From the NCBI GenBank assembly GCA_038232515.1, contig JBBSHS010000003.1:1-60054 (forward strand): a DNA stretch of 60,054 nt. The letters are read 5' to 3'. The translations under genes and the position numbers were made by a program. The notes below the pieces were generated by a model. The model was given only the letters and a program-made list of their open reading frames with translations, did no database searches and was not told where the DNA came from. Positions 1 through 60,054 of this stretch are shown here, piece after piece; within the stretch, counting starts at the first letter, position 1, and each line of letters begins with the position of its first letter. The stretch is from Acidimicrobiales bacterium (GTDB lineage Bacteria; Actinomycetota; Acidimicrobiia; Acidimicrobiales; JAUJNH01).

Positions 1-796
1 CCGGCGTCGTGTCCGGCACCGAACTGGCCGGCGTCGTGCCCGGTGTCGTGGTCCCCGGGGTCGAGGCCACCGTCGTCGAGCTGTCCGACGTGCCCGGGGC
101 CACGTCACCCGGCGTATCGAGGGTGGGGAGCGACGGTGGGTACGGCACCGTCTTGGTGTCGTCGGGGACGAAGGCCAGCACCAGCGCTCCGCCGTCGGTC
201 AGCTTGATGTTGGCGGGACTGCCGGCCACCTGCTTGCCCGAGGGGAAGCTCTTGCCGACGTCGCTCTTGCGGTCGGCGGCGGGTGGGACGTCATAGAAGG
301 CCTTGACCACGCTGGCCCTGTCCCCGCACTTCTGGCCGTCCTGATAGGTCTTGGCCGTCTTGCCGTCCACCCCGGCGGGCAGCTTCATCGACGTTGTGGA
401 AACCGTCAGGTTCACCTGTGAGGCGAACTTGCCGAAGACGGCGTGGGGGCCGGCAGCCGAGTCGTCGGTGGGGTGGACGTTGATGAGGCCGTCGCCCAAG
501 GTGGTGATCCCGTGCTTGGCGGACGAGTTGGGGAAGGGCGCCAGGAAGTGGTCGCAGACGTAGACGGCGTAGGCGACGTGCCACTTGTCGATGTTGGCCA
601 CCGGAGCCGTGGTGTTCCTGGTCGGGTTGAGCTTCACTTCACGCTGGTGGCGGCTGAAGGCGGTGCCGAACACGCCCAGCACCACCACGGCGAGGACGGC
701 ACCGTAGTAGAGCACCGGCATGCCGCCCCGCGCCGTACGGCCTCCGCCTGTGCCGGCGGCGCGTGCGACCTTCTTCGACGACGATGCCTTGCCCAT
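1..796 (-). CDS. Conserved hypothetical membrane-anchored protein (3' end runs off the window)
   Basis: Not in the ORF track. Read manually from ATG at 796: MGKASSSKKVARAAGTGG..., one TM segment (VLYYGAVLAVVVLGVFG), a WHVAYAVYVCD / DGLINVHP segment and a Thr/Pro-rich tail. No stop before position 1. Confidence 0.75.
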   Translation of the reverse strand, partial: MGKASSSKKVARAAGTGGGRTARGGMPVLYYGAVLAVVVLGVFGTAFSRHQREVKLNPTRNTTAPVANIDKWHVAYAVYVCDHFLAPFPNSSAKHGITTLGDGLINVHPTDDSAAGPHAVFGKFASQVNLTVSTTSMKLPAGVDGKTAKTYQDGQKCGDRASVVKAFYDVPPAADRKSDVGKSFPSGKQVAGSPANIKLTDGGALVLAFVPDDTKTVPYPPSLPTLDTPGDVAPGTSDSSTTVASTPGTTTPGTTPASSVPDTTP

Positions 797-811
797 TCCG
801 AACAGGGGAGG

Positions 812-2056
812 CTAGCGGGCGGACGGCGGGCTTGGTTCACGCCGCCCGGCCAGCTCCTCGAACAGGTTCTCGTAGGATTCGGCCACCGCCGCAGGTGACG
901 CCCAGCTCTCCACGAAGCGCCGGCCCCGAGCGCCAATGGCCACGGCTCGCCCGGGATCGTCCAGCAGGCATCGCAACGCCGCCACCAGTGCCGGCCCGTC
1001 CCCGGGGGCGACGGCCAGACCGGTGCCGTGCCGCTCGGCCACCCGGGCCACCTCCGTGCCCAGGTCGACGCCGGCCACGAACGGCCGGCCCGCGGCCAGG
1101 ATCGAATACAGCTTGGACGGCACGCTGGCCCGGCCCAGGCCCGGGCGCAGCAGCACCGTGTGGACGTCGGCCGTGGCCAGGACCTCGGCCAGCCGCTCCA
1201 CCGGCTGGAACTCGGCGAAACGCACGTTGTCCAGGCCCCTGGCCCGGGCCATCAGATCGCCGCGGGCCACCCCGTTGCCGACGATGACCACCGCCGCATC
1301 GGGCAGGTGCCGGGCTGCGTCGACCAGCAGGTGGAGGGGCTGGGAGAGGCCCACGTTGCCGGCGTACATCACCACGGGCCGGTCTCCCACCCCCAGCTCA
1401 CGACGGAAGCCGTTCTGCCTCGGGCCCGGGGTGATGGCGGTGGTGTCCACGAAGTTGGGGATGACGCGGATCTTGTGGGCCCCCGCCGGCCCGACCTTGG
1501 CCACCAGGTTCTCGGCCAGATCCGTGGAGAGCACGGTCACGGCGTCGGCCAGCCGGTAGGACATGAGCTCGAGGCGACGGGCCACGGCCACGAGGCGCCG
1601 GCCGGTGAGGACGCCAACTTCCACGGCCACGTCGGGAAAGACATCCTGCACGTTGAAGACCAGCGGCGCCCGCCGGGCGGCGGCCACCGTTGCGCCGGCG
1701 AAGCCCATGGTGAGAGGCGGGGACACGGCCAGCACGCCGTCTGCCCGGCCCCCCGCCGACCCGGCGCCCGCCACCAGAGCGCTGAAGGCCCCGAAAGAGG
1801 CCGCCCGCCTGGCGATGTGCTGCTTGGGCGCCGGGAAGGGGTGGACCCGTGTGACCGACCCCCAATCGGTGCGGCTCCGGCGCACGAGGCGGCCCGAGTA
1901 GCCGGCCTCGATGGCGTGGCGCTCGTACCAGGGCAGCGACGTGACGACGTCCAACCGGTGGCCCCGGGCCGCCAGTTCGCCCACGATGCGGGTGACGACG
2001 ACGCCGGTCGGCGCCGTGTCGGGCTCGAAGTGGGGGCAGAGGACCACGAGTCGCAC
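812..2056 (-). CDS. Glycosyltransferase family 4 (WbuB/WcaI-like)
   Basis: MRLVVLCPHFEPD start; SLPWY, NVQDVFPD, YAGNVG and SVPSKLYSILAAGRP motifs. Confidence 0.9.
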   Translation of the reverse strand: MRLVVLCPHFEPDTAPTGVVVTRIVGELAARGHRLDVVTSLPWYERHAIEAGYSGRLVRRSRTDWGSVTRVHPFPAPKQHIARRAASFGAFSALVAGAGSAGGRADGVLAVSPPLTMGFAGATVAAARRAPLVFNVQDVFPDVAVEVGVLTGRRLVAVARRLELMSYRLADAVTVLSTDLAENLVAKVGPAGAHKIRVIPNFVDTTAITPGPRQNGFRRELGVGDRPVVMYAGNVGLSQPLHLLVDAARHLPDAAVVIVGNGVARGDLMARARGLDNVRFAEFQPVERLAEVLATADVHTVLLRPGLGRASVPSKLYSILAAGRPFVAGVDLGTEVARVAERHGTGLAVAPGDGPALVAALRCLLDDPGRAVAIGARGRRFVESWASPAAVAESYENLFEELAGRREPSPPSAR

Positions 2057-2089
2057 GGGTCAGGCAGTCTGGCATGCCGGCAGCCAATC

Positions 2090-2160
2090 CGAGATTGGGT
2101 CGTGGGGTGGCCTTCAGGGTCCGATTTGGCCGGCGAAGGCCACGTGGCGACCCAATCTCG
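2090..2160. repeat. 71-bp palindromic intergenic repeat, family A copy 1 (REP-like)
   Basis: CGAGATTGGGT...ACCCAATCTCG outer stem and GTGGCCTTC/GAAGGCCAC inner stem; reverse complement matches 48734-48804 at 67/71 nt by manual alignment. Confidence 0.85.
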
Positions 2161-2170
2161 CGGCGGTTCG

Positions 2171-3280
2171 TCAGCCGGCGACGACGCGACGGTAGGCGGC
2201 CAGCAGGCTCTGGGCGGCGGCCGAAGGGGCGAAGGTGGCGGCCCGGGCCCGGCCGGCGACGGCCAGGCGTTCCTGCTCAGCTCCGTCGGCCAGCAGGCGG
2301 TTCATGGCCGCAGCCCAGGCGGGCACGTCGAACGGGTCGACGAGCAGACCGGCGTCCCCGACCACCTCGGGCAGGGCGGTGGCGGCAGCCACCACCACAG
2401 GACAGCCGGCGGCCATGGCCTCCAGCACCGGGGCCCCGAAGCCCTCGTGGGTCGAAGGGAACACCGTGGCCACGGCCCCTTCCACCAGGGCTCGCAGGTG
2501 GGCCACCGGCACCCGTCCGACTCGGCGCACCCGCCCGCCCAGGCCGAGACGGGCCACCTCGTCGGCCACGGCCGCCTCGGCCCCAGCCTGGCCACCGGGC
2601 AGCACTAGCAGTGAGTCCTGCACGCCGGCCAGCGCCCGGACGACGGTCACGTGGTTCTTGTGGGGATAGGTGATGGCGGGGTAGACGAACCAGCGCCGAT
2701 CGAGCCCGTAGGCCCGTCGCACCTCGTCCTGTTCGGCCACCGGCCCGTTCCGGCCCAGCACGTGGGGCACCACCACCACGTCGGCCCCAGGCACGCCCAG
2801 GCCATCGACGACGGTCGACCTCACGTACTCGCTGGGACAGGCCACCAGGCGGGCGCGGGCCACCGAGCGGGGCAGGGCCCGGCGCAGGAAAGCCAGCTTG
2901 ACGGGCGAGAACGTCTCCGGGCGCACCAGGTACTGCAGGTCGTGGACGTGGAGAAGGGCCGGCGGCGTGCCCGACACCACGGTGCCACCGCCGTGGTGCA
3001 CGAGGTCGACGCCGGACCGCACCGCGGCCCGTGGCAGCCAGGTCGCCTCCGCTCCCACCCGCAGCCACCGCCGGCGCCCCGACACGGGAGCCCTCACGAC
3101 CCGGTGGGCGCCGGCCAGGTCAGGGTGGGCGGCGGCGAAGCCGGGCAGGGCGAAGAGGATGAGGTCGACCTCGCCCGGTCGGGTGGCGTCGAGGGCCTCC
3201 AGCAGCCGGGTGACGTACTCCTCGGACCCACCCACCTCGCCGGGCCGCAGCCACGTCAGGTTGACGCCGACGCGGATCAC
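2171..3280 (-). CDS. Glycosyltransferase family 4
   Basis: HVHDLQ, YPHKNH and EGFGAPVLEAMAAGCPV GT-B signature. Confidence 0.9.
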   Translation of the reverse strand: MIRVGVNLTWLRPGEVGGSEEYVTRLLEALDATRPGEVDLILFALPGFAAAHPDLAGAHRVVRAPVSGRRRWLRVGAEATWLPRAAVRSGVDLVHHGGGTVVSGTPPALLHVHDLQYLVRPETFSPVKLAFLRRALPRSVARARLVACPSEYVRSTVVDGLGVPGADVVVVPHVLGRNGPVAEQDEVRRAYGLDRRWFVYPAITYPHKNHVTVVRALAGVQDSLLVLPGGQAGAEAAVADEVARLGLGGRVRRVGRVPVAHLRALVEGAVATVFPSTHEGFGAPVLEAMAAGCPVVVAAATALPEVVGDAGLLVDPFDVPAWAAAMNRLLADGAEQERLAVAGRARAATFAPSAAAQSLLAAYRRVVAG

Positions 3281-3284
3281 CGCG

Positions 3285-4400
3285 TCATCCGCTCAGTCCG
3301 GTCACGGCCCGGTAGGCCTCGACCGTCCGCTGGGCGCAGGCTTCCCACGTGAAATGACGGGCCCGGGCCAGGCCCCGGCGGCGGCGCGCCTCCCTCTGGT
3401 CCGGGCCCTCGGCCAGGATGGCGGCCAGGCCACGGGCGATGTCGTCGACGTCGTCGGGGTCGACCAGCACGGCGGCGTCGCCGCCGACCTCAGCCGTGGC
3501 CGTGCCCGACGAAGTCACGACAGGCGTCCCCTGGGCCATGGCCTCGGCCACCGGCAGACCGAAGCCCTCCAGGAAACTGGGGTAGCAGAGGGCGTCGGCG
3601 GCCGCAGAGATGGCTCGGCGGTCGGCCACGGGCACGAAACCCAGCACCCGGACGGTGGCCCGTTCAGGACCGAGCAGTCCGTCGAGCTCGACCCCCCCTC
3701 CCGACGGCCCCACCAGCACGAGCTGGCGGTCGCCGGCCAGGCCTTCGGACCGCAGCCGGCGCCAGGCGCCCAGCACACCGGGCAGGTTCTTGCGGGGCTC
3801 GGCGGTGCCGGCCCACAGCACGTAGGGCCGGTCGAGGCCATGGGCACCCCGGGTCTCGGCCACGTCCGCGGCCGACGCCTGCGCCGGGTCGACCCCGGGC
3901 GGGGTCACGAACAGGCGGTCGGCGGCGAAGCCGACCTCCAGACAGGCATTCCTGGTGAACTCCGATACACAGACCACGCCGGCGGCGTGCCGCCGAGCCT
4001 GGGCGATGGCCCGACGGGCGTAGTGGCCGGCCCGCGGCGGCAGGAAGTCGGGCCGGGCGAGGGCGGCCAGATCGTGGATCGTCACCACCAGCGGAGCCCT
4101 GGAGCCCGGCACCATCGTGGCGGTGGCGTGGGCCACTTCGACCGGACCGGTGACGGCCTCCAATCGGGGGCGACGGCAGATGTGCCACGACGTGTACAGG
4201 CCAGGACGGCCGAGCCGGAAGTGGCGCACCGGGACGGGCGGCGCCCAGGCCGGCACCGGCGGATCGGCGTGTCGGGCGGCCACCCCGATCACCTCGACGT
4301 CATCTCGGGCGGCGAGCGCCCCGGCCAGACCATTGCCGTAGGCGGCGACGCCACCGGGCACGTTGTGCCAGCACTGCTCGAGGGTCAGGGCCACCCGCAT
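3285..4400 (-). CDS. Glycosyltransferase family 4
   Basis: TIHDLA, EPRKNL and EGFGLPVAEAMAQGTPV. Start moved to ATG 4400 (MRVALTLEQ), since the upstream extension is a tandem repeat. Confidence 0.9.
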   Translation of the reverse strand: MRVALTLEQCWHNVPGGVAAYGNGLAGALAARDDVEVIGVAARHADPPVPAWAPPVPVRHFRLGRPGLYTSWHICRRPRLEAVTGPVEVAHATATMVPGSRAPLVVTIHDLAALARPDFLPPRAGHYARRAIAQARRHAAGVVCVSEFTRNACLEVGFAADRLFVTPPGVDPAQASAADVAETRGAHGLDRPYVLWAGTAEPRKNLPGVLGAWRRLRSEGLAGDRQLVLVGPSGGGVELDGLLGPERATVRVLGFVPVADRRAISAAADALCYPSFLEGFGLPVAEAMAQGTPVVTSSGTATAEVGGDAAVLVDPDDVDDIARGLAAILAEGPDQREARRRRGLARARHFTWEACAQRTVEAYRAVTGLSG

Positions 4401-4481
4401 CAGCCGGCCAGTCTTGCAGCGGCCCCCGGCGAGGAGAGGGTTGCGACGGGCCCATGGAGCGACGGCCCAGCAGGGCCAGAG

Positions 4482-4523
4482 GCCGCAGCCGCAGCCGCAG
4501 CCGCAGCCGAAGCCGAAGCCGGA
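4482..4523. repeat. 6-bp tandem repeat (GCCGCA)4(GCCGAA)2 GCCGGA
   Basis: Seven consecutive units in the intergenic space. Confidence 0.85.
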
Positions 4524-4553
4524 GTCGAGCCGCACCAGGCGGACCGGACCGGT

Positions 4554-5501
4554 TCAGGCCCGACCGGCCCGGATCTCAGCTTCGAACCATTCGGTGGTGC
4601 GGGACAGGCCGTAGCGAAGAGGCACCCGCGGCCGCCAACCCAGCCGGTCTACGGCGAGGGAGATGTCCGGGCAGCGCTGGGTCGGGTCGTCCTGGGGCAG
4701 GGGCTCGAACACCACCTCGCTCTTTGAGCCGGTGACGTCGACCACCTCGCCGGCCAGTTGGGCGATGGTGAACTCGTCCGGGTTCCCGATGTTGACCGGC
4801 CCCAACTCGTCGCCGTCCAGCAGGGCCAGGATGCCCCTCACCTCGTCGTCCACGTAGCAGAACGAACGGGTCTGACTGCCGTCGCCGAAGATGGTGATGG
4901 GCTCTCCCAGCAGTGCCTGGACGAGGAAGTTCGACACCACCCGACCGTCGCGTGCACGCATCCGGGGCCCATAGGTGTTGAAGATGCGCACGATGCGCAC
5001 GTCGACGCCGCGGCTGCGGTGGTAGGCCATGGTCATGGCCTCGGCGAAGCGCTTGGCCTCGTCGTATACACCGCGAGGGCCGATCGGGTTGACGTTGCCC
5101 CAGTAGCTCTCGGTCTGGGGGTGGACGTGGGGGTCGCCGTAGACCTCGCTCGTGGAGGCCAGCAGGAAGCGGGCGCCCTTGGCCAGTGACAGGCCGAGCA
5201 GGTTGTGGGTCCCCAGGCTGCCCACCTTCAGCGTCTGGATCGGCATGTCCAGGTAGTCGCGGGGCGAGGCTGGGCTGGCGAAGTGCAGCACGGCATCGAC
5301 CGGGCCGGGCACATGGGTGTACCGGCTGACGTCATGGTCCACGAAGGCGAACCCAGCCGCCATGAAGAGCTCGTCGAGGTTCTCGGTGCGGCCGGTGACG
5401 AGGTTGTCGATGGCCACGACCTCGTCTCCCCTGGCCAGCAGGGCGCGGCACAGGTGGGAGCCGAGAAAGCCGGCGCCTCCGGTCACGACGACCCTGGCCA
5501 C
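4554..5501 (-). CDS. UDP-glucuronate decarboxylase (UDP-xylose synthase family, NAD-dependent epimerase/dehydratase)
   Basis: [53 protein letters not shown]. Confidence 0.92.
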
Positions 5502-5505
5502 CGGG

Positions 5506-6777
5506 TCAGCTCCGGCCGATGCCGGTGTAGGCGAAGCCCCGTCGGCGGGCCGTGGCCGGGTCGAGCAGGTTGCGGGCGTCGACGATGCGGGGCTCGGTCA
5601 TCGCCTCGCGGACCTTGACGAAGTCGAGCCAGCGAAACTCGTCCCACTCGGTGAGCACGACCAGAACGGCGGCGCCGGCGCACGCCCCATAGGGATCCCT
5701 GCACACCTCGAACCCGTCGATCTGGCCCTCCACCGTGGGGTCGAACGCCTTGACCGTCGCCCCGCGGGCCGTGAGCCGGTGGATGATCTCGATGGCCGGA
5801 GAGTCGCGGCGGTCGTCGGTGCGGGCCTTGAACGTCAACCCCCAGACGCCGATGGCGCGCCCGGCCACGCTGCCCCCGGCGGCGTCGACGACCTTGGCCA
5901 CCACCCGCTCGTACTGCTCCTCGTTTACGGCGATCACGCCTCGCAGCAGGTCGAAGTCGTAGCCCGCCTCCTCGGCGATGCGCACCAGCGCCCTGGTGTC
6001 CTTGGGGAAGCACGAACCGCCCCACCCCGGCCCGGGGCGCAGGAACTCAAAGCCGATACGGCGGTCGTAGCCCATCCCGAGCACGACCTCCCTCACGTCC
6101 GCCCCCACCGCTTCACACACGTTGGCGATGGCGTTGACGAAGCTGATCTTGGTGGCCAGGAAGGCGTTCGAGGCGTACTTGATGGTCTCGGCCGAGGCCG
6201 GGTCGGTGATGAGAAGGGGTGCCCTGATCCCCTCGTACAGCTCGGACACCCGGATGGCGGCGGCGTGGTCCTCGGACCCGATGACGATGCGGTCGGGATG
6301 CAGGCAGTCGTGGACGGCGGACCCTTCCCGCAGGAACTCGGGGTTGGACACCACCGAGACGTCGGCCCGGCCCAGCGCCCGCTCGACCACCAGGGTGGAA
6401 CCGACGGGGACGGTCGACTTGTTGATGACGACCGACTGGGACGTGAGCGCCGGAGAGATCTCGCTGGCGGCGGCCTCGATGTAGGACAGGTCGGCCGAGC
6501 CGTCGACCCCTTGGGGCGTCTGGACGCACAAGAAGACGAACTCCGCCGTCTCCGCCGCGTGGGCACCACCGACCACGAAATGAAGGCGCCCACCGTCGAC
6601 CCCTTCACGCACCAGTTCGTCCAGCCCCGGCTCGAAGATCGGCATTTCGCCGGCGTTGAGCATGGCGATCTTGTCGGGCAGGACGTCGGCGCACGTGACC
6701 CGGTGGCCGACGTGGGCCAGGTACGCGCCCGTGGTCAGGCCCACGTAGCCCGTACCGATCACCGCGATGTCAGCCAT
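5506..6777 (-). CDS. ugd: UDP-glucose 6-dehydrogenase
   Basis: [44 protein letters not shown]. Confidence 0.95.
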
Positions 6778-7636
6778 GGTCCCTCGACAGCTCCTTGATC
6801 AGACGGTGCAAGCCGTCACCGAAGTGTGGCAGCGGTTCGAACCCGAGCGCTCTTAGGGCGGCATTGTCGAGGACGGAGTTCGCCGGACGAGGCGCCGGCC
6901 GCGGTGGATCGAGCTCGGCCGTGGTGATGGGCCGGGCCCGGGCCGGGTCGTGGCCGGCGGCGTCGAGGATGTCCCGCACGAACCCGTACCAGGTGGTCTG
7001 GCCTTGGTTGGTGGCATGGAAGAGACCAGGCAGCCGGGCCACCGCCAGTCGCCGTAGGACCGGGGCGAGATCGGCGGTGAAGGTGGGACAGCCCCGCTGA
7101 TCGTCGACGACGGCGAGGTCGCGGTCGGGGTCGGCGGCCAGCCGCAACACGGTGCCGACCATGTTGGCGCCCCGCGCCCCGCACAACCACGCCGTGCGCA
7201 CCACGGCCGCGCCGGGGCAGCCTTGCAGCACCTCCTGTTCACCGCCCAGCTTGGAGCGCCCGTACACCGACCGGGGGTTGGGCCGGTCCCACTCGATGTA
7301 GGGACGGCCGGAGGTCCCATCGAAGACATAGTCAGTGCTGACCGCCACCAGGCTGGCTGCCACCAGGCGGGCCCCCTCGGCCACGTTGCGGCTGCCGAGC
7401 GCATTCACCCTGAAGGCGCGCTCCGGATCTCTCTCGCAGGCGTCGACCGCAGTCCATGCCGCGCCGTGCACGATGGCGTCGGGCTGGAGCGTGGTGATGG
7501 CGCCCAGCACCTGGTCCCGATCACCGACGTCGAGATCGGCGTGGCCGGCGGCGATGACGTCGTCGCCGGCCGCCTCGCACACCGCCACCACGTCGTGGCC
7601 CAACTGGCCGCCGGCGCCGGTGACGAGAACCTTCAC
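6770..7636 (-). CDS. rfbD: dTDP-4-dehydrorhamnose reductase
   Basis: TGAGGQLG, AAWTAVD, STDYVFDG, YGRSKLGGE, DQRGCPT. Confidence 0.95.
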   Translation of the reverse strand: MKVLVTGAGGQLGHDVVAVCEAAGDDVIAAGHADLDVGDRDQVLGAITTLQPDAIVHGAAWTAVDACERDPERAFRVNALGSRNVAEGARLVAASLVAVSTDYVFDGTSGRPYIEWDRPNPRSVYGRSKLGGEQEVLQGCPGAAVVRTAWLCGARGANMVGTVLRLAADPDRDLAVVDDQRGCPTFTADLAPVLRRLAVARLPGLFHATNQGQTTWYGFVRDILDAAGHDPARARPITTAELDPPRPAPRPANSVLDNAALRALGFEPLPHFGDGLHRLIKELSRDHG

Positions 7637-7673
7637 GTACCTGCTCTTTCCCGCTCCAACGGCCGCTCGAGCC

Positions 7674-8633
7674 TCACAGACGGGCCTTCAACGGCCCCCA
7701 CCACCAGCGGTTGTGGCGGTACCACTGCACGGTCTGGGCCAGCGCTTCGTCCAGCGAGCGGGCCCTGGTCCACCCTAGAGCGGTGATCTTGGAGACGTCG
7801 ACGGAGTAACGGCGGTCGTGGCCGAGCCTGTCCTCGACGTACTCCACCATGTCCTCCCCGGCGCCGCACAGGGCCAGGACCTTGTCGGTCAGGGCCCGGT
7901 TGGGCGTCTCGTTGCCGGCGCCGACGTTGTAGATCTGGCCTGGCTGCCCCCGTTCCAGCGCCACCTGCACTGCGGCGCAGTGGTCGTCGACGTACAGCCA
8001 GTCCCGCTGGTTGAGGCCGTCGCCGTAGAGGGGCACCCGCCGGCCCTCGAAAAGATTGGTGATGAACAGCGGGATGACTTTCTCGGGGTACTGGAAAGGG
8101 CCGAAGTTGTTGGTGCACCGCGTCACGACCACGGGCAGGCCGTAGGTCGAGAAGTACGAAAGCGCGATCAGGTCCGACCCGGCTTTTGAGGCGGAGTAGG
8201 GCGAGCGAGGCTCCAGGGCGTCGGTCTCGGTCGAGGACCCGACCTCGATGGAGCCGTAGACCTCGTCGGTACCGATGTGGACGATCCGGCCGACCTCGAG
8301 CCGGCGGGCGGCATCCATCACCGCGTTGGTCCCGAAGCAGTTGGTGTGGACGAAAGTCCCCGGGCCGGCGATGGACCGGTCGACGTGGCTCTCGGCGGCG
8401 AAGTGCACCACGGCGTCGTGCCCGGCCATGGCGTCGTCCAGCGTGCCTTGGTCGCAGATGTCGCCCTTGACGAAGCGGAAGCGGGGATCATCATCGAGGT
8501 CGGCCAGAGTCGACTGGTTTCCGGCGTAGGTGAGGGCGTCGTAGACCGTGACGTGGTCGTCGCCGTGGCCCAGGACGTACCGCACGTAGTTGGAGCCGAT
8601 GAACCCGGCCCCGCCCGTGACGAAGAGCCGCAC
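7674..8633 (-). CDS. rfbB: dTDP-glucose 4,6-dehydratase
   Basis: TGGAGFIGSNY, FAAESHVDRSI, TDEVYGS, SPYSASKA, DRLGHDRRY. Confidence 0.95.
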   Translation of the reverse strand: MRLFVTGGAGFIGSNYVRYVLGHGDDHVTVYDALTYAGNQSTLADLDDDPRFRFVKGDICDQGTLDDAMAGHDAVVHFAAESHVDRSIAGPGTFVHTNCFGTNAVMDAARRLEVGRIVHIGTDEVYGSIEVGSSTETDALEPRSPYSASKAGSDLIALSYFSTYGLPVVVTRCTNNFGPFQYPEKVIPLFITNLFEGRRVPLYGDGLNQRDWLYVDDHCAAVQVALERGQPGQIYNVGAGNETPNRALTDKVLALCGAGEDMVEYVEDRLGHDRRYSVDVSKITALGWTRARSLDEALAQTVQWYRHNRWWWGPLKARL

Positions 8634-8678
8634 CGGACGAGGCTACCCGCGTCTTCTCGCCGCCCTGTCCTTGGTCGG

Positions 8679-9767
8679 CTATCCGAGGTCGATCTGGCAG
8701 TCGTCACCGACCATGAGGCGGGTGGCGCTCGGCCGGCGACGGCTGCGGGTCACCTCGACGTGGCGGCCAATCAACGAGTCGACGATGCGCCCGGCATCGT
8801 GCACGGAGGCGCCCTCGAGCAGGACCGAGTACTCGACCTCGCTGCGGGTCACCTCGGCCCCCGGGGCCACGGCGGTGAAGGGCCCGATGTAGCTGTCGGT
8901 GATGCGGGCCCCGGCACCGATGATGGCCGGTCCCCGCACCGTCGAGCCCTGGATATCGGCTCCCGTCTCGACCACGACCCGGCCTTCGAGGCTGGAGGCG
9001 TCGTCGACGATGCCGTCCACCCGCAGTTCGAAGGTCTCCAGGACGAGCCGGTTGGCATCCAGGAGGGGCGTCAGCTTGCCGGTGTCGATCCACCAGCCGT
9101 CGAGGATCTCCGAGGCCACGCGGTGGCCCTGGTCGATCAACCACTGGATGGCCTCGGTGATCTCGAGCTCGCCCCGGGCCGACGGCGCTATGGCCCGGAC
9201 GGCCTCGTGAATGGTGGGGTCGAAGAGGTACACACCCACCAGAGCCAGGTCCGAAGCCGGGTCGACCGGCTTTTCGACGAGACGGACGACCCGGCCGCCG
9301 GCGTCGAGCTCGGCCACGCCGAAGCGTTGGGGGTCGGGCACCTGCTTCAACAGGATCTGGGCTACCGCCGGTCCGTGGACCATGCTGGCCTGGCGTGAGC
9401 GCTCGAAGGCGTCCACGAAGCCCCGCAGCGACTGCTTGAGCAGGTTGTCGCCCAGGTACATGACGAAGTCGTCCTCAGCCAGGAAGTCACGGGCGATCAG
9501 CACGCAGTGGCCCAGGCCGAGTGGCGCTTCCTGAGGCAGATAGGTGATCTCCATGCCCCATCGGCTGCCGTCACCCACGGCCCCCATGACCTCGGCGCGC
9601 GTGTCTCCCACGATCATGCCGACCTGTTTGATCCCGGCCTCGGCCACCGCCTCGAGCCCGTAGTAGAGGATCGGCTTGTTGGCCACAGGTACCAGCTGCT
9701 TGGCGCTGGTGTGGGTGATCGGCCGCAGTCGCGTCCCCGCTCCGCCGGCCAGGATGAGCGCTTTCAT
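8679..9767 (-). CDS. rfbA: Glucose-1-phosphate thymidylyltransferase (long form with C-terminal left-handed beta-helix)
   Basis: MKALILAGGAGTRLRPIT (ATG 9767), KQLVPVANKP, EKP, SARGELEIT, WIDTG. Confidence 0.93.
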   Translation of the reverse strand: MKALILAGGAGTRLRPITHTSAKQLVPVANKPILYYGLEAVAEAGIKQVGMIVGDTRAEVMGAVGDGSRWGMEITYLPQEAPLGLGHCVLIARDFLAEDDFVMYLGDNLLKQSLRGFVDAFERSRQASMVHGPAVAQILLKQVPDPQRFGVAELDAGGRVVRLVEKPVDPASDLALVGVYLFDPTIHEAVRAIAPSARGELEITEAIQWLIDQGHRVASEILDGWWIDTGKLTPLLDANRLVLETFELRVDGIVDDASSLEGRVVVETGADIQGSTVRGPAIIGAGARITDSYIGPFTAVAPGAEVTRSEVEYSVLLEGASVHDAGRIVDSLIGRHVEVTRSRRRPSATRLMVGDDCQIDLG

Positions 9768-9841
9768 AACCTGAGTCTGCCCGCGAAAAACACCCCGGTG
9801 CTTCCGGCGATCCCGCCCCTGCCGGAGGGGTTTGGGGCCCG

Positions 9842-9913
9842 GGGGTTTGCCGGCGGGAGCCGGCCGGGGGTTGCCGGCGGGAGCCGGCCGGGGTTTGCCG
9901 GCGGGAGCCGGCC
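9842..9913. repeat. 24-bp tandem repeat x3 (GGGGT/GTTGCCGGCGGGAGCCGGCC)
   Basis: Units 9842-9865, 9866-9889 and 9890-9913, with one mismatch. Confidence 0.9.
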
Positions 9914-9998
9914 GGGGGTGTGGGGGCCTGGCCCCCCCTGGGGGTTCGCCGCCGGCTCTGCCGAAGGCGAACAATAGATGGCGAGCGAAGCGAGCTCC
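9906..9998. repeat. Structured intergenic repeat, family B copy 1
   Basis: Shares AGCCGGCCGGGGGTGTGGGGGCCT and AGATGGCG..GCGAGCTCC blocks, at identical spacing, with 40014-40106. Confidence 0.75.
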
Positions 9999-10064
9999 CA
10001 AAGGACTTTCCCGCCGCAGGCGGCCGAGCGAGCGCAGCGAGCCAGGCCGCCGAGGACGGCTGCC

Positions 10065-11576
10065 TCAGCAGCTGACAGACGGATCTGTCCCCTTGGGTTG
10101 GACGCCGGCGTTGGGGACGGCTGGGGGCGCAGACGAGGACGTGGTGGCCGGCGACCCGGCGGTGGCCGGGGCGCGGATGCCCTGGTAGTCGGCGCCCAGC
10201 ACCAGCTCGACATCGGCACCCTTGACGGTGCTGTCGGAGACGAGCAGGGCGCCGTTGGGCAGATAGGTCTGCAGCAGCTTGGCCTTGGTCAGTTGGCCAC
10301 GGCCGTAGCGGATCGAGGTGTGCTTGTAGCCGAAGCTGTTGGCGTCGCCCGTGGTGGGCACGTTGAAGCCCAGCCGGCCCAGCTCCATGCGGGCCTGCGT
10401 TCCCTGGTTGTCGATTCCGGTCCCGTTCTGGATGCGCACAGAAACCGTGGCCGGCGAGGCACCGCCGCCCCCGGCCGTCGCCCCCGTCTCCGACCCGGGC
10501 ACGGGGCCGGCGCCAAAGGCGGCCAGCACGGCGTTGGTGTCGGGTTGCTTGATCTTGAGCACCGCCGCGCCGCCGACGGTCACGTCGGTGGTGGGGACTG
10601 TCATGGTGGCGACCTTGTCGGGAGTCAGGGACTTGAACCGTCGGGCCAGTGTCTTCATGTCGTCCACGGTGAGCCCGTTGTCGATGGTGAGGCTCTTCAC
10701 CCCCGCGGCGATGAGGCTGTTGAGCGACACCGGGTTGGTCACCACGCCGGTGCTGATGGCCTTGCGCATGACCCGGCGTATGAAGTCCTGCTGGCGGGCG
10801 ATGCGACCGAAGTCGCTGGTGGGGTCGTCCCGCCACTTGCCGCTCTCGAAATACTGGTAGTGACGGGAGCGCACGTACTGCAGTGCCATGGTCCCGTCGA
10901 GGGTGATGCAGCCGGCATTGGCGACGTTCAGGCCGGTGTTGGCGTCGCGAGCGGGAGCGGCGAAGTAGACGGTCACTCCTCCGATGGCGTTGACGATGGA
11001 GGTGAAGCCGGGGAAGTTGACCTCGGCATAGTGGTTGATCGGGATACCGAAGACGTTGTTGATGGTCTGGATGAGGGTGGTGGCACCTCCCGCACTGTCG
11101 TTGAAAGCGGCGTTGATGCGCTCGCTGGTGTGACAGGCGCCGTCGATGCAGAGGTCCCGGGGGATCGACAGGATGGCCGCCGTCTCCGTCTTGGGGTTGA
11201 CGTGGAGGATCATGATCGTGTCGCTGCGGGCCCCGGCCGTGCCCTTGGGCCCCGCCGTCCCGCCGTAGAGCTTCTGGTCGGCGGCGTCCAGCTCTCGGGT
11301 GTCGGACCCCACCAGCAGCACGTTGAAGGGGTCTCCGGCCTTGGGTTCGGGCGCCAGGACGGAGTTGCCGTTCTTGTCCCTGCCGATCGTGACGGTCTGG
11401 ATCTGGCCGATCCGCCAGCGTAGGTAGCCGTAGCCGACGCCGGTGGACAGCAGGCACACGGCCAGGACGATGTTGAGGCCGACCAGGCACCGCACCGGCC
11501 AGCGCCGCCGCTTCGCAGAGCCGGTGTCGGGCGCGGCGCCGACCGATCCGGGCGGGCGGGCGCTCGTCAGGGTCAT
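10065..11576 (-). CDS. LCP (LytR-CpsA-Psr) family glycopolymer transferase with LytR C-terminal domain
   Basis: N-terminal TM; NVLLVGSD, RSDTIM, SIPRD, RINAA, YVRSR, DFGRIARQQ; C-terminal VRIQNGTG...VELVLGAD. Confidence 0.93.
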   Translation of the reverse strand: MTLTSARPPGSVGAAPDTGSAKRRRWPVRCLVGLNIVLAVCLLSTGVGYGYLRWRIGQIQTVTIGRDKNGNSVLAPEPKAGDPFNVLLVGSDTRELDAADQKLYGGTAGPKGTAGARSDTIMILHVNPKTETAAILSIPRDLCIDGACHTSERINAAFNDSAGGATTLIQTINNVFGIPINHYAEVNFPGFTSIVNAIGGVTVYFAAPARDANTGLNVANAGCITLDGTMALQYVRSRHYQYFESGKWRDDPTSDFGRIARQQDFIRRVMRKAISTGVVTNPVSLNSLIAAGVKSLTIDNGLTVDDMKTLARRFKSLTPDKVATMTVPTTDVTVGGAAVLKIKQPDTNAVLAAFGAGPVPGSETGATAGGGGASPATVSVRIQNGTGIDNQGTQARMELGRLGFNVPTTGDANSFGYKHTSIRYGRGQLTKAKLLQTYLPNGALLVSDSTVKGADVELVLGADYQGIRAPATAGSPATTSSSAPPAVPNAGVQPKGTDPSVSC

Positions 11577-11713
11577 ACCGGCGGCCCGAGCCCACGGGCC
11601 AGGTCGGGCATGGCCGCCTGCTCGTCGATCGGGTGCCCGGACATCCGCGCAATGCTAGGTGCGGGCCTTTGACGCAACGGTGCGCGACCCGTGCCGCCAC
11701 GGTGGGGCGGCCA

Positions 11714-11764
11714 CAGCCGCTCAGCCGCCCAGCCGCTCAGCCCGCCCAGCCGCTCAGCCGCCCA
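11714..11764. repeat. 8-bp tandem repeat (CAGCCGCT/CAGCCGCC) x6
   Basis: Alternating units overlapping the birA stop codon. Confidence 0.8.
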
Positions 11765-12482
11765 CCGGCCGCAGGTGCACGACGTCGCCGGCGTCGACGG
11801 CCTGGCCGTCCACCACGAGATGGCCGTCGTCATCCACCTCCGTGGCCGTGCCCTCGATGCACCGGGCACCGAGGTCGACCCGGACGGACCGGCCCAACGT
11901 CGAGCACAGGCTGCGGTAGCGGTCCAGCAGGTCGGGGGCATCGCACCAGCGGTCGAGACCGACCAGAAGGGCTTCGAGGACGGCCCGCCGCTCGGGTGGC
12001 GGCTGCACGTGGTGGCTGAGGGCCGCCACCAACGGGCCGAGGTCCGGACCAAGGAGGTCCAGTGGGGGCCAGTCGACGTTGAGGCCGAGCCCGACAACCA
12101 CGGCCCCTCCCTCGGTTCGGGCGGCGATGCCGGCCAGCTTGCGGGCCCCGAGCAGGAGGTCATTGGGCCACTTCAACGACGGGCGCACGGCCCCGCTGGT
12201 GGTCGCCTCCACGGCCTCCACGGCGGCCACGGCCATGGCCAACGTGCTCAACTGAGGCGCTGCCGTTGGCCGCAGCAGCACGCTGCACAACAACGACGAA
12301 CCCGGGGGGGCCTCCCACGCCCGGCCGAGCCGCCCTCGACCGGCGGTCTGGTGGTCGGCCACCAGCACGAGCCCGGCGGGCTCACCGTCACGGGCCAGGA
12401 GCAGGGCGTCGTCGTTGGTCGAACCGGTCTGGGCCACCCAGTGCACCTGCCACCTCGGCCCGGTGGCGCCGCCACCACGCAC
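11754..12482 (-). CDS. birA: Biotin--[acetyl-CoA-carboxylase] ligase (no N-terminal HTH)
   Basis: [28 protein letters not shown]. Start inferred at GTG 12482 to avoid overlap with the divergent gene. Confidence 0.9.
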
Positions 12483-12503
12483 CCGACCAACATAACCAGC
12501 ACC

Positions 12504-14300
12504 ATGTTGTCCAAGGTTCTCATCGCCAACCGCGGTGAGATTGCGGTCCGCGTCATTCGTACCTGCCGTGAGCTCGGGATCGCCACGGTCGCCGTCTACT
12601 CCGATCTCGACCGTGACGCCCTTCACGTCCGTCTGGCCGACGAGGCCTACGCCCTGGGCGGCCAGGCCGCCTCGGAGAGCTATCTGAACACCGAGAAGAT
12701 CCTCGAGGCCGTGAGGAGCTCAGGGGCCGACGCCGTGCACCCGGGCTACGGCTTCTTCTCCGAGGACACCAGCTTCTCGCGGGCGGTGACGGCGGTCGGC
12801 GCCGTCTTCGTCGGGCCGCCGCCCGAGGCCATCGAGGTCATGGGCAACAAGGTCAGCTCACGCATCGCCGCCCATAGAGCGGGCGTAGCCGGGGTGCCGG
12901 GCACCACCCAGTTCCTCGTCTCGGCGGCCGAGGTCGTGGCTTTCGGGGCCGAGCACGGCTGGCCGGTCGCCGTCAAAGCCGCCTTCGGCGGTGGCGGCCG
13001 GGGCATGCGGGTGGTCGAGAGTCCCGAGGCCGCGGCCGCCGCCCTCGAATCGGCCCAGTCCGAGGCGCTGGCGGGGTTCGGCCGCAGCGAGTGCTACGTC
13101 GAGCGGTACCTCACCTGGCCCCGGCACATCGAGATGCAGATCTTCGCCGACACCCACGGCCATTGCGTGTGGATCGGCGAACGGGACTGCTCGGCTCAGC
13201 GCCGCCACCAGAAGCTGATCGAGGAGAGCCCGGCTGCTCAATTCCCTGACTCGATGCGCCAGGCCATGGGTGCGGCCGCGGTGAAGGTGGCCCGGGCGTG
13301 TGGTTACGTCAACGCCGGGACTGTCGAGTTCCTTTTCCAGGACGGCGACTTCTACTTCCTGGAGATGAACACCCGGCTCCAGGTCGAGCACCCCGTCACC
13401 GAACTGGTCACGGGCCTCGATCTGGTCGAGCTGCAGCTGCGGGTGGCCGCCGGCGAGGAGCTCGGCATCACCCAGGACGAGCTGGTGGACAGGCGGCGGG
13501 GCCACGCCATCGAGGTGCGCATCAACGCCGAGGACCCAGCCGGGGGCAGGTTCGTGCCCTCGCCCGGGACCATCACGCGCTTCCGCCGCCCCGACGGCCC
13601 CGGCGTGCGGGTGGACGCCGGCTACGACGAGGGCGACACCGTCAGCCAGTTCTACGACAACCTGGTGGCCAAGCTGATCTGCTGGGCCCCCGACCGCCAG
13701 CGGGCCATCGCCCGCACCCAGCGGGCGCTCAGGGAGACCGAAATAGAGGGCGTCAGGACGACCATCCCGGCGGACATCGCCATCCTGGCGCACCCGGACT
13801 TCGTCGCCGGCCGCCACTCGACGAGATGGGTGGAGGAGCGCGTGGACCTCTCGTCCATGGCGTCGGCGTCGGCGCCGACGGCGCCGACCACGGCGGCTCC
13901 CGCTGCCGGGCAGGAGGGCGAGGGCAAGGTCCAGCGTGACGTCGACGTGGAGGTCGACGGCCGTCGCTTCAAGGTGCGCCTGTGGGTGCCCGATGTGACC
14001 CCGGCGGTCGTCGCAGGCGCCCCCGGAGCGGGAGGGGCCCGACGGCCCCGGCGGCCGGTCGGCGGCTCGCACGAGGGCACGGCGGCCACCGGCAGCATCA
14101 CGGTGCCGATGCAGGGGACCATCGTGCGGATCAGCGTGGCCGTGGGCGACACGGTCCAGGCCGGTCAGACAGTGTGCGTGCTCGAGGCCATGAAGATGGA
14201 GAACGACATCACGGCGGGCACGGCCGGTACGGTCACCGAGGTCAGGGTCGAGCCCGGTTCCACCGTCGGCGCCGGCGACGTCGTCGTCGTGATCGGGTAA
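12504..14300 (+). CDS. bccA: Acetyl/propionyl-CoA carboxylase alpha subunit (biotin carboxylase + BCCP)
   Basis: [14 protein letters not shown] (ATG 12504), [28 protein letters not shown] biotinylation site. Confidence 0.95.
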
Positions 14301-14337
14301 TGCCTGGCTCGACGTCAGCGGCGGCCATCATCGAGAG

Positions 14338-14360
14338 ATGGCAAAGAGCGTTCCTGCCAT
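14338..14360. promoter_or_regulatory. Putative operator ATGGCA-N11-TGCCAT upstream of the ABC operon
   Basis: Perfect 6-bp inverted repeat ~80 bp before the SBP start; regulator unknown. Confidence 0.35.
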
Positions 14361-14437
14361 TTGAACCTCGGCAGGCACCGCCGCGTCGGGTGTAGTAGAA
14401 ATCGACCCGTTCTCGTGTCGAAGTCGGGGGGCAGCAA

Positions 14438-16024
14438 ATGCGCAGCAAAGCGTTGGCCATTGCGGTCACGGCGACAATGGCCCTCGTGGGCTGCAGTTCG
14501 TCGTCGACGTCGAGCGGCACGGCCGGGACAACCGCCTCGGGCAAGTCCAATCCCGACGCAGTGGTGAAGGTGGCGGCCGGCGAGGACCAATGGCCGGTTC
14601 AGGGCACCGGTGCGAAGTCGACCACCTTCGCCTACCCCCTGAATGTCAACGTCTATGACCCCCTGGTCATCCTGGGCTCGGACTTCAGCTTGCAGCCCGG
14701 CCTGGCGACGAGCTGGGACTTCATGGCCCCGAGCACGTGGCGCTTCCACCTCCGCCAAGGCGTGACATTCCATGACGGCCATCCGTTCACAGCCGACGAC
14801 GTCGTGTGGACCTGGGGCGTGCGCCAGGTGAAGGGACAGACGCTATCCACGGTCAGCAGCGGGCTGACGCCCGACTCGGTCAAGAAGATCGACGATTTCA
14901 CGGTCGACTTCACGACGACCACCCCCAACCTCCGCCTTCCTGAGCAGATCGTCCACCCCGAAGGGGCCATCGTCGAGAATGGCAAGGATTTCGACTCGAG
15001 CCCGCCGGCGGGGACGGGGCCGTTCAGGGTCGTCAGCTATCAGCCGGGCCGGAGTGTGGACCTCGTACGCAACGATGCCTACTGGGGTAAGAAGGCGAAG
15101 GTTAAGGAGATGGTGTACCAGTTCCTTCCCGATCCGCAGACCAGGGTCGAGGCGCTCAAGGCCGGCACGGTGGATTTCGTGACCGACCTCCCGCCTGCTG
15201 ACGCCACCAGCTTGGGCAAGGACTCGCAGTTCCGTGTCGTGAAGTCCAAGCCCGGCCGAAACCAGCTCATCTACGTCAACAAACAGGGCACGGCGCCGTT
15301 CGATCTGGGAGCCGACCCGGCGGTGCGTCAGGCCGTCTCATTGGCCATCGACCGCAAGACCTACGTCGACGCCGCCCTCGAAGGCAACGCCGATCCCGGC
15401 CGCTGGATGGCCCCCCAGGCCGTCCTGGGCACGTCTGCGGGGGAGGTTTCGCTGGTCCCCTTTGAGACGGCCAAGGCGAAGTCGGTGCTCACCGCCGAGG
15501 GCTGGACCCCCGGCAGCGATGGCATATTCGTCAAGAACGGTCGACGACTGGAGTTGACCATCATCGGCTGGGCCGAGGTCACCGACGCCGGCTTCCAGGT
15601 GATCCAGTCCGACCTGAAGGACGCCGGCATCGCCTTGACCATCAAGAAGGCCGCCGACACCCCCACCTACAACAACTACTACGCCGGAAGTCAATGGGAC
15701 CTGGACCTCGAGGTGCCGAATCAGAACGACGGCAACCCTGCGTTCCTGCCGGTGTTGCGGATGTATTCCAAGAACAAGGGCACCCAGCGGTTCGCACCTG
15801 GAGGTGCATTCGACTCCCTCGCCGAGCAGGCCGGTTCGGCTCAGACCCGGCCTGAGGTCCAGAAGGCGTCGGCCGACATGATGAAAGAGCTCATCGACAC
15901 CGACTACATCGTGATCCCGCTGGCGGGCATCTACCGGTTGTACGGGATGAAGAGTGGCGTCAACCTCGGTGATCCGCATCCCTCCCAGACCAACCAACTC
16001 TGGCTCAGCCTGACCAAGACCTGA
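14438..16024 (+). CDS. ABC transporter substrate-binding lipoprotein, family 5 (peptide/nickel)
   Basis: LVGC lipobox, PGLATSW, LRQGVTFHDG.PFTADDV, GTGPF. Confidence 0.93.
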   Translation: MRSKALAIAVTATMALVGCSSSSTSSGTAGTTASGKSNPDAVVKVAAGEDQWPVQGTGAKSTTFAYPLNVNVYDPLVILGSDFSLQPGLATSWDFMAPSTWRFHLRQGVTFHDGHPFTADDVVWTWGVRQVKGQTLSTVSSGLTPDSVKKIDDFTVDFTTTTPNLRLPEQIVHPEGAIVENGKDFDSSPPAGTGPFRVVSYQPGRSVDLVRNDAYWGKKAKVKEMVYQFLPDPQTRVEALKAGTVDFVTDLPPADATSLGKDSQFRVVKSKPGRNQLIYVNKQGTAPFDLGADPAVRQAVSLAIDRKTYVDAALEGNADPGRWMAPQAVLGTSAGEVSLVPFETAKAKSVLTAEGWTPGSDGIFVKNGRRLELTIIGWAEVTDAGFQVIQSDLKDAGIALTIKKAADTPTYNNYYAGSQWDLDLEVPNQNDGNPAFLPVLRMYSKNKGTQRFAPGGAFDSLAEQAGSAQTRPEVQKASADMMKELIDTDYIVIPLAGIYRLYGMKSGVNLGDPHPSQTNQLWLSLTKT

Positions 16025-16028
16025 GGAG

Positions 16029-16973
16029 ATGCGGGGCGTTCTCGCACGGCGCCTCCTGTTGGCCGTGCCCACCCTCTTGGCTCTGTCATTTCTCATCTTC
16101 GCCCTGATCTCGCTGGCCCCTGGCGATCCGGCCACCGAGTACGCCCGGCGGACATCGCCGGGCGGAGAGGTCACGCCCGCCCAGGTGGACCTGGCCCAGC
16201 GGCAACTCGGACTCAACCGGTCCTTCGTGGTGCAATACGGGAGCTGGCTCGGCGGCGCTGTGCAAGGCCGTCTCGGCCGGTCATTCTCCCGCCAGACGCC
16301 GGTCGCCCGAGAAATCCGGGAGCGCTTGGGGGCCACCGCCGAGCTGGCCGCGGTTGCTCTCATCCTCACCGTGATCTTCGCCGTTCCACTCGGTGTGGTC
16401 GCCGCCATGTTCCATCGCCGGCTCGGTGACCACGTGCTCCGGGTCTTTTCTCTGGTGGGCGCGTCGACCCCGGGGTTCTTCCTGGCCTATGTCCTGATCA
16501 TCATCTTCGCCGTCCGCCTCAAGGTGCTGCCGGTTGCCGGCAAGCAGGGCGTCGACAGCGTGGTCCTCCCGGCGGTCACCCTGGCCGTCGGGCCGACAGC
16601 CGTCGTGGCCCGCCTGCTGCGGTCGGCGATGCTCGAGGTGTTGAGCGAGAGCTACATCGTGACGGCTTACGGCAAGGGCCTCGGGCGACTGCGCGTGGTC
16701 GTCGTCCATGGGCTGCGCAATGCGCTCATCCCCGTCGCCACCGTCTTCGGCTCGATCATCGGCGCCCTGCTGGAAGGCTCCATCATTGCCGAGGTCGTGT
16801 TCGCCTGGCCGGGTCTCGGCCGCCTCGTCTATGAGGGGATCTCCGAGCGCGATTACCCGCTGGTCGAAGGCCTGGTCGTGTTCGCCGGCCTGGCGTACGT
16901 GATCGTCAATGTGCTCGTGGACTTGTCCTACACATTCCTCGATCGCCGCATCTCCGCCGGGGCGTCGCTGTGA
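16029..16973 (+). CDS. ABC transporter permease (DppB/NikB-like)
   Basis: PGDP, QYGSWL, YIVTAYGKGL EAA-loop, EVVFAWPGLG, RDYP. Confidence 0.93.
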   Translation: MRGVLARRLLLAVPTLLALSFLIFALISLAPGDPATEYARRTSPGGEVTPAQVDLAQRQLGLNRSFVVQYGSWLGGAVQGRLGRSFSRQTPVAREIRERLGATAELAAVALILTVIFAVPLGVVAAMFHRRLGDHVLRVFSLVGASTPGFFLAYVLIIIFAVRLKVLPVAGKQGVDSVVLPAVTLAVGPTAVVARLLRSAMLEVLSESYIVTAYGKGLGRLRVVVVHGLRNALIPVATVFGSIIGALLEGSIIAEVVFAWPGLGRLVYEGISERDYPLVEGLVVFAGLAYVIVNVLVDLSYTFLDRRISAGASL

Positions 16974-17974
16974 CCATCGCCAGTGAGGCTGCCCTCGAGC
17001 TGAGCGGCGCTGGCCCCGTGCTGTTGTCGGGCCGACGCCGGGGCCTTCGGCGCCTCCTTCGGGACAAGTCGGCGATCGCGGGGATGTTGGGGCTGATGGC
17101 AGTGACGGCGCTGGCGGTCTTTGCCCAACAACTGGCCCCATATGATCCGACCAAGGTCGCCTACGGCAACCGATTCGCCCGTTCCAGCGCCGCTCACTGG
17201 CTGGGCACCGACAACCTCGGCCGGGACGAGCTCTCCCGGCTGATGTACGGCGCTCGACTTTCCTTGGGAATGGCGGTATCGGCCACTTTCGGCATCACCG
17301 TGCTGGGCGTGGTGCTCGGGCTGGCGGCGGGTACCTCCGGGCGGGTGGTGGAAACGACCATCATGCGGGTCGTTGACGTCCTGCTGGCGCTGCCGACACT
17401 GGTCATCGCCCTCGTGGTGGTGGGAATACTGGGCCAGGGGCTCGGAAACGTGGTAATCGCCCTGGTGCTGGTGGGGTGGCCGAACTACGCGCGGCTGGTG
17501 AGGAGCATGGCCGTCAGCATCCGCCAGCGGGAGTTTGTCGAAGCGGCCCGCAGCCTCGGCGCCACACGCCGTCGCATCGCCGTGCGCGAGATCGCGCCCA
17601 ACGCGTTGGGCACCGTGGTCGTGCTCAGCACGCTTGACATGGGCCGGATCTTGTTGGCCGTCTCCGGTCTCTCCTTTCTCGGGTTCGGCGTCACCGCACC
17701 CACACCCGAATGGGGCGCCATGATCGCCGAAGCCCGGACCTACCTCGACCGGGCCCCGCAGCTGCTCATCTACCCGGGACTGGCCATCACGCTGGTCGTG
17801 CTGGGCTTCAACCTGGCGGGTGACGGCCTTCGAGATTGTCTCGATCCTCGCATGTCAAGCGTGAACCAGTTCCGGGGTGTACGAGCCGGAGGACGACGCC
17901 TGCTCGCCCGACCGTCCCGGCGTCGAGAGGAAGACAAGCAGGGGCGAGAGGCGCCGGGCCGGGAGATTCGGTGA
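16970..17974 (+). CDS. ABC transporter permease (DppC/NikC-like)
   Basis: [39 protein letters not shown]. Confidence 0.93.
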
Positions 17975-20214
17975 CCGGGCTCGAGCGACCGGTCCGGACG
18001 AACCTCCTGGCCGCCACGAGCTCGGCCTCGGCTCCTCGGACTCTGCTGTCGGTCGAAGACCTGCGGGTCCACTTCGACACGGACGCAGGGGTGGTCAGAG
18101 CGGTCGACGGCGTCACCTGGTCCGTCCAACAGGGCGAAACCCTCGGGATCGTCGGTGAGTCGGGGTCGGGCAAGTCGGTGTCGGCGCTGGCGATCATGGG
18201 TCTCCTGCCTACGCCGCCGGCCCGGTTCCCGAGCGGACGGATCGTGTTCGGCGGTCGGAACCTCTTGGAGCTGGACGACGCCTCGATGCGAAGGATCAAG
18301 GGCAACGAAATCGCCATGGTCTACCAGGACCCGCTGACGTCGATGAACCCCATGATCCAGGTCGGTCACCAGATCGCCGAGGTCATCCGCGCCCACCAGA
18401 GAGTGGGCCGCGGCGCCGCCGACCGGTGGGCTGTGGAGCTGCTGGCTGAGGTTGGGATCCCCAATGCGAAGCGGCGGGCCGGGGAGTACCCCCATCAGTT
18501 CTCAGGAGGCATGCGCCAGCGAGCCATGATCGCCATGGCCTTGGCGCTGGACCCCGTGTTGCTGTTGGCCGACGAGCCGACCACCGCTCTGGATGTCACC
18601 GTCCAAGCTCAGATCATGGATCTGTTGGCGAAGCTCCAGCAGGATCGGGGGACGGCCATCGTGCTGATCACCCACGACCTGGGCCTGGTGGCGGGCCACG
18701 CCCACCGGGTGATGGTCATGTACGCGGGCCGGGAGGCTGAAGTCGGTACGGCCGCGGAGATCTTCTACGCGCCAAGTCACGCGTACACCTACGGCCTCCT
18801 GTCCAGCCTGACCCGCCTCGACCGGCGCCGTGTCAACGCTCTCAATCCAATCCCTGGCCAGCCCCCGAGTCTCATCCGGGTCCCGCCCGGCTGCCCGTTC
18901 CATCCCCGGTGCGCTTTCGCCACTGACGTCTGCCGGGCCGAAGAGCCCCCTTTCGTGGCCCACGGGGCGTCGGGGCATCTGTCGGCTTGCCACCACAGCG
19001 AAGCTGTTGCCGCCAAAGCCGCCGAGGCGCCGGTGGCCACCGGCGAACCGTTCGGAGCCCGGCCCAGGGCTGGTGAAGGGGCAAGGAGCGCGGGGGCAGA
19101 GAAAGATGCCGCCTCCGGGCCCGGCCGCGCTCCCCTGCTCGAGGTCGCCGACCTGATCAAGTGGTTCCCGCAGACCTCCGGGGCGGTGTTCAAGCGCCGA
19201 ATCGGCGACGTGCGGGCCGTCGACGGGGTGTCGTTCTCGGTTCGTGAGGGCGAGACGCTTGCCGTCGTTGGTGAGTCAGGGTGCGGCAAGTCCACCATGG
19301 CCCGCACCATCTTGCGCCTGCTGGAACCGACCTCCGGCACGATCAGTTTTGAGGGTCGCGACATCACGATGGTCGGGCCCGACGAGCTCCGCGGCCTGCG
19401 GCGACAGATGCAGATCGTGTTCCAGGACCCCTACGCCAGCCTCAACCCCCGGATGACGGTTCGAACCATCCTCAGCCAGCCCTATCGGATACACAAGGTC
19501 GACCAAGACGACATCAACGCGCTGCTCGAGCGGGTCGGCCTGTCCCCCGAACATGGGGACCGCTACCCCCATGAGTTCTCGGGCGGGCAGCGCCAGCGGG
19601 TCGGTATCGCCCGCGCCATCGCACTCGGCCCCAAGCTTGTGGTGTGCGACGAGCCGGTGTCATCCCTTGACGTATCGGTCCAGGCGCAGGTGCTCAACCT
19701 GCTCGAGAGGCTGCAGGACCAGCTGGGCCTGACCTATCTCTTCATCGCCCACGATCTCGGCGTCGTCCGCCACATCGCCGACCGGGTGGCGGTGATGTAC
19801 CTGGGCGCGATCGTGGAGCTGGCCACCCGAGACGACCTGTTCGACCGACCAGCCCATCCCTATACCCAGGCGCTCATCTCCTCGGTGCCCATCCCCGATC
19901 CCCGGGCCGAACAGGACCGTCGTCGCATCCCGCTCACGGGGGATGTGCCGAGCCCGGCCAACCCTCCGAGCGGCTGCCGGTTCCGGACCCGCTGTCCGAA
20001 GGCAGCCCATGACCTCAGCGAGGCCGAACGGCGGCGCTGCCATGATGAGCGGCCCGAGCTCGTCGACCGGGGCCATGGCCATCCCGTCGCCTGCCACTAC
20101 GCCGAGGTCGAGTCCCCGACTACAGGGCCATGCCGGGATCAGATGCTCACCCACCGGCGGCTCGGCGACCCGCCTGCCGGGCAGCAGGACACGGTCGATC
20201 CCCGTCAGCAATAG
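17971..20214 (+). CDS. Fused double ABC ATP-binding protein (DppD+DppF-like)
   Basis: Two Walker A motifs ([16 protein letters not shown]), two FSGG signatures and two Cys-rich C-terminal extensions. Start inferred at GTG 17971, overlapping the permease stop. Confidence 0.93.
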
Positions 20215-20501
20215 CGGGCACTATTCTCGCTCTGTACGCACTGTGGCAGGTGGTCCTGGGCCTCGACGTCTTCCGGGCCCACCCGGTCGCCACGGTCTTT
20301 GTGGTCGTCGCCACCGGCAACCATTTCTGGCTCGACGCCGTGGCCGGAGCCATCCTCGTGGCTGTCGGCGCGGCGGCCGCCACCGTCCTCGTCGGCGGTA
20401 CCCGCACGGCGGCCCTGTGGCGACGCCCTCGGGCGCTGCTGCCAGCCGGCGCCATCGGCGATTTCTCCGGGCGCAGCTCTGGGCCTGGTCCCGGGGCGTA
20501 G
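20211..20501 (+). pseudogene. Remnant of a PAP2/IPC-synthase-like membrane phosphatase
   Basis: Frame reads LYALWQ...HPVATVFVVVATGNHFWLDAVAG; the TGNHxWLD motif is typical of PAP2 C-termini. Most of the protein and a credible start are missing. Confidence 0.55.
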
Positions 20502-20510
20502 CGTCCAGCC

Positions 20511-21677
20511 ATGGCCGCCGACGCGAAGGACGTGGCCCGCTCTGCTGTCGACGCCGCCGGGGACATGGTCGTGGGCCTCAGCCACCGCATCCACTCCCAT
20601 CCGGAGCTGGGTTTCGAGGAGGTGCGGGCCTCCGCCTGGGTGGCCGAGGCGCTGGACGGCGCCGGCTTTGCCGTCGAGCACGGCTGCTACGGCCTCGACA
20701 CGGCCGTGTCCGCGGTGGCCGGCTCCGGACCGCTACAGCTCACCATCTGCGCCGAGTACGACGCCCTGCCCGGGATCGGCCACGCCTGCGGGCACAACGT
20801 CATCGCCGCCGCGGCCGTGGGTGCGGGCCTCGCCCTGGCGCCGCTGGCCGACGACCTCGGCTTCGGTGTACGGGTACTGGGGACGCCGGCCGAAGAGGGC
20901 GGCGGGGGCAAGATAGTGCTGCTGCGGCAGGGCGCGTTCGCCGGCACCCACGCGGCGATGATGGTCCATCCCTCGCCCGTCGAGGCTGACCGCATGCAGT
21001 GCCTGGCCGTGTCGCATCTCAACGTCGGCTTCCACGGCAGGTCGGCTCACGCCTCGGCTTTCCCCCACCTCGGCCGCAACGCGGCCGACGCCGTCACCGT
21101 GGCCCAGACCGCCATAGGGCTGCTGCGCCAGCACCTGGAGTCCGGCGACCAGGTGCACGGCATCGTCTCCCACGGAGGCGACGCACCCAACATCGTCCCC
21201 GACCACACCACTGGCGTCTGGTACGTACGGGCGCCCGACCTGGCCCGGTTGGCCGAGGTGGAGCCCCGCATAGTGCGCTGCTTCGAAGCCGGGGCGCTGG
21301 CCACCGGGTGCACGGTCGAAATCTCGCCCCAGAGCCCGCCCTACTCCGAGATGGAGACCGACGACGTCACCGCCGCGCTCTACAAGGCCAACGCCGAGGG
21401 CCTGGGCCGCGTCTTCACCTCTGACCCGGCCCGGCGCATGAGCGGAGGTAGCACCGACATGGCCAACGTGTCGCTCGTCGTGCCGACCATCCACCCGATG
21501 CTGGGCCTCGACTGTTATCCCGTGTCCAACCACCAGGCCGAGTTCACCGCCGTGTGCGCCACCGCGGTGGCCGACCGGGCGGCACTGGACGGCGCCCTGG
21601 CCATGGCCTGGACCTGCATCGACCTGGCCGGCGACGAGACCCAGCGCAGCCGCCTCATGGGGCGTCGCTCGACCTGA
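20511..21677 (+). CDS. M20 family amidohydrolase (AbgB/ACY1L2-like)
   Basis: HPELGFEE, EYDALPGIGHACGHN, GTPAEEGGGGK, GSTDMANVS. Confidence 0.92.
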   Translation: MAADAKDVARSAVDAAGDMVVGLSHRIHSHPELGFEEVRASAWVAEALDGAGFAVEHGCYGLDTAVSAVAGSGPLQLTICAEYDALPGIGHACGHNVIAAAAVGAGLALAPLADDLGFGVRVLGTPAEEGGGGKIVLLRQGAFAGTHAAMMVHPSPVEADRMQCLAVSHLNVGFHGRSAHASAFPHLGRNAADAVTVAQTAIGLLRQHLESGDQVHGIVSHGGDAPNIVPDHTTGVWYVRAPDLARLAEVEPRIVRCFEAGALATGCTVEISPQSPPYSEMETDDVTAALYKANAEGLGRVFTSDPARRMSGGSTDMANVSLVVPTIHPMLGLDCYPVSNHQAEFTAVCATAVADRAALDGALAMAWTCIDLAGDETQRSRLMGRRST

Positions 21678-21691
21678 CCGCTCAACGCATG

Positions 21692-21745
21692 AACTCCGGC
21701 GTCACCGTCTCGGGGAGACTGTCCCACTCCTCTGACGGTGGAGTC
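21692..21745. terminator. Imperfect hairpin between convergent genes
   Basis: CACCGTC..GGAG / CTCC..GACGGTG stem; no U-tract. Confidence 0.4.
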
Positions 21746-21792
21746 GGGGCCCGCCGGCCCGGACGGGGCGGCCGGCACACACGGGTGGACCT

Positions 21793-23154
21793 TCAGTCGG
21801 CCGCTTCGGCCAGGGCTTCGGCCAGGGCGGGGTGCACCATCATCGACTCGGCGATGTCGGTCACCTTCAGATGGGCGGTGACGGCCAGGGCGATGACCGA
21901 GATGAGCTCGGCGGCACCCTGGCCCACGATCGAGCCGCCCAGGACCACGCCGGTGTAGGGGTCTGACACCAGTTTCACGAAGCCCCGGCTGTCGCCCAGG
22001 ATCAGGGCCTTGGCGGTGGAGGAGAACGGGACCTTGGTCACCCGGATCTTGCGCCCGGTGGCGAAGGCGTCGGCCTCGGCCAGGCCCACGTCGGCGATCT
22101 CAGGCTCGGTGAAGATGGCGCTGGCCGCCTTGTCGTAGTCCAGGTGGCGGTGGTCCCGGGTGTGCAGGCCCATCACGTGCTCGGCCACCTTGCGGCCCTG
22201 GATCGAGGCCACGCTGGCCAACGGCAGCTTGCCCGAAACATCGCCGGCGGCGTAGACGTGGGCCACGTTGGACTGGCAGTGGTGGTTGATGACGACGTAG
22301 CCACTCCGGTCCACCTCAACGTCGGCCGTCTCCAGGCCGAGCCCGTCGCTGTTGGGTATCGAACCGATGCACAGCAGGGCATGGCTGGCCTCCACCCGCC
22401 GGCCGTCGTCGCACCGCACGGTGACGCCGTCCGGTCGTCGTTCGATGCCCGACGCCCGCGCCCCCTTGAGCAGGTTGACGCCTCGGGCCAGGAAGTCCGA
22501 TTCGAGGGCGGCCGCCACCTCGGGATCCTTGGCGGGCAGCACCTGCTGGCGGCTCACCACGAGGCTGACCTTCGAGCCGAAGGAGGAAAACATGTGGACG
22601 AACTCGACCCCGGTCACCCCCGAGCCGACGACGCACAGGTGGTCGGGCAGCTCGGGGGGCGGGTAGGCCTGGCGGGTGGTCAATAGCCGTCGGCCGTCGG
22701 GCTCGGCCCACTCCGGGATGCGGGACCGGCTGCCGGTGCAAACGAGCACGGCGTCGGCGTCGAGCTCCACCAGGCCTGTGGGAGTCTCGACCACCACCTC
22801 GTGCGGGCCCTTCAGGCGGGCCACGCCGTCGATGAGGCGGACGCCCTGGCTGGTCAACAGCTGGGAGAGGCTGTGGTGGAGGCGGTCCTCGATGAAGGCG
22901 TTGCGCTCCCGTAGGGCGGTGAAGTCCAGGTGGGCCTCCATGCTGGCCAGACCCATGGCCCGGGCCCGCCGGGTGAGCGCCATGGCCCCTCCGGTGGCGA
23001 TCATGGCCTTGGACGGGATGCAGTCCCACAACTGGGCGGCGCCGCCCAGAACGTCCTTCTCGACGAGGGCGACGTCGGCGCCGAGGCGGGCGGCGTAGGT
23101 GGCGGCCTGGTTGCCGGCCGGTCCGCCCCCCATGATCACGAAGCGCACTGCCAT
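21793..23154 (-). CDS. LpdA-type flavoprotein disulfide reductase / NAD(P)H-quinone dehydrogenase
   Basis: ATG 23154, GGGPAG, GGAAQLWDCIPSK (only one Cys of the CxxxxC pair), GSGVTGVE. Confidence 0.88.
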   Translation of the reverse strand: MAVRFVIMGGGPAGNQAATYAARLGADVALVEKDVLGGAAQLWDCIPSKAMIATGGAMALTRRARAMGLASMEAHLDFTALRERNAFIEDRLHHSLSQLLTSQGVRLIDGVARLKGPHEVVVETPTGLVELDADAVLVCTGSRSRIPEWAEPDGRRLLTTRQAYPPPELPDHLCVVGSGVTGVEFVHMFSSFGSKVSLVVSRQQVLPAKDPEVAAALESDFLARGVNLLKGARASGIERRPDGVTVRCDDGRRVEASHALLCIGSIPNSDGLGLETADVEVDRSGYVVINHHCQSNVAHVYAAGDVSGKLPLASVASIQGRKVAEHVMGLHTRDHRHLDYDKAASAIFTEPEIADVGLAEADAFATGRKIRVTKVPFSSTAKALILGDSRGFVKLVSDPYTGVVLGGSIVGQGAAELISVIALAVTAHLKVTDIAESMMVHPALAEALAEAAD

Positions 23155-23196
23155 CTGGTCCAGGCTATTCGCGGTCGGGCGCCCCGGGCCGACTCG

Positions 23197-23271
23197 GTTT
23201 TGGATGGGCCCATATGGGGTTGAGCAAGCTCGATCTGCCTTTGACCACCCCAACATGAGCCCATACCAACC
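23197..23271. repeat. Imperfect ~75-bp intergenic palindrome
   Basis: GGTTTTGGATGGGCCCATATGGGGT pairs imperfectly with ACCCCAACATGAGCCCATACCAACC. Confidence 0.5.
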
Positions 23272-23273
23272 GG

Positions 23274-24272
23274 TCACCTGGGTTCTGAGCGAGGACCTCC
23301 CCATCCTCCGCTCCGGAAGGCGGCCAGAATTCGGTCGGCGCCGGCCGAGGGCGCCAGCTCGCCGGCCACCACCGACCGCTCCACGCCCGCAGCCGTGGCC
23401 GCTACCGCCGGGTCCGAACGCAACGCGGAGCCGAGACGGTCGTGCACGTCGGCCCACAGGGCGTTCCTGGCCTGGCCGGCGCGCAGCCCCGCCATCTCGC
23501 CGGCGTCGACCAACGCCTGCCGCTGCTCCTCGACCGCCGCCCACACCTCGGCCACACCCGCGCCGGTGACGGCCGAGCACAGCAGCACGCGCGGCTTCCA
23601 GGCGGCGGAGCGGGGCCGCAGCAGCCCAAGGGCGTGGCCGTAGTCGGCCGCCGCCAGCCGGGCGGGGGCGGCGAGGTCGCCGTCGGCCTTGGTCACCACG
23701 ACCACGTCGGCCAGTTCCATGACGCCCCGCTTGATCCCCTGCAGATCGTCGCCACCGCCGGGCGCCACCAGCAGCACGAAGCAGTCCACCATGGCGGCCA
23801 CGGCCACCTCGGACTGCCCGACACCGACGGTCTCGACCACCACCACGTCGAAACCGGCGGCCTCGCACAACAGCAGCGCCTCCCTGGTCCGCCGGGCCAC
23901 CCCGCCCTGGGTGCGGCCCGCCGGCGTCGGGCGGATGAAGGCCTGGGGCGCCCGGGCCAGCTTGCCCATCCGGGTCTTGTCACCCAGTATCGAGCCGCCC
24001 GAGCGGGTGGACGACGGATCGATGGCCAGCACCGCGATCGTGAGGTCACGCTCCACCAGGCGGGAGCCGAGAGCCTCGACGAAGGTCGACTTGCCCACGC
24101 CCGGCGCACCCGAGATGCCCACCCGCACCGCACCCCCGGTGGCAGGCATCACGGCCTGGAGCAGGGCGGAGGCCACGGCGGCATGGTCGGAGCGCCTCGA
24201 CTCGACCAGCGTGATGGCCCGGGCCAGTGCCCGCCGGTCCCCCGCCATCACCGCCTGGGCCAGAGCCGCCAT
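23274..24272 (-). CDS. meaB: Methylmalonyl-CoA mutase-associated GTPase
   Basis: GAPGVGKST, DPSS..SGGSILGDKTRM, ETVGVGQSE, GDDLQGIKRG. Confidence 0.95.
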   Translation of the reverse strand: MAALAQAVMAGDRRALARAITLVESRRSDHAAVASALLQAVMPATGGAVRVGISGAPGVGKSTFVEALGSRLVERDLTIAVLAIDPSSTRSGGSILGDKTRMGKLARAPQAFIRPTPAGRTQGGVARRTREALLLCEAAGFDVVVVETVGVGQSEVAVAAMVDCFVLLVAPGGGDDLQGIKRGVMELADVVVVTKADGDLAAPARLAAADYGHALGLLRPRSAAWKPRVLLCSAVTGAGVAEVWAAVEEQRQALVDAGEMAGLRAGQARNALWADVHDRLGSALRSDPAVAATAAGVERSVVAGELAPSAGADRILAAFRSGGWGGPRSEPR

Positions 24273-24277
24273 TCGGG

Positions 24278-26407
24278 CTATTGGGCCGCTCGGCGGCGCC
24301 TGACCATGTCGAGCACCCGGCTGGCGGCGGCCGGGATGTTGGTGCCCGGGCCGAAGATGGCGGCTACGCCGGCGTCGAGGAGAGCCTGATGGTCACCAGG
24401 CGGGATCACCCCGCCGCACACCACCAACACGTCGCCCGCCCCCGCCTGGCGCAGGGCGGCGATGAGCTGGGGCACCAGGATCATGTGCCCGGCGGCCTGG
24501 GAGCTGACGCCGACGACGTGTACGTCGTTGTCCATGGCGTCGCCCGCCGCCTCGTCTGGCGTCTGGAACAGTGGGCCGACGTCGATGTCGAAGCCCAGGT
24601 CGGCGAAAGCTGCGGCGATGACGTGGGCGCCCCGGTCGTGGCCGTCCTGGCCCAGCTTGGCCACCAGCATGCGGGGCCGGCGTCCCTCCTCGGCCGCGAA
24701 GGCCTCGACATCGCGGTGGACCCGCTCGTACTCCTCGTCGCCGTCGTAGACGGCGCCGTAGACCCCCGACAGCGGACGGGTCACCGCTTGGTGCCGGCCG
24801 AAGACCCGCTCCAAGGTGTCGCTCACCTCGCCCACCGTGGCCCGGGCCCGGACGGCGTCGATGGCCAGAGCCAGGAGGTTGGCGTCGCCCCGGGCTCCGG
24901 CCTCCAACGCCCCGAGGGCGGCCTCGACGGCGGCGGCGTCGCGGCCGGCCCGGAGCTGTCGGAGCCGGCGGACCTGCGCCTCGAGCACCACCGTGTTGTC
25001 GATGGCCAGCACGTCGACGTGACCGGGGTTCTCCACCCGGAACCGGTTGACGCCGACCACGATCTCCTCGCCCCGGTCGATGCGGGCCTGACGCCGGGCG
25101 GCCGATTCCTCTATGCGGGCCTTGGGCAGGCCCGAGGCCACCGCCTTGGTCATGCCGCCGAGCGCCTCCACCTCCTCTATGACCGCCCACGCCTTGTCAG
25201 CCAGATCGTGGGTGAGGGCCTCGACGTAGTAGGAGCCACCCAGCGGGTCGACCACGTGGGGGATCCCCGTCTCCTCGGCCAGGATCAGCTGGGTGTTGCG
25301 GGCGAGGCGGGCGCTGAGCTCGGTGGGTAGGCCGAGGGCCTCGTCGAAGGCATTGGCGTGCAGGCTCTGGGTGCCCCCCAGCACCGCCGCCAGAGCCTCG
25401 AGGGTCGTGCGCACGACGTTGTTGTAGGGGTCCTGCTCGGTCAGGGAGACGCCACTGGTCTGACAGTGCATGCGCAACATCGAAGACTCCGGCCGGCCCG
25501 GCGAGAACTGCGACATGGCCCGGTGCCACAACACCCGGGCGGCCCGCAGCTTGGCCACCTCCATGAACAGGTTCATGCCGATGGCGAAGAAGAAGCTCAG
25601 TCGGGGGGCGAAGGCGTCGACGTCCAGGCCCGTCGACAGCGCCGCCCGCACGTATTCGAGCCCGTCGGCAATGGTGAAACCCAGCTCCTGATCAGCCGTG
25701 GCCCCCGCTTCCTGCATGTGGTAGCCGGAGATCGAGATGGAGTTGAACCTGGGCATGTGCCGGGCCGTGTAGCCGATGATGTCGGACACGATCCGCATGC
25801 TGGGCCCGGGCGGGTAGATGTAGGTGTTGCGGACCGTGAACTCCTTCAGGATGTCGTTCTGGATGGTGCCCGACAGCTGCTCGGGGCTCACCCCCTGTTC
25901 TTCGGCGGCGACGATGTAGCCGGCCAGCACGGGCAGGACCGCACCATTCATGGTCATCGACACGCTCATCCGGTCGAGCGGGATGCCGTCGAACAGGATC
26001 TTCATGTCCTCCACGGAATCGACGGCCACCCCCGCCTTGCCCACGTCGCCCACCACCCGCGGGTGGTCCGAGTCGTAACCACGATGGGTGGCGAGGTCGA
26101 AGGCCACCGACAACCCCGTCTGGCCGGCGGCCAGGTTGCGCCGGTAGAAGCCGTTGGACGCCTCGGCCGTGGAGAACCCGGCGTACTGGCGGATGGTCCA
26201 CGGCCGGTGGGCGTACATCGTGGCCCGCGGGCCCCGCCTGAACGGCGGTGAGCCAGGCAGATCGTCGATCCCGTCGGGCAGGTCGGCGGCGCTGTAGAGG
26301 GGCCGGACGGCTATGCCCTCGGGCGTGTGCCAGACGAGGGTGTCGGGGTCGGCGCCGCCTAGATCCCAGGTGGCCCGTTCCCGCCACCGGTCCAGCCCCT
26401 CAGGCAT
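24278..26407 (-). CDS. scpA: Methylmalonyl-CoA mutase (AdoCbl-dependent)
   Basis: [39 protein letters not shown]12-binding motif. Start ATG 26407 (alternative TTG 26443). Confidence 0.96.
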
Positions 26408-26481
26408 GTCGGCCAGCCTGTCCAACCCCGGCCGTGGCGTCAATGCCGCCGGGCCCCCGGCCGTCGGGCACCGACGGCACC

Positions 26482-28185
26482 TCAGAGGGGGATGCGCACC
26501 GGCACGGCGTCGGTGTAGGTGCGGTTGCCCGAGCGGACCACGATGGGGTGGGCCCGCGCCGAGGGCATCAGGTAGATGGACTTGTCGGCATCGGGAAGCG
26601 AGAAGTCGACGGTGACGGTCCTGGTCTGGCCTTCGGGCACGGCGAACTGCAGCATCGCCACCTTCATCGGCCCGTCGGTCCCCGAACGGGAGAATGGTGG
26701 ATCGGCGGAACCGACGGCGAAGACGTCCCGGGGCAGGTAGAGGGCCAGGAGCACGATGTGGTCGTTGAGCGTCAGGTGGGCTGCCTTGGCGTAGGCGACG
26801 CCGTCGATGACGTCCGACGTCGGGTCACGGTGGGGATTGGGGACGGTGACCGTCAGGCGCAGGCGTCGCCAGCCATGGCCCTTCTTGACGGTCTTCAGGT
26901 TGGCACTCGGGTTGATGTACCAGTCGGTCTTGTCGGCCGAGCGGTTGTTGAGGTTGAGCATGAGACCGTCGGGCTGGAGGGCGCCGTCGGCTCCCATCCG
27001 CTGCCACAAGCCGTTCTGGGCAGGGTCCTGCGACCATCCGAGCAGGTGACGTCCCTTGGCCTCGGCCAGGAGCACCCGGGCCAGGCCGGCCAGCGAGACG
27101 TGCCGGGTGCGCAGGGCGTCGAAGGCGGCCACGGCCACCTGGCTCTGCAGGTCACCCCTCTGGGACCGGACGTCGTCGACCGGGAAGCGCAGGTAGTCCT
27201 CGTTCAGGATCTGCTGGGCGGCGTTGGTGTAGTCGATGTGCACCCCGGCGACGTCGATCGGGCCGGTGACGGCCAGGACCCCGGCGAGGGCGATGGCGTC
27301 GACCTCGATGACGCCGTCGACGTGACCCAACCCGGCCTTCTCGGCGATGGCGGCGTCCACCGGTGCGACCTCGGGGAAGTTCGGGGAGGACGACAGCGGC
27401 CTGAAGTCGCGTCCAGACTGCTCCCAGCCCCAGAGGGCCTCGATGTCGGCAGGCATGGGCACGGGTGTCGGAACCGTGTAGGCCTCGCTGTGCTTGAACG
27501 CTCCGATCTGGACGTCGCCGTTGCTGATCTCGGCCAGACCGGCGCTGGCGGTGACACCCCCGGCCCTGATCTCGGCGTTGTTGGCCGCCAGCACCAGATA
27601 GGTGCCGGGCCCACCCAGGAGCTGCCGGGCCTGGCCGGCGAGGTGGTCAGCGTCGGCCAGCCGCCCGTCGAGCCGGGCCAGCTCCCGCTGGGCCGATCTG
27701 CGGGCGCTGGCCAATGGCGGCACCAGCGGCCCTTTGGCGCCCACGGTGACCCCGTCCAGACTGGCCCGGGCACGGCGTTCGACGGTGATGGCCGTGTCCA
27801 GCAGCTCCAGGCGGGCGGACCCGGTCCCGGCACCGGCGTCGAGCTGGGGCTGGATGGTGTGTGCGGCATTGCCGCCGATGACCCCCAGCTGCACGGCCAC
27901 ACCGGTCAGGCCCTGTACGGCGTGGACCTGGCCGCTGAGGAGGGGAACGTGGGCGGCCAACCGCAGAGGCAGCCCGTGACGGGCTATACCGTCGGCCCGG
28001 ACAATGTGCCTGTTGGCGGAGTCGGCGGCAGCCGCCACTCCGCCCGGGCGATTGGCCGAGACCAGCGACAGACCGAGCAGATCACTCTTGCCCACGTTGA
28101 CCTCGTGGTGGACCCTCAGTAGGTCGACGGCGGCCCAGGCCACCAACCCGAAGAGGACGAGGAGGAGCCCGATGCAGGCGGTCAC
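26482..28185 (-). CDS. DUF4012 domain membrane-anchored protein
   Basis: N-terminal TM, helical region, [25 protein letters not shown]...LAVTGPI, NN...KTDWY. The start may lie a few codons upstream. Confidence 0.8.
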
Positions 28186-28208
28186 CGCCGGTCGGCGGCG
28201 AAGACGGC

Positions 28209-28532
28209 TCAGTTTCGGCGAGCTCCGACCACTCGCCTGGTCACCACGGCGCCGCCGGTAAGCAGGCCAGCGCCGACCAGCAGCACCAAGTCATTGGTTC
28301 CCGTGGCGGGCAGCGATCCGGTGGTGTTGGAACCCACCGAGGGAAAGAGGTTGGTGGCGGTGGTGGTGACGGTGGTGCCGCCCGGACCGCTGGGACCGGT
28401 GGGACCGCCGGGACCGGTGGGACCGGGGGGACCGGGGGGACCGGTCTGTGCCGAGGCCACGCCGGTCAGTGCGGCCATGCCGAGGCCACCGCCGATGACC
28501 GCTGTCGCAAACAGCTTGGGAATGGTACGCAA
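28209..28532 (-). CDS. Small secreted collagen-like protein with LPXTG-type sorting signal
   Basis: GGAAGGAAG RBS + TTG, signal peptide ending ASA-Q, 7 Gly-Pro-X triplets, Thr/Ser-rich stretch, LPATG, hydrophobic helix, RR..RR tail. Confidence 0.85.
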   Translation of the reverse strand: MRTIPKLFATAVIGGGLGMAALTGVASAQTGPPGPPGPTGPGGPTGPSGPGGTTVTTTATNLFPSVGSNTTGSLPATGTNDLVLLVGAGLLTGGAVVTRRVVGARRN

Positions 28533-28642
28533 CCGGACTTCCTTCCGTCGTGGCGAGGCTCATCGAGCCCCTGCCATGAATCACTCCGCAATGTAGGACA
28601 CTTCGGCCGGCAGCGCCAACACACTGCGCTCGAGGAGGTCCC

Positions 28643-29827
28643 TCAGGCCGCTGGCGCCTGCACCGGGTGCTGCATGCACAGCTCATCGTACTCGGCCACG
28701 ACGAGGCGGTCGGGATCCACCGAGCAGGCAGCGCAGTCCGGGTCCTTGCGCATCTTGAAGGTCCGGAACGTCTCCTCCAGGGAGTCGTAGGCCAGCAACC
28801 GGCCGACCAGGGGCTGGCCCAGGCCGAGGAGGAGCTTCATGGTCTCCATGGCCTGCAGGCAGCCGATGATGCCGGGCAGCACCCCGAGGACACCGGCCTC
28901 CGAGCAGCTGGGGGCCAACTCGGGCGGGGGCGGCTCGGGGATGAAGCAGCGGTAGCAGGGCCCGTGGGCTGGGTCCAGCACCGTGACCTGCCCCTCGAAG
29001 CGGAAGATCGAGCCGTGGACGACGGGGATGCCGCCCTTTTTCAAGGCTGCGTCGTTCAGCAGGTAGCGGGTGGGGAAGTTGTCGGTGCCGTCGACGATCA
29101 CGTCGTAGCCGTCGATCACGTCAAGGATGTTGTCGGCGCCCAACCTCACGTCGTAGGTGACCACGTCGACGTCGGGGTTGAGGGCGGTGAGGGTCTTCTT
29201 GGCCGAGTCGACCTTGCGCTCGCCGATGCGGTCCAGGTTGTGCATGACCTGGCGCTGGAGGGTGGAGGCGTCCACCACGTCCATGTCGACGATGCCGAGG
29301 GTGCCGACCCCGGCGGCGGCCAGGTACAGGCCGGCCGGCGAGCCCAGCCCGCCCGCGCCCAGCAGCAGGACCCGTGACTCGAGCAGCTTGAGCTGGCCCT
29401 TCTCTGCCACCTCGGGCAGCAGTAGGTGGCGCTGGTAACGGTTGCGCTGCTCGGCACTGAGCGTGGCCGGGGTCTTCCACGGCCGGCCTTCGTTCTTCCA
29501 CTTGCCGAAGCCCCCGGCCACGGACGCGACGTTCGCGTAGCCGAGCTGGCGGAGGGTGTCGGCCGCAAATGCGCTACGGGTGCCGCCGGCGCAGTACACG
29601 ATCACTTCGGCGTCGTGGTCGGGCACCTTGGACTCGACCTGACTCTCGAGGAAGCCACGAGGGACGTGGAGGGCACCACTGAGCGCCCCCTGTTCGTACT
29701 CGTCGGCTTCGCGCACGTCGAGCACCACCGGGGCCGGGCTGGCCTGGGCCCTCCGCTCTGCCTCCCCGGTATCGATCTCGGTGATGCGGCTCTTGGCCTG
29801 GGCCAGCAGGTCTCGCATGGTGGGCAT
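28643..29827 (-). CDS. moeB: Rhodanese-MoeB/ThiF fusion (sulfur-carrier adenylyltransferase/sulfurtransferase)
   Basis: N-terminal rhodanese (DVRE..E, YCAGGTRS), then RYQRH, GAGGLGSP, DGTDNF, CYRC, SCSEAGVLG, CAAC. GGAGGT RBS. Confidence 0.93.
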   Translation of the reverse strand: MPTMRDLLAQAKSRITEIDTGEAERRAQASPAPVVLDVREADEYEQGALSGALHVPRGFLESQVESKVPDHDAEVIVYCAGGTRSAFAADTLRQLGYANVASVAGGFGKWKNEGRPWKTPATLSAEQRNRYQRHLLLPEVAEKGQLKLLESRVLLLGAGGLGSPAGLYLAAAGVGTLGIVDMDVVDASTLQRQVMHNLDRIGERKVDSAKKTLTALNPDVDVVTYDVRLGADNILDVIDGYDVIVDGTDNFPTRYLLNDAALKKGGIPVVHGSIFRFEGQVTVLDPAHGPCYRCFIPEPPPPELAPSCSEAGVLGVLPGIIGCLQAMETMKLLLGLGQPLVGRLLAYDSLEETFRTFKMRKDPDCAACSVDPDRLVVAEYDELCMQHPVQAPAA

Positions 29828-29998
29828 GGTGGATCGACCTCCAGGTGGGGCGGTACAGACCGAAACGCTACCCGTCGAGTCAAGATTCCCCCACCTTGTC
29901 CGGGGTCAGTGCCAGGCGCAGGCAGGGCCACGTCGCCGCCGCCAGGCCCGCTGAGCCGGACGGGGCGTGTGGGAGGAGGGACTTTGGCCCTCCGCCGA

Positions 29999-30433
29999 CT
30001 ATTTCAGCGTGCCCTTCAGCTGACCGACCTGGACGACCCCACCCGGGCCCAAGGCGGTGAACAGTTGTCGGACGACGATCCGGCAGGTGCTCGACGTGCC
30101 CGCCGCCGGCGGCAGCAGGGCCACCGCCACCTGGCCGCTCGAGGTCACGAGCTCTGATGGGCCGGTGCCCACGGGACCGGTAACGGTGAGGTCTGTGCAC
30201 ACCTGGCTCAAGGCCGGGTCGAGGCGGACCCGGGCCTTGCCCGTCACCGCACCTCCCGGGGCGGCAAGGTCGGCGACGAGCAGCGTCGATCCGGCGGGGA
30301 CGTTGGTGCCGATGGTCGTGGCCGGCTCCCCGGCCGGGCCGATGGTCCCACCGGTGTCGTTCGTCCCGCAGCCGGCGGCTGCCATCACCGCCACCAGCCC
30401 CACCACCACCGCCCCCGCTCGCCCTCGTCGCAC
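29999..30433 (-). CDS. Small lipoprotein (possibly CHRD-like beta domain)
   Basis: AAGC lipobox after a hydrophobic stretch; ends GQLKGTL. Start GTG 30433 lies 7 nt after TAGTGT. Confidence 0.6.
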   Translation of the reverse strand: MRRGRAGAVVVGLVAVMAAAGCGTNDTGGTIGPAGEPATTIGTNVPAGSTLLVADLAAPGGAVTGKARVRLDPALSQVCTDLTVTGPVGTGPSELVTSSGQVAVALLPPAAGTSSTCRIVVRQLFTALGPGGVVQVGQLKGTLK

Positions 30434-30508
30434 GCCCCGCACACTACGGTCAACCGCCGTGCCTGTCGGCTTGCTCGCTCGGGGGCTTCCCCCCTGCGGG
30501 CGGATCTA

Positions 30509-31108
30509 GTGGAGCTGTGCGATGCCGTCCTGGGGCGGCACATGACCCGCAGCTTCGACGGCCGGCCCGTCCCCGCCGCCGTCGTCGACCGGGTGCTGGC
30601 GGCCGGGCTGCACGCCCCCTCGGCGGGGTTCACCCAGGGCTGGGCCTTCGTGGCGCTCCAAGGCCAGCGCCAGACCGAAGCGGTGTGGGCCGCGGCCGAG
30701 GACGCCGACCGGCGGTCGGTCTCGACCCGCCGGGGACGGGAGCGGGCCCCGGTCGTGGTGCTGGCGATGTGCTCGGCGGCCGCCTACACGGCCCGTTACG
30801 CCGAAGCGGACAAGGTGGGCGGCGGTCTCGACCACGAGGCGGCGTGGCCCGTGCCCTACTGGTTCTGCGACACCGCCATGGCGGTCATGCTCATGCTCCT
30901 CACCGCCGTCGAAGAGGGCCTGGGAGCGTTGTGGTTCGGACTGTTCCGGGGCGAAGCCGCCCTACTGGAGTCCCTGGGCGTGCCGGAGGGCTGGAGGGCC
31001 GTGGGCGGCCTGGCCCTGGGCTGGCCGGACGGAGCAGACCACCCGTCGTCGTCCCGCCGGCGAGGCCGGCGCCCGCTCGACGAGGTGGTCCACCGGGGCC
31101 GTTGGTAG
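30509..31108 (+). CDS. Nitroreductase family protein
   Basis: RHMTRSF, APSAGFTQGW, VPYW..D, EGLGALWFG, VVHRGRW. Confidence 0.9.
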   Translation: MELCDAVLGRHMTRSFDGRPVPAAVVDRVLAAGLHAPSAGFTQGWAFVALQGQRQTEAVWAAAEDADRRSVSTRRGRERAPVVVLAMCSAAAYTARYAEADKVGGGLDHEAAWPVPYWFCDTAMAVMLMLLTAVEEGLGALWFGLFRGEAALLESLGVPEGWRAVGGLALGWPDGADHPSSSRRRGRRPLDEVVHRGRW

Positions 31109-31160
31109 GGCGAAGGGGGCGTCCCCGACGGCACCGGCCAGCACTGGCGGCATTTCGCCC

Positions 31161-31189
31161 TTGACATGCCGACTGCAATGGCATGAAAT
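31161..31189 (+). promoter_or_regulatory. Sigma70-type promoter TTGACA-N17-TGAAAT with overlapping inverted repeats
   Basis: Perfect -35 at 31161-31166, 17-nt spacer, near-consensus -10; inverted pairs CATGCC/GGCATG and GCATTTC/GAAATGC. Confidence 0.55.
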
Positions 31190-31235
31190 GCATCGACAGC
31201 GCTTCCCCGCTCCACCCACTGCATTCGGAGGCTCC

Positions 31236-31883
31236 GTGCCGGTCGCCGTCCCCCCTCTCCCGTTCCCCGATGAAACCCTGGCCATCGTCCCGCTCGCCGA
31301 TCCCGCGGCGGACGAGTCCGGCTTCGATCCCCGCTCTGCGTATGTCGAACAGTTCTGGCTGGGCATCCTCGGGCCCAGCACCACGTGGCTGGTGAGGCGG
31401 ATGGCCTCGGGCCTCGACGCCGAGCCCGAGGGCTTTCTGCTCGACCTGGCGGAGACCTCGCGGGCTCTGGGCCTGGGTGAGCGCCAGAGCCGCCACTCAC
31501 CCTTCGCCCGCGCCCTGGTGCGCTGTGTCCACTTCGACCTGGCTCAGCCCCGGGGACTCGGGGTGCTGGCCGTGCGCCGCAAGGTCCCGGCCCTGAACGG
31601 GCGCCAGGTGCAGCGCCTGCCCAACTCCCTCCAGGGCCGCCACGCCACCTGGCAGCACGGCCAGGCCGGCCCGGCCACCGACGAGGCCCGCCGTCGGGCG
31701 TGCCAGCTGGCCCTGTCGTTGCTGGAGTTGGGTGAGCCGGTCGACGCCGCCGAGCGCCAGTTGGGCATCTGGCGCTATCCGGCACCGGTGGTCCGCCAGG
31801 CTGTCACCTGGGCGGTGGACCACCACCGCGCCGCTATGGTGGCCGCCGGACAGCCCCATCCCGACGGGGGCCCGGCCGCCTGA
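31236..31883 (+). CDS. Conserved hypothetical protein (possible winged-helix)
   Basis: GGAGG + GTG 31236; DPRSAYVEQFWLGILGPSTTWL motif; GC3-rich codon usage. Confidence 0.75.
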   Translation: MPVAVPPLPFPDETLAIVPLADPAADESGFDPRSAYVEQFWLGILGPSTTWLVRRMASGLDAEPEGFLLDLAETSRALGLGERQSRHSPFARALVRCVHFDLAQPRGLGVLAVRRKVPALNGRQVQRLPNSLQGRHATWQHGQAGPATDEARRRACQLALSLLELGEPVDAAERQLGIWRYPAPVVRQAVTWAVDHHRAAMVAAGQPHPDGGPAA

Positions 31884-31920
31884 CCCACTAGGCGGGGGGC
31901 GAAGGCCCTTGCCTCCGGCG

Positions 31921-32163
31921 CTATTGGCGGTAGTGCTCCACGGTGTCCTCGCTGCGAGCCGTCGCCTCGTCCGGGTCCTGGCCGGCTCGGCGGCGGGCCC
32001 GGCGCTGCCGCAACAGGTCCCAGCACTGGTCGAGCTGGACCTCGAGGTCGGCCAGGCGCTCGACCTCGCCCGGGGCTGGTTCGGCGCCGACGTGTCGCCG
32101 TTCGAGGCCGTGCTCCTCGTCCACCAGATCGTGGATCCGCTGCAGCACCTCGGCGTCGTCCAT
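31921..32163 (-). CDS. DUF2630 family protein
   Basis: LVDEEH...LEVQLDQCWDLLRQRRA...VEHYRQ. Confidence 0.88.
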   Translation of the reverse strand: MDDAEVLQRIHDLVDEEHGLERRHVGAEPAPGEVERLADLEVQLDQCWDLLRQRRARRRAGQDPDEATARSEDTVEHYRQ

Positions 32164-32265
32164 GCCTGCCGTTCTACTCCTTCACGGCGCCGGAGGAGGG
32201 CCAGAGCGCCTCCAGGGCCAAGGGCAGGCGCCGGCGAGCCCGACCGGTCGACCACGGCGGCGGCT

Positions 32266-32835
32266 TCACCGGTCGGTGCCGGCCGGTGTCGGGGCGTCCC
32301 TGGACCGCAGAGCGCCGTCACCGCCTGCCTCCTCGCAGCGGGCCATGGCCCACAGCAGGCTGGACAGGCGATTGAGGTACGGAAGGGCCCAGGACCCTTC
32401 GGCGGCCACCGGCACCACCGCCCGCTCGGCCCGCCGTACGGCCGTGCGGGCCACGTCGAGCAAAGCCGCCAGCCGCGTCTGGCCGGGTACCACGAAGTCG
32501 GTGAGGGGCGGGAAGCGACCACCGGCGTCGTCGGTCAGGGCCTCGACCCGGGCCAGCATCTCAGGAGTGGCCAGGCTGGTGCCGGCCACCAGCTTGTGGC
32601 GGTTGGCGGGTGCGGTGGCCAACTCGGCCATGAGGACGTACAGGTCGCGTTCCAGTCCGACCAGCAGGCGGTCGAGCTCTCCCCCCGGCTCTGCCTCCGA
32701 CCGGGCCACGCCCATCGCCGCCTGCGCCTCGTCGACGGCACCGAGCGCCTCCGGCCGGGGGGCATTCTTGGCCACCCGGCCGCCGAAGTACAGACCGGTG
32801 GTGCCATCGTCGCCCTTGCCGGTGTAGATCGGCAT
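32266..32835 (-). CDS. pduO: ATP:cob(I)alamin adenosyltransferase, PduO type
   Basis: IYTGKGDDGTT, GAVDE, ARTAVRRAER, YLNRLS. Confidence 0.92.
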   Translation of the reverse strand: MPIYTGKGDDGTTGLYFGGRVAKNAPRPEALGAVDEAQAAMGVARSEAEPGGELDRLLVGLERDLYVLMAELATAPANRHKLVAGTSLATPEMLARVEALTDDAGGRFPPLTDFVVPGQTRLAALLDVARTAVRRAERAVVPVAAEGSWALPYLNRLSSLLWAMARCEEAGGDGALRSRDAPTPAGTDR

Positions 32836-32916
32836 CGCCCGGCGACGCTACCGCCTCCCCCCGGGCATCTATGCGCTCGTCGGGCCCCGTGTCGGACTCG
32901 CCGGCGCCTCACTCCA

Positions 32917-34584
32917 CTACTCGGTGACGTGGCCGGCCTCCACCCGTACGGTCCGGGTGAGCCGGACCGATTCCAACAGGCGTCGGTCGTGGGAGACGAG
33001 CACGAGGGCACCGTCATAGGCGTCGAGGGCCTGCTCGAGCTGTTCGATGGCCGGCACGTCGAGGTGGTTGGTGGGCTCGTCCAGCACCAGGCAGTTGACG
33101 CCCTGGGCCATCAGCGTCGCCAGGATGGCCCGGCTGCGCTCCCCCGGCGACAGATCCCGACCGGCCCTGAGCACGTGGTCGGCGCCGAGGGAGAACTTGG
33201 CCAACAGGGTGCGGGCCTGGGCGCCCTCCAGCGAGGTGGCGGCGGCGAAGGTGGACAGCACGGGCTCGTCGCCGCCGTAGCGGTGGCGGCGCTGGTCCAT
33301 GGAACCGACGACGATCCCCGGCCCGAGGAGCCGGCGCCCCGACGACAGCGGTAACTCGCCCAGCAACGCCCCCAACAGCGTCGACTTGCCGCCCCCGTTG
33401 GGGCCGGCCACACCCACCCGGTCGGGCCAACGCAGCTCCAGGTCCACCGGGCCCAGGCGGAACGGGCGGTGGTCCCCGCTCCGAGGACCGCTCGGGCCCC
33501 GGTCGACCACGGCGTCGGAGAGGCGGGCCACCACCTCGCTGCCCCGGGCGCCGCCGGCGAAGGACAGCCGCAGCTCCCACGGGTCGAACGGCTTGTCGAC
33601 GGCCTCCGTCTCCAGCCGGGCCAGCCGCTGCTCGGTGGTGCGGACCTTGGCCGCCTGCTTCTCGGTGCGGTTGGTGAAGAACCCCTGTTGGGACTTGTCG
33701 TGGTCCTTCGGGTTGCGCTTGGCCCTGGCCACGCCGGTGACGGCCCACGATCGCTGGGTGCGCAGGCGCCCGGCCAGGTCGCCCCGCTGGGTGGCGAACT
33801 GCTCGTAGGCCGCCTCCTGCTGCCGGCGGGCCAGCGCCCGGGCCCGCGACCACTCGGTCCACCCGCCGGCGTACTCGGTCCCGCGGTGGCTGGACTCGTC
33901 GATCTCGAGCACCCGGGTGGCCGTCCGGTCCAGGAACGCCCGGTCGTGGCTGACCATCACGACCGCGCCGGGCAGCGAGGAGCAGAACCGCTCGAGGCGG
34001 TCCAGGCCGGCGAAGTCGAGGTCGTTGGTGGGCTCGTCGAGCAGGAACACGTCGAAGCGGGCCAACAGGATGGCGGCCAGCACGGCCCGGGCCGCCTGGC
34101 CTCCCGACACCACCCCGACGGGGACGGCGAGGCGGTCGGCGGGCAGGCCGACGTCGGCCAGCACGACACCGGCGCGGGCATCGAGGTCGACGCCACCGAG
34201 GGCGATGAACTGCTCCAGGGCGTCGGCGTGGGCCTGGATGACGGCGTCGTCGACTCCGCCCCCGGCCAGCCGGTCGCCCAAGCGGTCGAGGGTGGTGGAC
34301 GCCTCGGCTACGCCGGTCCTGCGGGACAGGTAGGCCCGTAGCGTCTCGCCCGGTCGGGCATCGGGCTCCTGGGGCAGGTAGCCGACGGTGACCGACGCCG
34401 GCGAGCGCTCCACCCGGCCGCCGTCGGGCTCCTCCAGGCCGGCGAGGATACGCAGCAGTGTGCTCTTGCCGATGCCGTTGGGGCCGACCACGCCGAGACG
34501 GCTCCGGGGGCCGACGCTGACGCTCACCTGGTCGAGCACCACCTGAGTTCCGTGCCACCGGCTGACGTCGACGGCACTCAGCAC
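32917..34584 (-). CDS. ABC-F family ATP-binding protein
   Basis: Two ABC domains without TMs (GPNGIGKST..LDEPTNDLD; GPNGGGKST..LDEPTNHLD). Start GTG 34584 follows TAGGAT. Confidence 0.9.
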   Translation of the reverse strand: MLSAVDVSRWHGTQVVLDQVSVSVGPRSRLGVVGPNGIGKSTLLRILAGLEEPDGGRVERSPASVTVGYLPQEPDARPGETLRAYLSRRTGVAEASTTLDRLGDRLAGGGVDDAVIQAHADALEQFIALGGVDLDARAGVVLADVGLPADRLAVPVGVVSGGQAARAVLAAILLARFDVFLLDEPTNDLDFAGLDRLERFCSSLPGAVVMVSHDRAFLDRTATRVLEIDESSHRGTEYAGGWTEWSRARALARRQQEAAYEQFATQRGDLAGRLRTQRSWAVTGVARAKRNPKDHDKSQQGFFTNRTEKQAAKVRTTEQRLARLETEAVDKPFDPWELRLSFAGGARGSEVVARLSDAVVDRGPSGPRSGDHRPFRLGPVDLELRWPDRVGVAGPNGGGKSTLLGALLGELPLSSGRRLLGPGIVVGSMDQRRHRYGGDEPVLSTFAAATSLEGAQARTLLAKFSLGADHVLRAGRDLSPGERSRAILATLMAQGVNCLVLDEPTNHLDVPAIEQLEQALDAYDGALVLVSHDRRLLESVRLTRTVRVEAGHVTE

Positions 34585-34679
34585 GACCGGCGATCCTACG
34601 GGCGGGGCCCGCACCCTGAGCCGCCTTTTCCCCGCCGCGTGGGCGAATTGCCGGGGTGGTCGGGCGCACGTCGTACCCA

Positions 34680-35720
34680 CTACGGGTGGGTCAGGAAGCC
34701 GCCGATCATCGAGCCGATGTCGCTCACCTGGTCGGCGGCCGGGGCGTGGGCCATGACCTTGGTGCCGAAGTCGTACAGCTCGAAGGTGGCCGTGCCCGTC
34801 CCGGTGGGCGGGGTCCTCGTGGCCCCTCCGCCCGTCGGGGTCGTCCTGATGCGACTGGCGTCGATGGTGAGGGTGAGCTTGCGCAGCCGGCCCTGGGCGT
34901 CGACCCACAGGTCGGCGGGCACGGGCTGGCCGACCACGGTGGCCGCCTGCCGGCCCCCGCTCCGGGCCGCGGCGGGCAGTTGGGCGGCCACCTTGTCGAG
35001 GTCGATGTTGGCCTTGTAGTGGGTGGTCTGGGTGCCCCGCACCGGCTCTGTGCCGACGGGTTGCACGTCACCGGAGACACCTTTGACGTAGTTGAGGACG
35101 TCGGTGGGGGCAATGGCGCCGCCCGAGCCCATCACGCCCAGCTGGTCTCCCACCAGGCTGGTGAGCGCAGCGCGGTCCAGCTTCACCCAGGGCTTGCCGT
35201 TGGTGACCATCCGGTACGACGCCGGCAGTTGCACGAACAGGGCGTCGCCCGTGCTGACCACGTCGACCGGATCGACGTCGTTCGGCAGGGTGATGGTGCC
35301 GGCGGCCACGCCGGTGCCGAAGTCGCCCACGCCCTGGCCCGACACCGTCTGGCCGGCGAAGGTGAGTGTGAGCTCGCCCCTGGCCGTGCCCGCGTCACGG
35401 GTGGCCTGATAGGAGGCGGCGACCGCCTTGGCCCCCGGACCGGTGGCCAGGTTGAGCGTGGTCGCTTTGTGGCCGCCCGGGGAGACCACGAGCGCCGCCA
35501 CCAGGGCCAGCGCAGCCACCGACACCGTGGCCACGAACACCAGGCGCACCGGCGACCGGCGTCGCTCGTCGGCCACCAGGCTGAGCACGCGCGCCCCGGG
35601 CGCAGCCGGAGCGGCGGGAGTCGGCACCCGGCCAGCCCACGGTGACGCCGCCGCCTCGGGCACGGGGTTGGCCGGCCCGAGGTGATGGCGGACTGCCTTC
35701 ATGTCCTCGTCGACGGTCAT
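34680..35720 (-). CDS. Putative membrane anti-sigma factor with LppX/LprAFG-like extracytoplasmic domain
   Basis: ATG 35720 overlaps the sigma stop; cytoplasmic ANPVP, one TM, then GKPWVKLD, VGTEPVRG..TTHY, DLWVD.QGR, YDFG...AP..DQV. Confidence 0.75.
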   Translation of the reverse strand: MTVDEDMKAVRHHLGPANPVPEAAASPWAGRVPTPAAPAAPGARVLSLVADERRRSPVRLVFVATVSVAALALVAALVVSPGGHKATTLNLATGPGAKAVAASYQATRDAGTARGELTLTFAGQTVSGQGVGDFGTGVAAGTITLPNDVDPVDVVSTGDALFVQLPASYRMVTNGKPWVKLDRAALTSLVGDQLGVMGSGGAIAPTDVLNYVKGVSGDVQPVGTEPVRGTQTTHYKANIDLDKVAAQLPAAARSGGRQAATVVGQPVPADLWVDAQGRLRKLTLTIDASRIRTTPTGGGATRTPPTGTGTATFELYDFGTKVMAHAPAADQVSDIGSMIGGFLTHP

Positions 35721-36277
35721 CGGGTTCCCTTCGTGGTGGGCAACTGGTCTTCCAGCCGGCGACGGGCGCGGTGGAGTCGGACGGCGAACGTCGATTCGCT
35801 GACGCCGAGGACGAAGGCGGCCCGGTCGGCGGCCAGGCCCTCCCAGGCCACCAGCATGAGGATCTCGCGGTCGTCGGGACGGAGCCGGCCGAGCGCGGCC
35901 CGGGCGGCGGCCCCGTCGAGGGCGGCGTCGGCGGCGTCGGGTGAGGGACCGGGGCTGGCGGAGCTGGACCGCCGGCTCAGGCGGTCGACCAGCCGGGACC
36001 GACGGGCCTCTCCCCGGCGGCGGTTGGCCAGGATGCCCCGGGCCACGCCGAACAACCAAGGCCGCGCGTCGACGGGCAGGTCGTCGATGCGCCGCCAGAG
36101 GACCTCGAAGGTGGCCGAGGCGACGTCAGCGGCGACGTCGTGGGGGGCTCGCCGGCGGGCGTAGGCCAGCACGGCGCCGTGGTGCTCCCGGAAGAGGTCC
36201 TGGAAGCGGGCTCCGGGCCCGTCATCTTCGTGGTGCTGCTCGGCCGCCACCGCGCTCAGCCCCGCCCTCGCCCGCAT
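35717..36277 (-). CDS. ECF RNA polymerase sigma factor
   Basis: FQDLFREH..AVLAYARRR, PWLFGVAR region 2; LRPDDREIL..VAWEGL...VRLHRARRRL region 4. Start ATG 36277 or GTG 36286. Confidence 0.92.
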   Translation of the reverse strand: MRARAGLSAVAAEQHHEDDGPGARFQDLFREHHGAVLAYARRRAPHDVAADVASATFEVLWRRIDDLPVDARPWLFGVARGILANRRRGEARRSRLVDRLSRRSSSASPGPSPDAADAALDGAAARAALGRLRPDDREILMLVAWEGLAADRAAFVLGVSESTFAVRLHRARRRLEDQLPTTKGTR

Positions 36278-36441
36278 ACCCGTCACCTGTCCGACACCGC
36301 CCCGTTCTTACAGCACAGCCCCCACAACCCCCGGCCGGCCCGCCGGTGCCACTGAAGATCACTCCAGCGTCGCCCCTCAGGGCTTGCGCCCGAAGGCCAA
36401 ACCGAACGCCGGTATCGGGGCGGCCGGTAGCCTGAACGGCC

Positions 36442-39954
<3,513 letters not shown>

Positions 39955-40013
39955 GTCGGGCCTCGAGAACGGGCGCCTACCGCGAGACCAGGGAACGCGG
40001 GAGCCGCCGGCGC

Positions 40014-40106
40014 AGCCGGCCGGGGGTGTGGGGGCCTTGCCCCCACAGGCGAGCAAGGATCCGGCTTGCCGGGCCTTGCGAAAAGATGGCGCGCGCCGCG
40101 AGCTCC
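40014..40106. repeat. Structured intergenic repeat, family B copy 2
   Basis: Same conserved blocks and 70-nt offset as 9906-9998; the central hairpin differs in sequence but still pairs. Confidence 0.75.
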
Positions 40107-40123
40107 ACAAGCCGGAGGGGGGC

Positions 40124-40154
40124 TCGGGGGGAGGGGCTTTGGCCCTCCCCCCGA
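40124..40154. terminator. 12-bp hairpin between convergent metH and downstream gene
   Basis: TCGGGGGGAGGG / CCCTCCCCCCGA perfect stem. Confidence 0.65.
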
Positions 40155-40159
40155 ATAGG

Positions 40160-41035
40160 TCAGGCTTTGAGGACCAGGCGGGCTACCAGGTCGGTGCCGA
40201 AGGCGGTGAGGATGGCCAGGTAGAGCAGGCCGGTGGCGGCCATCACGGCCGAGTAGGCCTTTTCCTGCAGCGCCTTGGCGGTGACGAAGCACAGGCCCAG
40301 GGTGGTCACGGCGCACGCCACCCAGAACCAGGCCAGGATGCCGCCGTAACCGTCACGGATGGTGCCGTCGAGCACCGACACCATGCCCGTGGGCCACAGC
40401 AGCGCGCCCACCTCCACCGGCCACAGGATGGCCAACCCGCGGTTGAGCTGCAGGATGGGGTCCCGCCCGAGCCCCGGCTGCACCAGGTACCAGTGGCCAA
40501 GCAGCATGGCGTCGGTCACGGCCCCCAGAAAACCGGCCCCGGCAACGGTGCGCACGACGGCCAGGGCGGTCGGCCCACCGGCGGCCGCCGCCCCGGCCAC
40601 TAGACCCACCAATCCGAACGCCGGAGCCATTAGGTCGAGCGCCGGCGGGAACTCCTTCACCTCGGCCGGCGGCCGGCCCGGGGCCGGCGGCGAGGTGTCG
40701 GTCTCGACGTCGGCGCCGGTCATGGCCGCCACCCGGGCACTGCGCCGCTCCTGCACCTCCCGCTGGCCCCGTACTCCCGCCCGGCGGCGGGCGACCGAGA
40801 CGGCCGCCGCCACCAGAGCGCCGGCCGCGCCCAGGAGCGAGCAGGCGTCGCGCACCGGCACGGCGTCGCCGAAGCGGCCGGCGCCGAAGGCCCCGACGGC
40901 CATGACCGCGAACACGCCGCGGAGCAGCCAGCCGTAGCCGATGCCCACCTCCCGCCGGCGGGTCGTCACCCACAGGAAGAACAAGCCTCCGGTGGCCCAC
41001 TGGAGGAGGACCGTGCCGGCGTCGAGCCTGATCAC
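40160..41035 (-). CDS. Conserved multi-pass membrane protein
   Basis: About 7 hydrophobic segments; MLLGHWYLVQPGL and YSAVMAATGLLY motifs. Confidence 0.8.
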   Translation of the reverse strand: MIRLDAGTVLLQWATGGLFFLWVTTRRREVGIGYGWLLRGVFAVMAVGAFGAGRFGDAVPVRDACSLLGAAGALVAAAVSVARRRAGVRGQREVQERRSARVAAMTGADVETDTSPPAPGRPPAEVKEFPPALDLMAPAFGLVGLVAGAAAAGGPTALAVVRTVAGAGFLGAVTDAMLLGHWYLVQPGLGRDPILQLNRGLAILWPVEVGALLWPTGMVSVLDGTIRDGYGGILAWFWVACAVTTLGLCFVTAKALQEKAYSAVMAATGLLYLAILTAFGTDLVARLVLKA

Positions 41036-41062
41036 GGCGCGACCAGGGGGAGGGGCAACGCG

Positions 41063-41226
41063 TCAGATCCCAAGTGTGGCGCCCCCGTCGACGGTGAGCG
41101 TGGTGCCGGTGATGAAGGCGGCGGAGGCCGAGCACAGGAAAGCCACGGCCCGGCCGAAGTCGGCGGGGTCGCCATGGGCCCGGAGCCGCCCAGCTCCTTC
41201 ATGCGGTCGGTGGCGTGGGCCCCGGG
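41063..41226 (-). pseudogene. C-terminal remnant of an SDR oxidoreductase
   Basis: [14 protein letters not shown] in one frame, then [30 protein letters not shown] in another; no Rossmann fold or YxxxK upstream. Confidence 0.75.
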
Positions 41227-41357
41227 GCTTGATTCTCCCTGGTATCCGGGCGGTGGGCGGTTCACGTATCGCGTGGCCTGGCTGACGACATTGCCGCCGA
41301 AGTGCCAAGGGTCCAGCCAGCGAAAGCCACAGCTCTGCATGGAGGACAAGGTTTCTG

Positions 41358-41561
41358 TCATCCCGTAGGGTCCTTGACCGGCAAGGTCAGGTGGAGGTAG
41401 AGCCAGACGGCAAGGCCCACAGGGAGGACGAGCACGACGAGCAGGGCGTAGGGGCGGCCGTCCAGGCCGCGGCGGTCCAGGTCCTGGGCCAGCTTGGTGG
41501 CGAGAAGGAGCAGGACCGGCAGGCCGATCAGCAGGACCAGGAAGGCGGTGACAGTGGACAC
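41358..41561 (-). CDS. Small two-TM membrane protein
   Basis: 67 aa, two hydrophobic helices, GC3-rich codons, follows lipA in the same direction. Confidence 0.55.
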
Positions 41562-41581
41562 CGGCGGGTCGACCCGGTGGC

Positions 41582-43279
41582 TCAGGCTCGGACGTCAGCA
41601 GAGACGGCCGGGGCGGCAACTGCCGCGGGGCCAGCAACCGCGGCGGCGGCCTGGCGGGCGTGGTAGCTGGAGCGGGTGAGGGGTGAGGCCTCGATGTGGG
41701 GGATGCCCAGGGCCTCACCGGCCGACTTGAGGGCGGACAGCTCCGCCGGCGTCCACCAGCGGGCGACCGGGACATGGCGGGCCGACGGGCGCAGGTACTG
41801 GCCGATAGTGACGATGTCCACGGCCATGGCTCGGAGGTCGGCCAGGACGGCGAGCACCTCCGTGTCGGTCTCGCCCAGACCGACGATGACCGACGTCTTG
41901 GTGACCAGCCCGGCCGCCTTGGCCCGGGCCAGCACGGCCAGGCTGCGGGCGTAGGAGGCGGACGGCCGGACGGCCCGCTGCAGGCGAGGCACCGTCTCGA
42001 CGTTGTGGTTCAGCACGTCGGGCCGGGCCTCGAAAATCATCTGGAGGGAGACAGGATCGCCCTTGCAGTCAGGGATCAGCGTCTCCACCGCGCAGGCCGG
42101 GTTGCGACGGCGCACCGCTCGGATGGTCACCGCGAACGCCCCGGCCCCGCCGTCGGCCAGGTCGTCGCGGGCCACGGCGGTGATCACGGCGTGGGCCAGG
42201 CCCACGCGCTCGACGGCCTCGGCCACCCGTTCCGGCTCCCCGGCATCCGGGGGCCGAGGCTTGTCGGTGTCGACCAGGCAGAAGGCGCAGGCGCGCGTGC
42301 AGCGCTCGCCGTTGATCATGAAGGTGGCCGTGCCGTCGGCCCAGCACTCGAAGATGTTCGGGCAACCGGCCTCCTCGCACACCGTGACCAGGTCGAGGCT
42401 GCGCATGGTGTGCTTGAGCCTCCGGTAGCCGTCGCCCATGTCGGCCTTGACCCTGAGCCACTCCGGCTTGCGGGCGGTGAAGGCCACCGCCGTCGCCGGG
42501 TCGACCGCGGCCTCGGCCAGCCGGGCCCGCACCCGTGACGAGAGCTGCGGGCCGGATGCATCGGCCGGCACATCCGCATCGAGGTCGGCAACGATGGACC
42601 GGTGGGCGCTCCAGGCCACGTCCTGGCGCTCCCAGCCGCCACCCCCCCACCGCTCGACGGCCCGGGTTACGAGGGCGTCGACCACCTCCTGCATGGTCGC
42701 CGTCACCCCTTCAGCCCGCAAGGACGTGACCGCCTTGTCGGGGTCGGTGATCCCGCAGGGCACGATGTGGTCGAACATGGCGAGGTCGGGGTCGACGTTC
42801 AGGGCGAAGCCGTGCATCGACCGCTCCCGGCTGATGCGCACCCCCACGGCACAGATCTTGCGGGGGCCGGCGCCGGTCGGGTCCACCCACACGCCCGGAT
42901 AGCCGGCGAGGCGGCCGCAGGCAGGCACGCCGAGGTCGGCCAGCGCGTCAATGACGACCTGTTCTACGGCGTGGACATGGCCGGGGGTGGAGCCCGGGCC
43001 GGTGGGCACGTCCACGATGGGGTAGCCGACGACCTGGCCCGGCCCGTGGTAGGTGACGTCGCCACCCCGCTTCGCCTTGACCAGGCCGGCCCCCATCGTG
43101 GCCGGGTCGACCAGCACGTGCTCGGGTCGGGCCCGCACGCCCAGCGTGTACACGTGTGGGTGCTCCAAGAGCAGGAGGTGCTGGTCCGGGTGGCCGTGGG
43201 CGTGGAGGCCTTCCTGCACGGCCAGCGCGTCGGCGTAGGCCACGCGCCCCAGCCACCTGACCCGAAGCGTCGCGGGCAA
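41582..43279 (-). CDS. lipA: Fused octanoyltransferase LipB - lipoyl synthase LipA
   Basis: LEHPHVYTLG, RGGDVTYHGPGQ, HGFALN, IVPCG (LipB), then KPEWL, CEEAGCPNIFEC, CTRACAFC, RSSY (LipA) in one frame. Confidence 0.95.
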   Translation of the reverse strand: MPATLRVRWLGRVAYADALAVQEGLHAHGHPDQHLLLLEHPHVYTLGVRARPEHVLVDPATMGAGLVKAKRGGDVTYHGPGQVVGYPIVDVPTGPGSTPGHVHAVEQVVIDALADLGVPACGRLAGYPGVWVDPTGAGPRKICAVGVRISRERSMHGFALNVDPDLAMFDHIVPCGITDPDKAVTSLRAEGVTATMQEVVDALVTRAVERWGGGGWERQDVAWSAHRSIVADLDADVPADASGPQLSSRVRARLAEAAVDPATAVAFTARKPEWLRVKADMGDGYRRLKHTMRSLDLVTVCEEAGCPNIFECWADGTATFMINGERCTRACAFCLVDTDKPRPPDAGEPERVAEAVERVGLAHAVITAVARDDLADGGAGAFAVTIRAVRRRNPACAVETLIPDCKGDPVSLQMIFEARPDVLNHNVETVPRLQRAVRPSASYARSLAVLARAKAAGLVTKTSVIVGLGETDTEVLAVLADLRAMAVDIVTIGQYLRPSARHVPVARWWTPAELSALKSAGEALGIPHIEASPLTRSSYHARQAAAAVAGPAAVAAPAVSADVRA

Positions 43280-43285
43280 GAGGCC

Positions 43286-44788
43286 TTAGACCTCGGCGTC
43301 CCAGTCGCGGGTTTCGAGAATCTGCCTGACCCGGGCCACGAACGCCGCCGCGTAGGCGCCGTCGAAGGCCCGGTGGTCGAAGGCGAGGGCCACGATGCCG
43401 GTGGGGTGGATGGCGATGCCGTCGGTCCCGTCGGGCAGGGTCACGACCACGGGCCGCTTCTTCACCCCGTCGGTGGACAGGATGGCGGTCTGGGGCTGGT
43501 TGATGACCGGATAGGTGATGAACGTGCCGAACGGCCCGGCGTTGGTGATGGTGAAGGTGCCGCCCACGAGGTCGTCGGGGGACAGCCGCTTGGTCCGAGC
43601 CTTGGCGGCGAGCCCGGAGATCTCCCGGGCAATGGCCCGCAGCCGCTTGGTCTCGGCGTCGCGCACCACGGGGACCAGCAGGCCCTCGAAGGCCAGGTCG
43701 ACGGCGATGCCCAGGTCGACGTAGCGGTGCACGATCAACTGGTCGTCGCCCACGCTGGAGTTGACGTGGGGGAACTCGCCGATGGCGTCGACCACGGACC
43801 GGGCCACGAACGGCAGGTAGGTGAGGCTGGTGCCCTCCTCGGCCCGGAAACGCTCCTGGCGGCTGGCTCGCACGCGGTCGACGCCGGCGTAGTCGACCTC
43901 GACCGACACCAGCGTGTGGGCGCTGACGGCCTTCGACCGCACCATGTGCTCGCCGGTGACCCGGCGGATGCGGGAGAACGGGATGATCTCGTCCCGTCCG
44001 CCGGCTCGGGCTCTCGTAGCCGTCGGCTGGGGCGCCGGAGCCGGGGGCGCAACGGCCGGCCGTGGGACGGCAGCCGGGGCCGATGCCCCGCCTGCGCCGT
44101 CCGTCAGCTTCAACACGTCGCTGCGGGTTATCCGACCGCCTACACCGGTGCCAGGGATGACGGCCGGGTCGAGACCGTGCTCGCTGATCAGCCGGCGCAC
44201 CACCGGGGACAGCAGCGGGGCACCGTTTCCGCCCTGGGCCGGATCGGCGGCGGGCGCAGCCTCGTCGGGATCGGTGGTGGGCTTGGTGGGCTTCCCGGCC
44301 TCGTGACCAGTCGTGTCGGGCCGAGGCGGCGAAGCCGGTGTGACGCCTCCGTCCGGCCCGGGAACGGTACCCGGCGGTCCCGGCTCCCGCCCGCCGGCCG
44401 CCGGCGCCTCGGTGGTGGGCGGCGGCCCGGCCACCTGTTCGGCCACGGGCCCGGGCCCGGCGGCCCCATCCTTGGCCGCCACACCGTCGTCGACCGACGG
44501 GCCGTCGGTCTGCCCGCCAGAAGCCGGGGGCGAACCGTCCCGCTGGCTCGCCTGGGTGGCGGAGATGACGGCCAGCCTGGTGCCGACGTCCACGGTCTGG
44601 CCCTCGCCCACCAGGATCTCCGACAGGTACCCGCCGGTGGGCGACGGCACCTCTGAGTCGACCTTCTCGGTGGAAACCTCGAACAGGACGTCGTCCTCAG
44701 CGACCGGATCACCGATCTGCTTGAGCCACCGGGTGATGGTGCCCTCGGTGACCGTCTCGCCGAGCTGGGGCATCGTGATGTCGGCCAT
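43286..44788 (-). CDS. dlaT: Dihydrolipoamide acyltransferase (E2)
   Basis: One lipoyl domain (EVSTEKVDSE), PSBD (GTGVGGRITRSDV), catalytic DHRAFDG. Confidence 0.92.
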   Translation of the reverse strand: MADITMPQLGETVTEGTITRWLKQIGDPVAEDDVLFEVSTEKVDSEVPSPTGGYLSEILVGEGQTVDVGTRLAVISATQASQRDGSPPASGGQTDGPSVDDGVAAKDGAAGPGPVAEQVAGPPPTTEAPAAGGREPGPPGTVPGPDGGVTPASPPRPDTTGHEAGKPTKPTTDPDEAAPAADPAQGGNGAPLLSPVVRRLISEHGLDPAVIPGTGVGGRITRSDVLKLTDGAGGASAPAAVPRPAVAPPAPAPQPTATRARAGGRDEIIPFSRIRRVTGEHMVRSKAVSAHTLVSVEVDYAGVDRVRASRQERFRAEEGTSLTYLPFVARSVVDAIGEFPHVNSSVGDDQLIVHRYVDLGIAVDLAFEGLLVPVVRDAETKRLRAIAREISGLAAKARTKRLSPDDLVGGTFTITNAGPFGTFITYPVINQPQTAILSTDGVKKRPVVVTLPDGTDGIAIHPTGIVALAFDHRAFDGAYAAAFVARVRQILETRDWDAEV

Positions 44789-46179
44789 CAACTGTTCAGG
44801 CTCCTCCCGGTGAGGGCCAGGACGGCCTCACCGAACGACTCGGACAGGGTCGGGTGGGGTTGGACCAGATGGGCCACCTCGTCGATGGTCGCCTCCCAGT
44901 TGACGGCCAGGTACCCCTGGCCCAGCTGCTCGGTCACCCAGGGCCCGACCATGTGGACCCCCAGGATGCGGCCGGCCCTCCCATCGGGGCCTTTCTCGGC
45001 CACGATCTTGACCAGACCGTCGGTCTCCCCGACGATGATGGCACGGGAGTTGCCCACCATCTTGAGCTTCTCCACCACCACGTCGTAACCGGCGTCGGCG
45101 GCCGCCTCCTCCGTGAGGCCGGCGTAAGCGGCCTCCGGATGGCAGTAGATCGACCACGGCACCTTGTCGTAGTCGACCGCCACCGTCGGTTCGCCGAGGA
45201 TCTCCTTGACGGCGAGGATGGCCTCGGCGTAGCCGACGTGGGCCAACTGGGGGGTGGCCACCAGATCGCCGACGGCGTAGACACCCTGGGCCGACGTGCG
45301 CATGGTGGCATCCACCTTGACGAAGCCGCGCTCGTCGACCTCCACACCGGCGTCCTCGGCCAGCAGCCCGTCCGAGCAGGGCCGCCGGCCGACCGACATC
45401 ACCACGGCATCGACCTCGAGGTCCTCCTGGCCCTCGACGTGCAGGGTGGTACCGCCCTTCGATCCGGGGGTGTGGCCGGTCACCTTGGCTCCCACCTTGA
45501 TGGTGATGCCCCGGCGCTCGAAGGCCCGGAGCACAACGGCGGCGATGTCGGTGTCGACGCCGGTCATGATGCGGGGCAGGAACTCGACGAGGGTCACCTC
45601 GGACCCCAGATCGCACAGCAGGCTGGCGAACTCGCAGCCGATGACGCCGCCGCCCACCACCGCCGTCCGGCGGGGCAGAGCGGCGAGCGAGAGGAACTCG
45701 TCCGAGGTCATGACCAGAGAGCCGTCGACGTCGAATCCGGGCAGCGTCCGCGGCACCGAGCCGGCGGCCAGGATGACGGCGTCGGCCGTGAGCTCGGTAC
45801 CGTCGTCGACCCGCACGGTGCGGTCGGGGTGCAGCACCCCCGTGCCGTGCACGACGGTGACCTTGCGTCGTTTCATCAGACCCTGCAGGCCCTTCCACAG
45901 CTGGTCGACCACCTGCTGCTTGCGCTGCTGGGACACGGCGAAGTCGAGCTCCGGGGCCGAGGCGTTGACGCCGTAGGCGACCGCGCCCCGCACCGTGCGG
46001 AACACCGTGGCCGTCTCGAGGAACTCCTTGGCCGGGATGCAGCCCCGGTGCAGGCACGTGCCGCCGACCTTGTCCTTCTCGACGACCGCCATCTTCAGTC
46101 CGGCGGATGCACCGTACAGGGCGGCTGCGTACCCGCCGGGACCGCCACCAACCACGACGACGTCGAACTTCTCGGCCAG
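44788..46179 (-). CDS. lpdA: Dihydrolipoyl dehydrogenase (E3)
   Basis: GGGPGGY, GGTCLHRGCIPAK, HPTLSE. Start inferred at CTG 46179, 8 nt after GGAGGT. Confidence 0.95.
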   Translation of the reverse strand: MAEKFDVVVVGGGPGGYAAALYGASAGLKMAVVEKDKVGGTCLHRGCIPAKEFLETATVFRTVRGAVAYGVNASAPELDFAVSQQRKQQVVDQLWKGLQGLMKRRKVTVVHGTGVLHPDRTVRVDDGTELTADAVILAAGSVPRTLPGFDVDGSLVMTSDEFLSLAALPRRTAVVGGGVIGCEFASLLCDLGSEVTLVEFLPRIMTGVDTDIAAVVLRAFERRGITIKVGAKVTGHTPGSKGGTTLHVEGQEDLEVDAVVMSVGRRPCSDGLLAEDAGVEVDERGFVKVDATMRTSAQGVYAVGDLVATPQLAHVGYAEAILAVKEILGEPTVAVDYDKVPWSIYCHPEAAYAGLTEEAAADAGYDVVVEKLKMVGNSRAIIVGETDGLVKIVAEKGPDGRAGRILGVHMVGPWVTEQLGQGYLAVNWEATIDEVAHLVQPHPTLSESFGEAVLALTGRSLNS

Positions 46180-46259
46180 GGGGAACCACCTCCGGTATCT
46201 GAGAGACCGGCTGCATCGTACCGATGCACGGGTGCCAGCCTCTATGGGCTCCGGGACTG

Positions 46260-46415
46260 CTATCCGACAGTGGTGCTCGTGGCGCCGGGGGGAAGGACGG
46301 GCGGCAACCTCGATGCCGGCTCCTGGCGCGCCACCTGGTTCAGCAGGATGGCGCCGGCCACGAGGATGGCCAACCCCGTCACCAGCGCGACCACGATCAA
46401 CCGCCGGGTGCTCAC
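46260..46415 (-). CDS. Small single-TM protein (51 aa)
   Basis: Below the ORF-track cutoff: MSTRRLIVVALVTGLAILVAGAILLNQVARQEPASRLPPVLPPGATSTTVG. Confidence 0.6.
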   Translation of the reverse strand: MSTRRLIVVALVTGLAILVAGAILLNQVARQEPASRLPPVLPPGATSTTVG

Positions 46416-46610
46416 CCGGCCACCGCCGCATCACTACAACCAGTGCTGCCCGGGCGGTCGGCACACTGCGGGCCAGGCGGGCCCGGCGCGGCGGCGATCG
46501 GGGCGCCGGCACCGGTGGTCACAGAGCAGCGACGCTATCGCCGGCTCGGGGCCGGGTCCGGTCCTGTCCTGTCACACCGCCGGCGAGCCCGGTAGGATGG
46601 GCCCAACGTC

Positions 46611-46701
46611 GCGCAGGGGAGCCCGGTGGCCCGGGCTGAGAGGGGACCAGCCAGGTCCCGACCCTCGAACCGGCCCGGTCATGCGGGCATGAGGGAGCCG
46701 C
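46611..46701 (+). ncRNA. TPP riboswitch
   Basis: GGGAGCCC..GGGCTGAGAG..GACCCTCGAACC..GGTCATGC..AGGGAG directly upstream of thiG and downstream of a TAGGAT -10 (46593-46598). Confidence 0.88.
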
Positions 46702-46753
46702 AAGTGTCGGATGCAGGGGCTCGGATGAGCCGCAAGGCCCAGGGCAACGGCTG

Positions 46754-47560
46754 ATGACCGCTCCCATGGAAGTGGCACCAGCCGAGCTGGGAGTCGCCGA
46801 CCCGCTGCTGCTCGGAGGGCGGAGCTTCACGTCCCGACTGCTGCTGGGCACGGGCAAGTTCCCGTCCAACGCCTCGCTGCGGGGCGCCATCGAAGCCTCC
46901 GGGTCACAGATCGTGACCGTCGCCCTGCGCCGGATCGATCCGACGGCCGAGGAGGACATCCTCGGCGCCCTGCCCGAGGGCGTGCTCCTGCTGGTGAACA
47001 CCAGCGGTGCGGTCGACGCCGACGAGGCGGTCCGTCTGGCCCGCCTGGCCCGCTCCGGCGGGGCACCGGCCTGGGTCAAGGTGGAGGTGACCCCCGACCC
47101 TCGCTACCTGCTCCCCGACCCGGTCGAGACGCTGCGGGCCAGCGAGCGGCTCGTGGCCGACGGCTTCACGGTGCTGCCGTACTGCCCGGCCGACCCGATC
47201 CTGTGCCGCCACCTCGAAGAGGCGGGCTGTGCGGCGGTGATGCCGCTCGGTTCGTGGATCGGCTCGAACCAGGGGCTGCGCACCCGGCCCGCGCTCGAGA
47301 TCATCGTGGAGCAGGCTGGCGTGCCTGTCATCGTCGACGCCGGGCTGGGAGCTCCGTCCCACGCCGCCGAGGCGATCGAGCTGGGGGCCGATGCCGTGCT
47401 CGTCAACACCGCCATCGGCACAGCCGACGACCCGGCGGCCATGGCCGGCGCCTTCCGGCTGGCGGTGGAGGCGGGGCGGACCGGGCGCCGAGCCGGCCTG
47501 GCCGGGAGCCGCTCCCGGGCCTCGGCCTCGTCTCCCCTGACCGGCTTTCTCGGCCCATGA
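46754..47560 (+). CDS. thiG: Thiazole synthase
   Basis: [39 protein letters not shown]. Confidence 0.96.
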
Positions 47561-48717
47561 GCCCCCGCACACCGGTAGAGCTCACCTCACGGGCCCATGA
47601 GGTCCCACCCGGCTCGGCTGCCGCCGACGTCGTCGCCGCCGACATCGGCGCACTGAGGGCCAAGGTCGACCGGGCCACGGACGCAGACGTCGATCGCGTG
47701 CTGCGAGGGGGCCCGGCACATGCCCTGGACCTGCCGGTGCTGCTGTCGGCGGCGGCCGCCGACCGCCTCGAGGAACTGGCCCAGGCCGCCCATCGCCTCA
47801 CGCTGCAGCGCTTCGGCCGCGGGGTACGCCTGTTCGCCCCGCTCTACCTGTCCAACGAGTGCGTGAGCGTGTGCACCTACTGCGGCTTCTCGGCCGGCAA
47901 CGCCATCGCCCGGCGGACGCTGGCCGTCGACGAGGTGGTGGCCGAGGGCCGTGAGCTGGTGGCCCGCGGCCTGCGCTCGGTGCTCCTGGTGGCGGGCGAG
48001 CACGCCCGGATCATCAGCAAGGATTATCTGGTCGACTGCGTGACGGCGCTGGCGCCCCTGGTCCCCCAGCTGGCGGTCGAGACCCAGGTGTGGGACGGCG
48101 ACACCTATCGCCGGCTGGTGGCGGCGGGGTGCGACGGGCTGGTCGTGTACCAGGAGTCCTACGACCGCGGCACGTACGGCGAAGTCCACCTGAAAGGCAA
48201 GAAGCGCAACTACGAGTGGCGGCTCGCTGCGCCCGACCGGGCGGCCGAGGCCGGCATGCGGCGCCTGGGCATCGGCGCCCTGCTCGGCCTGCACGCCGAC
48301 TGGAGGGCCGAGGCCATCGCCATGGCCGTGCACGCCGAGGCGCTGTGCCGGCGCTGGTGGCGGGCCGAGGTGTCCATGGGGCTTCCCCGGTTGCGGCCGG
48401 CGGCCGGGGGCTACGAGCCGGTCGACCCCGTCGGCGACCGCGACTTCGTCCAGTTGCTGTGTGCCCTGCGACTGTGCCTGCCCGATGTCGGGGTTTCGCT
48501 GTCGACCCGTGAGGGGCCGGCGTTGCGGGACGCGCTGGCCCATCTCGGGGTCACCACCATGTCGGCCGGCTCCCACACCGAGCCCGGCGGCTACTCGGCT
48601 TCTTCGGCGGCCGAGCCGCAGTTCGAGGTGAGCGACACGCGCTCGCCCATGGACGTGGCCGCCGCCCTGCGCACTGCCGGTTACGACCCGGTGTGGAAGG
48701 ACTGGCAGCGCACCTGA
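47557..48717 (+). CDS. thiH: 2-iminoacetate synthase (radical SAM tyrosine lyase)
   Basis: ATGA-coupled to thiG; [48 protein letters not shown]. Confidence 0.94.
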
Positions 48718-48733
48718 GCGACGGGGCGAACCG

Positions 48734-48804
48734 CGAGATTGGGTGGCCACGTGGCCTTCGCCGGCCAAATCGGCTCGTGAAGGCCACCCCACGACCCAAT
48801 CTCG
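48734..48804. repeat. 71-bp palindromic repeat, family A copy 2
   Basis: See 2090-2160; lies between convergent thiH and the HugZ-like gene. Confidence 0.85.
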
Positions 48805-48822
48805 ACGGTCACCGCACGCCGA

Positions 48823-49644
48823 CTACGGCTGTGCGCGGGCCTCGTGGAGCATGCCGACGAGCTCGCGGCGGACGTTGTCGCCGGTCTCCTGCGCGGTGCG
48901 GAACCCTATGCGCAATGGGGCCCGCCTGTCGCCGCCCAGGTCGGCCACGACCTCGAAGCCGTACCGGTCGACTGCGGTCATGGACGCCGCCACCACGTCG
49001 CCCCGCCCGGCGAAGTGGTGCGAGAGCGTGACCAGCGCGTCGGCGTGATCGGCGTTCATGTGGCCGATGATGCCGGCCGCGGCCGGGACCAGCGGGTCTG
49101 GCTCGGCCGCCGCGTACCCGCTGGCGTCGACCCAGCTCATGCGGCCGAAGCCGCCGACGTAGCGGACGCTGGCCACCTCGAGCCGCAGGCAGCGGAAGTC
49201 GCCATAGTCGACATAGAATGCGCCGGGGTTGGCGGCCAGGTAGCCGGCGCGGGCGGCGGCCCGCTCGTCGGGGTCGACGACCTCGGCCACCTCGCCCAGC
49301 AGCGTCACCCGCCCCGAGGCCAACGGATCAGCCCCGGCCGGGGTGTCCTCGACCACCAGCAGGCTGGCCCGCGGGTCGGCGTCGAGATTGCGGGTGTGCT
49401 CGGCCATGGTGCTCACGAAAAATGACGGTCGGCCCCGCGGGTCGACGCCGTAGGTCACCACCGATCCGAACGGCGTGCCCGCGGGCTCGACGGCCAGGGT
49501 CGAAAGCGCGCCCCGGGGCTGACCGGCCACCAGGGTGCGGGCCCGTTCGGCGTGGGTCGGCTCAGGCGGCGGCTGCGACACCGGCGCGCCCGGCGGGGCG
49601 CCCGGCTCGGGCTCGTATCCGGGGATGATGTGGCCGGCGCTCAC
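48823..49644 (-). CDS. HugZ-like pyridoxamine 5'-phosphate oxidase family protein with DUF2470
   Basis: PFGS, STMAEHTRNL, YVGGFGRM.WV, IIGHMNADH, VDRYG. Confidence 0.88.
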   Translation of the reverse strand: MSAGHIIPGYEPEPGAPPGAPVSQPPPEPTHAERARTLVAGQPRGALSTLAVEPAGTPFGSVVTYGVDPRGRPSFFVSTMAEHTRNLDADPRASLLVVEDTPAGADPLASGRVTLLGEVAEVVDPDERAAARAGYLAANPGAFYVDYGDFRCLRLEVASVRYVGGFGRMSWVDASGYAAAEPDPLVPAAAGIIGHMNADHADALVTLSHHFAGRGDVVAASMTAVDRYGFEVVADLGGDRRAPLRIGFRTAQETGDNVRRELVGMLHEARAQP

Positions 49645-49695
49645 GATTCGACCGCGACGCTACCAGGCAGCCGCGGCCCCGTCCGCGAACTATCG

Positions 49696-49766
49696 CGAGA
49701 TTGGGTGAGCTGGTGGCCTTCACGGGCCGAAAACGGCCGTGAAGGCCACCGCCCGACCCAATCTCG
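49696..49766. repeat. 71-bp palindromic repeat, family A copy 3
   Basis: Same 11-bp outer and 9-bp inner stems; loops diverged. Confidence 0.85.
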
Positions 49767-49801
49767 CGAGACGGCGTCTGCGCCGGCGCCCCCACCCGGC
49801 G

Positions 49802-50959
49802 CTACGGCTCGACTCTCCAGACCTCCTCCTCGCCGAGGTGGTCCTGCAACGACCGGACGAGGCGACCAACGGCCTCGTCCCTGCCGTCCCACACCACCGC
49901 GGCGCAGTGAGCGTGGCGGGCCAGCCAGGCGTCGCGCCGGGCCAGGGCAGCGCCGGCACGGTTGCGGTTGCCGGGTGCCTCCGGCGACACCACCACCCGC
50001 TCACGGGCCCCCCCGACCAGCGCCCGATAGCGCTGCTGGGAGGCGGGGGGCCAGACCTTCTCGGGGTCGGGATAGGCCAGAACGGCCACGTAGGGCAGAC
50101 CGGCTTGGACCGCGGCCTCGACGCCGATCTGCTCGGCACCCAGACCGAGACCGGAGAGCACTACCAGATCGGGATGCAGTTGTTGCTGGGCGACCAGGAT
50201 CTCGGCCAGGCGGCGACGGGTACGGTCGGCCACCGGGTTGGGGGCGTACCCGCCGATGCCGGGCGGGCGCAGGCCGGCCACCACCACCCGGTAACCGGCC
50301 GGCACGGCCATGTCCGCGCTCTTGGCGCTCTTGACGCTGTTGGCGCTCTTGGCGGTCTGCCCGGCGAGCGTATCGGCCGCATCGAGTGGGTCGGGGGAGT
50401 CGGGCGCATCGGGGCCATCGGGGCCCCGGGGGGCGTCGTCGGGGCTGGCCATCCGATTCGGCCGCGAGGGGCCGCCGGGCACGGCATCGGCCGGCCCCAG
50501 GCCGGTCGGAGGTGCGTCGCCGTCGTCGGCCCGCTGCGTGACGGCGGCGGCCACGGCCAGCCGGTCGACCACGTCGTTCATGGCGTCGGCGCTGTGGCCC
50601 TTGACCCAGCGGAACCTGAGCCGGTTGGGGTCGACCAGGTAGGCGCCGACCAGGGGTTCCCACAGGTCGCGGTTGGCCACCGGCTCCTTCTTGGAGTTGA
50701 CCCAGCCCCGCCGCATCCAGCCCTCGAACCACCGGTCCCGGAAGCAGTTCACGACATAGGTCGAGTCGCTGACGACCTCCACCGGGCCGGTCAGGGTGCG
50801 TACCGCGTCCAGTGCCGCCGACAATTCCATCCGCTGGTTGGTGGAGTGGGCCTCGCACCCGGTTCGCCACCGGCCCTCGGGCACGGCCCACGCCCAACCG
50901 CCCGGCCCGGGGTTCCCCGAACAGGCACCGTCGGTGTAGACGGTCGTCGTGTCCTCCAC
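49802..50959 (-). CDS. rnhA: Ribonuclease HI fused to a YspA/DUF1273-like SLOG domain
   Basis: YTDGACSGNPGPGG, TNQRMEL, SDSTYV, WVKGH (RNase HI); repeat linker; C-terminal GLRPPGIGGY, LSGLGLGAEQ, W..ASQQRY, VVWDG. Confidence 0.88.
   Translation of the reverse strand: MEDTTTVYTDGACSGNPGPGGWAWAVPEGRWRTGCEAHSTNQRMELSAALDAVRTLTGPVEVVSDSTYVVNCFRDRWFEGWMRRGWVNSKKEPVANRDLWEPLVGAYLVDPNRLRFRWVKGHSADAMNDVVDRLAVAAAVTQRADDGDAPPTGLGPADAVPGGPSRPNRMASPDDAPRGPDGPDAPDSPDPLDAADTLAGQTAKSANSVKSAKSADMAVPAGYRVVVAGLRPPGIGGYAPNPVADRTRRRLAEILVAQQQLHPDLVVLSGLGLGAEQIGVEAAVQAGLPYVAVLAYPDPEKVWPPASQQRYRALVGGARERVVVSPEAPGNRNRAGAALARRDAWLARHAHCAAVVWDGRDEAVGRLVRSLQDHLGEEEVWRVEP
50318..50353. repeat. 9-bp tandem repeat x4 in the RNase H linker (AKS-ANS-VKS-AKS)
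   Basis: GCTCTTGGC / GCTCTTGAC / GCTGTTGGC / GCTCTTGGC. Confidence 0.8.
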
Positions 50960-51039
50960 GGAGGCCGAAGGGTAACGGGCTCGTGAAGTCCTCGGTCCGA
51001 AGGACGGCCCACCGGTCGTCCAGCGCGAGTATGGGGCCG

Positions 51040-53775
51040 ATGAGCGACGGCATGATCTTCGACGGCTTCTCCCACCAACTCCCCGACACCGACCCGGCCG
51101 AGACCGAGGAGTGGCTCGACAGCTTCGACGCCGTCGTCGACGCCCGTGGTCGCAAGAGGGCCCGCTTCCTGCTCATGAAGCTCCTGGAACGGGCCAAGAG
51201 GGCACAGGTGGGGTTCCCGGCCACCGTGTCGACCCCGTACGTCAACACGATCCCGCCGGAGTACGAGCCCTGGTTCCCGGGTAACGAGGACCTGGAGCGC
51301 CGCATCCGGGCCTACATCCGGTGGAACGCGGCGGTGATGGTGGTGCGGTCGAACCATCGCAGCGAGGGCATCGGCGGCCACTTGGCCACCTTCGCCAGCT
51401 CGGCCAGCCTGTACGAGGTCGGCTTCAACCACTTCTTCCGGGGCAAGGATGATGGCGGCTTCGGCGACCAGGTCTACTTCCAGGGCCACGCCGCACCCGG
51501 CATCTACGCACGCGCCTATCTGGAGCGGCGCCTGGACGAGGACGACCTCGACGCTTTCCGGTTCGAAACGGCCCGGCCCGGTCGGGGCCTGTCCAGTTAC
51601 CCCCACCCACGGCTCATGCCCGACTTCTGGGAGTTCCCCACCGTGTCGATGGGTCTCGGGCCCATCAACGCCATCTATCAGGCCCGCTTCAACCGCTACC
51701 TGCTGAACCGGCGCATCGCCGACACCTCCGACGCCAAGGTCTGGTGCTACGTCGGCGACGGCGAGGTGGACGAGCCGGAGACGCTGGGGGCGTTGTCGAT
51801 CGGCGCCCGCGAGCAGCTCGACAACCTCGTCTTTGTCGTGAACTGCAACCTGCAGCGCCTGGACGGGCCGGTACGGGGAAACGGAAAGGTCATCCAGGAG
51901 CTCGAGGCCGCGTTCCGGGGCGCGGGCTGGAACGTCATCAAGGTGGTCTGGGGCTCCAAGTGGGACGAGCTCCTGGCCAAGGACACCGACGGGGTGCTGC
52001 TCAACAAGATGAACGACACCGTCGACGGCGAGTTCCAGAACTACGCCACCAAGGACGGTGCCTACATCCGCGAGCAGTTCTTCGGGCCTGACCCCCGGCT
52101 GCGCAAGCTGGTCGAGCACCTGTCCGACGACGAGCTGCGCAACCTGCCCCGCGGCGGCCACGACTACCGCAAGCTGTACGCCGCCTACAAGGCGGCCGTG
52201 GAGCACGAGGGCAGCCCCACGGTCATCCTGGCCAAGACCATCAAGGGATGGACGCTGGGCCCGGACATCGAGGCCCGCAACTCCACCCACCAGATCAAGA
52301 AGATGACCAAGCCGCAGCTACGCATCCTGCGCAACCGGCTCAACCTCGAGGACGAGATCCCCGACGCCGTGCTGGACGTCGAGAACCCGCCCTACTACCG
52401 CCCGCCGGAGGGTTCGGACGCCGACGAGTACCTGCTGGCCCGTCGGCGCATGCTGAACGGCTCGCTGCCCAAGCGGGTCGTGCGCCGGGCGTCCCTGCCC
52501 CAGCCGGCCGACACGGTGTTCTCAGAGTTCGACGCCGGGTCCAAGAACCGTTCGGTGTCCACCACCATGGCGTTCGCTGTGCTCCTGCGCAACCTGCTGC
52601 GGGACGAGAAGGTGGGCTCTCGCGTCGTTCCCATCATCCCCGACGAGGCCCGCACGTTCGGCATGGACGGGCTGTTCTCCGAGGTCAAGATCTACGCCCC
52701 GTTCGGCCAGAAGTACGAGCCGGTCGACGCCGGCATGCAGTTGTCCTACCGCGAGAGCCAGCAGGGACAGATCCTCGAGGAGGGCATCAGCGAGGCCGGC
52801 TCGATGGCCAGCTTCACCGCCGCAGGCACGGCCTATGCCACCTGGGGCCAGCCCATGATCCCGTTTTTCATCTTCTATTCGATGTTCGGCTTCCAGCGCG
52901 TGGGCGATCTCATCTGGGCCTTCGGCGACCAGCGGGGCCGGGGGTTCCTACTGGGCGGCACGGCCGGGCGCACCACCCTCAACGGCGAGGGACTCCAGCA
53001 CGAGGACGGCCACAGCCTGCTTCTGGCCTCCACCGTCCCCAACGTGCAGGCCTACGACCCGGCGTTCGCCTACGAGACCGCCATCATCGTCAAGGCGGGC
53101 ATCCGTCGGATGTACGGCGCCGATCCCGAGGACGTCTTCTACTACCTAACCCTCTACAACGAGAACTACGTGATGCCGGCCCGACCTTCCCACCTGTCGG
53201 CCGGGGAACTGGACGAAGGGGTGCTGCGCGGCCTCTATCTCTTCGCCCCGGAACCGGCCACGGACGAGGGCAATCCCGGTCGCGGCGCCACCATCCTGTT
53301 CTCCGGCTCGGCCCAGGGGGCGGCCCTGGAGGCCCAGCGCATCCTCGCCGATCAGTACGGGGTGGCCGCGTCCTGCTGGTCGGCCACCTCCTACAAGGCG
53401 CTGCGGGAGGACGCGTTGTCGGCCGAGCGCTGGAACCGGCTCCATCCGGGCGAGCCCGCCCGCGTGCCATACGTCACCGCCGCGCTGAGGAACGCCGACG
53501 GGCCGGTCGTGGCCGTCACCGACTTCATGAAGTCGGTACCCGACCAGGTCGCCCGCTTCGTCCCCCACCGCTTCATCGCGCTGGGCACCGACGGCTTCGG
53601 CCGATCGGACACCCGGGAGGCACTGCGCCGCCACTTCGAGATCGACGCCGCCCACGTGGTGGTGGCTGTGCTCGACGGCCTGGCCCAGGCCGGTGAAGCC
53701 AAGGCCGACGAGGTGGCCGACGCCATCGCCAGCTTCGGCATAGACGCCGACGCCATGGATCCCCGAGAGGCCTGA
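51040..53775 (+). CDS. aceE: Pyruvate dehydrogenase E1, homodimeric type
   Basis: GIGGH, FQGHA.PG, GDGE.DEPE TPP motif, GRTTLNGEGLQH, LGTDGFG.SD. Start ATG 51040 or 51052. Confidence 0.96.
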   Translation: MSDGMIFDGFSHQLPDTDPAETEEWLDSFDAVVDARGRKRARFLLMKLLERAKRAQVGFPATVSTPYVNTIPPEYEPWFPGNEDLERRIRAYIRWNAAVMVVRSNHRSEGIGGHLATFASSASLYEVGFNHFFRGKDDGGFGDQVYFQGHAAPGIYARAYLERRLDEDDLDAFRFETARPGRGLSSYPHPRLMPDFWEFPTVSMGLGPINAIYQARFNRYLLNRRIADTSDAKVWCYVGDGEVDEPETLGALSIGAREQLDNLVFVVNCNLQRLDGPVRGNGKVIQELEAAFRGAGWNVIKVVWGSKWDELLAKDTDGVLLNKMNDTVDGEFQNYATKDGAYIREQFFGPDPRLRKLVEHLSDDELRNLPRGGHDYRKLYAAYKAAVEHEGSPTVILAKTIKGWTLGPDIEARNSTHQIKKMTKPQLRILRNRLNLEDEIPDAVLDVENPPYYRPPEGSDADEYLLARRRMLNGSLPKRVVRRASLPQPADTVFSEFDAGSKNRSVSTTMAFAVLLRNLLRDEKVGSRVVPIIPDEARTFGMDGLFSEVKIYAPFGQKYEPVDAGMQLSYRESQQGQILEEGISEAGSMASFTAAGTAYATWGQPMIPFFIFYSMFGFQRVGDLIWAFGDQRGRGFLLGGTAGRTTLNGEGLQHEDGHSLLLASTVPNVQAYDPAFAYETAIIVKAGIRRMYGADPEDVFYYLTLYNENYVMPARPSHLSAGELDEGVLRGLYLFAPEPATDEGNPGRGATILFSGSAQGAALEAQRILADQYGVAASCWSATSYKALREDALSAERWNRLHPGEPARVPYVTAALRNADGPVVAVTDFMKSVPDQVARFVPHRFIALGTDGFGRSDTREALRRHFEIDAAHVVVAVLDGLAQAGEAKADEVADAIASFGIDADAMDPREA

Positions 53776-53866
53776 CCCGTCGTCCCGTCGGCGCCGGCCC
53801 TGCCGATGGCGGGCCACCAGGCGGTGACGGGTGCGGGACCGGTGATCGCGCCTAGCTTGACCGCAC

Positions 53867-55183
53867 ATGCCTGCCCGACGCCGCGAGCTTCGACCCGTGG
53901 CCAGGGCAGCCATCGGGCTCGCAGTGGTCACCAGCATGTTCGCTCTGGCCGCTCCGGCGGAGGCGGCCCCCAATGCAGGGGGGCCAGCCAGGCCCGGCGT
54001 ACTGGCGGCATCCACCTCCACCACCCGCCCGGCCGGCGCCACCACCACCCGCCCGGCGGCCACCACCACCACCCTGCCGCCGCCGCTGCCGGGGCCACCC
54101 ATAGCCGGACCGCCCATACCGCCGACGATCCCCGGCGCGCCGCCGACAACACAGGCCCCCCCGCCTGACCCGACTCCGATCCTCAACGCCGTACAGGCGG
54201 GCATGGCCCGGCTCGACGCTCTGGGCCGGGTGCAGGCGGACAAGACCGTGACCGCTACGGCCGACGGCACCGTCGCCACCGCCGACGCCCAGGCCCAGCA
54301 GGCGTCCCAACTGGCCACGTCCACCCGCGACACGGCCCAGCGTGACATCGTCGCCTACCAGGCGAAGGTGGCCCGCATCGCCACCGCCGTGTACGCCAAC
54401 CCGGCGCTGTCCCTGCCGCCGCCCCCGGGGTCCCAGGCTCCCGACATCGACACGTCCGTGGTGCTCCCAGTCGTGTTCAAGGGCGTGAAGCAACGGCTCC
54501 ACGACGCCCATGCCCAGCTGGCCGAAAGCGTCAACATGGCGGCCCGGGCGGCGGAGCTGGCCAAGGTGGCGGCCGCCGCCCATGCCCAGGCCAACGCTGC
54601 CCGCGCCGCGCTCAACCACGACATGGCTCTGGCCCGCGGCACCCCGGCGATCTTCAGCATGGGCGGGCCCAGCATCATGGGGCCGCTGACGGTGACGGGC
54701 CCCGAAATGGCCGGCTGGTTCACCGCCATGGGCCACCACGTCGCCACCCAGGCGACGATCATCGACCTGGCCAACGCCTACGCCGCGCAGGGCATGGCGA
54801 CGGGGGTCAGGGCCGACATCGCGTTCGTCCAGTCCATCCTGGAGACGGGCTGGTTCTCGTTCCCCGCCGGTGGCCAGCTGGACCCGGGCGACAACAACTT
54901 CGCCGGCATCGGCGCCTGCGACAGCTGCCACCACGGCTGGGCCTTCAAGGACACCACCACCGGTGTCGAGGCCCAGCTCGAGCTTCTGCGGTCGTACGCG
55001 TCGACTCAACCGGTGCCCACACCGGCCCTCGGCAAGGTCGGCGTCCACGGCTGCTGCCCCACCTGGATGTCCCTGACCGGGGTGTGGGCCACCAGCCTGG
55101 CGTACGGCGTCTCCATCCTCGGCCTCTACCAGCAGCTACTCGAATGGGTCATCCCCCAACGGGCGGCGGCCGCCGGCGCCTGA
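53867..55183 (+). CDS. Secreted GH73 glucosaminidase-domain protein (autolysin-like)
   Basis: Signal peptide, Thr/Pro linker, coiled coil, QSILETGW, NNFAGIGA, WAT...YG. Confidence 0.85.
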   Translation: MPARRRELRPVARAAIGLAVVTSMFALAAPAEAAPNAGGPARPGVLAASTSTTRPAGATTTRPAATTTTLPPPLPGPPIAGPPIPPTIPGAPPTTQAPPPDPTPILNAVQAGMARLDALGRVQADKTVTATADGTVATADAQAQQASQLATSTRDTAQRDIVAYQAKVARIATAVYANPALSLPPPPGSQAPDIDTSVVLPVVFKGVKQRLHDAHAQLAESVNMAARAAELAKVAAAAHAQANAARAALNHDMALARGTPAIFSMGGPSIMGPLTVTGPEMAGWFTAMGHHVATQATIIDLANAYAAQGMATGVRADIAFVQSILETGWFSFPAGGQLDPGDNNFAGIGACDSCHHGWAFKDTTTGVEAQLELLRSYASTQPVPTPALGKVGVHGCCPTWMSLTGVWATSLAYGVSILGLYQQLLEWVIPQRAAAAGA

Positions 55184-55242
55184 TCCGCTCGCTGTCCCGG
55201 CCGCAGCTTTCAGGAGCCCGGCGAATGTGCGACGATCCGCGC

Positions 55243-55839
55243 ATGCCCACCGTGCACCTCTCGTTGAGCCAGGACGCCGCCGCCGATGCACTGTTGTCCA
55301 AGGACCCGCTGGCCCTGCTCATCGGCATGGTGCTCGATCAGCAGGTCCCCCTGGAAAAGGCGTTCCGGGGGCCGTACGACCTGAAGGAACGGCTGGGCGT
55401 GACCAAGCTCGACGCGGCCACGTTGGCCGGCATGGACGCCGACGACCTGACCGCCGCCTTCGTCGCCCAGCCCGCCCTGCACCGGTACCCGGCGGCCATG
55501 GCCAAACGGGTGCAGGACCTGTGCGCGGTGGTCGCCGGCGAGTACGGCGGCCGGGCCGACCGGTTGTGGAAGACAGCCCCCACGGGTGCGGAGCTGTTGC
55601 GCCGGGTGCAGGCCCTGCCCGGGTTCGGCGAGCACAAGGCCAGGATCTTCGTGGCCCTGCTGGGCAAGCAGCTGGGGGCTCGACCGCCGGGTTGGCGCGA
55701 GGCCGCCGGCCCGTACGGGGAGGAGGCGTCCCACCGCTCGGTGGCCGACATCACCGGACCGGAGTCGCTCAGCCGGGTCCGCGCCCACAAGCAGCAGATG
55801 AAGGCGGCGGCCAAGGCGAGGGCGGCTGCCCAGCCGTGA
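55243..55839 (+). CDS. HhH-GPD family base-excision repair-like protein
   Basis: LLIGMVLDQQVP.E.AF.GP, LHRYP..MA, LPGFG..KA.IF.ALLGK, RSVADI. Confidence 0.9.
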   Translation: MPTVHLSLSQDAAADALLSKDPLALLIGMVLDQQVPLEKAFRGPYDLKERLGVTKLDAATLAGMDADDLTAAFVAQPALHRYPAAMAKRVQDLCAVVAGEYGGRADRLWKTAPTGAELLRRVQALPGFGEHKARIFVALLGKQLGARPPGWREAAGPYGEEASHRSVADITGPESLSRVRAHKQQMKAAAKARAAAQP

Positions 55840-56036
55840 ACGTGGTGGCCAACGGCGAGCGGGTCGAGGTGGGCGACGGGGCCACGGTCGAGGATCTGCT
55901 GGGCCTGCTCGGGCTCGGGGCCAGGTGGGTGCTGGTGGAGCGCAACGGCGAGCCGGTCGACCGCTCCGACCTGGCCACCACTGCGCTGTGCGAGGGCGAC
56001 CGACTGGAGCTGGTCAGAGCGGTGGCCGGTGGCTGA
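55836..56036 (+). CDS. thiS: Sulfur carrier protein
   Basis: GTGA overlap with the upstream stop; VERNGE, GDRLELVRAVAGG C-terminus; 66 aa. Confidence 0.93.
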   Translation: MNVVANGERVEVGDGATVEDLLGLLGLGARWVLVERNGEPVDRSDLATTALCEGDRLELVRAVAGG

Positions 56037-56733
56037 GGCCCTGCGCCCTCCGAGGGCGACCGACGACCCGACCAGCTCCCCCGCCCGGCCCGTCCACCCC
56101 AAGCTGGTCGGGCGCCGGATGTACCTGTGCACCCCCGACCGCCCCGACCTCCTCGCCTTCGTCACCGCCTGCGTCGAGGGAGGGGTCGACCTCGTGCAGC
56201 TGCGGGACAAGGTCCAGGAGGCGGGGCCGCTGCTGGAAAAGGCCGCCCTCCTGTGCGCCCGGTGCCGAGAGCTCGGGGTGCCTTTCATCGTGAATGACAG
56301 GCCCGACATCGCCGTGGGCTGCGGCGCCGACGGGGCCCACGTCGGCCAGGACGACGTCCCGCCGGCGCTGGCCCGGCGCATCCTCGGCCCCGACGCCGTC
56401 ATCGGCCTGTCGACGCACGGGCCGGCCCAGCTGGCGGCGTCGGTCGACGAGCCCGTCGACTACGTGTCGGCCGGCCCGGTGGAGGCCACGCCCACCAAGC
56501 CAGGCCGGCCAGGCGTGGGCCTCGGCTACGTCACCCAGGCGGTGGCCGGGGCGGGCCGCCCGGTGTTCGTCACCGGCGGGGCCAACCCGACCACGGTGGC
56601 GGCCATCGTCGCCGCCGGCGCCCACCGGGTGGTGGTGGTGCGCTGGCTCACCGAGGCCACCGACCCGGGCGCCGCCGCCCGGGCCCTGCGCACCGCCCTC
56701 GACCGGGCCCTCGCGCCCGCCAGCAGACGATGA
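56029..56733 (+). CDS. thiE: Thiamine-phosphate synthase
   Basis: VQLRDK, VNDRPD, HVGQDD, GLSTH, TPTKPG. Confidence 0.94.
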   Translation: MAEALRPPRATDDPTSSPARPVHPKLVGRRMYLCTPDRPDLLAFVTACVEGGVDLVQLRDKVQEAGPLLEKAALLCARCRELGVPFIVNDRPDIAVGCGADGAHVGQDDVPPALARRILGPDAVIGLSTHGPAQLAASVDEPVDYVSAGPVEATPTKPGRPGVGLGYVTQAVAGAGRPVFVTGGANPTTVAAIVAAGAHRVVVVRWLTEATDPGAAARALRTALDRALAPASRR

Positions 56734-56783
56734 CGCTGCCACCCCGCCCGAGCAGGGCCGGAGGGCAGATCCCCTGCCGTGGG

Positions 56784-57560
56784 CTACCAGGCGGGAGCGC
56801 TCGCCTGACGTTCCAACCAGCCCAGCAGGATGGCCACGGCCCTGGGATCGTGGCGCAACTGGTGGCCGGCGCCGGTGATGATGCGCAGTTCGACCTGACC
56901 GTCGGCGGCGTCGGCCAGGGCCCGGGCGTCGACCATCGGAACCTCCTCGTCCTCTGCGCCGTGGACGAGGAGGATGGGCCGGGGAGGCACGGCCGGGATC
57001 TCGTGGATGGGACGGTAGTGGCGCAGCTCCTGCGACCAAGCGTCGAACTGGGCCGGCGAGTGCCGGGTGGCCAGCACCCCCACCGTGCGGGCGTGCTCGG
57101 CGAAGCGCCTGGGGTCCGACGCCCACTCGTCGAAGTCGGCCGGGGCACCGAAGGCGGCGACCCCCCGTACCCGTTCGTCCTGGGCCGCAAGGCAGATGGC
57201 GAGGGCGCCACCGGCGGCGAACCCGGCCAGCCACACCCCGGCGACATCCTGCTCGTTCAACAGCCGGTCTATCCCCGCACGCATGTCGGCCAGCCATCCC
57301 GACAGCGAGAACTCGCCTCCGCTGGCACCGGTCCCGCGCAAGGACAGGGCCAGCACCACCCAGCCGGCGTCGGCCGCCAGCCGGTCGGCCAGGTCGGGCA
57401 GGGTGGCCGCCGCCGTCGCCGCCCCCTTGGGCCCACTCGGGAAGCCGTGGGCCAGGACCAGGCCGCTCCGGGTGCGGTCGGCTCCGGCCGCCGACGCCTG
57501 GGGACGGGCGAGGTGGGCCTCCAGCACGATGCCGTCGCCCACCATGACCTGGGTCTCCAC
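56784..57560 (-). CDS. Alpha/beta fold hydrolase-like protein
   Basis: HGFP, RGTGASGG, GFAAGG elbow, VHGAEDEEVP, GAGH.LRH. Confidence 0.85.
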   Translation of the reverse strand: METQVMVGDGIVLEAHLARPQASAAGADRTRSGLVLAHGFPSGPKGAATAAATLPDLADRLAADAGWVVLALSLRGTGASGGEFSLSGWLADMRAGIDRLLNEQDVAGVWLAGFAAGGALAICLAAQDERVRGVAAFGAPADFDEWASDPRRFAEHARTVGVLATRHSPAQFDAWSQELRHYRPIHEIPAVPPRPILLVHGAEDEEVPMVDARALADAADGQVELRIITGAGHQLRHDPRAVAILLGWLERQASAPAW

Positions 57561-57604
57561 GTCAGGCGGCCGGCGGCTGGGCCGCCGTCACCGGCGCGGC
57601 ACCG

Positions 57605-57799
57605 TCACCCGTGCCGCCGATAGCCCCGGTTGCGGGCCTCGGGGAGGGTGTCGGGACCGAAGGAGGCGAACTGCCCGGACGTCATGAGCTCGTCGACCAC
57701 CGCCTGCTCCAGTTCGGCGTCCTCCAGGTCGTGGACGACCAGGCTGCGTTTGTCACCGAGCCATCGATGGTGCCCGAAGCGGGCAGGTCGCCGGGCCAT
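57605..57799 (-). CDS. Conserved small hypothetical protein (64 aa)
   Basis: MARRPARF..GDKR..VVHDL...FGPDTL.EARNRGYR; ATG lies 6 nt after TACGCT. Confidence 0.75.
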   Translation of the reverse strand: MARRPARFGHHRWLGDKRSLVVHDLEDAELEQAVVDELMTSGQFASFGPDTLPEARNRGYRRHG

Positions 57800-57825
57800 C
57801 ACCGGAGCGTAGGGCCCCGACGCGA

Positions 57826-57857
57826 CGTAGGAGCCTCCGGTTGTGGAGGCTCCTACG
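57826..57857 (-). terminator. 13-bp perfect hairpin ending the upstream structured RNA
   Basis: CGTAGGAGCCTCC-ggttgt-GGAGGCTCCTACG; no U-tract. Confidence 0.75.
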
Positions 57858-58047
57858 CCAGAGACTGCTGGAAAGGCGAATGGGCGTCGGCACTGCGGCG
57901 AGCGGGACCGGCTCTCGCCGCCGAAGACCAAGGGTGACTGGTGGAGATTCACCAGGTGGTCCAGCGGCCACGAACTAGTGGCCAGCCACCTCCAGGGTCC
58001 CGAACAGCTGATCACTGTGCAGTTGGACCACCTCCTTTCTCTGGTAC
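57826..58047 (-). ncRNA. Putative structured RNA (6S-sized or sORF-containing regulatory RNA)
   Basis: 5'/3' end complementarity, two interleaved long-range stems, three local hairpins, terminal hairpin, and lower GC with no long coding frame. Confidence 0.6.
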
Positions 58048-58115
58048 TGCAAGTACATCACAATCGCGGCCCGAAGTGGTGGTGATTCGCCATGATCCGA
58101 CGGACAGAGGCGGAC

Positions 58116-58559
58116 CTACGGGGCCCGGTCCTCGGGGGGAGCCTCGGGCCCGATGGCCTGGATGGCCCGGAGGTAGCCGAGCTGGGCGTCGAGGACGGCG
58201 TGGGCCTGGCGGGGGGAGATGTCCAGGCCGGCCGAGCGGGCTCTGTCCAGCACGAAATCGACCGTCTCGGCCCCTCCCACGACGATACGCCCGTCGGTCC
58301 GGGGACCGGACCCGTTGCCGGTCGGGCCCCTGGATCGGAAGAACTCCAGGTTCCAGTCGATGACCTGGCGGACCTCGTCGTGGCTGAGCACGGCCGACAC
58401 CTCAAAGGGAAGGTGGTCGGCCACCCAGCCCACGGCCTCGTCCAGGTCGAAGACGGGCCTGGGGGGCACGGCATCGAGGCGCCTCGCCTCCCGCCCGATG
58501 ACGGCGGCGGCGATGACCAGGACGATGGCGATGACCAGGACCACGTACACGACGACCAC
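58116..58559 (-). CDS. Conserved hypothetical membrane-anchored protein
   Basis: N-terminal TM, REARRLD, EAV.WVADHLP, YLRAI.AIG; GTG lies 6 nt after TAACGT. Confidence 0.8.
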   Translation of the reverse strand: MVVVYVVLVIAIVLVIAAAVIGREARRLDAVPPRPVFDLDEAVGWVADHLPFEVSAVLSHDEVRQVIDWNLEFFRSRGPTGNGSGPRTDGRIVVGGAETVDFVLDRARSAGLDISPRQAHAVLDAQLGYLRAIQAIGPEAPPEDRAP

Positions 58560-58726
58560 GCCGCGACGTTATGCGTGCCGGAGACGGCACGGCGCACAGA
58601 ACGGACCGGCTCGTGACCCGGTCAGACGCCGTTGGGCCGGGCTGCTCGGCCGGGGTGGTGGACGGCGTGGCTCAGCACGACATCCCACCTTGCGGAAAGC
58701 GCGTCACCATCCGCCAGACTGGCGCC

Positions 58727-59344
58727 ATGGCCACCCCCGTGGAGTTGCGCTGGTCCGACGCCGACGCCGAGGTGCACAGCCTGGTCGTAGGGCCCATGGA
58801 CAACAACGTGTACATCGTGCGGGACAGACGTTCGGGCCAAGCCGTGCTCATCGACGCCGCCAACGAGCACGAACGCCTGCTGGAACTGTGCCGGACGATG
58901 GGCGTGCGCCGGGTGCTGGAGACCCACGGCCACTGGGACCACATCCAGGCCGTGCCCGCCATCCGCGACGCCGGCTACGACGTGGCCGTGACCCGGGCCG
59001 ACGCCGCCATGCTCCCGTCCTACGACTCCCTGCTGGAGGACGACCAGGTCGTCGAAGTCGGCGGACTGAGGCTGCGGACGGTCCTCACCCCGGGGCACAC
59101 GCCCGGTTCCGTCTGTTTCCGCCTCGAGGGCACGCCCCTGCTGTTCTCGGGCGACACGCTGTTCCCCGGCGGCCCCGGCAACACCACCTTCGCCGGTGGT
59201 GACTTCGACACCATCATCGCCTCGCTCGACGGGCGGCTGTTCCGCCTGCCGGACGACACCGTGGTCCTGCCCGGCCACGGTGGCGACACGACCATCGGCA
59301 CCGAGCGCCCCCATCTGCCGGAGTGGATCGAGCGGGGCTGGTAG
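58727..59344 (+). CDS. MBL fold metallo-hydrolase
   Basis: THGHWDH, TPGHTPG, FSGDTLF, PGHG. Confidence 0.93.
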   Translation: MATPVELRWSDADAEVHSLVVGPMDNNVYIVRDRRSGQAVLIDAANEHERLLELCRTMGVRRVLETHGHWDHIQAVPAIRDAGYDVAVTRADAAMLPSYDSLLEDDQVVEVGGLRLRTVLTPGHTPGSVCFRLEGTPLLFSGDTLFPGGPGNTTFAGGDFDTIIASLDGRLFRLPDDTVVLPGHGGDTTIGTERPHLPEWIERGW

Positions 59345-59351
59345 ACCCGAC

Positions 59352-59744
59352 ATGGGAGACATCGCCCTGCCCTACGACCAGCGCCCGGTCGACGACCGTC
59401 CCATCCACACCGCCGACCTGCCACCCACCCCGCAACGGGACCGCAACATCGTCGCCGTCGCCTGGGTCGAGGCTCCTCCCGAGCTCGTCCACCTGGGCGA
59501 TGACCTCTGCCAGCCCCAGGTCGACTACAAGCGCCGCATCGGCCGCTGGCTGCTGTGGCGGGCCGGGCCGGCCACCAAGGCCGACGCCCGCTACATGGCC
59601 CTGGCCGCCGACGACCTCGCTGAGCGCTGGACGTTCCGGCTGTTCGCCGACGGCCACGGCGAGGGCGAAGGGCCCAGCGGCCTGGTCCACACCCGCTTCC
59701 GGGCCTGGAAGGAAGACCTCCGCGACCACGGCGGAAGTTCCTGA
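59352..59744 (+). CDS. Conserved hypothetical protein
   Basis: GC3-rich ORF with YKRRIGRWLLWRAGPA and HTRFRAWKE.L motifs. Confidence 0.75.
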   Translation: MGDIALPYDQRPVDDRPIHTADLPPTPQRDRNIVAVAWVEAPPELVHLGDDLCQPQVDYKRRIGRWLLWRAGPATKADARYMALAADDLAERWTFRLFADGHGEGEGPSGLVHTRFRAWKEDLRDHGGSS

Positions 59745-59817
59745 TCGACCGCAACGGCCTCAGGCCGGGTCGACGGTTCTCCACCGGCGCTCTTGGCAGG
59801 GCCCGCCTCGGCGTCGA

Positions 59818-60054
59818 CTAGGCGACGAGCGAGGCACCGTCCAGCTCGATACCGACGACCTTCGCGATGCGGGCGAGGTCGGCGTCGTAGGCCAGCAATG
59901 AGGCACCTCGGCGCCACGCCACGGAGGCGATCATGCAGTCGAGCATGCCCCGGGGAGTGACGCCGGCGCTTCGGCAACGGCGGTAGATCCGTACAGCAGC
60001 CTCGAAGTCGGCGGTCGCGTCGAAGGTGAGCAGTTGGAACCGGAGCAGCAGCCG
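59818..60054 (-). CDS. vapC: PIN-domain toxin, C-terminal part (5' end outside window)
   Basis: Manual translation: DFEAAVRIYRRCRSAGVTPRGMLDCMIASVA...LLAYDADL. Confidence 0.85.
   Translation of the reverse strand, partial: RLLLRFQLLTFDATADFEAAVRIYRRCRSAGVTPRGMLDCMIASVAWRRGASLLAYDADLARIAKVVGIELDGASLVA

What the first reader, a model, noticed from the sequence alone, without database searches (positions are those of the whole stretch)
57826..58047. Unannotated ~190-220 nt structured RNA with paired ends and a pseudoknot/switch over a perfect SD
Seen in sequence (minus strand): (i) the 5' CCAGAGA (58044-58038) and GAAAGG pair with the 3' TCTCTGG (57864-57858) and CCTTTC, closing a 187-nt unit; (ii) AGGTGGTCCA (58033-58024) has a perfect 10-nt complement at 57963-57954; (iii) GGTGGCTGG (57990-57982) pairs with CCAGTCACC (57941-57933) and interleaves with (ii), giving a pseudoknot or two exclusive folds; (iv) there are local hairpins TGGCCAC/GTGGCCG, TGGTG/CACCA and GCGGCGAG/CTCGCCGC; (v) a 13-bp terminal hairpin follows; (vi) GGAGGTGG occurs twice. 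Established: 6S RNAs are about this size with paired ends, type I toxin mRNAs also use 5'-3' fold-back and SD sequestration, and classical 6S RNA is poorly recognised in Actinobacteria. Inference: this is a stand-alone RNAP-binding (6S-like) RNA or a translationally locked regulatory RNA. From memory, a similar AGAAGGAGGTGGTCCA...GAGGTGGCTG...CAGTCACC element occurs in other Actinobacteria, but this is unverified.
Basis: partly seen in the sequence, partly recalled or inferred. Interest (0 to 1): 0.8.

Follow-up and report, generated by a model that had tools for sequence, protein, structure and literature searches.

The report
Ribosome-binding small RNA with mini-ORF
The flagged stretch is a divergent copy of a known but functionally uncharacterised bacterial small RNA that looks like a tiny, tightly folded mRNA, built to pair with the whole tail of the ribosome's 16S RNA and to be read over a dozen or so codons.

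Summary
The interval is real. It is a divergent member of Rfam family Ms_IGR-5 (RF02471): 40.3 bits against a gathering score of 45, E 8e-7. It is single-copy, appears to have its own promoter, and ends in a hairpin. Stem (i), the "paired ends", is not conserved.

Comparison of 122-124 non-redundant copies shows three things:
- **Extended Shine-Dalgarno.** A 16-17 nt stretch is complementary to the entire 16S 3' tail.
- **Mini-ORF.** A 12-19 codon ORF follows. That frame is always open. The stop codon sits 9 nt after a second GGAGGUG in 122 of 124 copies.
- **Covarying helices.** The 5' end pairs with the codons just before the second SD. The second SD pairs with CAGUCACC. ORF codons GGGAC pair with a 3' hairpin loop.

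The peptide is conserved little beyond what these pairings dictate.

Best reading: a small structured mRNA whose fold is switched by 30S binding or translation. What the switch controls is unknown. The 6S-like and type I toxin readings are not supported. The family also occurs in Acidobacteriota.

The parts
58052..58062 (-). Promoter-like extended -10 (TGTG, one base, TGTACT), 6 nt upstream of the conserved 5' A at 58045
   Evidence: A TGTG followed by a T-rich hexamer recurs at the same distance in group-A homologues, read by eye. The consensus scan found no sigma-70 site. This is an inferred feature, not a mapped start.
57826..58045 (-). Whole Ms_IGR-5-family RNA, from the predicted 5' end to the end of the terminator hairpin
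   Evidence: Rfam RF02471 match 57874-58045, model positions 1-184 of 184, 40.3 bits, E 8.4e-7. One copy in the genome. Fold z -3.11.
58024..58040 (-). SD1: 16-17 nt extended Shine-Dalgarno (AGAAAGGAGGUGGUCCA), complementary to the whole 16S 3' tail
   Evidence: Predicted duplex with a relative's 16S tail: 17 bp, -30.8 kcal/mol. The tail sequence was read. In 5 of 5 relatives the element's antisense is the only match within 1 mismatch to the 16-nt tail apart from the one 16S hit.
57975..58022 (-). Mini-ORF: CUG start, 15 codons (LHSDQLFGTLEVAGH), UAG stop
   Evidence: In-frame start-like codon 4-9 nt after GGAGGTGG in 22 of 22 relatives. Stop exactly 15 nt after GAG in 122 of 124 copies, and canonical starts in frame 99 against 31 out of frame. 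Frame 0 is open in 122 of 122, while frames +1 and +2 carry stops in 70 and 71 of 122.
58041..58044 (-). P1, 5' strand (CCAG)
   Evidence: Pairs with 57992-57995. 100% paired in A1, with AU:22/GC:10 and GC:17/AU:14/UA:1. Family-wide, 112, 113 and 108 of 122 are paired against shuffled means of 55.5, 59.8 and 76.3.
57992..57995 (-). P1, 3' strand (CUGG): the codon before SD2 plus the first G of SD2
57996..58001 (-). S2 (GGGACC, codons Gly-Thr). Pairs either with GGUCC just after SD1 (P2) or with the loop of the 3' hairpin (pseudoknot).
   Evidence: The S2:S4 pairing is 94.3% paired, with compensatory changes in L031/L093 and L012. P2 is 98.8% paired with no double change, and it loses a pair in L031/L093.
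57982..57993 (-). SD2 (GGAGGUGG, 57993-57986) and the 5' strand of the SD2 helix (57990-57982)
   Evidence: Second copy of GGAGGTGG (D2). The helix is 91.3% paired with 5 pairs showing double changes. RNAalifold recovers it independently. Own against foreign 5' strands: 9.03 against 7.91 pairs of 10.
57933..57941 (-). Anti-SD2 (CCAGUCACC)
57954..57963 (-). Anti-SD1 (UGGACCACCU), a look-alike of the 16S tail that pairs with SD1
   Evidence: 88.8% paired in A1. Changes occur on the 3' side only, because SD1 is invariant. Predicted duplex -20.1 kcal/mol.
57966..57983 (-). Hairpin that holds the stop codon in its loop (GGCCAC UAGUUC GUGGCC)
   Evidence: 81.3% paired, 2 pairs with double changes. 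The inner 3 pairs are in the RNAalifold consensus.
57938..57955 (-). Local hairpin CUGGUG / CACCAG with the conserved GAAUC-type loop. It is an alternative to parts of the SD1 and SD2 helices.
   Evidence: 68.4% paired, 3 pairs with double changes. The alignment is poor in this region.
57895..57921 (-). 3' hairpin HP3. Its loop carries the near-invariant GGUCCC (S4, 57904-57909).
   Evidence: I4. 8 of 8 pairs show double changes. G142, T143 and C144 are invariant in A1.
57961..57965 (-). Long-range helix Pc, 5' strand (GCUGG). Overlaps anti-SD1 by 3 nt.
   Evidence: Pairs with CCAGC 57867-57871. 91.3% paired, 2 pairs with double changes, 3 of 500 shuffles reach this level.
57867..57876 (-). 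Conserved CCUUUCCAGC: CCAGC is the 3' strand of Pc, and CCUUUC could pair with GAAAGG of SD1
   Evidence: Pc is supported. The CCUUUC:GAAAGG pairing is not distinguishable from chance.
57826..57857 (-). 13-bp terminator-like hairpin without a U tract
   Evidence: I1. A G+C-rich hairpin sits at the same place in homologues. The consensus scan found no intrinsic terminator.

Best explanation
The element is a divergent member of the Ms_IGR-5 small-RNA family. It is best understood as a very small, highly structured mRNA, not as a purely non-coding RNA.

It is transcribed from its own promoter, starting near 58045. It begins with a 16-17 nt Shine-Dalgarno that can pair with the entire single-stranded 3' tail of 16S rRNA. 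It then carries a 15-codon ORF (58022-57975). The stop codon lies at a fixed 9 nt after a second SD-like GGAGGUG.

In the free RNA, the 5' end, both SD-like elements and part of the ORF are tied up in covarying helices:
- P1.
- SD1 with an internal look-alike of the 16S tail.
- SD2 with CCAGUCACC.
- ORF GGGAC with the loop of the 3' hairpin.

Inferred mechanism: a 30S subunit out-competes the internal anti-SD (-30.8 against -20.1 kcal/mol predicted). The ribosome then reads the short ORF and unwinds P1, the pseudoknot and the SD2 helix. It stops where SD2 sits at initiation-like spacing from the P site. This frees the 3' domain to refold into local hairpins.

The RNA would therefore report or consume free ribosomes. 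What the switch controls is not known. Candidates are the RNA's own stability, exposure of anti-SD-like or loop sequences, or titration of 30S subunits.
For: Family:
- Full-length RF02471 match at 40.3 bits, E 8.4e-7. Single copy.
- 23 of 41 relatives have one match, 7 of them over the gathering score.

ORF:
- 22 of 22 relatives have an in-frame start-like codon 4-9 nt after SD1.
- In 124 non-redundant copies the stop lies 15 nt after GAG in 122 (TAG 98, TAA 15, TGA 10).
- Canonical starts 3-13 nt after SD1 fall in frame 99 times, against 10 and 21 in the other two frames.
- 97 copies have a canonical open in-frame start. The other 27 have a near-cognate one only.
- Frames +1 and +2 carry stops in 70 and 71 of 122. 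Frame 0 carries none.
- Ser at residue 3 occurs in 56 of 122, encoded by both codon families (AGT 22, AGC 15, TCT 13, TCC 3).
- Ribosome footprints on Ms_IGR-5 homologues in M. abscessus and M. smegmatis are reported in PMC4974804 (passage read).

Structure:
- P1.
- SD2 helix.
- S2:S4 compensatory changes.
- HP3.
- Pc.

16S pairing.

Own promoter and varying neighbours.

Discrete transcripts in Streptomyces: PMC8079986 and PMC8780764 (passages read).
Against: - The score is below Rfam's gathering threshold (40.3 against 45).
- The window's copy, and 27 of 124 copies in all, have no AUG, GUG or UUG in frame. They have only CUG, AUU or AUC. Initiation there is assumed.
- The conserved residues (G-T-L/S-E-V-A) coincide with RNA pairings, so the open frame could partly be a by-product of RNA constraints.
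- SD1 never varies, so its helix with anti-SD1 has no covariation. Anti-SD1 was seen in the Acidimicrobiia-type group only.
- The copies are related, so these counts overstate independent support.
- The own genome has no assembled 16S, so a relative's tail was used.
- No RNA data exist for this organism.
- The switch and its output are inference. Nothing shows what the RNA regulates.
Confidence: 0.6

Rival explanations
1. A non-coding ribosome decoy or base-pairing sRNA. The extended SD binds 30S subunits, or the anti-SD-like CU-rich segments bind mRNA ribosome-binding sites. The short ORF is incidental or only tolerated. The function is titration of 30S or repression of targets in trans.
For: SD1 is the strongest 16S-tail complement in the genomes checked. 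GAGGTG is invariant at nucleotide level while the next codon varies. The peptide is hardly conserved. The RNA stands alone with varying neighbours. The promoter is near consensus, with an A tract, in Actinomycetes and Acidobacteriota.
Against: It does not explain why the frame is open in all copies while the other frames carry stops in 57-58%. It does not explain why start codons track the frame (99 against 31). It does not explain why the stop uses all three stop codons at one fixed place. No target is known.
Confidence: 0.2
2. A genuine small-protein gene. The 12-19 residue peptide is the active product and the RNA structure only tunes its synthesis.
For: Coding signatures. Ser at residue 3 is encoded by both codon families. 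Ribosome footprints are reported in two mycobacteria (PMC4974804).
Against: The N-terminal half varies in length and sequence. The conserved C-terminal residues all coincide with covarying or invariant RNA elements. From the codon counts, many early codons end in A or T, which by my own reading (not a measured codon usage) runs against the usual preference of G+C-rich genomes.
Confidence: 0.1
3. A cis-acting element: a leader or attenuator for the downstream 64-aa gene (57605-57799), or the 3' UTR of the upstream 147-aa gene (58116-58559).
For: In the Acidimicrobiia-type group, the small downstream gene is on the same strand in 16 of 35 loci. The upstream gene is on the same strand in 22 of 40 loci. 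The arrangement of short ORF, alternative helices and terminator resembles an attenuator.
Against: In Actinomycetes the flanking genes differ: FUR, GCV_T-type, THAP4 heme-binding, Aminotran_4. The downstream gene there is on the opposite strand in 22 of 55 loci. A promoter-like motif precedes the element in all groups. The stop codon lies 118 nt before the terminator, and no conserved anti-terminator was seen. S. avermitilis maps it as an sRNA unit (PMC8780764).
Confidence: 0.06
4. A 6S-like or Ms1-like RNA that binds RNA polymerase.
For: Its size is about 200 nt. The own genome has no recognisable 6S at E<=0.01, at 87.6% completeness.
Against: Neither 6S nor Ms1 is among the matches listed at E<=10 for window 55000-60054. 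The 5'-3' closing stem is not conserved. The conserved features are SD-like elements and an ORF, not a rod with a central bubble.
Confidence: 0.02
5. A type I toxin mRNA kept translationally locked.
For: The SD is sequestered by a long-range complement. The ORF is short.
Against: The peptide is 12-19 residues and looks polar with no hydrophobic stretch, by eye. It is a single chromosomal copy kept across phyla. No antisense partner was seen.
Confidence: 0.02

Closest known systems
Ms_IGR-5 (Rfam RF02471), actinobacterial sRNA first reported in Mycobacterium smegmatis
   Same: Full-length match to the model. The same conserved blocks are present: GGAGGUGGUCC, GAGGUGGCUG, GAAUCC...CAGUCACC, and a GUCC hairpin loop. 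It is single-copy and intergenic. Family members are expressed in Streptomyces and carry ribosome footprints in mycobacteria.
   Different: It scores 4.7 bits below the gathering threshold. It is in an Acidimicrobiia-type genome and has a non-canonical CUG start and an extra anti-SD1 segment. The Rfam consensus structure shown leaves the 5' 13 positions and CAGUCACC unpaired. It therefore contains neither P1, nor the SD2 helix, nor the pseudoknot found here. No function or ORF is mentioned in the passages I could read.
Leader-peptide attenuators and regulatory upstream ORFs (trp, erm-type)
   Same: A short ORF whose translation would remodel mutually exclusive helices. Four segments of GGUCC/GGACC type can pair in two ways.
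   Different: There is no conserved downstream gene across the family. No run of regulatory codons was seen. The ORF ends far from the terminator.
Dual-function sRNAs (SgrS/SgrT, RNAIII/hld, SR1/SR1P; recalled)
   Same: An sRNA-sized transcript with its own promoter and terminator that is also engaged by ribosomes.
   Different: Here the peptide is hardly conserved beyond RNA constraints, and no base-pairing target is known.
Type I toxin mRNAs with SD sequestration (hok, tisB type; recalled)
   Same: A long-range complement hides a strong SD.
   Different: The peptide is too short and not hydrophobic. There is no antitoxin RNA. It is a conserved housekeeping-like locus.
prfB (RF2) frameshift site: an internal SD at a fixed distance before a stop (recalled)
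   Same: An SD-like element inside an ORF, placed at a fixed short distance upstream of a stop codon.
   Different: The spacing is 9 nt. All three stop codons are used. There is no downstream frame to shift into.
6S RNA / Ms1
   Same: Similar size and abundance class.
   Different: No model match. No conserved closing stem or central bubble.

Membership tests
Ms_IGR-5 (RF02471) | Covariance-model score at or above the curated gathering score (45 bits) | tested here: not met
   40.3 bits, E 8.4e-7 over 5 kb, and E 1e-7 in the genome. It covers model positions 1-184 of 184. Relatives form a continuous series from 22.5 to 60.4 bits.
Ms_IGR-5 (RF02471) | Conserved sequence blocks in order: GGAGGUGGUCC, GAGGUGGCUG, GAAUC-type loop, CAGUCACC, hairpin with a GUCC loop | tested here: met
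   The alignment to the model. Alignment A1. Actinomycete copies.
Ms_IGR-5 (RF02471) | Single-copy intergenic locus with its own promoter and terminator | tested here: met
   One match in the genome. It lies between ORFs. A promoter-like motif is conserved. There is a terminal hairpin. The start site was not mapped.
Ms_IGR-5 (RF02471) | Expressed as a discrete small RNA | not testable with these tools
   No RNA holder is listed for this DNA. Expression is shown only for Streptomyces members in papers.
6S RNA | Match to the 6S model | tested here: not met
   6S is not among the matches listed at E<=10 for window 55000-60054. None in the genome at E<=0.01.
6S RNA | Conserved closing stem of the 5' and 3' ends around a rod with a central bubble | tested here: not met
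   The 5'-3' stem is paired in 47.2% of cells against 46.8% in shuffles. The consensus fold is P1, the SD2 helix and HP3.
6S RNA | Binds RNA polymerase holoenzyme | not testable with these tools
   This needs an experiment.
Type I toxin mRNA | Encodes a hydrophobic membrane peptide, usually 20-60 aa | tested here: not met
   The peptide is 12-19 residues. By eye it is polar, as with LHSDQLFGTLEVAGH in the window. No hydropathy score was computed.
Type I toxin mRNA | Antisense or overlapping RNA antitoxin | not tested
   No conserved opposite-strand element was noticed. It was not searched for systematically.
Leader-peptide attenuator | Regulated gene downstream on the same strand, throughout the family | tested here: not met
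   16 of 35 loci in one group have a same-strand small gene. In Actinomycetes the next conserved gene is on the opposite strand in 22 of 55 loci.
Translated small ORF (small mRNA) | Start at SD-appropriate spacing, open frame and conserved stop, with the other frames closed | tested here: met
Translated small ORF (small mRNA) | Ribosome occupancy or peptide detected | not testable with these tools
   Footprints are reported for mycobacterial homologues only (PMC4974804, passage read). That paper's supplementary data were not seen.

The most novel reading that the evidence does not exclude
Ms_IGR-5 is not an ordinary sRNA. It is a widespread ribosome-sensing mini-mRNA, present in Actinomycetota and Acidobacteriota, with look-alikes in Leptospira, Syntrophobacter and Sumerlaeota records. 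It pairs with the complete 3' tail of 16S rRNA. It carries its own split copy of that tail as a competitor. It uses a fixed-length round of translation, ending beside a second SD, to flip a pseudoknotted fold. It would thereby measure or buffer the pool of free, initiation-competent 30S subunits.
Probability: 0.3. Interest if true: 0.85.

Novelty: new member of a known kind. Interest (0 to 1): 0.6.

Why it matters
Ms_IGR-5 has been listed as an sRNA without a function, and the few papers I could find only name it. If the reading here holds, four things follow.
- An orphan family gets a testable mechanism: a translated mini-ORF inside a covarying, pseudoknotted fold.
- The RNA would have the most extensive complementarity to the 16S 3' tail in the genomes checked.
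- The family reaches beyond Actinomycetota.
- The Rfam consensus structure would need revising.

It also illustrates a practical point for genome scans. A near-threshold Rfam hit in a poorly studied class was real.

Tried and rejected
- **Consensus scans.** The promoter and terminator scan found nothing in 57500-58700. The promoter and terminator are therefore argued from conservation only.
- **Expression in this organism.** No RNA holder is listed. Of the laid contigs of four runs, one 229-nt contig in a run of uncertain type covers 57861-58047 and ends there. That is too weak to count.
- **Generic S2:S4 test.** A test across all copies was uninformative, because 6-mers find partners by chance (own 5.53 against foreign 5.37 of 6). 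The pseudoknot rests on the aligned group and on a few Actinomycete cases read by eye.
- **Own 16S.** It is not assembled, so a relative's was used.
- **6S.** The search of the own genome was empty.
- **Flanking small proteins.** Pfam and NCBIfam gave nothing for the 147-aa and 64-aa proteins.
- **tRNA genes.** tRNA-Gly(GCC) follows the element in only 2 of 24 loci scanned (L052, L125), so no general link exists.
- **Literature.** Searches for other names of the RNA found nothing. Broader searches found no functional study.
Rejected as chance.
- **CCUUUC:GAAAGG.** Left open.
Full report
**Observation.** I read the minus strand of 57500-58700. The repeat finder confirms four of them: the 13-bp terminal hairpin (57826-57838 / 57845-57857), GCGGCGAG / CTCGCCGC, the SD complement (15 nt, 87%), and the two copies of GGAGGTGG. 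It also confirms CCAGAGA / TCTCTGG. The 246-nt stretch folds to -113.7 kcal/mol, with z -3.11, and none of 200 shuffles folds as well.

**Identity.** An Rfam scan of 55000-60054 at E<=10 gives one credible match. It is Ms_IGR-5 (RF02471) at 57874-58045 on the minus strand, covering model positions 1-184 of 184. It scores 40.3 bits against a gathering score of 45, with E 8.4e-7. Neither 6S nor Ms1 is among the 10 matches listed. The genome is 2.5 Mb in 121 contigs and 87.6% complete, and it holds one copy.

Three papers in the searchable library name the family. I read the matching passages only.
- S. lividans lists it as confirmed by RNA-seq (PMC8079986).
- S. avermitilis maps it as an sRNA transcription unit (PMC8780764).
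- A study of M. abscessus reports significant ribosome-protected reads on its homologues in M. abscessus and M. smegmatis (PMC4974804).

None of these passages gives a function. Searches for other names found nothing.

**Homologue sets.**
- *Set 1.* 23 of 41 genomes of the same order, G000 included, have one match at E<=0.01. Seven of them score over the gathering threshold (loci L001-L023).
- *Set 2.* I scanned one genome per species for GGAGGTGGTCC, then 14-44 bases, then GAGGTGGC. The names include Mycobacterium, Streptomyces, Micromonospora, Nocardioides, Pseudonocardia, Acidimicrobiia and Solirubrobacteraceae. They also include Acidobacteriota, Leptospira, Syntrophobacter, Sumerlaeota and Eisenbacteria.
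- *Rows dropped.* Before counting I dropped 11 loci that by eye are chance matches inside genes: L024, L046, L050, L060, L063, L064, L078, L099, L112, L122 and L127. Identical sequences were collapsed, taking 132 down to 124. L083 and L109 are the two exceptions and were dropped from later counts.

**A conserved mini-ORF.**
- In 22 of 22 order-level homologues that match my SD expression, a start-like codon lies 4-9 nt after GGAGGTGG and is in frame with a stop. The starts are CTG 15, ATT 2, ATC 2, ATG 2 and GTG 1. The peptides are 12-17 residues and end in G-T-L/S-E-V-A-G-R. L008 has GGGAGG and was missed by the expression.
- In the 124 non-redundant copies the stop lies exactly 15 nt after the G of GAGGTG in 122. 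It is TAG 98 times, TAA 15 and TGA 10. Only GAGGTGGC was fixed by the search pattern, so the stop is an independent observation.
- Canonical start codons 3-13 nt after SD1 fall in that frame 99 times, against 10 and 21 in the other two frames.
- 97 copies have a canonical open in-frame start. The other 27, the window included, have only a near-cognate one.
- Frame 0 is open in all copies. Frames +1 and +2 of the variable part carry stops in 70 and 71 of 122.
- Lengths are 12 (70 copies), 13 (12), 14 (31), 15 (3), 17 (3), 18 (1) and 19 (2) residues.
- Residue 3 is Ser in 56 of 122, using AGT, AGC, TCT and TCC.

In the window the ORF is 58022-57975 (CTG ... TAG).

The peptide is otherwise weakly conserved. 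GAGGTG is invariant as nucleotides while the next codon varies. The conserved residues coincide with RNA pairings.

**Structure.** On alignment A1 I used 32 of the 41 Acidimicrobiia-type sequences. I left out nine:
- Seven belong to a subgroup with a long insertion: L023, L027, L073, L074, L075, L086 and L137.
- L013 has a deviant 3' half.
- L113 is a near-duplicate.

Results on A1:
- *P1* (58044-58041 with 57995-57992) is paired in 100% of cells, with AU:22/GC:10 and GC:17/AU:14/UA:1.
It shows no double change because SD1 never varies.
- *Pseudoknot* between ORF GGGACC (58001-57996) and the hairpin loop GGUCCC (57909-57904) is 94.3% paired. It has compensatory changes in L031/L093 and in L012. 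The alternative local pairing of GGUCC with GGACC loses a pair in L031/L093.
- *HP3* covaries at 8 of 8 pairs.
- *Pc*, a further long-range helix (GCUGG 57965-57961 with CCAGC 57871-57867), is 91.3% paired, with two pairs showing double changes.

Family-wide checks:
- For P1, across 122 copies, three pairs are formed in 112, 113 and 108 cases. The shuffled means are 55.5, 59.8 and 76.3.
- For the SD2 helix, each copy's own 5' strand finds 9.03 of 10 pairs. Foreign strands find 7.91, and the own strand is better in 103 of 113 copies.
- RNAalifold independently returns P1, the local GGUCC:GGACC hairpin, the SD2 helix and HP3.

GAAAGG:CCUUUC cannot be told from chance.

Several helices share bases, so the RNA has either a knotted fold or two states. 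One state has the SD helices and the pseudoknot. The other has the local hairpins around the stop codon and the GAAUC-type loop.

The Rfam consensus line shown contains none of P1, the SD2 helix or the pseudoknot.

**Pairing to 16S rRNA.** The own assembly has no 16S. In relative G017 the 16S ends in GGCUGGAUCACCUCCUUUCU. The Rfam SSU match covers 1-1514 of L155.
- In five relatives there are six places within one mismatch of the 16-nt tail. One is that 16S. The other five are the antisense of the element in each genome.
- Predicted duplex energies:

| Pairing | Energy (kcal/mol) |
|---|---|
| SD1 with the 16S tail (17 bp) | -30.8 |
| SD1 with anti-SD1 | -20.1 |
| SD2 with the 16S tail | -17.0 |
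| SD2 with anti-SD2 | -17.4 |

- The upstream regions of 103 long ORFs in the window have a median of -7.4 and a minimum of -20.2.
- Anti-SD1 (UGGACCACCU) differs from the 16S tail by one base and follows a hairpin, so it resembles the end of 16S.

**Stand-alone unit.** Read by eye:
- Actinomycete and Acidobacteriota copies are preceded by a near-consensus -35 and -10 with an A tract.
- The window's group has TGTG plus a T-rich hexamer 6 nt before the conserved 5' A.

Neighbouring genes differ by lineage.
- In the window's group, a 147-aa membrane-anchored protein lies upstream in 22 of 40 loci. A 64-76 aa protein lies downstream in 16 of 35, and an alpha/beta hydrolase in 20 of 35.
- In Actinomycetes, FUR and GCV_T-type genes lie upstream, and a THAP4-type heme-binding gene lies downstream on the opposite strand in 22 of 55 loci. 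In a Mycobacterium locus, a class IV aminotransferase gene lies just upstream.

**Distribution.** All four tallies below include unpublished genomes, so the prevalence figures rest partly on them. No sequence from those genomes is quoted.

| Phylum sampled | Search | Genomes with a match |
|---|---|---|
| Actinomycetota | Rfam model | 45 of 151, 22 over threshold |
| Actinomycetota | Strict pattern with a stop-like ending | 139 of 401 |
| Acidobacteriota | Rfam model | 4 of 101 |
| Acidobacteriota | Strict pattern with a stop-like ending | 20 of 401 |

- The reversed control pattern hit three Actinomycetota genomes and five Acidobacteriota genomes (six hits).
- In Actinomycetota some families reach 27 of 27 while others are 0 of 33.
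- Two Acidobacteriota copies pass Rfam's threshold, at 52.3 and 47.7 bits.

**Mechanism.**
- *Shown:* family membership in all but score, the coding signature, the covarying helices, and the exceptional complementarity to the 16S tail.
- *Reported by others:* transcripts and ribosome footprints in relatives.
- *Inferred:* 30S binding to SD1 displaces the internal anti-SD. Reading the short ORF then opens P1, the pseudoknot and the SD2 helix. The ribosome stops with SD2 at initiation-like spacing. The 3' domain refolds. What this switch controls is unknown.

**Limits.**
- There is no RNA data for this organism.
- The copies are related, so the counts overstate independent events.
- The supplementary files of the cited papers were not available. 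They may hold coordinates and Ribo-seq tracks that bear on the ORF.

Noticed in passing
window 57605-57799 (-): A 64-aa ORF (MARRPARFGHHRWLGDKRSL...) lies right after the terminator. It has no Pfam or NCBIfam match. It is kept on the same strand in 16 of 35 Acidimicrobiia-type loci. The homologue in L004 also has no Pfam match.
   Followed up: partly
window 58116-58559 (-): A 147-aa protein with an N-terminal hydrophobic stretch lies upstream on the same strand. It has no Pfam or NCBIfam match. It is conserved in 22 of 40 related loci.
   Followed up: partly
window 58077-58092 and 57939-57954: A 16-nt direct repeat at 88% identity (D1). The upstream copy lies between the upstream gene and the promoter-like motif. 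On the minus strand it reads like the family's GGCGAAUC...CACC block. It may be a partial duplicate of the loop and anti-SD2 region.
   Followed up: no
window 57826-57857 (-): The two arms of the terminator hairpin themselves contain CCUCC and GGAGG. This is a third SD/anti-SD-like pair. It is not seen in the homologues' terminators.
   Followed up: no
L052 2257-2435 and L125 4832-4906: In two Terriglobales-type loci the element is followed on the same strand by tRNA-Gly(GCC), and in L052 also by tRNA-Cys. This was not seen in the other 22 loci scanned.
   Followed up: partly
mini-ORF start region in all loci (window 58022-58002): The first codons after the start are unusually A+T-rich for these G+C-rich genomes (CAT, AGT, AAT, ATT, ATA, TAT). 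They often contain out-of-frame stops such as TGATAG or ATAG. This could be an unstructured landing pad, a set of rare codons, or a separate motif.
   Followed up: partly
G061 (two contigs): One genome of the phylum sample has two copies of the element on different contigs. It is 93% complete with 2% contamination. Every other genome with a match has one.
   Followed up: no
window 57861-58047: In a run of uncertain type (X3) a 229-nt contig of a close relative covers just the element and ends at 58047, 2 nt before the predicted 5' end. This could be a transcript-derived contig or an assembly break at a conservation boundary.
   Followed up: no
L023, L027, L073-L075, L086, L137: A subgroup of Acidimicrobiia copies reads GGUGGCCGAG after SD2. 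It has one downstream segment, CUCGGACCACC, that could serve as partner for both SD1 and SD2, after a long insertion.
   Followed up: no
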